Source of the DNA: Octopus bimaculoides
Lineage: Eukaryota
Direction of reading: 5' to 3'
DNA length: 64,000 nt
Assembly (NCBI RefSeq): GCF_001194135.2
Contig: NC_068990.1
Coordinates: forward strand, 48,387,558 to 48,451,557
Every line of letters begins with the position of its first letter. The first letter of the stretch is position 1. Below, piece by piece: positions 1 through 64,000 of the stretch. The translations under genes were made by a program, and so were the position numbers. Below the pieces are notes generated by a model. It was not told the origin of the DNA. It saw only the letters and a list, made by a program, of their open reading frames with translations, and ran no database searches.

Positions 1-1089
1 ATATATTGCTTTTATTTTGGACTGAACATTTTTTGTACTTTAATGTTCTTGAATAAACTACTCATACAAAAGCTGAGATAACTATACTTTACAGTTGCTA
101 TTTTGAAATGCTTGTGTTCCGATATTTGTGAGTCCATCGAATGAATATTCAACTCTATTAAATGTTGGCCTTCCTAAACATGAAATAATACAATGGTTCC
201 AGCCCTAAATAAATTTAACTTGTACTTTTAAAGATGGTCTTTAGAATAATGCGAAATATTGAACTTCAAATAGAATAAAGTAAAATATAGCTATGAATAA
301 AAGGTGCGTGGATTATGACTTTTGATTGAAGAGATGTGACCTCAAAACAAAATGTTGCAGGGGGCCTCTAAAAGTCATGTGACGGCCCTGGCTTATATGA
401 TAATGATCTGTTAGGATAGAGTAAAAATGCTGTAAGATCAAGATCTAATGTGTTGAATGCACTAAATTTTTTTCTCTCGATTCAATTCCAATCACAAAAC
501 TTTGCACGGTCAGACAGTTTATTCTGACCAGCAAGCTATGGATCATTGATTGTTTTCTGTCAATATATGTTATTGCTTAGTGAAGAACAAAATTCAGTTA
601 TGCTGAAGTATATCCATATGTTAGAATATAATCTTGCTATTCAACATAAAATCTGAGGTAGGAAATATATAGATATGTATGTATATATGGATAGATAGAT
701 AGACAGAAAGATGGATAGATAGTTAAAATACATGCATACATTAGTTAGTGTTTGCAAGTAGCAAACCATATGTATTGGAGAGTAAATATTTATTGTAAAT
801 TTCACTACAATAACATTACTTTAAATTTAATGCCAAGTAAAAAGCAATATTCAGATGTAAAATAAGTCAAATATACCAGCTATTTCTTTATAGAGTAATT
901 TTTTTTTGCTTCTTTGTTTGTTTTTGTCGGGGGGGGGGGGCTTGGCACAAAAATTAATGTAAAGTTTAATAGGCAAGTATAAAATCACACACACACACAT
1001 ATAATGTATGAGTCTATGTATGTGTTTGATGTCTTGATATCACGTGATGCTTCTAAGTGAGTGCCACCATCATACAAGTGATGCTGTTC

Positions 1090-3585
1090 ATTTTCGGTCA
1101 TCATGATCATCATCGTTTAACATCCGTTTTCCATGCTAGCATGGATTGGACAGTTCAACCAGGTTCTGGGAAGCCAGGAGGCTGCACCAGGCTCCAGTCT
1201 GATCTGGCAGTGTTTCTACAGCTGGATGCCCTTACTGATGCCAACCACTCCTTGAGTGTAGTGGGTGCTTTTTACATGTCACCGGCACAAGGGCCAGAGG
1301 AGGCTGGCAACAGCCACGATCAGTTGGTGCGTTTTACATGCCACCAACACAGAAGCCAGTCAAGGCAGCACTGGCATCGGCCACGTTCGGATGGTGCTTT
1401 TCACGTGCCACTGGCATGGGTATCACAACTACAATTTCCATTTGATTTTCATTTTGATGTTGATGTACTTGACTCAATAGGTCTCCTCAAGCACAGTAGG
1501 TCACCCTACGATCCAAGGTACATTTGGATGGGCTGGGGCTGGTTATGTGAAACTGGTGTAGGATACAGCCATGAACTCACTTTATTTGCCGGGTCTTCAC
1601 AGTCACAGCATATCTCCAGAGGTCTCGGTCTTTTGTCATTGCCTCTATGAGGCCCAATGTTTGAAGGTCATGATTAACCACCTCATCCCATGTTTTCCTG
1701 GGCCTACCTTTACCCCGGATTCCTTCAACTGTTTGGGAGTGGCACTTCTTCACACAGCTCTCCTCATCAATCCATATTACATGACCATACCAACACAAAC
1801 GTCTCTCTTACATGCCAAATCCGATGCTTCTTATGTCTAACATTTCTCTCAGGGTGCTTACACTCTGTTGTGTGTGCACACTGACATTACACATCCAGTG
1901 GATCATGCTAGCTTCATTTCTTTCGAGCCTACGCATGTCCTCCGCAGTAGGGGTAGAAGCTTTTTAAACTTCGCCTAGGCTATTCTTATTATAGTGGTAA
2001 CACTCTGAGCATCCACCCCAACTACTAACTTGATCACCTAGGTAACGGAAGTTATCTACTTCTAGTTTCTCCCCCTGGAATGTGATGGAATCTGTTTTCT
2101 GAGGTGTTTTCTGTTTTCTGAGTGTTTATTGTCCCTGTGCATTTACCACACACAAAAACTATCTTCACAGTTAATCTTCCTTTGATGTTGCTGCACCTCT
2201 TATGTGTCCATAGCTTACACTGGGTCAATCTTATGGAGTTTCTGCCTACACCTTTTCTACAGATCGAGCAGGGCCACCTATCTGAGTGGGTGTGTGATAT
2301 GTTCGCCTTCCTACTTACTAGAACTTTGGTCTTTGCTACATTGATTCTAAACCTTGCTTCCACACCAAAAATTTCTTTTCTAGTTCTGGTAGTGATTCTG
2401 CTATGAGGGTCAGGTCATCAGCATAGCAGAGCTCCCAGGTGCAACCTGTCTTGAATTCCTCTGTTATTGCCTGGAGGACTATGATGAATAAAAGGGGACT
2501 GAGGGCTGAACCTTGGTGGACCCCTACTTCTACCTGGAATTCTTCACTATACTCATTGCCAATCCTAACCTTACTAACGGCCTCTGTATAGGGCCTGTAC
2601 AGCCCTTATTAACCATTCATCAATCCCCAGTTTCTGCATTGCCCACCAGATAAGAGATCGGGGGGGCCCTCTCAAAGGATTTCTCCAAGTCCACAAAAGC
2701 TAAGCATAGGGGTTTATCTTTAGCTAGGTATTTCTCCTGCAATTGTCGAACCAGGAATATAGCATCAGTAGTGCTTCTGCCCAACACAGACCGAACTGCA
2801 TTTCATCTAAGCAGACTCTCTCCCTAATGAGATGGGCTATGACCCTTTCCGTGACCTTCATCACCTGATCCAGCAGTTTGATACCCCTGTAGTTATTTCT
2901 ATCTAGAGCATCACCTTTACCCTTGTAGCAGTTGACTATGGTGCTGCTACGCCAGTCATTGGGTATAACTCACTCATGAACTACATGGTTTACAATGCGG
3001 GTGATGAGGTCATAGCCCACACCACCAGATGTTTTAAGCATCTCAGCAGTGATTCCTGATGGGCCGGGGGCTTTTCCTGGCTTCATACCCTTAATTGCTT
3101 TATCTACCAGGGAACTATCTATTCGGCTAGCTGGTCCTTCTACTGGGTCAACATTTGGCAGTCTCTCCTCCTCACATTTATTCTCTACGTTCAGCAATCT
3201 TTCATAAGGCTTCTCCAAGCATCTTTCTTTTCCAAATCATTAAAAGCAAGTGCACCATCATCCATGCGGACACATTTCTCTCCTGTGATATCACAATGTT
3301 CTCTCACACAGTTTTGCAATCCGAAATACCTCAGTTCTTTGGTCCTCACGTCGCTGGACATTGGCAAACTTCTTCTTTTCTGCTTCATACTTGGCTATGT
3401 ATACCTGCCACCCAACCTCCCTTTTAGCTACCTGGTACAGTTCCCTGCTACCCCTACCCTTCCAGGTTTTCCAGGCCTGTTTCTTTGCTCTAATGGCTTT
3501 GTCTACCATACTATTCCACCACCACATAACTCTAGGTCTGGAAGGGACTTTGCACCATCCGTAGACTTGGTCTGTGGCACTCCTT
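1090..3585 (-). mobile_element. RTE-clade LINE, 5'-truncated and decayed (linker, RT, C-terminus, 3' UTR and tail)
   Basis: Minus-strand translation gives AFVDLEKSF, VGVHQGSALSPLLF and YADD (2414-2425), then the C-terminal WYGHV...GRPRKTW...DRDLWR (ORF 1577-1798). The 3' end reads ...ccatgctagcatggaaaacggatgttaaacgatgatga. There are multiple frameshifts and stops. Confidence 0.93.
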
Positions 3586-3739
3586 CCATGAAAATCATGT
3601 CTAGCTATGGTGGGAGATATTACCTTGCTTTGAAACAAGATAAGGAAGAGAATTCAACGGCAAAAGACCTGCCTCGATGAAATAACAATAAAACAACTGA
3701 ATAGTAATAATAATGAAGGCCAGCACCGTTAAAACTGAT

Positions 3740-4657
3740 AATTTTGTTAAAAAAGAAAAGCTTAAAGAGGAAAATAACACAAAAAAAAAAAAAGAAACAG
3801 TATGGAAGGAGAAAAAAATGTACAGTCAGTTTGCAAGAGATGTGAACACCAAGACAGATACAGAAGACTGGAGGTCATAGATGAGGAGGAATGACCTGAA
3901 GATAGAGACAAAAGCACTTACATGTGCAGCTCAAGAAGAAGCATTGAGGACTAACTATGTGAAGTGCAGAATCAACAACACTGCTGAGAGCAACAAATGC
4001 AGAATGTGTAGTGAGAGGGGTGAAATGGTACAGCACATCATTAGCGAATGCCAAAATTGGCACAACACAAATACAAAAGATGACATGACAATGTGGCAAA
4101 AATGATCCATTAGGAGCTCTGTGGAAATCACAGTCTACAAAAAGCAAAGACGTGGTATGAGCAAACCCCAGAAGGAGTCACTAAGAATGAAAATTGCAAA
4201 ATCTTGTGGGATGCAAGGATTCAGTACAATTACCTGACCAGACATCAGAAACCAGACATTGTTATGGTGAAAAAAAAGAAAGAACATGCATGATAATTGA
4301 CATAGCATGTCCTGTAACAACAGGATCAAAGAGAAATAAAAACTGAACAACTATAGTGATTTGAAGAGGGAAATACAAAGGTTGTGGTCAATGAGGAGAG
4401 TAGACATGATACCAATAGTAATTGATGCACTTGGAAGTATCAGCACTCAACTACCAAAATGGCTCAAAAAGATTGGTGCAAATGTAAAGGTAGAACACCT
4501 ACAAAAATCAGCATTGCTTGGAACTGCAAGAATTTTTCACAGGGTTCTCGAAGCATGACCAGTAAACAAGTGTCACCTTAGTCTGCTGGCTTGGACAGCT
4601 GACTCCATCATATCCAGCAAAATAAGCTGAGAGTCTTCATCAAATAATAATAATAAC
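3740..4657 (+). mobile_element. R4/Dong-type non-LTR retrotransposon 3' fragment (CCHC knuckle + restriction-like endonuclease), copy a
   Basis: Translates to WKEKKMY.QFARDV, LKIETKAL..AAQEEALRTNY, CRMC...E.VQHIISEC (3998-4051), KPDIV (4249-4263) and IPIVI.ALG...LQKSALLGTARI, with stop at 4556-4558. A short 3' UTR ends in (TAA)n at about 4644-4656. Confidence 0.85.
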
Positions 4658-4660
4658 AAC

Positions 4661-4854
4661 TGGAAGAACATGGAAACAGTATGGCTGGAGGAACACAGAA
4701 ACGGTATGATTGGAAGAACACAGAAATGATATGATTGAAATAACCAGAAATGGTATCAATGGAAAAACATGGAAATGTTATGACTGGAGGAACACGAAAA
4801 TGGTACAATGTGTGTGAGAAGTACGATTTTGGAAGAGCATGGAAATGGTATAAA
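4661..4854 (+). repeat. Degenerate ~25-bp tandem array (6 adjacent units plus a 7th copy inside the downstream R4 ORF)
   Basis: Units start at 4661, 4686, 4711, 4736, 4760, 4785 and 4830. Consensus is approximately TGGARGAACAYRGAAAYGGTATGAY. Confidence 0.8.
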
Positions 4855-5420
4855 CATGAACCAGAAGGTGTCACTAAGAATAATGAATATAAGATCTTGT
4901 GGGATTTTACCAAGCAATTTGACTTTCTAATAGATGCCCGAAGACCAAATGCTGTAGTAGATAAAAGGAAACTGAGATTATCGATATTGCTATACTTGAG
5001 GGTGCACATGTTGGCGACAAAAGGCTGGAAAAGGTGGAAAATACAAGTTACTAAAAGGCAAAATTGTAAGAATGTGGACAATGGAGAGAGTAACTGTCAT
5101 ACCAATAGTCATAGGGGCACTTGGAGAATTAACAACCAAGTTCAAAAAGTATATCCGAGAAACTGGAATTGACATGGAGGTAGAGCATGCTCAAAAAGCT
5201 GCTCTATTGGGAACAGCGAAGGTTTTAACATTGGTACTTGGATATTAAGTATCTTCCATGATATTTAACATCTAAGTACCAAGTCCTAATAATTTGTGGG
5301 AAGAGATCCTGAGAAACCCATTAAGACTTTTGACAACAAGTTGTTGTCTGCTCTCACAGAATTAACTGGAGCAAGTAAGATTGAGAGCTCTGAGAAGTAA
5401 AAAATAATGATTATAATAAT
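4810..5420 (+). mobile_element. Second, diverged R4/Dong-type RLE-domain fragment, copy b
   Basis: Translates to WKWYKHEPEGV..NNEYKILWDF, RRPN, IIDIA and VIPIVIGALG...AQKAALLGTAKVL, with frameshifts. It is followed by a 3' UTR and an AAT-rich tail near 5403-5420. Confidence 0.8.
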
Positions 5421-5770
5421 TTCAAATTTTAACACAAAGTCAGCAATTTCACGGAAAAAAACTAAGTCAATTACATCAACCCCAGTGATCAACTGGTACT
5501 TATTTTATCGACCCCTAAAGAAAGGGTGAAAGGTAAAGCCAACCTGATGGAATTTGAACTCAGAATGTAAAGATAGATGAAATGCTGCTAAGCATTTTGC
5601 TTGGTGTGCTAACGATTCTGCCAGCTTGCTGCCATTAGATAATTCTAAATTTTGCACAAGATCAGCAATTTCAGCAAGAGGAGGCAAGCCAATTACATCA
5701 GTTTTGGTACTTGGCTCTTACTTTATTTCATTGACTTTAAAAGGATGAAAGGCAAAGTTGACTCGAGCAA
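5420..5770 (-). mobile_element. tRNA-derived SINE family A, one near-full copy plus a partial copy
   Basis: Reverse complement of the family core (ggcagcaagctggcagaatcgttagc...ctgagttcaaattcc...tttcaccctt...gataaaataagtaccag), which recurs many times in the window. Confidence 0.8.
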
Positions 5771-5919
5771 GATTTTTAGATAACAATAGTAATAATAATT
5801 AATGCTGGTGCAAAGATAAAATGTACCCAGTACACTCTGTAAAGAGGTTGGTGTTAGAAACAACATCCAGGGATAGAAGCCATGCCAAAAATGGAATCTA
5901 CAGGTGAAACATGATCTTA

Positions 5920-6450
5920 TGAATTTCATTGTTGTGGGGTCAGTAAAATAAAGTACCAGTTAAGTGTTGGGATCAATATAATCAACTATCTTTTCCTTCA
6001 AAATTGCTGGCCTTTACCTACATTGGAAATAATTATTATGAGATGGCAGAAACAATAGAGCACCAACAAAATGCCATGTAGTATTTAATTATATCTTTTC
6101 ATGTTCAAATATTATCCATACTATCCTCAATGCAGAGTTAATGTAAAAAAAAAAAGCACCAGTCAAAAACTGGAGTTGATATAATCAATTGCACCTGTTC
6201 ACCAAATATGCAAACTTGTGTTTGGCAGAATTATCAGAATATCAAACAGGTTGCTTTGGGGTATTTCTTCCTGACTCTTTATCCTCTGGGTTCAAATCCC
6301 AGTAAAGACAACATGGTCTTTCCTTCTTGAGATCAATAAAATAGAATATCAGACAAGTACTGGGGTCAATTTATCAAACAAACTCTCTCACCCAATATTT
6401 CAGGCATTGTGTCTAAATTGGAAATCATTATCATCATCATTATTATTATT
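5920..6450 (+). mobile_element. Cluster of decayed SINE-A fragments
   Basis: Recurrent motifs ggggtcaataaaataagtaccag, gggttcaaatccc and aaaattgctggcc, separated by ATT-rich tails. Confidence 0.65.
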
Positions 6451-7094
6451 ATTACTAGGTTGTTATCCGTCACTATACTGCCAGTAAAAATAGCTGTTGA
6501 TCATGCACATACCTCCATATATTGTTCAAATAATGTTTAGAATGACTTCTCGGTGAAGATTAATAACAGTTTCAATATTGTTGAACAATAACATTCATTT
6601 ATAATACATTTTTTCATATTCTACAGAATAAGTATATTCAATGAAGAATATCTCATAAGATAACTTCATGATAACATTCCTTGTCATAGTTCTTTTTCTA
6701 CCATCTTATCTCTTCTTGGCTATGCTGCCAAATTCTGTTTGGTCTGCATATATGTACTGGTTTCCACAGTCTCCCACACTGCTGTTAGCAACAAAATTGT
6801 CTGTGTATGAACACTGGATCAGGTCAATACAGTCCACATCTTACTAAACTTTTATTTTTGAAGTCTGTGTTGCATTGTGTTGACAGACCTGCACTTAAAA
6901 TTTCTGAATTTTTAATCAAAACTTGTTAGTTACTATGATGACAGCACTACTTCTCTCTCACTCTCTCTCTCTAACTGTATTTCTCTCTCAACAACAACTT
7001 TTTCTCCTTCCCTTCTTCCCTCCTACTACATATGTTGTGACAGACAGACAGATGGAGATCAGCTTGATTTTTATAATATATAAGATTATCAAGG

Positions 7095-7308
7095 AAGCAA
7101 GGTGACAGAATAGTAAGTATGCTGAGCAGCATTTCTTCCAACTTATTACATTCTGAGTTTAAATTCTGCCATCGTTGACTTTGCTTTTTATCTTTTGGGA
7201 GGAGGGGGGGGTCAATAAAATAAGTACCACTTGAGTACTAGGGTCAATGTAATTGACTAATTCCTCCCCACAGAAAATTTGAGTCCTTGTAGTAGAAAAG
7301 ATTAATAC

Positions 7309-7353
<45 letters not shown>

Positions 7354-7372
7354 CATTATTAATATTATTATT
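7095..7372 (+). mobile_element. SINE-A copy with long (ATT)n tail
   Basis: Core ctgagtttaaattctgcc...gggtcaataaaataagtacc, followed by (ATT)n at 7310-7372. Confidence 0.75.
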
Positions 7373-7909
7373 GAGTGACAGAGCAGTGCTTGCCATCAAA
7401 GTGATACTGGGGTACAGATATGCAAAGCCCGCTATACCCATCACGACTACCCCTCTGATAAGGGTACACCAGCCACATGCATCACAACAATACGTGTGTG
7501 ACATAGTGACCTTATATCAATATAAAAAGCACATGACCTTGTAGGTGAGGCCCAGTTAGAATTTTCTTCAGGTTGAGTAGCCCATCCTGCTGAAAAATGT
7601 CCTGAATGAGGGTTGTTTAAGGATGATGAATGAAACACCCATGTTTCTGGAGGTGAATTATTTAAACCCCACAAAATTCCTCTCAACACATTGCTATGAT
7701 GTTCCCCCACTACTCATGCTTGTGATTAGATATGCACATATTGTCAGCCACTAAGGGACATGCTCAATTGATTTAGGTCAAGCAAGTGACAAGCAAATCT
7801 GTGGTATTAAGCAGAATATTTGATGTAGCCCATCTTTTTATAACAAGACAAAACGTACCTGATAACACTTCCAATCAGTTAAAATCAGAAGCCATGAGAG
7901 CCACTGCCT
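7373..7909 (-). mobile_element. Unclassified ~540-570 bp interspersed element with (AAT)n tail, copy 1
   Basis: Colinear and clearly similar to 21821-22232 and 49587-50155. No recognisable protein in any frame. (ATT)n on both sides. Confidence 0.8.
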
Positions 7910-8122
7910 ATTATTATTCCAAAGCTATTACAAGGTAATTCAGTTAGCAAGAATGTTATCTTGAGGTGTGGTAGCAACAAGTCTCCTCAAATCTCAAGAA
8001 TCCTAAGATTCTTGAAAATTACAGGATGAAACTTTTTGCAGGTCAACAATGCAAGTCTTAATTCCAGTCTTTTTCAGTCTTTTAGGTAGTACTTTGATTA
8101 TTATTATTATTATTATTATTAT

Positions 8123-8810
8123 AAGGTAGTGAGCTGGCAGAATCATTGGCACACCATGTGAAATGCTTAACAGTATTTCATCAGTCTTTACATTCTAAGT
8201 TCAAATTCTGCTGAGGTTGACTTTGCCTTTCATCATTTCAGGGTCAATACTGGGGTCGATGTAATCAACTTGCCCCTCCCCCAAGATTTCGAGCCTTGGG
8301 TCTTTAGTAGAAAGGATTATTATCATTATTATTATGATGATGATGATGATGATTATTATTATGAAGGCAGTGAGCTGGCAGAATCGTTAGCATGCCAGGT
8401 GAAATGTTTAGCGGTGTTTCGTTCATTGTTATGTTCTGAATTCAAATTTTAATGAGGTCGACTTTCCCTTTCATCCTTTCAGAGTCAATAAATTAAGTAC
8501 CAATGGAACACTGGGTTGAAGTAATCGACTAGTCCCCTCCCCTAAAATTTCAGGCCTTGTGCCTATAGTAGAAAGAATTATTATCATTATTAAGGCAGTG
8601 AGCCGGCAGAATCATTAGCACACCGGTGTAATGCTTAGCAGCATATCGTCCAACCTTGCATTCTGAGTTTAAATTCTGCTGAGGTCAACTTTGCCTTTCA
8701 TCCTTTCAGATTGAATAAATAAGTAGCAGTTAAACACTGGGGTCGAGGTAATCAACTCATCCCTTCCCTCAAAATTGCTGCTCTTGTGGCAAAATTTGAA
8801 ACATTATTAT
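8123..8810 (+). mobile_element. Head-to-tail trimer of SINE-A (starts 8123, 8364, 8592)
   Basis: Each copy has an A-box-like TGGCAGAATCR and a B-box-like GTTCAAATT, then the core gaggtcgactttgcctttcatcctttc, and an ATT/GAT tail. Confidence 0.88.
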
Positions 8811-9241
8811 TGAGAACTGCCACAGCAGATCAGTGAAGGTAATTAGATTCTTGGCTCCAAAATAAATTACATACTAATTATTTAAATTAGACAATTCAGG
8901 ATTCAATATAAATATCACATGCAGCTATATCTGATTTGATCTCATATTTCTTGGTAGGTGAGATCTACTGTAACATTTCAGAACATGAGATATGCAGCAC
9001 AAATGACTGGGATGAACAGTTCCTCAGACTGAACAATGAAATAAAAGAACATAAACAATTATGAACAAATTGATCAACTATATTTTCATTCTATATGATA
9101 ATTTTGTGAGAACCAGAATATGAATACTGAATAACAACACTAACTTTCTCTTTGTTTCTCTGTTAATTTTTAAATGATATATGTATTCAGTATAGATACA
9201 ACAGATTTAGTCGCATGACCTTCAGTCAAGAGAGACCTTCA

Positions 9242-9460
9242 TTAATGGGTAATTAAGTCTCCTGGAAGTGGGGAGACAAGTTGTGATATACGTTTCTTCA
9301 CTGACCTTTTAACAAATGTGTGTGAAGCAAAAGGGGTACAACTCAGGTAACTTTTCATTTCTCTGGGAATTTTATATTCTATTTGCTTGTCATCTTTTGA
9401 TACCAATACACCTGAAATATCTCTGGTTCCATTATGCAAATTTACATCTTTTAAAGTAAT
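9242..9460 (-). CDS. Probable terminal coding exon of the unidentified minus-strand gene
   Basis: Acceptor ttttattttAG (9461-9462) opens a phase-0 frame of 72 codons (ITLKDVNLHNGTRDISGVLVSKDDKQIEYKIPREMKSYLSCTPF...PLPGDLITH) ending TAA TGA. The sequence is non-repetitive. Confidence 0.55.
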   Translation of the reverse strand: MTLKDVNLHNGTRDISGVLVSKDDKQIEYKIPREMKSYLSCTPFASHTFVKRSVKKRISQLVSPLPGDLITH

Positions 9461-9729
9461 CTAAAATAAAACCTTCCATGGCAGCTATTTTACTAAATTC
9501 TCCATTATTTTCAAAGTTAAATGAAACAAAGTCAGTGTGTTTTCAATAGAAATAAGTTAACAAATAGATTAAATATTTGGATATGTTTGATTATTATTCC
9601 CTCTGATATTGTGTGTTTAATAACTCTAGAATTTGAACTGTTATGACAGTCAGATGTTACAACTATAACTATCTTCTCAATTGTGAGAGTACAGTAATAT
9701 TTAGTTTTAAATAAAGTTTTAAATGAGAC

Positions 9730-11670
9730 AGAGACTAAGGCAGACAACCAAAAAAAGGCAATGCTTGAATTCGAACAGCGCATAGTAACCAACTCTAACA
9801 GCAAAGTGTTCTGGAAGTATGTACATTCAAAGCAGAGACCTCACTCTCCAGTTGGTCCTCTTCGCAATCCCCACACAGGCCAGATTACGGACAATCCCAA
9901 AGAATGTGAAGAAATTATTGCTGGATGCTATGCAGGCATCTTTACTGTCGAAAATCAAAATGTTCCATTTCCATCACCTCTGACACTGGACTCTATAACT
10001 ACTATGAAATTTACACCAGCAATGCTACAATACCACCTTAAGAATAAATGTAACTATGCCTCTCTTGGTCTCGATGGTGTTACATACCTACTTCTGAAAC
10101 GTGGTGGGTACTTTCTTCTGAACCAGCTTTCACTATTCTTTCAATTCTGTCTTGACGATGGTGTTACTCCAGAGCAGTGGAAAACTGCCAGTGTTATCCC
10201 TCTGTTCAAAAAAGGTCACCGCACATCACCTGTCAACTATTGCCCCGTCAGTCTTACTAGCTGCATCGCCAAACTGATGGAATCTTGTGTCAGAGAAACC
10301 CTCTGGAACTTCTGGAAGTCTCACAGCCTCATCCAGCTGTCACAATTTGGATCTATTCCTAACTCCAGCTGCTGTAATCAACTCATTTAGTTTCTTGAGG
10401 ACATTACCTGAATCACTGATGGTGGCTCCTGGGTGAATGTTGTTTACCTTGACTTTGCTAAGGCTTTTAATTCTGTGCCACACAAAAGACTTATGGTGAA
10501 ACTCTCTGCAATCGGTGTAAGAGATGATTTCTATAACTGGTTGCTGAAGTCCTTCATTATCAGCCAAAAAGAGGTTGTCACAGTTCTAGGACAGCACTCT
10601 TCACTCTATGAGATGACATCTGGTGTACCACAGGGATCTGTTCTTGGGCCCCCTTTTATTTGTTGTATATATTAATGACATAGATGCCAACTTAAAGAAT
10701 GCCACAGTGCTGAAATATTCAGATGACATCAAGCTGTACCTCAAAATAAAAAGGACAGAATCTGTACACTATAGATCTTTATTGCAATCAGACCTGGACA
10801 CGATGCAGCAATGGATCATGGACTGGCAACTCAAGCTGGCTGTGGACAAATGTACCACCATGCATTTTGGGAGGAAAAACCCAGTGTCTACTTACTTTCT
10901 TCTGAACTACAACACTAATCTCAAAAAGTCTTCTTGCGAACGTGAACTGGGCATTATTGTTGACAGTGATTTGCGTTGGATAAACACATTGCTACAATTG
11001 CTAAGAAGGCTGAGGGTGTCTTGGCATCACTTACCAAGTCCTTCGTGAGCCGCTCTCTGGCTATTTATCTGAGGCTTTAGATAGTTATGGTGCGGCCTCA
11101 CCTGGAATTTGCATGTCTGGTCTGGAACCACTATCTTGCCCAGGATATTAATCGTCTGGAAACCTTTCAGCAATGTGCAACCAAGAGAATACCCTCCATC
11201 AGGCATTTGCCATATTCTGAATGCCTTACTTCCCTGGGCATGGATACATTGAAACTATGACGTCTAGCAACTGACGTGGCAGACGCCCATAAAATTATTA
11301 ACCATCTTACTAACAATAACTCTGAGCATCTTTTCAAATTCCACCTGTCTAACACCCGTGGACATGTTTACAAAGTCAGAAAACAGCACAGCTCCCATGA
11401 CTTTCGGAAACACATTTTCACACTAAGAGTTGCTAAAGTATGGAACAAACTGCTGGCATCAGTTGTTAGTTGTCGGAGCACTGCATCCTTCAAAACTTCC
11501 TGAGATTCGCCAACACTACACCTGATTTTCTCCCCTTCATACACACGCAAGCATGTATCTGACTCATGCACTGTTCACTTTCCAAACATTTGTACAATAC
11601 TGCATATGCTTTATATGCACTTTTGACAAGTTGTAGTGCACCTGAGCACTATATACAATAATTTCATTAT
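9730..11670 (+). mobile_element. CR1-clade LINE, 5'-truncated and decayed (RT + C-terminus + 3' UTR)
   Basis: Translates to KVFWKYV, WKTASVIPLFKKG, NYCPVSLTS, YLDFAKAFNSVPH, GVPQGSVLGP, KYSDD (YSDD 10716-10727) and RGHVYKV...FTLRVAKVWN. It contains stops and frameshifts. Confidence 0.92.
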
Positions 11671-12381
11671 TAAATTAAACTTTTCAACAAATAAATCATT
11701 TCAGCTAATTATGTTTGGATGATTATAAATTCATAGCTTTAAGTAATCAACTGTTGTACCATTATATTCATATAATATACTGGTCTGTCTTATGCAACAT
11801 TGTGTTTTACATACATACATACATGCATATGTATGCACACACACACACACACACACACATTCATACATGCATATTTAGAGTTGTATTTTATAACAATGGG
11901 ACTGTTTACCAAATTAAAATTTCTAATGTGACTTTAAATGTAAACCCAAAAGATATTTCAGACCTAAATTCTCTATTAAGAAAAACATACAGTATTTGTG
12001 TTTAAAATAAAGTGAAAAGTTTGATCTTTTATTTATTCATTTTTTAAAAGAAAAATCAAAAGATCAAAAATTGAAATAAGGAAAACAAATGTATTAAGCC
12101 TCATGAAATAAATGTCTTAGTGTAGCTTCTCACTCCAAATAAAACATCCTTTCCTTGATATGCTGAAAAAGGAAGTGTAACTAGAATTACTAATTACCAC
12201 TTTACAGGAGAATATATTGTATGTCAGATAAGTGCTATATTGAATTTGTAGCTCTCCTCTAACACTCTCCAGATAATGATATCCTCACATAAATTATAAA
12301 TATCCTATTGAGCGAACACGAAAAATTTATTGATTTATTGTTGTGAAGGATTATTCAGTATGATTTATTTCAGATAAACAC

Positions 12382-12455
12382 TTCAGGCTGTACTATTGGA
12401 TCCAAGTCATAATCACCACGTTGACAAAGAATGAAATAGATCTTTACAGAAGATA
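12382..12455 (-). CDS. Tentative internal exon (phase 1 to 0)
   Basis: Acceptor ttcctatcaattttaAG and open frame SSVKIYFILCQRGDYDLDPIVQPE. The donor GAA|gtgttt is weak, but the phase joins the 9460 exon. Confidence 0.4.
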
Positions 12456-12711
12456 CTTAAAATTGATAGGAAGCAGTTAATAGATATGATAGTGATAGAT
12501 GTTCATTATTTTAGAAATACTGTCATAATTATTAAATTTCTTACTAAATCCTGCTTTAGATAAATACTTAATCCTCCCTTAATTTTCTTTAATAATATTG
12601 GAGATCCACACCTGCACAATTATTAATCTAACATGTTTAATCAGAATATATAAATATTACCTGACAGGTGGGGTAAAGTAACCCTTGACTTCACAGAGAA
12701 ATTAACAATCT

Positions 12712-12930
12712 TACGAGGGTGAGCTGGAAAGTTCCTAGCTTTGGGCAAAAGAAAACACAGGAGGATCAGTTAATTATGATTTTATTCAGCATATTCTCCT
12801 CTCAGATTCACACACTTATTGCAGCAGTCCTGCAGGTTTCTAATCTCTGCAAAAGAATTTGGTAGGTTGGGCCTCCAACCAGGCCTTTCATGATACTCTT
12901 AAAGCCAGTTACTTTTTAGAACCCCCTCAT
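12712..12930. mobile_element. Mariner/Tc1-type MITE
   Basis: Imperfect ~30-bp TIRs (ta-cgagggtgagctggaaagttcctagcttt / aaagccagttactttttagaacccctca-ta) with flanking TA. No ORF. Confidence 0.7.
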
Positions 12931-13444
12931 ATATTATGCTAAATAAAACTCCAGATTACAAGTTGAACTTGTCTTATAAAGCAGCAAGACAAATTTAACT
13001 TCCTTCAACAGTTAAATATAAGTTGTCAAAGGCATTTCCTCTCTCCTTAAAACTATGAGAACAAAAATTAAACAAGATCAAATCATTTTGAGTTAAAAAC
13101 TCAAAGATGAACCCAGATCATCATGAATCGCAATTTGCTTAAAACCTTTGATTGTAAACTTATGACTGACTACAATGTTTGTTTTCCAGGGTTTATTCTC
13201 TTGTATCAGCACAATATACAAAAATAAAAAGAAAGAGAAACACAAATAAAGAACTGGTGAATTTCAATACTTAGCAATGAACAAGTTATTTCAAAACTAG
13301 ATATGATCAAATGATCTTTTCATTTGTTGTGTTTTTTCATTTTATTTTAAATCGTTTGTTTTGTTTTTTTTATTATTTATAATCCCTGATAGAAAAACTA
13401 CCATAACTCAGATTTATTATTACTATCAACAATTACATCTTTAC

Positions 13445-13478
13445 CTATATATTCTCCAAAAATTGGACCTACATTAAT
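13445..13478 (-). CDS. Tentative 34-bp exon (phase 0 to 1)
   Basis: AG|INVGPIFGEYI G|gtaaag. The phase is compatible with the 12455 exon, but a short exon like this could arise by chance. Confidence 0.3.
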
Positions 13479-14999
13479 CTAATTGCCTATTATAATAACA
13501 GAATGTTGCTATTCTTATCACAGTTATTTGTTTAACTATTAGAAGATAGAACATGTAATTCCTCTAATTTTGTTTAGTCTGTCATATTTATTTAGTCACA
13601 AGTCATGCAAAATACAGTTGTAGCTTTTCAGAAAATTAGATGTCAAAACTCTTTAAGTGCCCAATTGCACCAGTGTAATAAAAACTGCAGCTTAAGGTCA
13701 TATCTACTGATTGCTATTTACAACAGTATTGCTTACAAATATTCCAGAAATTTTAATTATAGTCTCGTTTAATTTTCTAAAAGCAATGACAATTTGAGTG
13801 TAACCTGTATGCTCTGTTATTGATTTAACTATAAAATGTTTAAAACTTTAAGAAATGAATAACAGGGAATATGTTCAACAACTTTTATGGTTATGTTTTA
13901 GAAACATGACTATGAAAGTTGATTTATCTAACAACCCATCCAAACTTTCTTTGATTTAGTTTACAGCACATTCTACTCTAAGCACTCATTGTTCAACTTC
14001 TGCATGACAGTGAAAGACAATTGAATAATAATCCCTCTAAAAGTCACGGAGAGTTAGAAAATACAGAATACTATGATGATGGAGACATAAAAAATTATGC
14101 TGTTGCTAATTTAAAAAATTGCTAGACTCTGTGTGGGGAGGAGGGGGGTGCATGCGTGCCTTAATAACTCAAAGAGGCCAGTAGCATGATCTTGGATATC
14201 AAAAATTCACAGCTGAATTAACATGCATAGGAAAAAAAAGGACAATCTGACATTTGGAAAGTCATGAAACAACCCTTTTAGTGCCAGTGGCACAACAAAA
14301 TACACCCAGTCCCAGTTTCTATTGGATAGATGTTGTTCTTCTCATCACCTGTGGTTGATGGTAGGAACAGCATCTATCCATAGAAACCAGCAAAAAATAA
14401 TGATGTATCCAACAGAAGAGCAGGATGATTCTATCCTCATTCTTTGCTTTGTTGCATGTGCCAAATGCCAAAAGACTATATCAGGTGGTGAGGCAAACAA
14501 ATAAGATGAAGGATTGCATATGGCAGCAAAACAGAAGAACCACCTCGTGCAGATGGTTAGATGAAAGACTGCAGAAGGGAATGAGACTTAGGACATACTG
14601 TGGTAGGTGGTGAGACAAAACACTAATCATGAAGAATGGCAAGACAAAGGACTTACTGTGGCAAATGACAAAATATTGCAAGTTCCATGCCAGAATAGAA
14701 GAGCAGAGTGCAGTAATTTTAAATAAAAGTTAAACAGATTAGGAGCTCTTTAGTTTTCCAACATGGGACAGCTTCTCTAGTATCAGTGGCACAATAAAAT
14801 CCACTCAGTCTATGCAACAACCATCTTTTGTGGAATTGAACTCAAAGCATAAGGGCTGATAATCTAATACCATATCCCCTCGGTTAGTCTGCATTTTACT
14901 AACATAAAGATAAGAGAAGGATTGAAACTTTTTCTGAGAGAAAAATATTTATTATTGCTATTTGGAACTAAACCAGTCTTAATTAAGTAAACCTATAAC

Positions 15000-15180
15000 C
15001 AAAGATATCCTAGCTATGATAATCTTGTCTGTTTCCTATGTGAAAGAAAACCTGAACTACATTATTCAATATGTCCTTTTTTTAAAAAAAGCTAATATAG
15101 TGTGATTTGAAGGTAAGATGGTAGCTATTTCTTGGAGGTTAAGCAATCATGTAGCAGTTCTTTTATTGACTCAAGAATGA
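15000..15180 (-). mobile_element. Decayed SINE-like repeat family C; related pieces near 17500-17580, 32880-32990, 35600-35760, 35950-36050, 63610-63640
   Basis: Shared motifs gactacattatcca and gatttggctgctatttctagcaggt recur at these positions. Confidence 0.5.
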
Positions 15181-16939
15181 TTTTCTATGAGCCAGATGTT
15201 TGTCTTATTAATGCAATTTGGATAATATTCAGAACAAAGAGATAGTACTTTCCAGGAAGATATATTTAAGCCATGTAAATTGACAATGTCTATTAAGAAT
15301 GAAAATATTTTTTAGCTGGCTTTACTTATATTATGACATAAAAGGATAAAGTCCCTAGATAAGTAATGGATTACAAAGCTTCGTCACTCAGCAATTTTAA
15401 TGTTTTTACTTTTATTTTATTTCCTAGTGTGTTGTACATTAAGAAAAGAAAATCAAGGAAAAATTTGTTCAACATTTTTATATATATTGTACATTTTACA
15501 TCCAGTTTTCCATTATATTTTTGGCTGAATGTTCTATAAATTCAAATATTGTGACAAATTGTTGGAGAAATCTATAAAATACAGTCAGATTCAACTCTTA
15601 ATCTAACTAATTCAACCATGAAAGTGGAACGGATTCTAATTTTTGATTGGAATCATGTATCTAGGCAAGAAAAACAATGTTGTCTAAGTGGTAAGTCTGA
15701 ACTTTTGATCATCTAAATCAAAGATTCTCAACCCATTTTGGCCAAAGGCTCCCTTTTTACTCTTGGAGTCACAAATGCCTCCCCCCCCCCTACAAAATAT
15801 TTTTATTTTTCAATATACTACTTATTTTGATATCAGCAGATAGTGATTAAAAAATAAAGGACGTTGTTTTACATATGCGCTTGTACACAGTCGGGAGTAC
15901 AGATGTACAAATTGAAATGCAAAAACACGAAATAATGAATTGAAAGTTTGGTAATTGCATTTATTTCCACTATGCAACACTTATGAGATCAACATGTTGT
16001 CTATCAAAAGAGTGCTCTTTGGTACAAGTAAATGCCAATGAAATCATTTCAAACCGTTCCAATTTTCCTTATCAAAACAGCTAGAACTTGTGCAACAATC
16101 TGATATATAAGTTAGTGTCACCTGGGAAGAGGATTTTTTATGCTCAAGAAAGAGAGTGTATTTGATAGAAAATGTTGAAATACATATGTACTTCATAAAA
16201 GTAGAAAATTGTGGAGGATGGCATTCACTGTACTTGGATCTAGTTTGACTGAGCCACAAAATCAGCTTCCTTTTAAAATGATGTAAAAGAATCTGAAAAT
16301 TTGTCATATCAAAGATTCATTTCTTATTCAGGATCTTGTTTGTTTCATTTATAAAATCTGCATTTTTTAAAAAGAAGTAAAAAATTTGGAAATTGATTAT
16401 TTTGATGCAGTTTTCTGTGCTTATTCTTATGAAGACATGAACTTCTGGAGAAAAAATTTGACACACACAGANNNNNNNNNNGTGACAGAAACAGTAGTTA
16501 AAAAATTAAAAAATAGATTTTTGGGAGATCTCTTATTGTGACTGACTTTTATTCCATTATTCTAATATCTTCTGAAACTTATACATATACATGTATAAAT
16601 GTATACAGAAACATACAAATATATACACACACACACACATACATTTTTACAGAGTTTTATATACATCCATGTATATATATAAATATTTCAGCATATCTAC
16701 ACAATTGTGCCCTAAAGATTTGCTTCTTCATAACCTTGAGAAAATTAAATATTTCTTTTCTACAAATATGCTTCAGATCATGTAGATTCTGATTAAATTG
16801 GATTCATTGTAAAAACCCTTTGTCCTTAAAGGAGTTTTAGAAAATTTACACCATTAAGCTTTGTTGTATATATATGTATATATACGTGGGTATATACATA
16901 TTGTTTTAATTATATCTTTATATATGCACATACACACAT

Positions 16940-17210
16940 AAAAACTGGCATACCATCAGTTACGACAATCACAAGTATCCAAAATTTCTTCACCACTCTT
17001 CCAACTTCATTTTTCATCTTAAAAAGGCTTTCGTCTACTTGGACTATATGTCGTACCTCTGCACGACTGTCTGTCTACCAATATTGCTGATGGACATGCA
17101 GTATGTCACTGGCATTTCACATATAAAATCAGGATTATGTGAAAAAAAGTGAAGACCATCAATTGACTTTCTTCCATAAAAGTATTAAAAAATTATTTGA
17201 AAATCATAAA
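16940..17210 (-). mobile_element. Merlin / ISXO2(IS1595)-like DDE transposase remnant
   Basis: Minus frame reads RHIVQVDESLFKMKNEVGRVVKKFWIL (VDES at 17027-17038), resembling the V(E/Q)IDES.F...K...GR....W motif. No TIRs were located. Confidence 0.6.
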
Positions 17211-18229
17211 GAGAAATGAAAGGTAGATTCACACTGTCTGTATTTTAAAACCACGAATTAAAAAAAAAAATTGGGTGTGGATGGGGATTTTTTTTTTCTT
17301 TTTTGCATAATCATATCAATTCCATTATGCAGAAGACAGAATTGTAAAAATTTTGTAAAAATTCGTAAAAATACAGAAGTTATGTGGGGTTTTAGCACAT
17401 GCTTACATCATAATTCCACCCATTCATATATATACATGTGTGTGTGTTTTTGCTAGTGTCTGTTTTTCTTTAGTTTTTGTTTACTTATACACAACATCAA
17501 ATGAGCCAACGTGGTACTCTCTGTGTGGTTGCTCAATTTACTAAAAATAACAGCCAAATTTCCCTCATACTATGTTCTTGTTAGTATTAAGGAAAGGGAA
17601 AATGTTTATTCTTCTCCATCATTATAATTAAAATTAAGATTTTTAATTTCGTTCGGCTTTATGAATTTAATTTTTCTTAAATGCTTCTGTCCATTGCTTG
17701 ATACAGGAAACTAGAAAATCCTGACCAAAACAGAGAAATTCTAACTTAACAAAAAATATAAAAAGAGAAAGGAAAGGTTCTGTTTTCCAAAGCCAAAAGA
17801 TGTGCTTTTAGCTGGGGTGTAATTTTATAATTAAAACAAATTCAAAATTTGAATTTCAGAACATAAGACTTACTATGTTATCTGGTGTACAGCCACAGCA
17901 CAAATGGGTACAAAACCTAAAACAAATCTATGTGTGCATGTGTGTGTGTGTGTGTGTGTGTGTGTGGTTGGGTCTTTAATAGTCAGGGGTCAATTTAAGT
18001 TCAGTTGCAGAAAGGACTTTAAAAGGGCAACACACGCAATCATATACATACAAACATACACATACACAAATACATACCTATCAGCCACTCACAAAAGCCA
18101 ATTTGATACAAAATTCTGACCACCATTTATATATTTGCACATAAACACACACACACACATTCAGCTTTTCGATTTTATTCTTTACTTCTTTTTCTTTTAA
18201 TCGTTTGTCACTATTCATCTGTTTTTAGT

Positions 18230-18540
18230 TTTTGTTTGGGGGGGGGTTCATTTTAGCGACACCAGTAACACATGGTACCAAGAATTTGCTTGATGTCGTT
18301 AAAGTGGAAAAAGTGTTTTTTAAGTTTTTGAAAATTTGAAACAAAAAGACATGTTTTTTTTTTTAAACCGACTGTTGCAGAGATGTGAAAATATGGCTAC
18401 TACTTGTTGATTTCAAATTAAACTTACCAAAGATGAGCACCCCCGAAGTCTCTTAATTCCCCCTAGAGCCCCTTTGCTCCCAAACGCCCCCTTGAGCTCC
18501 AAATGGCTCCTGTTGAGAATCTTTGATCTAAGTCAATAAA
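18230..18540. mobile_element. Possible hAT-type non-autonomous element remnant
   Basis: The right end (...ccccttgagctcc...cctgttgagaatctttg) resembles the gttgagaaccactg-type hAT terminus. The other end is unclear. Confidence 0.35.
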
Positions 18541-19579
18541 CTAAACACATAGACCTTTTGGTTTCAAGTTAGATCTTACAAGTATTATAAATGAAATAAC
18601 TGAACCACACAATAAAGGGATCAAATGATTTAATTAACCAAACAGTTCTGGTTTAATTAGGGCACCATATAACTTAGATCAATCTTTTACCAATTAGATG
18701 TGAGTAAATCTGTTCAAATGACTTAACTTGGAAAATGTTAATGCGAAGCCCTGAAAGATGTGAAGGATTATGTGTAACTAATGGCAGCTGTCACTCACTC
18801 AAGTGATTTTATATCTAACAAATTTCACTAAAGGAATATCTTTCCTGCTTCCACTCCTCTTGCTATACTTAATTGCTCTGGTGCCAGGTAAGTGAAACAG
18901 AAGTTTAATAGCATCCATGATGAGATCAGAATACAATTTATGCTTCTTTAGCTAAAAGCTGTAAGCTTATCCACTTGGTCATGCAATCTCATTATGATTT
19001 TATTATGTATTGTTGAAAGCTGCTATCCCTAAGGAAATTCAGTTCATTCTTTTGAAGAAAAAATAAAAAACTAAAATGTAATGCTGAGATTATGAAAGTT
19101 TAGCAGAAGAATTGTTGGATCATATTACAAAGACAAATTGTCATAGCTTGCTTTTTCAGCAATCTGTCAATTAAAATATCAACATATGTATCAATATTTG
19201 ACATAAACAAGGGAAGATGTGGAGTAGTAAAGAAGATAAAGAGCCATCTTGTGATGCTTTATGATATTTAGGGTGTTTTCTTGTAGTTTTTGAGATTGAT
19301 ATCTATCATACCCAATTTTACTTGTGTTTCAAGAATTTCTGTCACAATATAGTTACTCGTATCACTTGGCAACAGTCAACCACTTATGAAACAAGCAATG
19401 TAAAAACAATTATTTAGTATAAATATTGAAGATTAAACAATTTTTTTAAACTACCTAATTCATTGGTGGATAAGCAATTAAGCATGAAATAATTCCTATA
19501 GCTTTAATTATCAATTTTGATTAAAATATGATTGATCATCAAAAACATGATTTTTGTTTAATAACACACTAAAAGAGAA

Positions 19580-19765
19580 AATATGTAATGAAAGGCATAG
19601 TTGACCTTGGTGGAATTTGTACTCAGAACGTAAAAACAGATGAAATGCTGCGAAGCATTTTGCCTGGCATGCTAACGATTCTGCAAGCTTACCACCTTGA
19701 TGATAATAATAATGATTTCAAATTTTTGCCACAAGGGCAACCCCAATGCATGACTGGTACTCATC
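19580..19765 (-). mobile_element. SINE-A copy plus truncated tail of a second copy
   Basis: gttgaccttggtggaatttgtactcagaacgt...gctaacgattctgc is the reverse complement of the SINE-A head and core. Confidence 0.78.
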
Positions 19766-20075
19766 CCTTACCTGGTAAAGATGAGTTAACTTGTCTTCGC
19801 CCAATTTGTCTTTTTCAGAGTGCGACAAGTAAACTTGTTCAAAACATAATTTCAAAAACAGCCACAGACAAGTTTATACATCAATTCATAGCATTTCTCG
19901 GTTTTTATGTTTTTTTTTTTTTACAAATTATGCCCAGATGTCGAGTTCAGAAGATGACAATGAGTATGAACCTTCTATTAGACGCTTGAATACATCAGAT
20001 GAGAGTGCAAGCTCATCTGATAAAAAAATTTTGTCTGAAAATGAAATGTTTTCTCCAAAACAAAGTTGCCAGGAA
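19766..20075 (+). mobile_element. Possible piggyBac-like 5' end with acidic transposase N-terminus
   Basis: Begins ccctt...gatgagttaacttgtc (CCC-start terminus-like) and leads into MSSSEDDNEYEPS...SDESASSSD. It is truncated by an RTE tail, and no catalytic domain is present. Confidence 0.4.
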
Positions 20076-20079
20076 ACAT

Positions 20080-20215
20080 CATTTAACATCCATTTTCTAT
20101 GCTGGCATGGGTTGAATGGTTTGACAAATTCTAGTGAGCCACAAGGTAGCATTAAGTTGCAGTGACACATTTAGCATGGATTCTGTGGCTGGAAGCCCTT
20201 CTTTATGCCAGTGAC
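20080..20215 (-). mobile_element. RTE-type 3' tail fragment; others near 5800-5900 (+), 37360-37610 (-), 45385-45425 (+), 55090-55135 (+), 62070-62190 (-), 63180-63260 (+)
   Basis: Matches the 3' end of the RTE at 1090-1250 (catgccagcatggaaaatggatgttaaatgatgatg). Confidence 0.7.
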
Positions 20216-20522
20216 ATTGCAATGTGTACTAGGTACTTTTTTACACACACACACACACACACACACGTGTGTGTGTGGAGAGAGAGAGATCACTCTTTTG
20301 ATTATGGACAGATATAAATCACTATTCATAAATGTTTCTTCTGAAATATTTCAAATATTTTTCTTTAGTTTTTGAAATGAGTTGTCAATTCACCATTCTG
20401 GTAAAATTATTTATTTACTTTCCAGGTAACACAAAAAGTAAACACTATGGTTTACTTCATGTATGAAGTATGAAGTATAAACTATACATCATACAAGTAA
20501 AAGCTATCATCAAGTATAAAGT

Positions 20523-20526
<4 letters not shown>

Positions 20527-20601
<75 letters not shown>
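20527..20601. repeat. (TA)n microsatellite
   Basis: Directly visible. Confidence 0.98.
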
Positions 20602-20604
<3 letters not shown>

Positions 20605-21820
20605 AGTAAACATTGTGGTTTACTTGAAATGCCGAAATGAAAACAAAGCATTGTTTATTATAAGAAAAAAAAAATTAATTTTAAAAGCATGCAAATTACC
20701 AAGAGAGAAAAAAGGTTCAGGTAACTTCTAAGTAGTTATTTAGAAACAACAGTTAAAAAAGTAACAATTTTAATATACAATGATGTGTAAGAGTCAGCAA
20801 TGCTTTCATTTTAAAAGCTTGTGTAATATGAGAAAAAACCCATTTAAGCAACTTAGTGGTATTTAATTAAAAATAATATTAGAAAATTCACATTAATTAT
20901 AAGATGATGTAAGGAACTCTTCTCTAGATGCTGTCCAGGATATAGGCACAATAATTTGTTATAGGCCACACTAAGCTTTGTAGAGTCTCAGCAATTGTTG
21001 GGAAATAAAATATTTTTGACTATAAAGAGAAATGCTTGTGTTTGGGATGCAGAACTAGCTGCCTTAAGGACATTCTTTCACTGTGGAGGGTGCCAGGAAG
21101 AGGAGAAGTAAAAATTATGAAATTACAATGGAATTTTGAAAATAAAAAAGAATTTTACCAAAATGGTTATCTCAGTTGTCTGATACAGCATAATACAAAT
21201 GAATGAATAATAATGTCATAACTGAAAGCTATTCTAAAATCCTGTCATTTTTTCAAAAAATCTCATCAAGTGGGCTATGTCCATAATCTTTTGCATAGCC
21301 TCCATGAATTGTGTGAAAGAGAAAGGACAATATCCTCAAACTAGTGATCCGGCCCAAATGCTTGCAATAGAGTGGACTCTGCCTAAGAATACCCATGGCA
21401 TCAGACAGTGATGTTAAACTGAACAACAGATTAAGAATACCACCCAGTTTGGCCACAACAGGATTTAAACTCCAAACACTAAGAGTAAAAACAAATACTG
21501 CAAGGCAACTGGTCTGACATTCTCATGGTTCCACCAAGCCGATGCTCTGGACTACTATTTTTATAACAACCTTGAAAGAATGTAATGCAAAATTGATCTT
21601 GGCATGGTTTGATCTCAGAGTGGAAAGAATCTGAACAAATGTCACTGTAGATATATTTAACAATGTCAACTCTGTATTTCATGCCTTTGAAGTTGACAAA
21701 ATAAAGTACAAGTATCGATATTATTGACTGGAACACTTTCCCTCAAAATTGTTAGCTCCTGTACTTAAATCAGAAATTATTATTATTATTATTATTAGTA
21801 GTAGTAGTAGTAGTAGTAAC

Positions 21821-22232
21821 AAGTGAGAGAGCAGTGCATGCCATCAAAGTGACACTGTGGTAAAATATATAAAGCCCAATATACCCATCATGACTACCAG
21901 TCTGATAAGGGTACATGAGATACATGCATCACAACCATATATGTGCAACATGGTGATCTCGTATCAAGATAAACAGCGCATGACCTTGCAGGTGGGGCCC
22001 AGTTAGAATTTTCTTCAGATCAAGTAGCCCATCCTGCTCAAAAGGTCTCTAAATAAGAGTTGTTTAAGAATGTTAAATGAAACACTCATGTTTCCAAAGG
22101 TGAATTATTCAAACCCCAAAGAATTCCTCTCAACACATGGCTATGATGCTCCCCCACTATTTCTCCTCATGATCAGAGATGCACATATCATCAGCCACCA
22201 AGGGACATGCTCATCTGGTTAAGGTCAAGTAA
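21821..22232 (-). mobile_element. Unclassified (AAT)n-tailed element, copy 2 (truncated at (TA)n)
   Basis: Colinear with 7373-7790, and preceded by the (ATT)n(AGT)n tail of a SINE-A 3' end. Confidence 0.8.
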
Positions 22233-22253
22233 CTATATATATATATATGTATG

Positions 22254-22296
<43 letters not shown>

Positions 22297-22334
22297 CCAA
22301 AGTGTACATACACCACTATATTTTATGTATAGAA

Positions 22335-22944
22335 AATACAAAAATTGGAACAGGACTACAAAACATCCAGACAGTTAAGTGATACAAAAAAGGAACAACA
22401 AAATATCCAGACAGATGATACAAGGAAAACAAGGACGGGTCATTCAGAGTTTTCTATCCTCATTCAAGTTCCAGATTATCTTTGGAATTTTGGCTGGTTA
22501 TACTCGAGATTGCTCCAATCTGGCCAGCCCCAAGGAAAAAATAAGCTAAGAGCATTAGATTCCTTGGAAGAAAGCAGCAAATGTATATGGAGACAAAAAT
22601 GGAAAGAAACAGAGAAATGTTACACAAATACAAATGCAATTATCGGGACATAACAACAGTTGTCTTTTGACTAAGGATGAATTAAATTTAGCTGGCATGT
22701 GTGGAAGTAAAGCCCTATGGCGGGGACAATGCTCTTAGCTTATTTTTCCCTTGGGGTTGGCCAGATTGGAGCAATCTCAAGTATAACCAGCCGAAATTGC
22801 AAAGATAATCTGGAACTTGACTGAGGATAGAAAACTCTGAATGACCCGTCCTTGTTTTCCTTGATTCATCTGTCTGGATATTTTGCTGTCCCTTTTATTG
22901 TATCACCTATCTGGATGTTTTGTGTTCTTGTCCCATTTTTGTAT

Positions 22945-22945
<1 letters not shown>
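22335..22945. mobile_element. Foldback element: ~220-bp terminal inverted arms and 171-bp spacer, in TA-rich flanks
   Basis: 22335-22556 is the reverse complement of 22728-22945 at high identity (e.g. gagattgctccaatctggcca / tggccagattggagcaatctc). Confidence 0.9.
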
Positions 22946-22982
<37 letters not shown>

Positions 22983-23779
22983 TGTATATACGGTTGAAAT
23001 ATATATACATAGAAATAATTGTACCTCATATACAGAAAAACAGCAAATGTAAATATAATATAATGTAAGCAATGAAATAGTAATTAGTGCCCAGGAAAAG
23101 TAATATTTCAAGCAAACTAAAGCTTGATGCAATAGATGTTACAATTCATATACATAGAGACAGTTTCTAATAATCATTAAATTAAATATATATTTCCTGT
23201 TGACCTTATTTGGGGATTTGTGATATCAAGGAAGAAAACTTTGGCTTGGAAGACTATTGATTTTTTTTATATACTAGGCACAAAACAGGGAGTATATACA
23301 AAGAAATGAACGAATCTCACTATATTATTGTAACACATTTTGCTAATTCTTTTGAGATGAAAGACCAAATAAATCTCATTGATATTTGAACTGATAGCAT
23401 GGAAAGACAAAACTAAGCATAAATAGTATACACTACCGTCTCTGTAAACTGATGTCAACAAGGAAACACAGCTTATAGACTAAGTGTTATTTATGTATGT
23501 ATGAGAAGGTAAAATTTAGACAAAAGTGATCATGCATGCATGTCCTAAATGTCAATGAGATTGAAGCCAAAGAATAAAAGAAAATTGTAAATTGATTTAC
23601 AAAATAAGAAGAAAAAACCTCACAGGATATGATATTAAATCAGAGTATGTTTGGATGTACTTTATAAACAAGATAATGTAAATTCAAGGTGGTGGAAGAT
23701 GACACAGAATACATGGTAGATAATCAAAAAGATAAGTAAATTTACAAAATAGTGAAGCTATAACTCCTCTGAAAGAATT

Positions 23780-23913
23780 CACACTGAGTGAGGAAAAATG
23801 GGAATATTTCTTACTTGAAAGTAAGTATTTAGGACAAATTATCGACAGGAATGGACAATGACCAGACCCGTCGAGGGCAGGTGCAATTAAAAATATGCCA
23901 CCTCCAACTAATA
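23780..23913 (+). mobile_element. Gypsy/Ty3 pol fragment (RT C-terminal part), left of the Tc1 insertion
   Basis: Translates to KWEYFLLESKYLGQIIDRNG.PDPSRAGAIKNMPPPTN. Confidence 0.8.
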
Positions 23914-24459
23914 CACTGAACCACAAAAGAAATGTGAGATGTGTGTGACTGTGAAATATTTTAACTTCATTTTGTCAGAGATAACTTTGGATAAATCTGA
24001 TAAAGTCAATTTCTTGGATGCATTTCTATGGGTTATTGTCATGTGTTCTGGTAGTGGATGGATCCAGCACATCAAGATTGTCGGGTATGACATATTCAAT
24101 ACCATGTATGCTCTCCCTGGGTGTTCAGAATGCCCAAACATCGTTGGTACATGGAGTGCGTGAGGCGGTTCACAAAAGCCATTAGCACCTGTGCCCACAC
24201 CCTGAGGAAAGCTGCCTCCAGTTCCACATGGGTTGTCAGCCTTGGGACCACCTGTTTCAGCCATCTCTGGATTTCTTCCCACAGGTGTTCAATTGGCTAC
24301 AAGTTCAGCCACAGCATGGTTATGATGTTGTGCTGATGCAGGAAGTCCATAAACCAACATGTCTTGGAATATTTACACTTACATCCCTGATACAAATTTT
24401 CAGAATTTACCATATAAAAACGACATTTTAAAAAATCATGTTTCTTTTGCAGTTCAGTG
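23914..24459 (-). mobile_element. Internally deleted Tc1 element with both TIRs and TA target duplication
   Basis: TIRs are TA-cactgaaccacaaaagaaa and tttcttttgcagttcagtg-TA. The minus frame reads FLHQHNI..MLW...PIEHLWEEIQR...ELEAAF..VW...SMYQRC......GEHTWY*, a Tc1 transposase C-terminus. Confidence 0.88.
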
Positions 24460-25395
24460 TATAACTTACCTTACAAGCTTTTCTAGGTCTAGTGAATTAT
24501 TATCAAAATTATAATGATTTGCTAAAAAAGAATGTGAAGTGGAATGGTCAAATAATTGTCAAAAAATGTTTGACAATATTAAAAACTATTAATATCAGAT
24601 TTGTTGCTGGCTCATTTCAATCCTGCAGCAGAGATTGTTGTAGCTTCTGACACTTCTGAATATGGCATAGGAGCAATATACACAAGTATAAAGACGGTAA
24701 TATGAAGGCAGTGGTTCATGCCTCACATTCTCTGATAGTAGCAGAGAAAAACTGTAGTCAAATAGAGAAAAAAGTTCTAGCAATCATTTTTGCCATGAAG
24801 GTATTTCACAGATTTTTGCACAGTAGAAGTTTTCAGCTACAAATTGATTACCAACCATTATCAATTTTTGGGTGAAGAAAGGAATTCCTACCCATACTGC
24901 AAATAGGACACAATGCTGGGGTATGATATTATTGAATTACGACTTTAAAAGAGGTTAAGCCATGCAGATTGTTAATCAAGGCTAATTCCAAAAAATATGG
25001 AACTATTCAAAGATACTGTGACTGCTGCACTGCAAACAGAAAATGAAATAAAAAAACATTTTGTGTATCATCATTTGGGAGCTGCCAGTAACTGTTCAAG
25101 ATATAAAATTAAAATCAGACAATGACAAATTCATTGCAAAGATGAAAGAAATATTGAAGATAAAAGAAAGTAAAAATATACATAACACAAATGTGAAACA
25201 TTTTTCTCTGTGTGATAACGTGTTGATATACGCACAAAGAATTGTAGTGCCAGCTGCGCTACAAAAGTATATATTAAGTGAATTTCATATGGGACACCCA
25301 TGGATTTCAAGAATGAAATCAGTAATGAGGAGCTATGTGTACTGCCCTATTATGGACCATGATTTTGAACAATTGCTGAAATCCTGCAGAGGTTG
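24460..25395 (+). mobile_element. Gypsy/Ty3 pol fragment (connection, RNase H, integrase HHCC), decayed
   Basis: Translates to LQAFLGLVNYY, LLAHFNP...VASDTSEYGIGA, AEKNCSQIEKKVLAIIFA and RIVVP...EFHMGHP.ISRMKSVMRSYVY.P.MD.D.EQLLKSCRGC. Confidence 0.85.
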
Positions 25396-25688
25396 TGAGA
25401 ATGGACTAGCCGATCTTGTATAAAGTAGTAGCATGTTTGACTGAGGGTAAGAGATGAGAAATTGCAGGAAATCGAAAGGTGTTGTTTGTGAGTTCATGGA
25501 ATTGCAAGAAATTATTGAGAAGTTGCTATAGTTTCTTGAGGATTGTTTTGGATTAGTTACAGTTGTTGGTAGAGTATTTGGGAATACATTAAGTGGAGAC
25601 AGTTGGTGTCTACCCTGTTCTGCAGTACTATATATCACACTATGTTAGTGCACGACACTAAGGTGACATATACAGAAACCACGCCATA

Positions 25689-25731
<43 letters not shown>

Positions 25732-27363
25732 AGGGAGAAGAATTTCTAAGAATACAGAAAGTTGGAAAGCTGATTACCAGATGTATTTAACTTGAGATTG
25801 TTAAATTAAGGAACTAAGAAATAAAGGAAAAATAATTTTTTTTTTTTAGTTTTGAATTATAATAAAAAAACTTTTCACTTCTCAGATATTTACATAAAAG
25901 AACAAATATTTACATTGCTTACTATATTCAATTTATTTAAGATATGTTTATCCAATGTAACATATATTCAATTTGGACACCATGTGAGCAGCCAAAACAA
26001 ACAAAAACAAAAGTACTAAAGATGGCCAAGTAATAGCCAAGCACTGGACTCCAGGGCATAACTGTATTTAGCTTTGTTCCTTTCTGTTCTGATCAGAATC
26101 TCATCAGATATTGGCTTTAGTTTCCATCTCTCTAACTAAGGCTGATAAAATATAATGGACTCAATTTAACTGATTATAGCATTTCTTTATAAAAATAAGC
26201 TTGGAGCCCAGATACATGAAATAACACCAAAAATATAAATAAATATGTGAATAAGAGGCAAACCTTTTATAGAATATTTCTTGGCTAAAATGTCTATTGT
26301 CATTTTCATATGCATTTCAGCTATATTTATTTAAGCATGTGATTTTAAGTTAATATTCAAGAAAATTAGTTTTATATTCTAATTATAAGAAATAAAAGTT
26401 AAATATTTGGCTTCTTATGATTATGCAAGAGTTCAATCACTATGACTCCAGTAAAATACAGCACTTATTTCATCAACCTCAGAGGTGTTTCAACCTATGT
26501 TTTGAATTTGAACATAAATTTATGAAACTAACTATTGCAAGTTTGAATACCTATTTAGAATGCCAAGCCTTAGTAAACTAAAATAATGAATTAAAATGAG
26601 AAATAAACAGATATCTTTTGAACTTAGTACACATAACAAGGTGAAACAAGCTGCAACAATAAAAACTAAAATGCAAATAATCATTTATGATCAGTTAAAC
26701 TAGTTAGACTGTTGATTGGCAGCCCAGTCAAGATGGTATTTCTTCTTCTCCTACTCTTGTTTTTTGCACACATATACAAAATGACTTTCTAAATTGAAAT
26801 TCCATTATGCAGCTGAGGAGTACATTTTCATTGCACATTTTATGTGGTGTTCTCACTACATAAATAAATGAAGTTTGTATGAAACGTACATACTGCTATA
26901 ACCTATTGAATTTTTGTTGCTTTTCTTCAAATTTTATTCACCAAATCTCTTGATTTTGTTTTTGGTTTTTACCCTACCAAATTCTGGTGCCTCAAACATT
27001 TTAAGTACCACACTTAATCTTTTGATTAAATCTATATCATTATATATATACATGTATATNNNNNNNNNNNNNNNNNNNNNNNNNNNNNNNNNNNNNNNNN
27101 NNNNNNNNNNNNNNNNNNNNNNNNNNNNNNNNNNNNNNNNNNNNNNNNNNNNNNNNNNNNNNNNNNNNNNNNNNNNNNNNNNNNNNNNNNNNNNNNNNNN
27201 NNNNNNNNNNNNNNNNNNNNNNNNNNNNNNNNNNNNNNNNNNNNNNNNNNNNNNNNNNNNNNNNNNNNNNNNNNNNNNNNNNNNNNNNNNNNNNNNNNNN
27301 NNNNNNNNNNNNNNNNNNNNNNNNNNNNNNNNNNNNNNNNNNNNNNNNNNNNNNNNNNNNNNN

Positions 27364-27618
27364 AAAAAAAAAAACAACAAAAGTCTTAAAACGTGTGCGT
27401 CGCTAGAAGGGGACTTAACTCTTGTTTGTAAACAATGGTAGCTTTTTCTCCGACTTGAAAATTGTTAAAAGTTATGGTTGAAAATCGATTTTCACAGCTA
27501 TACGCGGGTGCCTCTGAGAGAAAAAGTTGACGAAAATGCAGATAGGGTCATGACAAATGTCCTCCTCAAATTGGAGCGACATGCGTGCTAATTTGTAGAC
27601 GTGCATAAATTATATTTC

Positions 27619-27659
<41 letters not shown>

Positions 27660-27680
27660 CTTGCCTTTTATAGATACGGA
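27364..27680 (+). mobile_element. Possible Helitron/Helentron-type non-autonomous element 3' part with internal (CA)n
   Basis: CpG-rich segment ending ...gtagacgtgcataaattatatttccg(TA)(CA)n tcttgccttttatagata. The family assignment rests on general resemblance only, and the 5' part falls in an N gap. Confidence 0.35.
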
Positions 27681-30230
27681 TAAGAATTAAGTTTGACAGA
27701 ATATGAATGTTTAATTTTTAAAGGTTATGTTGTATAAATAAACTCTTAGGGAGCCAATTTGGCAGGAATCTTGAGTAAAGTAACATTAAGCAGTCAATAC
27801 GTAACATATACTTTGTCTTTTTCTTAAACAGGGCCTTATTAATGAAAGCGGAACTAGGTTTTATATTAAATGAGAACCTTAATTAGTTGAGTAAAACGTT
27901 CTACTGAGAAAATGAAATTTAAATGGGGATTAAGAATTTGAAGCCTTTTAATTCTTTTTATCAAGAAAATATAAGCAAACAAATTAGAGATGTTGGTACT
28001 TGAAAACCAATGACATAGCATTTTAACAAAAAGTTAGAAATTATAGTATCTACAGACATCATGTCATCTTAACTCCTTTTTTACAGGCATTAGAGGTTTA
28101 TATGAAGTAAAATCTCTTCTTCTCATCACAATTAAAAATAATGATTTGCCTTTATTTTAAATTAGCAAAAAAGAAAACCAAAAGAACTTTTTATAGTATA
28201 CTACTTGTACATTTTCTCTTAAAGGGACTGAAATTCAGAATGTAGGAGGACAAAGCTAATTACAATATAGCATTTTAGTCTCATGCTCTTCTATGTATAC
28301 CAATTTGCCTCTATGCAAATTGATAGTACTCATCCTAATTTCATCAGAAAATAAAGACAGCATTTCTTTCAATGAAAAAATATGTGTTCAGTTTGACATA
28401 GAAATTCTTAAGTGCTCAGAAGAAACACTTAAATCAATTAGATATAAAAGGTTACTTTATTTACAGAAATAATTTGTAATATATGATAGAGAAATACAGA
28501 ACAGTCTCTGAAGTGAAGCTAAGGAATTAGTTGTCTAAATATGGGTTTAATTCTTATCACTGTTATTTTAATCAGGATCTTAGGCAAATCACATTAATAT
28601 TCCATTTGCTCTCGTCAACCTACTCAATAATAATAAATACATCTTCTAATCAATATCAAGATAATTAACATTCAAAAAACTGCCTAGGAGCAAAAGCACT
28701 TGCTCCAACAATTCTTAGTCTAACATGATTTGCAACACTATAAGACCTATGTTTGCATGAAACCAATATAGAAGAAAATAATGAATAAACAATAATTAAC
28801 ACATAGTTGTATGCATGTGTAAGTGTAAAGTTGGAAACTTGATTATCTAGATATACTTAATTTGAGATTAGTAAATTAAGGAAGTAAAGAAAGTAAAGAA
28901 AAAAAACAATTCTTAGAAATTTTTTTTAGGTTTGAACTATTTATGTAAAACAAGAAATATTTACATAATTATTTACATCTAGTATACTTAGATAGCAACA
29001 AAAAAATTAATGAAGAGTGCTAAACATGGTCATTGTTTTATGTGCATGTGCGTGTGTGTGTGTGTGTGTTGTACATATAAAGAGTCCAAGCTATACTCTT
29101 CCATTCAGCTGTGTCTGATGACTGTTAATTTACTTTCCCTTACTTGGAAGGTTCTTTAACATGAACTCATTCAACAACATGAATTAGCTGTTATGAATCT
29201 AACTTTAAAGTACTATATAAATAATATACCCATTCTATTGCCTAATATATGAGTGTCTGATATATTTCTAACTTATGAAAGTTTATGGGCAAATATATAC
29301 ACACACACACACATACAAACATTTATATACACACACATATATTTATATATATACAAACATATACACACATATATACACACACAAACATACACAATGTATA
29401 TAAGAGGTGGAAAAGAGTGATGACCAGAGAAATATCAATATACATAATTGTAAGTGTGAACACTCTGAAAAAAAAAATGAAACGACATTTGATTAATAAC
29501 AAACACAGTAAGTGTGAACTTAGAGGTACCAGTCTTCTGGCCATAATCCGAAGTTGAAGAATTAAAAATCTATGAAAGATCTATGAAAACATGGATGGTA
29601 ATACACCAAGAAGAGAGAATCATTGAAATTTTCCACATACACTTATATTTTTATGAAGAAAATAAAGTGTCATGCATCTTGAATCAAATTATAGTAAAAC
29701 AAAGCTACAGTTGCATACTCAATATTGTTCTAATCACCAAGTGTCCCAATAAAAATATAATGGACACATATGAAAGAAGGATTCAAAATGCAATGGCATT
29801 AAGGAAAAATATGAGTGCCAATATTATAGCTGAAAAAGCATCAGTCAAGTGAAAACAATCCTTCAAACACATTTTAAAAAGTTGTCTGAACCAATATAAA
29901 AGCTCATGAAGTAATTGATGATGCTTGAAACTGCACCCACCACCAAAAGTAGTGTAAATGAAGAAAATCATAAAAAAAAGACTGCTTGATAGCATTTAAT
30001 TATTTTTTTAAAATTGTTATTTACTATGATATCCATAGTTATCCTTGTTCCAAGGCCTCAGTAGTTAAGGGGCAGTTTAGCTCCATATGAAAGTTTGCAA
30101 AAGGGATAATTTTTAACAATATTGTAAGAACTGAAATAAATTTAGATATTACAAAGCCTCACTGTAGGTAAAATAAAAATGTAAATGCATTCATTCTATT
30201 CTTTTAATGTGTGGGGGAAAAAGGGAATAA

Positions 30231-30280
30231 ATCTCCTGACTGACAGTTTCATGGTTTTTTGAACACACATCAGAAAAGAT
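30231..30280 (-). ncRNA. Decayed minimal type I hammerhead ribozyme motif (dimer-type palindromic stem III)
   Basis: Minus strand reads atctttt-CTGATGT-gtg ttcaaaaaac cat-GAAA-ctg t cag-TC-aggagat. Stem I is 7 bp (2 G.U), stem II is 3 bp, the site is GUC, and the core carries A9>U. Confidence 0.6.
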
Positions 30281-30331
30281 ATACCCAGTTTGTATGACTG
30301 ATATTGATTGTAGAAGGAAGCTGGATATGTG

Positions 30332-30377
30332 TTCTCTGAGGAGTAATCAACAAACCATGAAACAGTCTCTGTCAGAA
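30332..30377 (+). ncRNA. Decayed minimal type I hammerhead ribozyme motif
   Basis: ttct-CTGAGGA-gtaatcaacaaaccat-GAAA-cag tct ctg-TC-agaa. Core boxes are intact, with a GUC site, 4-bp stem I and weakened stem II. Confidence 0.62.
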
Positions 30378-30523
30378 GATTCCTACTCTCTTTTCTCCTA
30401 CACATCAATAACTTGAAAGAATGTGTTTTACATTCTTAATTCACCCACAATGAAGCTCAGTAATATTTAAATTTATTTCAGTTCTTCTAATTTATGCTAT
30501 TCTGTGCATAAAAATAGTTTCAT

Positions 30524-30622
30524 AATGTTGTAATCAAATAAAGACTTCTTCAACTGGACAATTTCACAACTAAGCAGTTGAGGAACTGTCCAGTTGAAGA
30601 AGTCGTTATTAGCTTACAACAT
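30524..30622. repeat. ~100-bp palindromic hairpin element
   Basis: Perfect 18-bp stem gacttcttcaactggaca / tgtccagttgaagaagtc, extended outward by tgttgtaa/ttacaaca and inward by caact/agttg. Confidence 0.8.
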
Positions 30623-30779
30623 ATTATTAAGCAAAGCAATAAATAACATGACCCCATGGCACCTATTCACTTCTGGTTGTTTGAGTTAGTGTGAATTTAA
30701 ATGTAATTATGTCCAATAACACAGATATGATGTGAATTTTCTTCTAGTCAGTAAACCAGTAAAATAATCTTTTCTACTC

Positions 30780-30955
30780 TAGGCACAAAGCCTGAAATTT
30801 TGGGGGAGGAGACCAGTCAATTAGATCGACCTCAGTATGCAACTGGTACTTAATTTATCGATCCCAAAAGAATGAAAGGCAAAGTCAACCTCAGCGGAAT
30901 TTGAACTCAGAACATAAAAACAGATGCTAATGTTTCTGCCAGCTTGCCACCTTAA
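30780..30955 (-). mobile_element. SINE-A copy
   Basis: ctggtacttaatttatcgatccc...aaaggcaaagtcaacctcagcggaatttgaactcagaac. Confidence 0.82.
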
Positions 30956-31215
30956 CCCAGTAAAATAATGACTCAGAAACCATGCTTGACCTTGTAGTTT
31001 GATACCAGTAATATATGATTGGTATTCTATTCCTACACATATAAATGTATTTACTTTGTATACTTCTATCACACACATATATCAAGCATTCTTAAGTTTT
31101 TGCACAAAACAAACACATTTTCTATATCACAGAATTCCTAATTCTTTTGCCATTCCTTCTAGATATCAGAAATTGGTCTGGATTACAGAATAAGATAGGC
31201 CGTTAATTCCAACAC

Positions 31216-31253
31216 CAGAGTATACAAACTGCTTAACAACGCATGCAACAACG
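31216..31253 (-). CDS. Tentative 38-bp exon (phase 1 to 0)
   Basis: Strong acceptor cctctttcatttatgttcttttttAG and frame (A)LLHALLSSLYTL continuing from the 31825 exon. The donor position is uncertain (CTG|gtgttg). Confidence 0.35.
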
Positions 31254-31824
31254 CTAAAAAAAGAACATAAATGAAAGAGGATTAAAGAAATAGGTGAATG
31301 AGCAAGTTAGTAGAGGATAATAGTCAAGTAAAGTAACATGTTATAAGCAATATAAACATTTTCCATTGAATGTAAAAGCTGATTAAAGGAGAATTCAGAA
31401 AGCAGAACAGATGTGGATTATGTTCAAATAAATTATCTTGAACTTGGGTGATAACAAAAACAGTGAATTTTTCTGCAACTGTTATTTCTGTGATTATTCA
31501 AAAAACAATTTCCCAAGATTAACTTGTATTTTATTTACAAGTTATTAGCATTTGTCTTTTAAAATACTTCATAGACATTCAAAATTAGTCTTTAGTAAAA
31601 TATTTTTTACTTCCATAGTTATTAATATTTTTCTCAAAACCTTTTCATTTATAATTAAAAAGAATCATAAAAAAACATTAACCGTGATATGTTTTTATCA
31701 AGTATAAAAATATTTTAGCAAATTCAGTAGATGAAGTTGAAATATAGAGTTGAAAGTTTTAGAGCAGAAAACAGCAAGGTTTAAAAAATATATATTGCAA
31801 AGCTAAGATAATAAAAATTCTAAC

Positions 31825-32685
31825 CTGTTTTCTTTGTTTGTAAGACATCATCTTTTGATGGAAGATCCGTGACAAAATAGGAATCAATCGGCTGTTCATT
31901 GTCTGACCCATCTGATGAGGGTATATTCCTGGACACAGAAGATGGACTTAAAGGAAACAATTCTTGTTCTGATCCAGTATCTGCTTGATAAGACGTTGGA
32001 ATTTTACCACTGTCAATTGAGGCAGAAATGTTTTGTGTAGTTAGTGCAGAGTGGCTACCATCAATGGATAGTGACATATTTTTTGGAGAAGATGGACTAG
32101 ATTTTGCCAGATCTAAAAGTCGTGGTTTAGAGTCAACCTGGAGTGATAAGCCTGGTGATGAAAATTTTGGGCTGCTTTGTTCAATTTCATTACTATTAGA
32201 TGAGCTTCCAGCCATATTATTGCTTGGTTGCTTTTCTTGTGCAAAATTTGACACTGGAGAAAGTTTTTTGTGGCCATTCTGTTCAACCCCCATGTCTCCT
32301 TCAATAGTTTTGTCTTGTGTGGACAGAGATGATGTTGATATGTTCCCAGATTTTTTGGCAGCAGAAAGTATTGGTGAGGTGGCTATGGAAGAGCTTGAGT
32401 CACTGTCTGAATCTCGATATGGCCGACTACTAACCCTCTTAACACAAACGCGTTCTTTCTCTTCACTAGGGTTGCCGCCTCCATATGACCCAATGAGGCG
32501 AGACAGTCGGAAGCTGTCTGCTTCAGAAGGAAAACCAACACGTTCTACCTCTGTGTCATGCAGTGTTGAACCTCCAACTGGTGAATTCTCCTGACTACTG
32601 TCTCTTTCCAGTTCATCAGGTGGCGGTACACTTCCATTTGTTATTGCTCGACGGATTTCTTCTGTTACAGCTTTGCCAGCATTTC
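31825..32685 (-). CDS. Large internal exon (861 bp, phase 1-1) encoding a Ser/Pro/acidic low-complexity region of an unidentified protein
   Basis: Acceptor ttttcctttggtgcAG at 32686-32687 and donor CAG|gttaga at 31823-31824. The frame is open for 287 codons (GNAGKAVTEEIRRAITNGSVPPPDELERDSSQE...DDVLQTKKT), has higher GC than the flanks and is not repeat-like. Confidence 0.82.
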
Positions 32686-33352
32686 CTGCACCAAAGGAAA
32701 ATATTGAAAATTATATTTTAATTAAATAGCTTTAAAACATAAAATGGCATGCATGATATTTATTTTATTTGCACCTGTGTAAAACCTTATTCAAAAAGTC
32801 CAACGTAAGAAAATCATGATGTGAAAAGAACCAGCTAATAGCAGTAAAAATACTACAGTAGCAAACAGTAGAAATGTTGTTGCATACCCCCAAGTTAGCC
32901 CTGATTCAGCTAACAAAAATTCTAGCTGTTGTAACACTTTTTCAAATATGTATTTAGGACTACATTATCCAATGTGTAAATATCAAAATTTTCTGTTTGG
33001 ATGTTATTTTCAAACAACTCTGAGACCTACGAAACAAAATTGCTCCTTTTAAAGCGTTCATATTCAAATTAAACTGCCCATCATAATTTTAACACCAGTT
33101 TGATATAGAAATAAATGTAAAAGTTAATTACTTGATTAATTCCCTCTGAATTGTTGACTATATTCAAAATTAAGGGAAGCTCAAGCAGCAAATTTCATAA
33201 GGAATATTTGGTCATAATTTCATATTATTTCACTTGAATATCTCATCTCAATACTTTAAAATACCAAACTACATTTTAATTACAAATTTGTTTGGTTCAC
33301 TACTAGAATATTGTTCTTCCTTCCCTCTTCATATATTTTCTGCTACTGCCAG

Positions 33353-33427
33353 CTAAGTAGAACAGATGTTCAGAATCACTAAGTGAAACAGATGTTCAAA
33401 ATCGTTAAGTAGAACAGGTGTCCAAAC
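33353..33427 (+). repeat. 26-bp tandem repeat, ~3 units
   Basis: ctaagtagaacagatgttcagaatca / ctaagtgaaacagatgttcaaaatcg / ttaagtagaacaggtgtccaaac. Confidence 0.75.
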
Positions 33428-34369
33428 AAGTATACAAAACAATGTCAGTAACAATATATGAATTCTTGATTTGTTTTTAACAAATAGGTTGACACCTTAT
33501 TTACTGGGATGATATATCTCAAATAATTCATTTGAGATCATTACTACATACTTATCTGTTATTACTATAAGTTTTCCTCCTTCTCATTGCTAAAACTTGA
33601 ATGTTTGTAATGAGTTGGAGCAGTTTTGTGCATTATATTTCATGAATTTAGTGTACTGAAAAAGTAATATACATGTGGTTCTTTGCAAAATGAACCAGTC
33701 CAATTTTCCATGATCAATAAACAACCTCTCAAAATTAAATTGATTATTACATTTAACAACACTTGAAAGCCATGAACTTTCAAGTTGTGAAACAGAAATA
33801 AACTCCAAATTTTACCATATGTGGCTGATTTGGAGAAGGAAACAAATATTACTTCAAATAATTGTACAGAACAATATCAAATACTTAATAAAGAAAACTA
33901 AGTCAACTTTCAGTACACTCACTGTTTTGACAGGGAATATCTGAGTATGCTCTTGAGTGAAATGTAGAAATTGGCAATATTTGAACAGTTATTGAAATTT
34001 AAGAGTTAATCATTTTTTTCTTCTCTTTTTTGCACAGTTTTAAGCACAAATAAGTACCCTTAATTAAATTAACAAGTCCAAATCAAAAACAATTTAAAAT
34101 AGAATAGAACACCCCATTATCTGTTTAGTTAACTGCAAGTTGATATAGAAATGAAGTTATAAAACATATAGAATAATTCACAATTAGCTATTTAGATAAT
34201 GATTTGTTCACATCTTTAAGGGAGTAATTATAGTCAATTAAAATTGTTTTGTATTACTACAAATATTCCACTGTACTATTTAAAAATATATCCTGTTATC
34301 CCAATAAGGTCCATTAAGTTATAGCGATAATAATAATTTCTTCAGTATTGGTACATAGCCTAAAAACTG

Positions 34370-34840
34370 GAGGGAAGGGTTAATTGATTAACAGGTACTT
34401 TAGTTTATCAACATCAGACGGATGAAAGGCATATCAGCAGGATTTGAAGTCAGAACATAAAGAACCAGAAGAAACACTACAAGGCATTTTTTCCCAGTAC
34501 TCTAATGATTTTGCCAATACTATTACTAATAATTGCTATTTATTATTTAGGCGCAAAGCAAGCATTGATGCTCTACATTGACAGTTTCTTTTATCAATCA
34601 CAGAAGGATAAAAGGCAAAGCTGGCCTTGGCATGATTTGAACTCAGAATATAAAGACCCTGAGTTCACACAATGTTAGTAATTTTGAGGCAGGAGGAGCT
34701 AATCTATTACATCAATCCCAGTACTTGGTTGGTACTTTATTTTATTGACTCAAAAAGAATGTGAAGTTGACCTTGTCAGGATTTGAACACAGAATAAAGC
34801 AAGAAATGCTTCAAGGTTTTACTCCAGTGCTCTAAAGATT
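34370..34840 (-). mobile_element. Three decayed SINE-A copies in tandem, same orientation
   Basis: Repeated ggatgaaaggc...gatttgaactcagaa and ggtacttattttattgac motifs. Confidence 0.7.
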
Positions 34841-37712
34841 ATCAATGGATGAGGAAGAAGAAGAGCAACAGCAACAAATAATTTATTATGATTTATATGG
34901 TTCTTGTAGCTTAAATTACATAACACTAAATTTGATTGGCAACAGACCAGAAAAGATGGAACAGAAAAACATTTAACAATCCTTGCTAACAAATTGACAC
35001 TGGATCAGTTTCCTGCTGACATATTTTATTTTCTTGCTTATTGGTAAACCAGATTGCAAATACTCTTTATACACAGTATGCATGAAATAACTACAATGGT
35101 TGCAGGACAAATAGCAATGGTTGCCGGACAAATAGCAATGGTAAGCAATATAGACACATACATATTGTGACTTTTATAGCAGTAAAATATAACATATTTT
35201 TTCCTTTGAAAACTACACAAGAAATATGTGTAAGACTGATAATACAATTAATAAAAACTGAAAACAGTTGTTAAAACCATAAAACTCTTGGGAATATAAC
35301 TTGATACCTTAGTCCTAATAACAATAATAATGATTTTTAGCATAAGCACAAAACCACAAACTAAGCAGGGAAACAATCAATACCTTAGTAATTAAATCAT
35401 GCCTATTTTATTATTCCCTAGAATTATGAAAGATGACATTGGCAGGATTTGAACACTGAAGGTAAAGGGAGATAAGTCAATATTATAAAGTATTTTCGCC
35501 ATCCCTCACTCACTTCTGCCAATTCAGGTCTCTTGGTTACATCAGTCAACACAAGATTCTTAAGAGTTTAAAGGAAGAATGTAAGCATGTCTGCATTTAA
35601 TACTAGTTACTTTTAACCCAGCCATGACCATCCTTTCTTTACTGTTCAGAGACAGTATATCTAGGACTACATTATCCACTATATACGGGGAGGGGGGAGG
35701 TTAAACAGAAGTGTGTAATTTGAGGAAGATTTGGCTGCTATTTTTAGCAGGATATTTGAGAAGAGAAATATGAGAAAATGACTGGGTTACGTGCTGAAGA
35801 AAACTGAAGATGACTAAGTGGGAGAAGAGATGGAAGTGAACATTTAATAAAGTAGAGAAAGGGCAAAATTGAGAATGGCACATCTAAAGATGGAAGAGGA
35901 AATGAGTGCAAGGAGGGAGGGTGTAGAGGATAGGGCAAAACAAAGAAGATTCCAATAGGATCCAGGAGGTTAACTCATGCTTTAGCAGGAAAAATGGCCT
36001 TGTTATTTCTAGCAAGTCAAGTGATTGTATAGAACTATTTTCATTGGCTAGTGATAATCTATGGTAACATTTTCAGAATATCACTTCTTAACATTTCAAA
36101 ATTAGTTTGAGCAGGGTGCAGATTCCTTCTTCCTTCTGTGTTTATTTTCACATAAAACACTGTATTTTACTATATTCCATAGATTATATAACTTATCTTC
36201 ACTACTAACATCTTACTCTACAAATGCTTCTCAACATTTCAGTGTATCTACTCCACACTTACTTTCTATTCCCATTAATTAAAACACTTTTATTATAAGT
36301 AACAAATAAAAAAAAATGGGGCATACTTCATTATAAGCAAAATGCATGTATACATGTATATGCATGTGAAGTCTGCGTCACAAACAAATTAGAAAACTCT
36401 AATGAATATATTACTTGTTAGAAGCACATTTATATAAGAGAGAGAGAGAGAGAGAGAGATAATAAAAGCAGTAACTTAGATACCTATAAAAATATATATG
36501 GTTATGAAACATAGTAAAAACATTGATTCTTGCAAACCATGTAGAATTAAAAAGTAAAAGAGAAGATAAAATTCTAATGAAAGAGCCACTTATCAGTGGG
36601 GAAAAAAGAAAACAAATGCAAATTGCAAAAAGGAAAAAAATTCATTTGTCTTGTAATGAAAATAAATAAAAGAAACACTAATAGATTGTTAAGTAAACAT
36701 TAACAAGATGAAGACAGTAGAGAAATTTCACCCTGAGGGAGAAACTAGTATGGAGAGTTGTAAAAAGGTATTAAATGGTTTATCAACAACATTTCATTGA
36801 TTTTGGGTTGTTGCTTTTTTACTAACCTAATACAACAACAGCATGTTTGGTTATGGTAGAAGCTGGATGAAAAAGTGTTTTTTTTTTTACTTTTCTTATT
36901 TTGAAAGAACTTCACATTAGGTTGAAGATCCATGATTTATGTTGAAATTCCAACTTTATCAAAATATTTTGTAACGTTTACAAAGTTACACCAGAGAGAG
37001 ACAGACAGACAGACAGATACAGCAAAAGAGAGTCAGAGTAAGAGTATGAAAGTGAGTGAGATAGTAAGAGTGCAAGAGTGAGAGAGTGAGCAATAGGAAA
37101 GTGAGAGAGAGTAAGTAAGAATGCAAAAATGAGTCAAATTTCAAGAGTAAGAGTGTGCAAACAAGTGAGAGTGTGAGATTGAGCAAGGTTTTAGCATGAG
37201 AAGTAAGAGTGTGAGAATGAGCTAATAAGAGTGAGGGAGTGAGTGCAGATATAGGAACAATTTCATAGGTAAAAGCTGTAATCAATCAGTTTTCTGTAAG
37301 TAATGAAAATTGAGATTATAATAGAAGAATCACAAGAGAGTATTACTTGATTCTCCATCATCATCATAGTCATCAACATTTTTACATCCACTTTTTCCAG
37401 CTGACATGGGTTTCAGGAAGAGCTATTAAGGTAGCATTCTGTGGCTGGATGACCATTCTGTTACCAACACCTCAACTATTAACAAGCAAGGTAATATTTT
37501 TCCATGGCTAGATATGCTTCCACAGAACACTAGAAACAAACACCACCATATGTATGGCAGTTGATGTCTGTTTACAACTGCTGCATGGTGTCCAGACAAA
37601 GAGACAAGAACACACACATGCATGCACACACACATACTTGTGTGTGTACTTTGCTTAGTATTGGACAAATAAGAAACAAGTACTTGCTACATGTTGTAAA
37701 GGATATGTAGAG

Positions 37713-37744
<32 letters not shown>

Positions 37745-37745
<1 letters not shown>

Positions 37746-37980
37746 CAGGCTTCTTTCAGCTTTCATCTACCAATCCACCAAATTATAATTATGTATGTGT
37801 GTGTGTGTGTGTGCATATGTGTGTGGTGAGCTTTTGTACAGTTTCCATCAGGCAAATTTCACTCATATGACATTGTCAGTTTGAGGCTATAATAAAAGAT
37901 ACTTCCTCAATGTCACATGCAACCTGAAACTATGTTGCTGCAAAGTGAACTTCTTAACCACACAGTCATGCCTGTACATA
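37745..37980 (-). mobile_element. Decayed SINE family B fragments (another near 62280-62420)
   Basis: ggcttctttcagctttcatctacc and cttcttaaccacacagtcatgcctg match the reverse complement of the 55680 element. Confidence 0.6.
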
Positions 37981-38446
37981 TTGTGTTTCTACATTTAAAG
38001 AAAAGATGAATATTTTGAGGTTGGGACATATGATTTAAAAAAGAACATCTGAGAGAATGTAACAAAAAGAGTTAACTGCATTTCTTTCATCTAGAATCTT
38101 CTGAGAAAGAATACTATTTCAGGATAATCTCTAAAAGTTATTTACTACAGACACATTGTGTATATTTCTCTTGTTTGTGTACATAAATACTAATATATTT
38201 CTATAAATGTTCAAGTGAATCTATTCATATTCATATTAATTAATACTTCATAAACAAATTTGCTTATATATAAAAGCTTTTATCCACTGATCATGTAGGC
38301 TTGAGTTTGACTAGGTTTCACTGATAAAGCTCATTAAGCCCCAAACCAGTTCATAAATGTCACTAATAACAATGTAAATTTTGTGAAATTACTTCTTAAT
38401 ATCATAGAATTATCAATGCTTTTCTTTGAGAATTGTTAGAAATTAC

Positions 38447-38470
38447 CACTAGGTTTTTGTCTTTCCCCAA
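38447..38470 (-). CDS. Tentative 24-bp micro-exon (phase 1-1)
   Basis: ttcctcttttAG|TT GGG GAA AGA CAA AAA CCT AGT G|gtaatt. It joins the 32685 exon in frame (...GERQKPSGNAGKAV...). Confidence 0.3.
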
Positions 38471-40054
38471 CTAAAAGAGGAATTTCAATTACAGAATTTT
38501 TATCATATGCCATATGGTACATCACCCTTTGATTCATCAAAATTTAGGCCATTGACCCACTTGAATTATTTCCCTTTGTTTCATATTAATAGCAGCATTT
38601 TCAATATCAAAATATGTGTGCTTTTAATGTTAAAATATATGCATGCTTTTGTGTCCAAACGTGTATGTGCCTGCATGAATGAGTGCACATATCTATGCAA
38701 CTGTGTATAAGTGTATGGGTCAGTGTGTTAATGCATAGATAAATAGATATTATTTCCAAAATGGATGTTTACAAATGCTGACTATGGTATAAAATTAAAA
38801 ACATATGTGTGCATTCATAGAAAAGTGCACATACATAGTTGAATGCAAGCAATCATACATTATCAAATCCCTTGCTGTGTGGAGAAAAATATACAAGAGC
38901 ACATAAGTTCAATCTCATTGTCTATTGATCATAAAGCAATTCTCATTCCCCAACAGGATATTCAGAAGGCTGTTTGGTCAACCAATTAACAATTTATTAC
39001 TTCTCTACAGCTTAAGGCATCATAAATATTTCAAAACAACATGGCTTCAAGCCTTTCACAAAAGAAATCGATTAATATATTTGCTTACAAGCATTTTGGT
39101 GCACTATTAAAATATGAGAAAATTATACACTGTTGGGTTTTGTGTTAAAACAGAGAAATCTGAAATATCCTATCATCATTATTACCATCACGATTATAAT
39201 TTCTATGTCTATTTTCTTTTTCCATTACGATGATAATATGATGACATGAATTAGTAGAAACCTAAGCTTTATGTAAATCGCTCATGGATGATATTATAAA
39301 ACTGGGTGAGTGTAATGCATTTTAAATATTTCAAATCTGAATTGCTCAAACCCAATGGTTTTAAACTAATAGGAGATAGAAATGGTTAAGGAGTAAATGA
39401 AAACTGAAAAGGATTACATTTTGCCACAAAAGATTGGTTGTGTGATTTATAGGATGTATAATTTATAAAGGGAAGACACCAGGTGACGTTAAAAGATACT
39501 TGAGTACATTATAAAACCTTAGATTAGGTATCTGACAACAGAATCTCCCTGTTAACATGAGCTTAAGAAAGCCATGAGCACAATTTTTCTTTCTCAGACA
39601 CATATAAAAAAAGTCTGTTATGGATGGCTTGTATATATCTGAGTTTAATATGAATAGACAAATTATGAGCTAACTTCTCAGAAAGCTGAAATAAACAATT
39701 TGATGTAAAGATGTTGATTTGCAATGAGCTTAAAGGACATCCATAATATATTCAGTTGGAATAATACAAATTATGTAAGAATGCAGAGTGTCAGTCATTT
39801 TTGGTTTGATAATCAATAGCCTAGATAAAAAATATGTAAATCTTACTGATAAGTAGCTTGATATGATTGGAAATAAGTTCTTATGGAAGAACTAACAAAT
39901 GGAGATACATTGGATAATGGCACTGCTGTTAGATTGTACCAAAAGAAATGTGAATACTTATTATTATTATGATAAATATAATGATTAACTATTTCATAGT
40001 TGACAATGGTAGACACACATTTTCTTCTGGCTGCCACTATTATTAGCTTATTGA

Positions 40055-40057
<3 letters not shown>

Positions 40058-40098
<41 letters not shown>

Positions 40099-40485
40099 CT
40101 CTCTCTCTCTCTCTCTCTCTNNNNNNNNNNNNNNNNNNNNNNNNNNNNNNNNNNNNNNNNNNNNNNNNNNNNNNNNNNNNNNNNNNNNNNNNNNNNNNNN
40201 NNNNNNNNNNNNNNNNNNNNNNNNNNNNNNNNNNNNNNNNNNNNNNNNNNNNNNNNNNNNNNNNNNNNNNNNNNNNNNNNNNNNNNNNNNNNNNNNNNNN
40301 NNNNNNNNNNNNNNNNNNNNNNNNNNNNNNNNNNNNNNNNNNNNNNNNNNNNNNNNNNNNNNNNNNNNNNNNNNNNNNNNNNNNNNNNNNNNNNNNNNNN
40401 NNNNNNNNNNNNNNNNNNNNNNNNNNNNNNNNNNNNNNNNNNNNNNNNNNNNNNNNNNNNNNNNNNNNNNNNNNNNNNNNNNNNN

Positions 40486-40538
<53 letters not shown>
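40058..40538. repeat. (CT)n - N gap - (CA)n microsatellites
   Basis: Directly visible, with the gap at 40121-40485. Confidence 0.97.
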
Positions 40539-40541
<3 letters not shown>

Positions 40542-41114
40542 ATGTCATGCACATTCAAACATACAAACCAATTCACAATAATGCCAGATCCAGGTTGCAA
40601 GCAGTCTGAATTTTATTTTACCTATTTTTATTGTTATTGCCACCAGTTTATTGTTACACAACATATGAGTGAAAAGTTATCAGCAAATAGCAGCAAAATA
40701 TGAACGTTATAGCAAGTGAAGAAAACAGCTAAGATTGTTCATGCCCCAGTTTTGACGTTTTGGTGGTGTTTGGTGAAGAAATGCCTGACTCAAGAAATAA
40801 GACAGTCTCAACTGAACACATTAAATAAATGACACTAATCTTATGAAGACAAACAGAACAAAGGAAATCTGAATACATCAAAATTATATTTGACTGATGC
40901 TGGTTTTCCTGTTATTGTTGATGTTAGTAATGGTGGTGCTAATGTTGACATTACTGCTGTTGTTTTTGTTGGTATTAGTAACAGTATTGATAGTTGTATT
41001 GCTGGTAAGTTCTTGTTCTGTTCTGGTATTGTTTCTCATTGTCATTGTTGCTACTGGTAACAGTTGTGATGCCCTCTCAGAAACTCTGTTCTGCAATGTT
41101 TGAATAGGTGTACA

Positions 41115-41116
<2 letters not shown>

Positions 41117-41158
<42 letters not shown>

Positions 41159-41626
41159 NNNNNNNNNNNNNNNNNNNNNNNNNNNNNNNNNNNNNNNNNN
41201 NNNNNNNNNNNNNNNNNNNNNNNNNNNNNNNNNNNNNNNNNNNNNNNNNNNNNNNNNNNNNNNNNNNNNNNNNNNNNNNNNNNNNNNNNNNNNNNNNNNN
41301 NNNNNNNNNNNNNNNNNNNNNNNNNNNNNNNNNNNNNNNNNNNNNNNNNNNNNNNNNNNNNNNNNNNNNNNNNNNNNNNNNNNNNNNNNNNNNNNNNNNN
41401 NNNNNNNNNNNNNNNNNNNNNNNNNNNNNNNNNNNNNNNNNNNNNNNNNNNNNNNNNNNNNNNNNNNNNNNNNNNNNNNNNNNNNNNNNNNNNNNNNNNN
41501 NNNNNNNNNNNNNNNNNNNNNNNNNNNNNNNNNNNNNNNNNNNNNNNNNNNNNNNNNNNNNNNNNNNNNNNNNNNNNNNNNNNNNNNNNNNNNNNNNNNN
41601 NNNNNATATATATATATATATATATA
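41117..41626. repeat. (TA)n microsatellite spanning an N gap
   Basis: Directly visible, with the gap at 41159-41605. Confidence 0.97.
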
Positions 41627-41993
41627 GGTAGTAATGACTTGTAGGTACATGATATTTTATCATGCAACCATAATATACTATAAAGTGCACTTTTTATATT
41701 ACTTGTTGAGGTTATCTCTACAGATATTCTTTAGAAATTATAGCCAGCACTGATTTTTGTTACTACATTTCGTATACAAGATGTCAGATGTAAATAAACA
41801 ATGAGACTGAAGATGAGAAAAGGGTACTGACTTATAGAAACATTTAATATACTTTATAGTATATTATGGTTGCATAATGAAATTCCGCATACCTACAAGC
41901 CATTAGTATTTGTGTACCCAGCTTCCAGGAATGCATTTAATATGTAAATTGGTATATCCAATAACCAGAATCCACTGTATACAGTGGCTATTT

Positions 41994-42103
41994 AAGTAAT
42001 GTGTTTGAGGATGATTAAAGGGTTAGATGGGTGCTGATGAAGGGGAAAAGCCCCCGAAATATGGTATATACACCCATTATTCTTTTCTCTTCCTAACATA
42101 CCT
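41994..42103 (+). mobile_element. 110-bp hammerhead-containing unit flanked by 10-bp direct repeats (putative TSD GTGGCTATTT)
   Basis: gtggctattt occurs at 41984-41993 and 42104-42113, and the unit carries the hammerhead motif centrally. Confidence 0.55.
42027..42077 (+). ncRNA. Minimal type I hammerhead ribozyme, Penelope/retrozyme-style variant
   Basis: atgggtg (42027-33) CTGATGA (42034-40) a gggg aaaagc cccc GAAA (42056-59) tat ggt ata T A (42070) cacccat (42071-77). Stem I is a perfect 7 bp, stem II 4 G-C bp, stem III A-U closed, and the cleavage triplet is AUA. Confidence 0.75.
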
Positions 42104-42112
42104 GTGGCTATT

Positions 42113-42521
42113 TCGTTAAAAGATTTAAGACTTTTGCAGGTGATCCCTATTTCAAAACCTAGAGTTTTTTTTTGAGAGAGGGTATGAGAGAGGGTAAGAG
42201 AGAGCAGGGAGAAAGAGATTTTGTTGCTAGTTTGAAGTCCCCCATAACTTATAATTGTTGCTGTTGTATGTTGTGAGTTGAATAGGAAAATATGTGATTT
42301 CATCATCATCATTTAATGTCCATTGAATGAGGATGATGAAATCACATTTTCTTATGCAACTCACAACACGGTTATGCAACAACAATTATAACAGTTATGA
42401 AGGACTTCAAAATGGCAACCAAATCTCTCTCTCTTTCTCTCTGTCTCTCTCTTTCTCTCTCATAAAAACTCCAGGTTTTTAAAATAGGTATCACCTGCAA
42501 AAGTCTTAAACCTTTGAACAA
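42113..42521. repeat. ~400-bp inverted duplication (hairpin) with almost no loop
   Basis: 42113-42318 is the diverged reverse complement of 42321-42521 (e.g. tttaagacttttgcaggtgat / atcacctgcaaaagtcttaaa), centred at 42319-42320. Confidence 0.88.
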
Positions 42522-44148
42522 ATGATATAAAAATGAATCTTCCTAAATTTTCTTTTTTAATAGTGAGATTTTGCAAGTGTATGTGTGTGTGTGTTTATGT
42601 TCATCTGAGGTTCATGCTTTTTCATTTACATTTTTGCTTGTATTTTAAAATCAGTATAATTGTTCTCAATTTCTAGATTCTAAATGAGTTGACAATGTTG
42701 GTCTGAGTAGTTGATAATATTAGTGGATGTAATCCTTACTTCAGGCCTTGGGTGTATGCTTGTGTGTGTATGATTTTGTTAAATTTTTCAGGACTTTTGA
42801 GTTATGGCATTTTTCTTTTGTTTTTCTATTATCTTGAAAGAAGTGGCTGAAACTTGTGGTCTTGTATTTTGTTTTGTTCCCTTGTCTAAATTTGTGACTG
42901 CTTGTTGTGATGGTGTTAGTTTAATGCCTTTTCTGTAAAGACACTTGAACATACTTTCTGTATCGGCAATGTAGCCTATTTTCATTTTCTCTGATGGCAT
43001 GTATAAATTTTGCTTAGTGAGTTACTTGAAATCAAACAGTATTTGATTTCCAAAATTTTCCGAATTAACAAAATACAAGGATAAAATAACCACTACAAAT
43101 AATATTCACTTACAGTCTAGTCTTCAGAAATATAGAAATAATGTAATAAAAAAATAAAAAAGAATTTATATTTCAGACAGTAGTAATATGAGAAAAAATG
43201 TCAGTGAGGCCTCATAAATATGCTACTGAAACTCAAAGAAATTCTATGAAAAATATATAGAGTTTAAATTTAATTTCTTTTATTTTATCACCCCATTGTG
43301 TGCTAACACACTGAAACAGGAAATACTCTAAAAATATTACATCAAATGAAAGAACTCTATGCTTTGATCTTAAAGTGCTAACTATAAAGGTCAAGGATTT
43401 GTGAGCCAGTCCAAATTTTGATCATAGAATAAAACTTCTTTGTTGTCAAATGTTTCAACCAAAAACTATGAATAATTAATTGGAACAGATTTGTTTCTTC
43501 CTGGCAAATTTTTAACTTCAATTTTCCATGCTAACAGAAATTGACTGATCCTGTAAATTAATGTTTTCACAAATTGCTATCCTTTATGCAGCAGTGATAC
43601 CCATATTTTGGTTTGTCAGACTACTTTATGTTCAGAGGAATAGATTCAATTGGGGAAATGTAAGCTGTCGAACTGCAAGTGGATTTCTAGGCAGTTTAAT
43701 GCTTCACCATTAAGATTCTCCCCCCCCTCTCTCCATCACCACATTCTGGTAGTCTTTTTCTTCAAATAGCTGCAATCAAGCAACCAAGTTCTCAATTCTA
43801 TGTCATGTGACTCTGTTAATAACACCAATGTAGTTAAGAGGTCTGTACTCTCTATTAGAGTGTAGAGGTTTCCAAAATATAACATATGACTTGGTGTTCA
43901 ATACAAAAATGGTGGCCAGCAAAGCCTATCTTGCTTTGAGCACCAATAATAGAGATGGATGGAATGTGCCTATAAATCTCCTCTTTGGTTTTTAAATCTT
44001 CATGAAAAGCTTAGTGCATATATCAAGGCAATCTTGAAGCTACTTCACAATCCAGGAGAAAAATGCTCTTTACTACACTCTCCATTATAAAATACACTAG
44101 AGAAGTAATTACAAAATGTAAAAAATTCTGCAGAACAAAATAACATAA

Positions 44149-44149
<1 letters not shown>

Positions 44150-44205
<56 letters not shown>

Positions 44206-44345
44206 GGAAGAGAGAGAGAGGAAGGAGAAGAGAAAGAGAGGGAGGGAGGAGAAGAGAGAGAGGAAGGAGAAGAGAGAGAGGAAGGAGAAGAGAAAGGGGG
44301 AGGGAGGGAGGAGAAAAGAGATAGGAAGGAGAAGAGAGAGAGGAA
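44150..44345. repeat. (TG)n followed by purine-rich GAGGAAGGAGAAGAG repeats
   Basis: Directly visible. Confidence 0.9.
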
Positions 44346-44539
44346 ATGTAGTTAGGACTCAAAAGAAATTACAACTCACAAATATTTCCGCTAACCCTCC
44401 CAAAACAGCCAAGTTTCTAGCCCAGTTATTATCAATCTCTTAATACTTACATTACTTTTATGTAGAACAGAAAATTGCATGTCATCACTAAATAGAGGGA
44501 TTTTGAAAACCCATTATTTTAATCTACTATACCAATAAT

Positions 44540-44700
44540 AATAATTTCTTGCATAAGCACAAGGTCAGAAACTTGAGGGAAGGGAATAGTTGATCATATC
44601 AATCCTGTCACTCAACTGGTACTTAATTTATCTATCCCAGAAAAGTGAAATGTAAAGTCAATTTCTGCAGCATTTGAACTCAGAACATAAGGGACTGTCA
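44540..44700 (-). mobile_element. SINE-A copy
   Basis: caactggtacttaatttatctatccc...gcatttgaactcagaac. Confidence 0.7.
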
Positions 44701-45027
44701 CTAAATACTGCAACACACATAAGCTATATCATCACCTGACTAACATTCATGTTTGTAGAGCAACAATGTTGTATGGATATATTAAAAATATAATTAAAAC
44801 CACTTTAGAGGTACATCGAATTCTTTGGACAAAATACAGATTTAAAACTAACATTTAATCCAACTATTTATCACTGATGTTAATTAATAAAGCTGGAGAT
44901 ATTTAGATGTGAATAAAAATTTCCAATGGAGATGAATATCAATTGAAATGAAACATTTTCAAAAATTAACTTGGTTGTGAACTCAGTTGCACCAAGAACT
45001 TAGTGCAGCACTACAATCCCTTCAATG

Positions 45028-45059
<32 letters not shown>

Positions 45060-45589
45060 CTCAACATTAATCACTGTTGGATTTGTTGATTCAAATAATT
45101 TAATTAATTCAAAAGTGACAATCATGTGGTATAATTAAATTCCCATACCATTATATTTATAAACTAAAATATTTGCCTTTTTTTTTTACCCCTTCATAAA
45201 TATTTCAGAAATTATTAATAAAAGAATGAAATAAAATAATCTTTACTCAGTAATTATTCATAGAATGAGAAATTAAAATTTTATATTTTTAAAAATTTCA
45301 CCAATTTTCTTAATATTCTTTCTCCAATATTTGTACTTTAAAAAATTATGCTAAGGACATCTTATTAAAAAAAAATCTTTACTCATACCAGCATGGAAAA
45401 TGGATGTTAAATGATGATGATGATAAACTTGTCTGATTTATTTGAATAGTAACAAAAACCAGAAAGACTTGCAGTTATAAAATCACAAATTTGGGATTGT
45501 GGTAGTCATAGTACCAATTCAAGAAAGTAAAATATAACATTGATGGAGAGAAGTAAAAAACAGTAGATGACACAGACAGGCTGGAGAAG

Positions 45590-46335
45590 AAAATGGCAGC
45601 CAGTGACAAGATTTAAGAACCACAATGGCAGCCAGTGACAAGATTTAAGAACCACTAGCAAGACACAAAAGCAGATGCATAAAATAAGAGGAAAGGCAAG
45701 TAGAGTAGCAACCACTAATAAGATACAAGGAGAGTGTCAACTAGGCAAAATACAAGGGCTGTGGCAACCACTGACAAGACAAAAGGGAAGTGGCCACCAC
45801 AGTTAAGATTCAAGAGCAGTGGTAATCACTGAAGAAGAATGGCAAAGAAAGATACAAGATTTATAACATCCACTGACAAGTTGCAAGGGGAGTGGTAATG
45901 GCAGACAAGATGCAAATGTAGAACTAACCACTGACAAGATGTAGGAGAAGTGGTAAACACTGACAAGAATCAAATGGAATGCCAAAAGAAGTGGCAATCA
46001 CAAGTAAGATATGGAATTAACTACAAACATGTGGCAGGAAAATGGCACCAACAAACAGATGAAAAGGAGTGACAGTAACAAGCAGGTAAATGTTGACTGA
46101 AAACTACAGATAGATAACTGAAGCAGTAGCAGCACATGGTAGGTGCCTGAAACAATAGTAGGTAAATGAAACAGCAGCCACAGTAGTTAACTGAAACAAT
46201 GGCAGCCACAGGTTGGCAGCTGGAATAGTAGGAGTCACATGTAGACAAGAGGAACAATGCAACTACAGCACAGGTAGCTAACTGAAACAGTAGCAGCCAC
46301 AGGTTGGTGATTGAAACTGTAGCAGTCATAAGCAG
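45590..46335 (+). repeat. Two adjacent degenerate minisatellites (~27-32 bp GTGGCAACCACTGACAAGA units, then AACTGAAACAGTAGCAGCCACAGG units)
   Basis: There is an exact 32-bp duplication (aatggcagccagtgacaagatttaagaaccac) and many ccactgacaag cores. The second motif recurs at about 46110-46335. Confidence 0.7.
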
Positions 46336-48739
46336 GTTCTAGTAAAGGAAAACTATAGACAGAAGTCAGGATGGGATATCATAATTATAGTTAGAAGCCA
46401 GAGTACCAGAATGAAGTGACCGTAGATGGAATAGTAATGATTATTTGAGAGAATATAATTTTTACAAAGCATACTGACAATGAATTTTACAGAAAATCAG
46501 AGCTGAAATAATAAAGCCTAATTTTTCTAAATACTGATTATGGAATTAAAAATTTGATGGATTACCTATCATATCTGTTATGTTGTAGTTTATAGTGCAA
46601 GGTGATAGAATATAGCAAATTTGGAATCAAATGTGAAGTATGACAATCACAAAGAGGAATTGGAAAATTAAGTATGACAGCTAAAAACAGTAAGTTGAAA
46701 GTATGATAGTCAGAAAGGTGGTGTTGACTGAGCAGTGCAAACATGACAGAGAGGTGCTATGATATGATGTGTGAGAGTCACAGAGAGAAGCTGGGAAGGG
46801 AACTGTGAAAGCTACAAAAATGAGATGGGAAGGGAAGAGTCACAGAAAAGAGTCATAAAGTGATATGTGATAGTCACAGAGAGAAGTTGAGTAACAAAGT
46901 ATGAGAGCAAAGAAAAAAGATGAGAAGTGAAGTATGAAAGTGACAAACTGACGAAATAAAGTGTGACAGTAGCAGAAAGAATCAAAATATGTTATGTAGG
47001 AGCGTATTAAACTATGATTATCCTTTCATAAATAAATCAATGCAGAACATAAAATAAGAGGTTGAGGAAGCAATTTAAATTTTCTTGTAATCCTTTTAAA
47101 ATCTGTGGAAGATTTTAATCATTTTCTCTTCAATATTATAAAAATGTTGACAATTTAATACATAAAGAACTTGAAGAAACTTATAGAAACATGTCAAGCT
47201 ATAAATAATAAGTGGAATAGATGAAAGGAACAGTAAAATGAAGTGACAGCTATATCTGTCTACATTTTTTAGAAATTTTATTCTTAAAATATAAGTGCTG
47301 ACAGCAATTATTTCAATACAATGATAAAACAATTAAAAATAAGAATGATGCAGAAATATTTATGAATATCTAATTGAATAACATGAATAACATAATTTTT
47401 CAGGTAACATACAAAGCCAATCCCACATCTCAATACTCAATCTGTTTTTATGTTATGCATTAGCCCCAGAGTAGCCCTGATAAAGTAGATTGACTAATTT
47501 GGTAAAAAAAATTGTAAAATAAACTATAGGCCATAACACAAGAACCTATGATAGTGAGTTTATTTCAATCAATAAAACTGAAAATATTGAAAAAGAATCA
47601 ACTTATCTACAACATTATTCTGCTGTGGTTCATATATGTAATGCTTAAACTATGGAAGGAAATCAAAGACAATCTTTTATACACACAACATTTATACTCT
47701 TCAAAAGACAACTGGCCAATAAACTTTGGTGCATCATTTATATTTTTCTTTGTACAATCAACTGATAAATAAATATTTAAAATTAAGTATGATATGTATG
47801 CTAGTGATTTTTCTTTATATATTTTTAGAATTCATGGCTTAATGGAGCAAGTACTAAACTTTATTCATTGGACTGATAGCAACTTTCTCTGATATCAAAA
47901 TTTGGATGTAGTACTTAAGAGCCAGCCATCATCTGTGAATGAGCATGGTTTGGTAATTATTTTAGGTTCCTATGTAATTGCATTGTTGACAATGACAGGC
48001 AAACTAATATAATATAATATATAATTGCAAGTAAACATAGACACTTTTTAACTCACCACCCTTTGACCCACGGGCACATCCAGAATATGACAGCTGGAGA
48101 AGGGAGAGGGCTGCACTCAGCTGGCACTCATTTTCAACTGAATATACTCAAGCATATTGAAATGAACAGTCTTGTCCAAGAACTGAACTCCTTAAACACT
48201 AAACCTTTACAGAATTTAAAACAGCATATTAAGATTTGTTGAAGCTTTACCAATGTAGCCATACAATATCAGAATAATATTATAGATAAGGTTTTTAATC
48301 TCATTTCATAGTTAAAATTGTTTACTTCTTGGAATAAAATAAAAATAATAGATGCCAGCTCTCAAGGTAGAAGAGGTGAAAAGTGTTTAACAAAGAATAA
48401 GGATGTTATTCAAAAATATTATATCCTAAGACCACACCTTCAATACTACCTAAGAGGACTTTACACCATCTCAAAAATCAAAATGCTTCAAAACTAATAA
48501 AATTTTAAAAGAAATTCATGGTTCTCTATACATTTCCAACAATTTCATAACTTTCAAAATAACTGTGGAATTTCAAAGATACTGCTAGATTATAATGATT
48601 ATGAGTGAAATAAATTTCTTTGAACTTTGAAATTTTAATTGTTGTTGCTTTGTTGACATATTTGCTGACTTTTTAAAATGAATCATTATTTTGTGGATGG
48701 GGGAGAGTAAGTAGAGTAACAGATACATCACTTCATGGC

Positions 48740-49552
48740 CATCTTGAGCTCAGAACTCACCAAGGTCAATTTTCATTGTCATCAACATGTTTCAAGGTAT
48801 TCGTTCTAGTTCTTTACATTCTGAGTTCAAATCCTACCAAGGCCAACTTTGCTTTGCATCCTTTTTTAACCAATAAAATATAGTACCAGTCAAGTACTAG
48901 GGTTAATAGTATGGACTAATCCCTTCCCTTCAAAACCTGCTGACCTTATGTCTAAATCAGAAACAAGTACAAAATATGCCTTGCAGTGTTTCTTCTGGCT
49001 CTTTATATTCTGAGCTCAACTTTGCCTTTTACCTCTCCAGGGTCAATAAAATAAATTACCAGTCAAGCAGGTTGATAGATTCAACTAATCCTCTCCCCTC
49101 AAAATTGCTGGTCTTGTGCCTGAATCAAAAACCATTAAGGGCAGTTGATCAGTAAAATCATTTGAGCATTGAGAAAAAAATGCCTTGTGGTGCTTGTTTA
49201 ATTTTCCAGGGTTGATAGAATAAAGTGACAATCAATGGGATTAATGGAATAATGGTATTGACTACCCTTCTCACTCTCAAAATTTCTGGCCTTGTCCCTA
49301 AATAAGAAAACATTATCATTTGAATTAGAATTAGAGAGAATTTGAATTAGCAGTGAGCTGGCAGAATCATTAGCATGCTGGACAAAATCCTTAGTGGTAT
49401 TTCGCCCCATTCTGAGTTCAAATTCCACCGAGGTCGACTTTGCCTTTCATCCTTTCAAGGTTGATAAAATAAGTACCAGTTGTATACTGAGGTCAATGTA
49501 ATCAACTCATTCTTTTCCCCAAAATTGCTGCCCTTGTGGCAAAGTTTGAAAC

Positions 49553-49586
<34 letters not shown>
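48740..49586 (+). mobile_element. Tandem cluster of ~4 SINE-A copies/fragments; the last (49349-49553) is near full length with an (ATT)n tail
   Basis: cagtgagctggcagaatcattagc...ctgagttcaaattccaccgaggtcgactttgcctttcatcctttc. Confidence 0.82.
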
Positions 49587-50155
49587 GAGTAAGAGAGCAA
49601 TGCATGACATCAAAGTGACACTGGGATAAAATATACAAAGCCCAATATACCCATCATGACTACTCATCTGATAAGGATACACCAGGTACATGCATCACAA
49701 CCATATGTGCGTGACATGGTGATCTTATATAAAGATAAACAGTGCATGACCTTGCAGCTGGGGCCCAGTTAGAATTTTCTTTGGGTTGAGTAGTCTATCC
49801 CACTCAAAAGGTGCCTGAATAAAGTTTATTTAAGGACAATGAACAAAAAACTCATGTTTCCAGAGGTCAATTCTTCGAATCCCAAGGAATTCCTCTAAAC
49901 ACATGGCTATGATGCTCCCCAACTACTTCTGCTCATGATCAGAGATGCACGCATTGTCAGCTACTAAGGGACATGCCCAAATGGTTTTGGTCAAGCAACT
50001 GATAAGCAAAACTATGGTATGAAGCAGGTAATTTGCTGTAGCCCATCTTTTATACCAAGACAAAACAATGTACATGATAACACTTCCAATTAGTTAAGAT
50101 GAGAAGCCATGAGAGCCACTACTTGGTACTGTATCTGGACATTTCTATTGCATGA
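49587..50155 (-). mobile_element. Unclassified (AAT)n-tailed element, copy 3 (longest)
   Basis: Colinear with 7373-7909, with (ATT)n on both sides. Confidence 0.82.
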
Positions 50156-50291
<136 letters not shown>

Positions 50292-51101
50292 TAGCCACAG
50301 ATATTACAATTGTGCAAAAGAATGTTTGAAACAATTAATGAATATAATTTTACCAACATGATTATTTTTGTTGTTTACTAAGTAGTAACTAAGTAAAAGT
50401 CTTTTTTAAAAAAAATATAAATAAATCATTGACAAATATTTAAGATTATAAAAGAAAAATAACTATTCAAGATTTATAATTCTTCTATGTATTATATTTT
50501 TACCAAATAAGCATCTGCTCAAAGAAAATATTTTAGTATTTTTGAGAAAATTCAGATATTATTTGAAGAAGGAAAAAGTTTAAAAAAAGAAAATTATAAT
50601 TTGCCCGTTATTGTTTTTTGTGAAACAATTTCCAGAGGAGATAAAAAATAAAATAATAAACTATTTACAAATGAAAACTTTCAACTGTTTAAGAAAATGG
50701 AATTTAGAAAAATCTACAACTAGTGGCTAAAGAATTAGAGGTGGCATTTAAAAGCATTCAAAGATATGTTTTCATTAATTGCCCGATTTCTTAAAAATAA
50801 CAAGTAAACAAAAACATTAGTAGAATTGTATATATTTTAAAGGACAAACCTATCTCTTGCATGATATTGGTGACAAGAATGTTTTTGTTTTTACTCTTTT
50901 AATCAGGAAGGAAATCAGTATTCGTGGCTCTTTGAAGAACCTCCAAGACTAATGGGAAAGAAGGAGAGATGGAAGAGGGAGGTATCCTAAAACTGAAGAC
51001 CTACCTCAAATAGTGTTGAATAGTGACTTATTAAATCTGAACCCAAGTAAGCCAGTCAGATTTGAACTGAAAATGCAAAGAAATGGAACTAATACTGCAA
51101 G

Positions 51102-51146
<45 letters not shown>

Positions 51147-52410
51147 TAGCCACAGATATTACAATTATGCAAAAGAATGTTTGAAACAATTAATGAATAT
51201 AGTGTTTAATGTTCTTGATGATGGCAGTTTCATCATGTCTGAAAAACATGAAGAAGAACAGCACAACCTCAAATAGCTATATAAACTGATTCTTGAGTAG
51301 CAAGGCTTTTCTGCACTTAGTTTTCTCCCTGCTTACACTTAGAGTTAGTCCACACAATCTGATCCCACTCTTTAGACTTGAAGGTCAGACCTTAGTGGCT
51401 CAGTAGGCTAAGATGGTTGCAGTGATTGGCAAGCTGCAGGTTTTACATTGGAGTAGCCTTCTAGGTGAATTATCTTAGAGAGCTGGAGAGTTACACCTAC
51501 TCTGATTTAACGCTCTTACATTTCTACCAATCCAACATTGAAAAGTGGTGTTCTTTTAATCAATCTTCGAAGAATGAAAAACAAAGTTGACCACGACAGG
51601 ATTTGATCTCAGAGCACAGTAAATCAATTCACCAGACTCAAAGTTGAAATCAATAACAAAGCATAACTGTTGGGTTCAATTGAACATTACATTAGTTTTT
51701 ATCTGATGAACATTTGATTAAAGGTTGCAGTATATTATAACCTTTATGAGAATTTTCTGTAATACAACATCAATTTTAGATGAAACCATAAAATCTACAC
51801 TTCCCATAAATTTAACCATATTAATCATAACAAAATTAATATCCAGGGGATTGATAATTCAGAATGACAGCAGAAAGTCTTTGATCCAGCTAAACATTAG
51901 CTGAGTGGAAATGACATTGGGAGAGAAGCAAAAGCAAAGTTGTCTTCCAAACATTTCTAAATCATAGCTTTATACATAAAAAATACACTTCCAAATTCAT
52001 CATAAACATCCTTGAAACCTGCCCCAAAAGGCATAAAATGTTACTGAAAGATAAATACTGAAAATAATTATGTCAATAATACTAGATAAAAATGACTGAT
52101 ATCTTTAAAGATCTTAATATTATTAATACATTTATATAAAAGACTTATAATAATAGTCAATATATTTAGATACAAGAGCAGCTTCAATTGAATTCAATAC
52201 AATATTTTCATTGTATTTTACTATAAACCTTTCTCATACAAGTTTATGAGAGATACAATGGATGTATATACTATCTCTTCATAATTCAAGCCTCATCACC
52301 TTGGACAAATGACGTAGTTCTTTGACCCTATCAGATCTGTTGGTCGTAAAATATCTGGAAATATTCTCAGTATTGTTATAATAGCCTTAAATGATCAAAT
52401 AATTATAGGC

Positions 52411-52453
<43 letters not shown>

Positions 52454-53029
52454 GCAAGCAATAAGAATACTGTGTACTTAGTAATTTATAAACTCTACTA
52501 ATGTTATAAAAAATACTATCTCTAAAATATACATAGCTTTCCATGTTTAAATAAGCTAATAACAACAGTTATGTGAGATTTCAGAGACCTCCCTTTATCT
52601 CATCAAATAAAAATGTAAGCAGAACAAACTAGTATTGATTTTCCCCACAACACTACAAAATTGGAAATATCCTAGTCTATATGGTAGGTGTAAATGCTTG
52701 ACATAACACTGCTATCTCTCAATAAATCTTTACCAAATTTGGCATGACGGTTTAAATGCAACCCAAAACAGTACATATACAAAAATCTAGTGTTTGAGGC
52801 TCTCTTGGTGTAAAACAAGGAGGAGTCAAAGAAAAGATATAGTAAATTGTTAAGAGTGAGAGACAGAATAAACATAGGCAGTTGAGTAGGAGTGTTAGTA
52901 GGAGGTACATAAATATTCTTAAATATGTTTTCAGTTTGTGATAGTAAACTGTTTTTCTTTCCCCTTCAGTTTCTCTTTAATCTCTTTGTGCATCTCTGAT
53001 ACACATAGACACTCTTTCTCAATATATAT

Positions 53030-53059
<30 letters not shown>

Positions 53060-53063
<4 letters not shown>

Positions 53064-53338
53064 TATTTATATAAGCTTAAAGCTTATGGCGATCACCGTG
53101 CAATGACAAAGGAAAATAGTCTAACAAAGGGGCATATAAACCAACAACAGGAAAATGAAGGCTTTCCTATCCACATGGGACTTGAATCCACATCCCTTGT
53201 TAATGCGACTAAGTGTGTTACCTTTAAAGGTAACACACTTCTTTTTTCTGTCAAGGGCTTATATGCCCCTTTATTAGACTATTTTCCTTAGTCATCGCAC
53301 GGTGATAACCATAAGCTTTAAGTTTATATAAATACCAT
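53060..53338. mobile_element. Foldback/MITE with ~80-bp TIRs and an internal perfect 30-bp palindrome, next to (TA)n
   Basis: The TIRs are 53060-53139 and 53259-53338. aagtgtgttacctttaaaggtaacacactt lies at 53211-53240. Confidence 0.88.
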
Positions 53339-53384
53339 TATTATTATTTACAGGATTGTAAAACACAACACTGTATAACAAAAT

Positions 53385-53422
<38 letters not shown>

Positions 53423-54207
53423 AATAGATGTGTGTATTTTTCCCTTGTTAACAATTAACACGGAAAAAATAGATAAATAGTTACCAGGGTAGCAAAAAAA
53501 TCACACAAGTTAAAAGGGTGTAACTCCTTGTTTTTAAAGGTAGAAACTCCAAACTTACGTGAAATATATATATATGTATATAAGACAACATATATATATA
53601 TGGTGGGGATGCAGTACTCCAGCATGGCTAGAAACAGAGAGCAAACAACACCAGCAATAGCAAATCTGAGTGAAGTAATTAAAGTTTTGCTATGATAGAC
53701 TTTTTTCCTTCAATATAATGCATTCCTATCTTCAGATTATTTACTTACTAACCTATAGTTTACTTTAAACAATTGAACCGAAGTAAATTATGTAACACAT
53801 GCCTTGCTGAATGGACATGACATTACCAATGTTTTGTCTATTTGTGCTACTTTTATTAATATCCCAACACAATGTTATAAACATGAGCCTGTCTAAAACA
53901 TGTCTAAAACATTGGGCAGCATTAATTAGCAAGTCTGAATGGAATAAGCTCCTTAGAATAAATACACACAGAAATCGAAAACCAAAAATATAAAAGCAAA
54001 ATATCTAATGAACTCAAACTTCTTTAGGCAGTGGATTAGCAAAATTATTAGAGCATAAAACAAAATGCCTGCAGTATTTAGTAATTTTCTATAGTTCTTA
54101 GTTCAAATCCTGCTGAAGATGACCTCATTTTTTATCCTTTCAGGATAAATAAAATGAAATAGCAGTCAAGTAATTAGTACTAGGGTAGATTTGATATTTC
54201 TATAAAG

Positions 54208-54438
54208 CAGCGGTTCTCAACCATTTTCTTTTTTACACCTACAAGCTTCTCTGATTCCTCTTTTACTCAGGTATTCAATATTTTAAAAATCTTATTAAAT
54301 TTTTATAATTATAATATTAAAAAAAATTGCTAAAATGTTTGGTGTATTGTTGAAATATAACCAATTTATTGCACATAATTTTTAACAGAAAAATCTTATA
54401 TAGACCTCCAAAGGTCATATAGACCCTGAGAATCACTG
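54208..54438. mobile_element. hAT/Charlie-type MITE
   Basis: Termini are cagcggttctcaa... and ...tgagaatcactg. The 8-bp TSD is not clearly preserved. Confidence 0.55.
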
Positions 54439-55679
54439 TTACAAATGCATCATAAATTTGAAATGAATTATGCTAGACAATGGACCTGAGGTTTTCAATT
54501 CAGTAAACTATTTTTAAGTAAAAATACTTTTTTGTTATTGTATAGAAAATAATTAAAATTACTGATAATTTACTTTCATTAAGCAATAAGAAATATTAAG
54601 TAATTTCAAACATATGACATAAAGAAAATGTTTATAAACTATTTATTTTAAATTTCTGATATTCTCACTTGCAAAGATCTTCATGCAAGTTTAAGTTTTG
54701 ATTGTTCACTGATCTTCACACATACATGGGTGCAGGCATGTTCAGCAAGCATTTTCAACTATAGTCCAAGGTTGACCAATATTATGTAGGCAGAATTAGC
54801 AGGCAGAAACTGTATGGAAACCTTTTTTTGTGTGTGTGTATGTGTGTGTGTGTGTGCATGCATGTGTGTATGTGTGTGTGCATGCATGCAAATGTTTCAT
54901 TTTGTATCATCTTTGCATGAAATCTCATGTACAAAAATGGTGGCATGTTGAAAATTTTCTGCTAATAAATTATCCTGTAGCACAACACTTGTGCAAGTGA
55001 AATAGAAATTCCTTACTTATGAAACTGATATAGTGACAGGAAGTGTATCTAGCTGTAAGAAAAAATTCCACAATAATATGTCTTTGTCTAACCTGTATTA
55101 GCATGGGAAAATGGATGCTAAACAAATGAATGAATGAACAAAAGAAAACTGGAACAATTATCAAGCAGTACCTCTCAGTTATTTACAAGTTATACAAAGT
55201 GGAACTCAGTGTTCTACATCCTCAGGACACACACAGAAACAAACTGTTCTTCTCCATCCATCTAGTTTCATTAAGAAATATTTTAGTGGAACGAAACACT
55301 AAATTGTCATATCTCTTTACCCCAATCACATATGTTGATTCCACTTATTTTTATCTCAGCAACATTTTCCTTTCACACTACATATGTAATACAAAAAGAA
55401 TAATAATTCAAGAACAAATGTATTACACTATTTTTACAAAGTCTTGTTTTTTTCTCTGTTATCAATGATTGATTTCTTTTTTTTTTTTTTTCATGTATGA
55501 ATTACTTTACTATTCAGACTAGCAATTCTGAACTTTTGAAATACATACTATTCAAGCATGCTAGCATATTAGCTTATCATAACACTTAGGCCAATAGAGA
55601 TCTACATTTCTGGTGGCACATGAAAAATAAGCGTACTTAAAACAATACATTGCTACTGGTTCTATAATATTTTCTACAC

Positions 55680-56152
<473 letters not shown>

Positions 56153-56294
56153 AAAAAATACTCATCATCTCATGAGCTAAATAGAGGCATCACTTTGTTC
56201 TTGGATTCTATATTTCTATAAATACTTAGCAGCAAACATAAGCAAAAATAATTGCTAAATCCATGCAGATTTCTTACATTAAAGCATGCAAACT

Positions 56295-56475
56295 TTTGAC
56301 ACACACACACACACACACATACATACATACATACAGAAAGAGAAAGACATATATATATACATATGCATACATATATATACATATACATACATATATACAC
56401 ATATATATTCATATACATACACACACATACAATATACACATGACACACAGGTGTACACACACATACATATATGTA
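56295..56475. repeat. CA/TA-rich low-complexity microsatellite mosaic
   Basis: Directly visible. Confidence 0.9.
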
Positions 56476-56773
56476 TGTATCTGCACACAAACACCAACCT
56501 CTATTTCAAGTCAGTTTATAAGCACACACAAAAGAGAGAAAAAAAAAACTATAAAAATTTACTATCTACTGTATTTCATCTTCAAGCTAAATTGCAGGAA
56601 AAGATCTTTTGTTGTTTTCTGTTTTGTTTTCCCACCACATCTATCCATTCCTGCCAAGATGTAAGGAAATAATTTGATCCAAGCTTTTCGCTGTATAAAC
56701 CCACTATATCAGAGTGATGTCAGTTTACAATCAGCAGGAAAGAGTAACATACACACATATGTATGTACTCACT

Positions 56774-56820
<47 letters not shown>

Positions 56821-57602
56821 CTATAAAACGGAAAGAGTAAAGGCAGTGCGTACAGCAAGAGAGAATGAGAGAGTAGTACAATAAACTAGTTCAAGAGGGC
56901 GACAGAATTAACTCAGAGAAAAGAAAGGCAAAACTGATGAAAGCCAATAATTGATTTATTGATTATTACTTTGAACAGTGTCTTGTTAATTTTTTTGTGT
57001 TTTTGTTTTTACTTATCTTTAAAGATGTTACTAAAAGATGTTTTACAGTCAATAAATAAAATTAAAAGGGTGAGTGAAATGTTATCAATATTACAAAAGT
57101 ATATAAGAAGGAAATATATAAGCCTATTGTAAATTTACAGTTTAAGTTGTTTGACAAATCATCTAATAGAAGAAGCTGCCTCACTAAGTTTCTTTGGAAG
57201 ACAGTTATGGCTTCCTTTCTTGAGATGATCGATTTGCTTTAAAATACTTACTATTTCACTACACAATGACACTGTAAAAATATAACCTCTTCTTGTTAAC
57301 CATTTAAGGCCACAATAAAACATTTGTAGGGCTATTGTCAATTAACAAAATGCTTATTCTCTTTCTCTCTATCTATCTCTCTATCTCTCTATCTCTCTCT
57401 CTCTCTTTCTCTCTCACTGGAACAGGTAAAGTTGTTTTGTTAAATACTTGTGATGAAATATGAACTTACAAAATGCAAAAACTATATATATATATATGTA
57501 TGTCTATATGCTGCATAGTTTCCATAGATTTGTATAATGTTAGGTGCAAATATATTTAATTTAAATCATTGTTTCCAGTGCCCTTTTCTATCAAATTTAA
57601 TA

Positions 57603-57795
57603 TTCTTTTACTTGTTTCAGTCATCTGACTGCAGCCATGCCAGAGCACCGCCTTTAATCGAACAAATCAACCCTACAACTTATTCCTTGTAAGCCTAGTA
57701 CTTATTCTATCGGTCTATTTTGCTAAACCACTAAGTTACAGGGACGTAAACACACCAACATTGGTGTCAAGCAATGGTAGTGGGGACAAACACAG

Positions 57796-57829
<34 letters not shown>

Positions 57830-57950
57830 GACAAGCTTCTTTCAGTTTCTATCTACCAAATTCAGTCACAAGGTTTTGGCCCAATGTGCCGTACAGTGGG
57901 ACTGAACCCAGAACCATGTGGTTGGGAAGCAAGCTTCTTACCACAGAGCC
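57603..57950 (-). mobile_element. SINE family B copy (internal deletion), inverted relative to 55680-56152
   Basis: tcttttacttgtttcagtcat...aagcctagtacttattctatcggtc...gaaccatgtggttgggaagcaagcttcttaccaca. Confidence 0.85.
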
Positions 57951-58099
57951 AAAAGAAAATATAATAGACCTCAAAATATTGTTATTGCATAATATTAATT
58001 TTTTTTTTTTTTTTACGAAATATTTCTCAAACAACTACTTAGATAAAACACACACACTAAATATGATTTTTATTCATTTTAGTAATCAAGAATCTTGTA

Positions 58100-58418
58100 G
58101 AGAATTCTTTGGAGGAATTTCAACCATGTTTCGTGGTCTGCTACCACAACAGCTCCTTTATAGGATCCAGTTAGCTCAAGACATCATCAGGAGGAACCAC
58201 GTCCAGTTTTGGCCCCTACTCCTCTACCCTTTTGACGTGGTGGGGCCCCTCCTTTCGGAGGTGTCTTCAGCTCTGGTGTTGGGTACATGTCTTCTTTCAC
58301 TGTTTGTGACTGTTCTAATTCAACTGTGGAATGTCCCTCGCTATGGCTATTTTCCAGGAGGTTCTGGCCACACGTCTTACGGTTCATCAACCTGCGTTGT
58401 TGAATTACTTTCTTCTGA
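58100..58418 (-). mobile_element. GC/CpG-rich segment probably belonging to the HERO/NeSL-like element across the gap
   Basis: Composition resembles 58951-59330, and the minus frame is open from the gap to 58187. The link across the gap is inferred. Confidence 0.45.
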
Positions 58419-58950
58419 NNNNNNNNNNNNNNNNNNNNNNNNNNNNNNNNNNNNNNNNNNNNNNNNNNNNNNNNNNNNNNNNNNNNNNNNNNNNNNNNNN
58501 NNNNNNNNNNNNNNNNNNNNNNNNNNNNNNNNNNNNNNNNNNNNNNNNNNNNNNNNNNNNNNNNNNNNNNNNNNNNNNNNNNNNNNNNNNNNNNNNNNNN
58601 NNNNNNNNNNNNNNNNNNNNNNNNNNNNNNNNNNNNNNNNNNNNNNNNNNNNNNNNNNNNNNNNNNNNNNNNNNNNNNNNNNNNNNNNNNNNNNNNNNNN
58701 NNNNNNNNNNNNNNNNNNNNNNNNNNNNNNNNNNNNNNNNNNNNNNNNNNNNNNNNNNNNNNNNNNNNNNNNNNNNNNNNNNNNNNNNNNNNNNNNNNNN
58801 NNNNNNNNNNNNNNNNNNNNNNNNNNNNNNNNNNNNNNNNNNNNNNNNNNNNNNNNNNNNNNNNNNNNNNNNNNNNNNNNNNNNNNNNNNNNNNNNNNNN
58901 NNNNNNNNNNNNNNNNNNNNNNNNNNNNNNNNNNNNNNNNNNNNNNNNNN

Positions 58951-59335
58951 NAATGGAGGGCGCGAAGCCACTTCAGTGTTAGCCTGTCTCACCTAGATAT
59001 GTTATGAGTTTCAAGCCATATTCGGTCTTCCCGCTTCAGCCATATATAGAAGCTGGCTTTTTCGACCGCCTCCTGTATCCTCCTTATCAGTTTTCTCAGT
59101 TCCGAGTTTGAAAACGCAAATCTTCTCTTGAATAGCGTTGTCATTTTTCTTTCAATGAAGCCTCTAGCCCCCACTGCCAGATGGTAGTACTCGACAGTCC
59201 ATCCCTGTTCTCTGTACTCTTCGATTAGTTTTTCATATCTCTTCTCCTTTCGTTTCTCTGCATTGTCGATGTTTTCTTCCCATGGTACTGTCAGTTCTAG
59301 CAAGATTCCTATTCTCTGTTCTGTATAATCACAAC
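58951..59335 (-). mobile_element. HERO/NeSL-type RLE non-LTR retrotransposon C-terminus, 5'-truncated, apparently young
   Basis: Uninterrupted LELTVPWEENID.AEKRKEKRYEKLIEE..EQGW......AVGARGF...EAVEKASFYIWLKR*, typical of the RLE domain of that group. CpGs are retained. Confidence 0.8.
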
Positions 59336-59814
59336 GTTTGTAACTGCCATGCCAGTTTTAAAATGTGCCATATTTTATAAAACCACAATCATTAGTTTTA
59401 GAGCTTCTAAACATATCATTACATGCAACTTTTTTTTGGCAATTTTAAAATAATCACTGTATTTATGTTAACATTTTTAAATGGTTATAAACCCTAAGAG
59501 ACTGCAAACTCATTTCTTTCTAACAGATCTCCTTCATTCACTTAATGCTTCCAGACAATCTTAATCCTATTTTAGTAATCTTACTTCTTCTTTCAAATTT
59601 AATTTATTCTATGAGTCATTTAAATTTCTATTTTGCTAGGATTGCAAATTTAGCTGAGATATCTCCTTTGACTTAAAAGTCATCTTAAGTGTAGCCAATA
59701 CCAAATTTATGAAAATCTATGTCAGCAGTTTGAGTATTCTGACTTTTCTAAAAATATAATTTCTCATCCATATAACTATAAAAATAATTTACTGAAGATT
59801 CACTTATCCATCAT

Positions 59815-60545
59815 TTCTTTCTACAATAGGCACAAGGCCTGGAATCTGGCAGGAGGAGCCAGTTGGTTACATCATCCCCAGTACTCAACTGATAGTTAGT
59901 TTGTTTTATTGATCCCAAAAGGATGAAAGGCAAAGTTGACCTCAGCAGCATTTAACTACAGAATGTAAAGCTGGAAGAAATGCCATTAAACATTTTGTTT
60001 GTATGCAAATGTTTCTGTCAGCTTGCCACTCTTCATATCAATGGTGTGCCCTAGCATGGCCATAGCCTATGGTCTGGACTGCAAATGAATATAAAAATAC
60101 ATGAAATAACATGTTCAATAATAACTTTCTACTATGGATGCAAAACCTGAAATTTGGAGGAGGGGGATGGTGCTAATCCATTACATCGATCCCAGTACTC
60201 AACTGGCACTTATCTTATCAACCTTGAAAGGATGAAAGGAAAAGCTGATTCCAGTGGGATTTGAACTCAAAACATAAAATGTCAAAAGAAATAAAAAGTC
60301 AAAAGCATTTTATCTGACATATTAGCTATTCAATATTAATAATTTTTCTTTCTACTTTAGCACAAGGCCTGGAATTTTGGAGGGGGAGGCAAGTCAATTA
60401 CATTGACACCAGTGCTCAACTGGTACTTATTTTATCAACCCTGAAAGGATGAAAAGGCAAAGTTGACCTCGGTAGAATTTGAACTCAGATTGTAAAGCAT
60501 CAGAAGAAATGTCACTAAGCATTTTGTCCGATGCACTAAGCATTA
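59815..60545 (-). mobile_element. Head-to-tail trimer of SINE-A
   Basis: Three copies of ctttctac...gcacaaggcctggaat...ctcaactgg...ggatgaaagg...gatttgaactc. Confidence 0.85.
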
Positions 60546-60859
60546 AACATGTCCAGTAATAATGATAGCAACAGTAATAAGTTAGGAAAACAGATTTTAA
60601 AAAGGCTGAAAATATGACAGCAGAAATTAAAAATTATAAAATAAGAGAATTTATTAAACAATTTTACAGCTGTTTGCTGTCTGCTGGTTAAGCCTCTATA
60701 ATACAGCAGGTAATATAGTCATTTTTTAAGCTTAGTAAAATGTAGGCTCCTTCTGATCTTTCTTAATCTACTTCTGCCTCAATTAGCAAATTAATTTTCC
60801 AACTAAGTTGCCAGTGACATTTATAAACCCATTACTACACTTCCTAAATAAAACTAATT

Positions 60860-60990
60860 AAGGTGTACAGCCAAGTGATTACAGAGTTGGGTTCATGATC
60901 ACAAGTTTGGGAATTCAGTTCCTGGATTGAGCAGCGCATTGTATCCTTGAGCAAGGTACTTCATTTCATGTTGCTCCAGTCAAGTCAAGT
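60860..60990 (+). mobile_element. Decayed tRNA-like SINE head
   Basis: ...tgggaattcagttcctgg...gtatccttgagcaaggtacttcatttcatgttgctccagtc is typical of a SINE head and core. Confidence 0.5.
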
Positions 60991-63900
60991 GATTACCAGC
61001 TGGTTGATGAAACAGCTCTCTCTCCCTCCAGCTGTCGCATCTATGATGATCCACAGAGCCAAAGGCAGGAGGGTCACATAGGCATTTTCAATAATTTGTA
61101 AATTGTGTAAGGTACATGCAACCAAGTCATGATCACTTTCAAGTTAAGATTATGATGGTTCACTCATTAAATGAAATACCTAAGTATTTCCTTCTCTCAA
61201 ATATACATCTTGCTTGATACTTAATTAGAGATGTTCATACTACTTATAAGAAAAGACTAGCCATGTTAAATTTAGTCTACTTGATTCAAGTAACTTGTTT
61301 TCAGCTTCAAACTTTTATTGGACAATTAAGTTCAATTGTTTAACTCACCCAGTTAAATTATGTCTTTCTTAGTACAAATTTATTGCTGAGATGAACAATA
61401 ATAAATACTTTATTACTCTGATATAGTTAGTGATATAGTTGTGATTGCTTCTAATCTTAGGTTATTTGAAGATGATTTACTTAAGTAACTTAGTGCTGAC
61501 ATATTGTATCCATGGAACATTTTAAAAAACTCGCAAAAAAAATATTCACTAAGGAAAGTCAATATTAATCAACAACTAATCTTCTGTAATTGTCTGAGAA
61601 ATGATAACTCCAAATATTTCAGTATTATTCTGACCTCATCAGCAAAGTATGTCATCACAGTATTTTTTTTTTTTTTTTTTTGTGAATGGTTTCGTCAGAG
61701 GAAGAGAGTCAGTGATCATGAAATTTTCGAATCTCCAAAACTGATGGAAGAGAGGAGGAAGTCATCCCCAAATGAAATAGAGTTCTTTAGAGAAAAACTA
61801 AGGGCTAGGTGATAATGATAAACTGAGCAAGAGATTAAAAGTTTAAGTTCACCAGCCAAGTAACCCAAAGTAAAGATGTACAATCTTATTCATTTGCTCC
61901 CTGGTTCTTAGCATTGATTACAGTAATTGTAAACAAGGTAAGGTCACTATATCTAGTAAACAAGAGATACTGAATCAATTGGTTTACACATCAATTGAAC
62001 TCAGAATCAATTGGTCTAACCATAATAGCACTAGATTTTAAAGTTTTACTTCTTTGGAGATTCAGCATTGTCTTCATCATCATCGTTTTTATATCTGCTT
62101 TTTTCAGATGCTGTTCCTGATGCCAACTATTACTTGTTTTTCAGGTGTAAGGCACTTTATCCCATATTTCTGCATGTCAAACTGCTACCAGATGTTTTAT
62201 TTAGGGGAGACATAAATATGCCATCACCTCTGAAACAGTGTCAATACATACACAAAATTATACAGAAAAGTGTAGTTAAACAATGGGCTTCTATACAGTT
62301 TTGTTCAATCAAATTTCACTCAAAACATTGGTCAGCCCAAGATATAGTAAAGACACTTTCTCAAAGTGCCATGCAGTATGGCAAAACCCAAAGCAATTTG
62401 ATGGCAAAGGTAACTTCTTCCCTTTAGAGTTAACATCTTAACCAGACAACCATATATGCATCTAACATTGTTGTATGAAAATACTTTCAACCCAACCCAA
62501 GATTTTTTCTGCACAAGCTCTTTTGACTATACAAGAATGCCTTGATATATATGAGTTAATCTGTTCCTGGAGACCACTCATAATGTAAAGACTCATAAAG
62601 CAAAGCAATAATTCCCCATAGTAGCAATGTTGTAAATTGTAATTCATTCCCAGAAAATTATTTTACCTATAAAATTTATAATGCTCATAAATAATGGCAA
62701 TAAAACAACAGTAGAATGTAAATTATAAAGAATGTTAAGATCATTTATGATAAAAAATATTATTATTATTATTACAATTGTATTCTGAATCACTTTCACT
62801 GGCACTAGACTCGTGCACATAATCACTTGTAGATGTGATTGCTGATTCACAAGCACTCATAGATGGATTTGTAAATTTCTTCTTAAAAAACATATATCTA
62901 AATTTGTTTGCTCAGAGGCTTTTTTTGCTCCCTATAAATTTCTCAGTAACATGCAGAAGCATTTGTTATGATAGTAGAAACTTTTGCACTTCATTCAAAA
63001 TTTGCATCTTGTGCTTTAACCTTTTTATATTTATTATAAAATAAAATTCGTAAATCTGGGGTCTCATAAAGTGGATCCTTGTAAAGTGAGGTATTACTGT
63101 ATAATGTTTTTTTTTTTACTTCTTTTACAGTAACTTCTTCAAACACCTCGTGTATAAATTATATATATCACACACTAGAGCATGATGCAGTCTTGGATAA
63201 TTCAGATCCAGTCAAACTGTCCAACCCATACCAGCATGGAACATGGTGATGATGACATCTGTGTGTGTGGGGGGGTGTAATTTTATCTATTATATAAATT
63301 TAATATAAATTTATTTAAATATAAATTCATCTATAATTATTTTCCAGGTGTTTATCTATAGTTATTTTCCAGTTGTCAGCCTTGGTCCACTAGCAGCCAT
63401 TTCTAGCGTTTTGTTCATCAACAACATGTCTGAGGAAAGAATTACAGGACAAATTCTACTGGCAAGGCCTACAAGTAAACCTTGAATGAGATCATTGGAT
63501 AATATCCATAGTCTCTGTCTTTCTTGAAGATCCAGATGGATAATATGCTGAAGTTGCTTTTGCTAGGTGTTCTCAGACAGAACAACATTGTCCAAGATAG
63601 AAGTGTACTATTTGAGAGAGCCATTTCTAGCAGGTCAAACAACAATGTCAAGGTTCCTTCAATGCTTCAGAATTTCTCCAGTCTTAACTAATGATGTTAC
63701 CAGTATAACAGTGAGCTGGTTAGATTATGGGAAAGTTCCCAGCCATCATTCTTTGCAATAAGTTAACAACAGCTTTACAGTAGATTATACCCCCCCCCAC
63801 CACCACCACCACCACCAATATACAATTACAGAATTATCTGGTGATTCCACTATACCCACTCCAGTTCTGTAGGTTTTCAGCCATTAGGTGGAGGTTGCTA

Positions 63901-64000
63901 TTATTCATGCTTGCAAGTTCAGGAAAAGTACTCACACATAGCTTACTTCTCAGTAAGTGGTTTAGTTACACTACATTGCAAATATATTGCTTGTTTACAT

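What the first reader, a model, noticed from the sequence alone, without database searches (positions are those of the whole stretch)
41984..42113. Near-intact minimal hammerhead ribozyme inside a 110-bp unit bounded by 10-bp direct repeats: a candidate tiny retrozyme-like element
Seen: the + strand folds as a type I hammerhead. It has a perfect 7-bp stem I (atgggtg/cacccat), CUGAUGA, one extra A, a 4-bp G-C stem II, GAAA, a short nearly self-complementary stem III (AUAU-GGU-AUAU) and an AUA site (predicted cut after 42070). The flanks pair imperfectly and extend stem I (e.g. tgtttgagga with tcctaaca). The unit is bracketed by identical GTGGCTATTT. Established: minimal type I hammerheads with weak or palindromic stem III occur in Penelope-like element LTRs and metazoan retrozymes, and can cleave as dimers. 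Inference: this is a very small non-autonomous ribozyme retroelement inserted with a TSD. No Penelope ORF is visible in the window, and the motif is antisense to the host gene.
Basis: partly seen in the sequence, partly recalled or inferred. Interest (0 to 1): 0.82.

Follow-up and report, generated by a model that had tools for sequence, protein, structure and literature searches.

The report
Solo minimal hammerhead relic in octopus intron
A complete small hammerhead self-cleaving RNA motif of the type carried by Penelope-like retroelements sits as a single 110-bp unit, flanked by a 10-bp repeat, in a large octopus intron; it is most likely an ordinary retroelement remnant, not a new kind of element.

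Summary
The sequence features are real. At 42027-42077 (+) there is a complete type I hammerhead: 7-8 bp stem I, CUGAUGA, one extra A, GGGG/CCCC stem II, GAAA, a 4-bp all-A-U stem III, A17, and a predicted cut at 42070|42071. GTGGCTATTT flanks a 110-bp unit.

A match this good is expected about 2e-4 times per window, but a few times in a Gb-size genome. The flanking repeat alone has p about 0.02.

The extra A between positions 9 and 10.1, the G10.1-C11.1 pair and a helix III that is unstable as a monomer but near-palindromic are the published hallmarks of Penelope-like-element (PLE) minimal hammerheads. These are mostly dispersed single motifs.

The window is Octopus DNA, and Penelope elements are abundant in octopus genomes. 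The motif lies antisense in a >31 kb intron of the orthologue of O. sinensis LOC115215841.

I found no second copy, tandem repeat or PLE ORF in the window, and no copy in 70 kb of extra octopus DNA. Copy number, covariation and an empty orthologous site could not be tested with these tools.

Verdict: probably a solo relic of a hammerhead-bearing retroelement, either a truncated PLE end or a retrozyme monomer. The kind is known, so interest is modest. "Tiny retrozyme" is only partly supported.

The parts
41984..41993 (.). Left copy of the 10-bp direct repeat GTGGCTATTT (putative target-site duplication). Its first 4 nt overlap a 16-nt palindrome, 41972-41987.
   Evidence: (D9)
41994..42026 (+). 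Purine-rich 5' flank of the unit. It pairs imperfectly with the 3' flank (closing helix after a 2-nt UA bulge).
42027..42033 (+). Hammerhead stem I, 5' strand (AUGGGUG)
42034..42040 (+). Catalytic core C3-A9 (CUGAUGA)
42041..42041 (+). Unpaired extra A between A9 and G10.1, a hallmark of PLE minimal hammerheads
   Evidence: PMC4209133; the same feature in coral min-HHRs
42042..42055 (+). Stem II GGGG/CCCC with hexaloop AAAAGC; G10.1-C11.1 present
42056..42058 (+). Core G12 A13 A14
42059..42069 (+). Stem III AUAU/AUAU with GGU loop (A15.1-U16.1 closing pair). It is unstable as a hairpin (+0.6 kcal/mol). It is near-palindromic, so two copies can form a 10-bp intermolecular helix (-6.6 kcal/mol).
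42070..42071 (+). A17 and C1.1: the predicted self-cleavage site lies between these two bases
   Evidence: hammerhead numbering (established knowledge)
42071..42077 (+). Stem I, 3' strand (CACCCAU)
42078..42103 (+). Pyrimidine-rich 3' flank of the unit
42104..42113 (.). Right copy of the direct repeat GTGGCTATTT; it abuts the 411-bp foldback that starts at 42112

Best explanation
The 110-bp unit is a solo, probably inert remnant of a hammerhead-bearing retroelement. It is either the 3'-terminal/pLTR piece of a heavily 5'-truncated Penelope-like element (PLE) or a monomer of a PLE-dependent non-autonomous 'retrozyme'. It was retro-inserted into a large intron of an octopus gene, in antisense orientation, with a 10-bp target-site duplication.

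If the + strand is transcribed, the RNA can fold into a type I hammerhead and cut itself between A42070 and C42071, leaving a 2',3'-cyclic phosphate and a 5'-OH. Its helix III is four A-U pairs that do not hold as a hairpin. Efficient cleavage would therefore need a second copy in trans to form the dimeric, extended helix III, as in newt and PLE hammerheads.

Shown: the motif, its statistics, the class hallmarks and the genomic context. Inferred: the origin by retro-insertion, the dimer requirement, and cleavage itself.
For: - The core is complete and all three helices are in the right register. It is the only hit in the window, with an expectation of about 2e-4 per window.
- Three features that my descriptor did not select match the published, descriptor-independent hallmarks of PLE min-HHRs: a nucleotide between 9 and 10.1, the G10.1-C11.1 pair, and a palindromic helix III (PMC4209133).
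- The same paper says most such motifs occur as dispersed single elements, probably from truncated PLEs.
- Natural min-HHRs with the identical string CUGAUGA-A-GGGG...CCCC-GAAA exist as multi-copy families in low-GC contigs from a series of related JGI metagenomes. I take these contigs to be coral host DNA from memory of the sample series; no tool output gave the sample source.
- Helix III is unstable as a monomer, whereas the dimer is favoured: -37.6 versus -30.6 kcal/mol.
- The + strand folds far better than the - strand, -39.0 versus -26.4.
- The window is Octopus DNA. Penelope is among the most abundant, and recently active, TE groups in octopus (PMC13282606, PMC8967140).
- PLEs show heavy 5' truncation and TSDs of variable length (PMC8557442).
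- Retrozyme consensus lengths of 51-972 bp, with dispersed monomers of which about 43% are intronic, are reported (10.64898/2026.07.22.740005).
- The flanking 10-bp repeat has p about 0.02.
Against: - There is no second copy and no tandem or inverted partner in the window.
- There is none in 70 kb of other O. bimaculoides DNA.
- No ORF-level homologue of the unit exists in a 5.8-billion-protein collection.
- No PLE RT/GIY-YIG remnant is nearby.
- No Rfam hammerhead model reports it even at E<=10. The same is true of a bona fide min-HHR from those metagenome contigs, so this is uninformative.
- Helix I (7-8 bp) and helix III (4 bp plus a 3-nt loop) are longer than in typical PLE min-HHRs.
- A few matches of this quality are expected by chance per Gb-scale genome.
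Confidence: 0.6

Rival explanations
1. A chance hammerhead look-alike. AT-rich, hairpin-prone intronic DNA happens to place CUGAUGA and GAAA in the loop of a local inverted repeat. There is no ribozyme ancestry or activity.
For: - Loose hammerhead descriptors hit 0.93 times per Mb-strand in random sequence. Extrapolation gives about 8 matches of the observed quality in a 2.7 Gb genome.
- The locus is full of local inverted repeats (41629-41908 and 42112-42522), so a 7-bp stem I is cheaper here than in a Markov model.
- CTGANGA..GAAA cores are over-represented in the window (9 against 3.8 expected), and the other eight are not hammerheads.
- The unit is single copy in everything I could search.
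Against: - The expectation per window is about 2e-4, and about 0.5 per genome once G10.1-C11.1 is required.
- The class-specific extras (extra nucleotide at 9/10.1, all-G-C helix II in a 33% GC genome, near-palindromic helix III, flanking 10-bp repeat with p about 0.02) are independent of the descriptor.
- Hammerhead-bearing Penelope elements are abundant in octopus, so real copies should far outnumber chance ones.
Confidence: 0.2
2. One reading: a member of a dedicated, currently or recently mobile family of very small (~110 nt) non-autonomous retrozymes. They would be processed by their own hammerhead, circularised and copied back by PLE enzymes.
For: - The unit is discrete, 110 bp between 10-bp repeats, within the 51-972 bp range reported for animal retrozyme consensuses.
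- It folds as a quasi-rod hairpin on the + strand only.
- Octopus Penelope families with recent insertions exist.
Against: - Animal retrozymes are defined by tandem repeats, which are needed to excise a monomer with two cuts. This is one copy with no tandem partner.
- No other copy turned up in 134 kb of octopus DNA in total.
- No trace appeared in ORF-based searches.
- A helix III that is unstable as a monomer makes a lone copy a poor self-cleaver.
Confidence: 0.12
3. A small DNA-level foldback or MITE-like element (imperfect terminal inverted repeats plus TSD), or a hairpin RNA precursor, whose loop resembles a hammerhead by coincidence.
For: - The unit ends AAGTAATGT.../...ACATACCT are loosely inverted, and the whole unit folds as a hairpin.
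- It sits between two other inverted-repeat structures, one starting exactly at the right repeat.
Against: - The flank complementarity is not beyond what composition gives (16.6% of shuffles).
- It relies on G.U pairs, so the DNA and the - strand pair much worse (-26.4 versus -39.0).
- The three hairpin structures share no sequence.
- This reading needs the same improbable coincidence for the hammerhead core as the chance rival.
Confidence: 0.05
4. An exapted host ribozyme (like the intronic HH9/HH10 of amniotes) that cleaves an antisense or intronic transcript to regulate the host gene.
For: It is intact and intronic.
Against: - It lies on the strand opposite to the host pre-mRNA.
- It lacks a stable helix III and recognisable loop-loop contacts.
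- No conservation data are available.
- No Rfam HH9/HH10 match was found.
Confidence: 0.03

Closest known systems
Minimal hammerheads (min-HHRs) of Penelope-like elements (Cervera & de la Pena 2014, PMC4209133; Lunse et al. 2017, not held in the library)
   Same: - Type I topology and a full catalytic core.
- An unpaired nucleotide between A9 and G10.1, and the G10.1-C11.1 pair.
- A weak, near-palindromic helix III that points to action as a dimer.
- No obvious loop1-loop2 contacts.
- Occurrence as a dispersed single motif in an invertebrate genome rich in Penelope elements.
- The core plus helix II string is identical to multi-copy min-HHRs in low-GC metagenome contigs that I take to be coral host DNA.
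   Different: - Helix I is 7-8 bp (usually 4-5).
- Helix III is 4 bp plus a 3-nt loop with a central G.G clash in the dimer (usually 1-2 bp with a 2-4 nt palindromic loop such as ACGU).
- H17 is A rather than C.
- No pLTR, RT or GIY-YIG sequence is detectable next to it.
Animal non-LTR retrozymes (Cervera & de la Pena 2020, PMC7229834; Li, Clavereau & Pollet 2026 preprint)
   Same: - Type I hammerhead.
- Low GC (39% for the unit).
- A flanking repeat longer than 4 bp.
- A short non-coding unit within the reported 51-972 bp consensus range.
- Dispersed intronic monomers are described.
   Different: - Not in a tandem array.
- Smaller than the classical 170-400 nt units.
- No evidence of a family, of RNA, or of circles.
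Newt satellite 2 / axolotl HHR_Amex1 hammerheads
   Same: Helix III is too weak for the monomer to be active; a palindromic helix III allows an active dimer.
   Different: Those sit in ~330-bp tandem satellites with conserved loop-loop tertiary contacts and reach >100,000 copies.
CChMVd (+) hammerhead with extra A10 (De la Pena & Flores 2001, cited in PMC4209133)
   Same: An extra A between A9 and G10.1 is tolerated in a natural, active hammerhead.
   Different: It is a type III viroid ribozyme, unrelated in context.

Membership tests
Hammerhead ribozyme, type I | Conserved core: C3 U4 G5 A6 N7 G8 A9, G12 A13 A14, A15.1-U16.1, H17 not G | tested here: met
   All positions are present at 42034-42040, 42056-42059 and 42069-42070. 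There is one insertion (A42041) at a position known to tolerate it.
Hammerhead ribozyme, type I | Three helices around the core, with the open ends in helix I | tested here: met
   Helix I is 7-8 bp, helix II 4 G-C bp and helix III 4 A-U bp. The hammerhead fold is -13.6 kcal/mol against an MFE of -15.3.
Hammerhead ribozyme, type I | Match to the curated covariance models (Rfam Hammerhead_1, HH9, HH10, etc.) | tested here: not met
   No hammerhead hit at gathering score or at E<=10 on 301 nt. Control: a min-HHR from the metagenome contigs is also missed under the same settings, so the models do not cover minimal variants.
Hammerhead ribozyme, type I | Site-specific self-cleavage | not testable with these tools
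   Needs in vitro transcription of the monomer and of a tandem dimer.
PLE-type minimal hammerhead | [quoted passage not shown] | tested here: met
   A42041; G42042-C42055. The criterion is from PMC4209133.
PLE-type minimal hammerhead | Very short, palindromic helix III / loop 3 (dimer-type) | tested here: inconclusive
   AUAUGGUAUAU is near-palindromic. The hairpin is unstable (+0.6 kcal/mol) and the intermolecular duplex is -6.6. However, it is longer than the usual 1-2 bp and has a central G.G mismatch.
PLE-type minimal hammerhead | Located in the pseudo-LTR of a Penelope-like element, or alignable to one | tested here: not met
   The only RVT_1 match in the window (10623-11045) belongs to an RT fragment I read by eye as LINE-type. 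No GIY-YIG motif occurs in any frame. Alignment to an octopus PLE consensus could not be done because no library was available.
PLE-type minimal hammerhead | Belongs to a multi-copy consensus family with covariation in the stems | not testable with these tools
   No octopus genome is searchable by DNA. There is one copy in the 64 kb window and none in 70 kb of other loci. The ORF-based proxy search was empty.
Animal non-LTR retrozyme | Head-to-tail tandem repeats (at least a dimer), each unit with one hammerhead | tested here: not met
   TRF and repeat searches show no tandem copy.
Animal non-LTR retrozyme | Short non-coding unit, low GC, TSD longer than 4 bp when present | tested here: met
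   The unit is 110 bp with 39% GC. The flanking repeat is 10 bp, with p about 0.02. The size range of 51-972 bp is from the 2026 preprint.
Animal non-LTR retrozyme | Expressed as linear and circular RNA of unit length | not testable with these tools
   No transcriptome access.
MITE / foldback DNA element | Terminal inverted repeats clearly beyond chance, next to the TSD | tested here: not met
   The flank duplex is matched by 16.6% of shuffles and depends on G.U pairs; the - strand folds at -26.4 against -39.0.

The most novel reading that the evidence does not exclude
The unit is the first seen member of a cephalopod family of ultra-short (~110 nt), hairpin-shaped, PLE-mobilised retrozymes. 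Its hammerhead would work only between copies (A-U palindromic helix III), and the family would still be mobile alongside the recently active octopus Penelope elements and expressed as tiny circular RNAs.
Probability: 0.1. Interest if true: 0.5.

Novelty: new member of a known kind. Interest (0 to 1): 0.25.

Why it matters
If real, it adds cephalopods to the animals known to carry Penelope-type minimal hammerheads. In the literature I could search, no paper links hammerhead ribozymes with octopus. It also gives a clean, intact example with an unusually long helix I and a 4-bp A-U helix III, which could be used to test the monomer-versus-dimer rule.

It does not change the picture. Thousands of such motifs per invertebrate genome, mostly solo and attributed to truncated PLEs, have been described since 2014. 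Short monomeric retrozyme derivatives in introns are also already reported.

There is one practical point for scans. The Rfam hammerhead models miss this class, so descriptor-based searches are needed.

Tried and rejected
- **Rfam.** I ran it at gathering score and at E<=10. There was no hammerhead hit, only weak archaeal C/D-box snoRNA look-alikes caused by GAUGA/CUGAUGA strings. I rejected a snoRNA reading because no D box precedes the terminal stem. Controls on min-HHRs from the metagenome contigs show that Rfam misses this class.\n- **Other copies.** I tried the exact 51-mer and a 26-mer core with 3 mismatches, BLASTN with word size 7, and pattern scans of viral, metagenome and prokaryotic collections. 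I replaced it with Pfam on the long ORFs and a GIY-YIG regex.\n- **Literature.** Lunse et al. 2017 and the supplement of PMC4209133 are not held. A sequence-string search of papers returned only primers.\n- **Other CTGANGA..GAAA cores in the window.** They do not fold as hammerheads.\n- **tRNA-derived SINE idea.** No tRNA-like gene was found.\n- **A covariance model from the metagenome-contig min-HHRs.** Not built, because those were fished with the same core string and the test would be circular.

Full report
**What is there.**

The + strand at 42027-42077 reads AUGGGUG CUGAUGA A GGGG-AAAAGC-CCCC GAA A-UAU-GGU-AUA-U A CACCCAU. In standard hammerhead numbering:
- helix I is 7 bp, or 8 with a G.U pair at 42026/42078;
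- the core C3-A9 is intact;
- one unpaired A (42041) precedes G10.1;
- helix II is four G-C pairs with a hexaloop;
- G12 A13 A14 follow;
- helix III is A15.1-U16.1 plus three more A-U pairs and a GGU loop;
- H17 is A42070, so the cut falls between 42070 and 42071.

The topology is type I. My own descriptor scan finds it at every stringency and finds nothing else on either strand. GTGGCTATTT occurs at 41984-41993 and 42104-42113 and bounds 110 bp. The only corrections are that the helix II loop is AAAAGC and that helix I can be read as 8 bp.

**Is it more than chance?**

I simulated 380 Mb of order-2 Markov sequence with the window's composition.
- A loose descriptor (stems of at least 4/3/2 bp) hits 0.93 times per Mb-strand, or about 0.12 per window.
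- Stems of at least 6/4/3 bp gave 5 hits, and at least 6/4/4 bp gave none.
- Extrapolating the per-pair decay gives about 1.6e-3 per Mb-strand at the observed quality.
- That is about 2e-4 per window and about 8 per 2.7 Gb genome, or about 0.5 if G10.1-C11.1 is also required.

The motif is therefore highly significant for one window. It cannot be called real on motif statistics alone if many windows were screened.

The 10-bp flanking repeat is modest evidence. 2.1% of positions in this window have an exact repeat of at least 10 nt in the same geometry.

The extension of stem I by the flanks is present in the MFE fold. The flank-flank duplex is matched by 16.6% of shuffles and 2.5% of genomic controls. 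A purine-rich left flank simply faces a pyrimidine-rich right flank. The + strand folds much better than the - strand (-39.0 against -26.4 kcal/mol) because several pairs are G.U.

**What kind of hammerhead is it?**

Rfam reports no hammerhead, even at E<=10 on 301 nt.

To calibrate this, I scanned public collections for CTGATGAAGGGG-N(4-8)-CCCCGAAA. Fourteen low-GC contigs from a series of related JGI metagenomes carry it. I take these to be coral host DNA from memory of the sample series; no tool output gave the sample source. The contigs hold multi-copy minimal hammerheads of the form CUGAUGA-A-GGGG-UUUU-CCCC-GAAACGUC with a 4-bp helix I. Rfam misses these too under identical settings, so its silence says nothing about this class.

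Cervera and de la Pena (PMC4209133) list features of Penelope-like-element (PLE) minimal hammerheads that emerged without being in their descriptor:
- the G10.1-C11.1 pair;
- a palindromic 15.2-16.2/loop 3.

They also report that most motifs are dispersed single elements, probably truncated PLEs.

Helix III fits the class. As a hairpin it costs +0.6 kcal/mol and does not fold on its own. Two copies can form a 10-bp intermolecular helix of -6.6 kcal/mol with one central G.G clash. The homodimer is at -37.6 against -30.6 for two monomers.

There are differences from typical PLE min-HHRs:
- helix I is longer (7-8 against 4-5 bp);
- helix III is longer (4 bp plus a 3-nt loop, against 1-2 bp);
- H17 is A.

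**Context.**

The window is a 33% GC eukaryotic draft scaffold with N gaps and many microsatellites.
- A LINE RT fragment at 9.7-11.4 kb matches O. bimaculoides proteins at 68-80% identity.
- It also matches TE copies in three O. bimaculoides loci at 81-85% identity.
- The 296-codon open frame at 31823-32710 (-) is a real exon. It is 96% identical to residues 149-436 of O. sinensis LOC115215841 isoform X25, a 3005-aa protein whose N-terminus looks to me like a Rab-effector zinc finger. It is 74% identical to an Argonauta hians protein.
- Neither the upstream nor the downstream coding exons are in the window.

No PLE ORF is present. The only RVT_1 match (10623-11045) belongs to an RT fragment I read by eye as LINE-type; the Pfam scan does not distinguish RT subtypes. 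One ORF is an LTR-type integrase, and no GIY-YIG motif occurs in any frame.

The unit sits between two unrelated inverted-repeat structures: 41629-41686/41851-41908, and a 411-bp foldback at 42112-42522 that begins at the right repeat.

**Family evidence.**

I could not obtain any.
- There is one copy in the window.
- There is none in 70 kb of other octopus DNA.
- The viral, metagenome and prokaryote collections hold no close match.
- A protein-level proxy search with the ORF spanning the unit found nothing.
- The orthologous O. sinensis locus could not be fetched.

**Interpretation.**

The literature makes hammerhead-bearing retroelements the expected source.
- Penelope elements are among the most abundant octopus TE groups. 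In O. vulgaris, 30 families have recent insertions (PMC13282606, PMC8967140).
- PLEs are heavily 5'-truncated, make TSDs of variable length, and always carry hammerheads except in the Naiad/Chlamys clades (PMC8557442, PMC6765202).
- Animal retrozymes are now viewed as non-autonomous PLE derivatives. Their consensus lengths are 51-972 bp, and dispersed monomers are about 43% intronic in Xenopus (2026 preprint).

The most likely account (about 0.6) is a solo relic of such an element, inserted with a 10-bp TSD. Whether it is a truncated PLE end or a retrozyme monomer is unresolved. A lone copy with an unstable helix III is probably a poor self-cleaver and has no evident host role.

The rivals are:
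- a chance motif (about 0.2);
- an active dedicated mini-retrozyme family (about 0.12);
- a foldback/MITE with a coincidental core (about 0.05);
- an exapted host ribozyme (about 0.03).

**Verdict.**

The kind is known: a new member of the PLE/retrozyme minimal hammerheads, apparently not yet described for cephalopods in the papers I could search. Interest is modest, at 0.25.

Noticed in passing
window 42112-42522: A 411-bp near-palindromic foldback: the arms are about 79% complementary over 296 nt, with GA/TC microsatellite-like stretches inside. It begins exactly at the end of the right direct repeat of the hammerhead unit. It shares no sequence with the unit, and its origin is unknown.
   Followed up: partly
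window 41629-41686 and 41851-41908: A second inverted repeat (58-nt arms, 84% complementary, 164 nt apart) lies just upstream of the unit, next to an N gap and an (AT)n run.
   Followed up: no
window 31823-32710 (-): A large coding exon (296 codons, 42% GC), 96% identical to residues 149-436 of O. sinensis LOC115215841 isoform X25 (3005 aa) and 74% identical to an Argonauta hians 7722-aa protein. The protein's N-terminus looks to me like a Rab-effector zinc finger, and the body is highly repetitive. The neighbouring exons are outside the window, so both flanking introns exceed about 31 kb.
   Followed up: yes
window 9698-11447 (+) and 2055-3653 (-): Decayed LINE fragments: RVT_1 at 10623-11045, and a weak, sub-threshold PHD-finger match (19.9 bits against a cutoff of 24) at 2055-2363. 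They are 81-84% identical to copies in O. bimaculoides loci L033 and L035.
   Followed up: partly
window 25052-25420 (+): An Integrase_H2C2 zinc-binding domain fragment of an LTR retrotransposon.
   Followed up: no
window 57601-57833 (+), 55687-55800 (-): A SINE-like repeat (its translation reads ...EPRTMWLGSKLLTT...) is present twice in the window. It is 83-85% identical to copies in L033 and L035, and each copy is followed by an (AC)n/(TG)n run.
   Followed up: no
window 50176-50291: A perfect (TAG)38.7 microsatellite. There are several other long perfect tri- and dinucleotide runs, for example (GTA)15 at 51102 and (ATT)21 at 7310.
   Followed up: no
window, whole: CTGANGA-N(8-30)-GAAA core strings occur 9 times against 3.8 expected (0 of 100 shuffles reach 9). 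The eight others do not fold as hammerheads. The best of them (61607-61648, -) has only G.U-rich 3-6 bp stems.
   Followed up: yes
L002, L013, L019, L006, L008, L010, L007, L014, L001, L005, L017, L004 (JGI metagenome contigs Ga0126336-43, Ga0099816/21): These low-GC contigs, which I take to be coral host DNA from memory of the sample series, carry several multi-copy families of minimal hammerheads, CUGAUGA-A-GGGG-(U-rich loop)-CCCC-GAAACGUC, with a 4-bp helix I. None is reported by the Rfam hammerhead models. No long ORF lies next to them in L004 and L014.
   Followed up: partly
window 58992-59357 (-): A 122-codon open frame (...ELTVPWEENIDNAEKRKEKRYEKL...) with no Pfam match. It looks like a conserved transposon-derived protein fragment, and it lies next to an N gap.
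   Followed up: no
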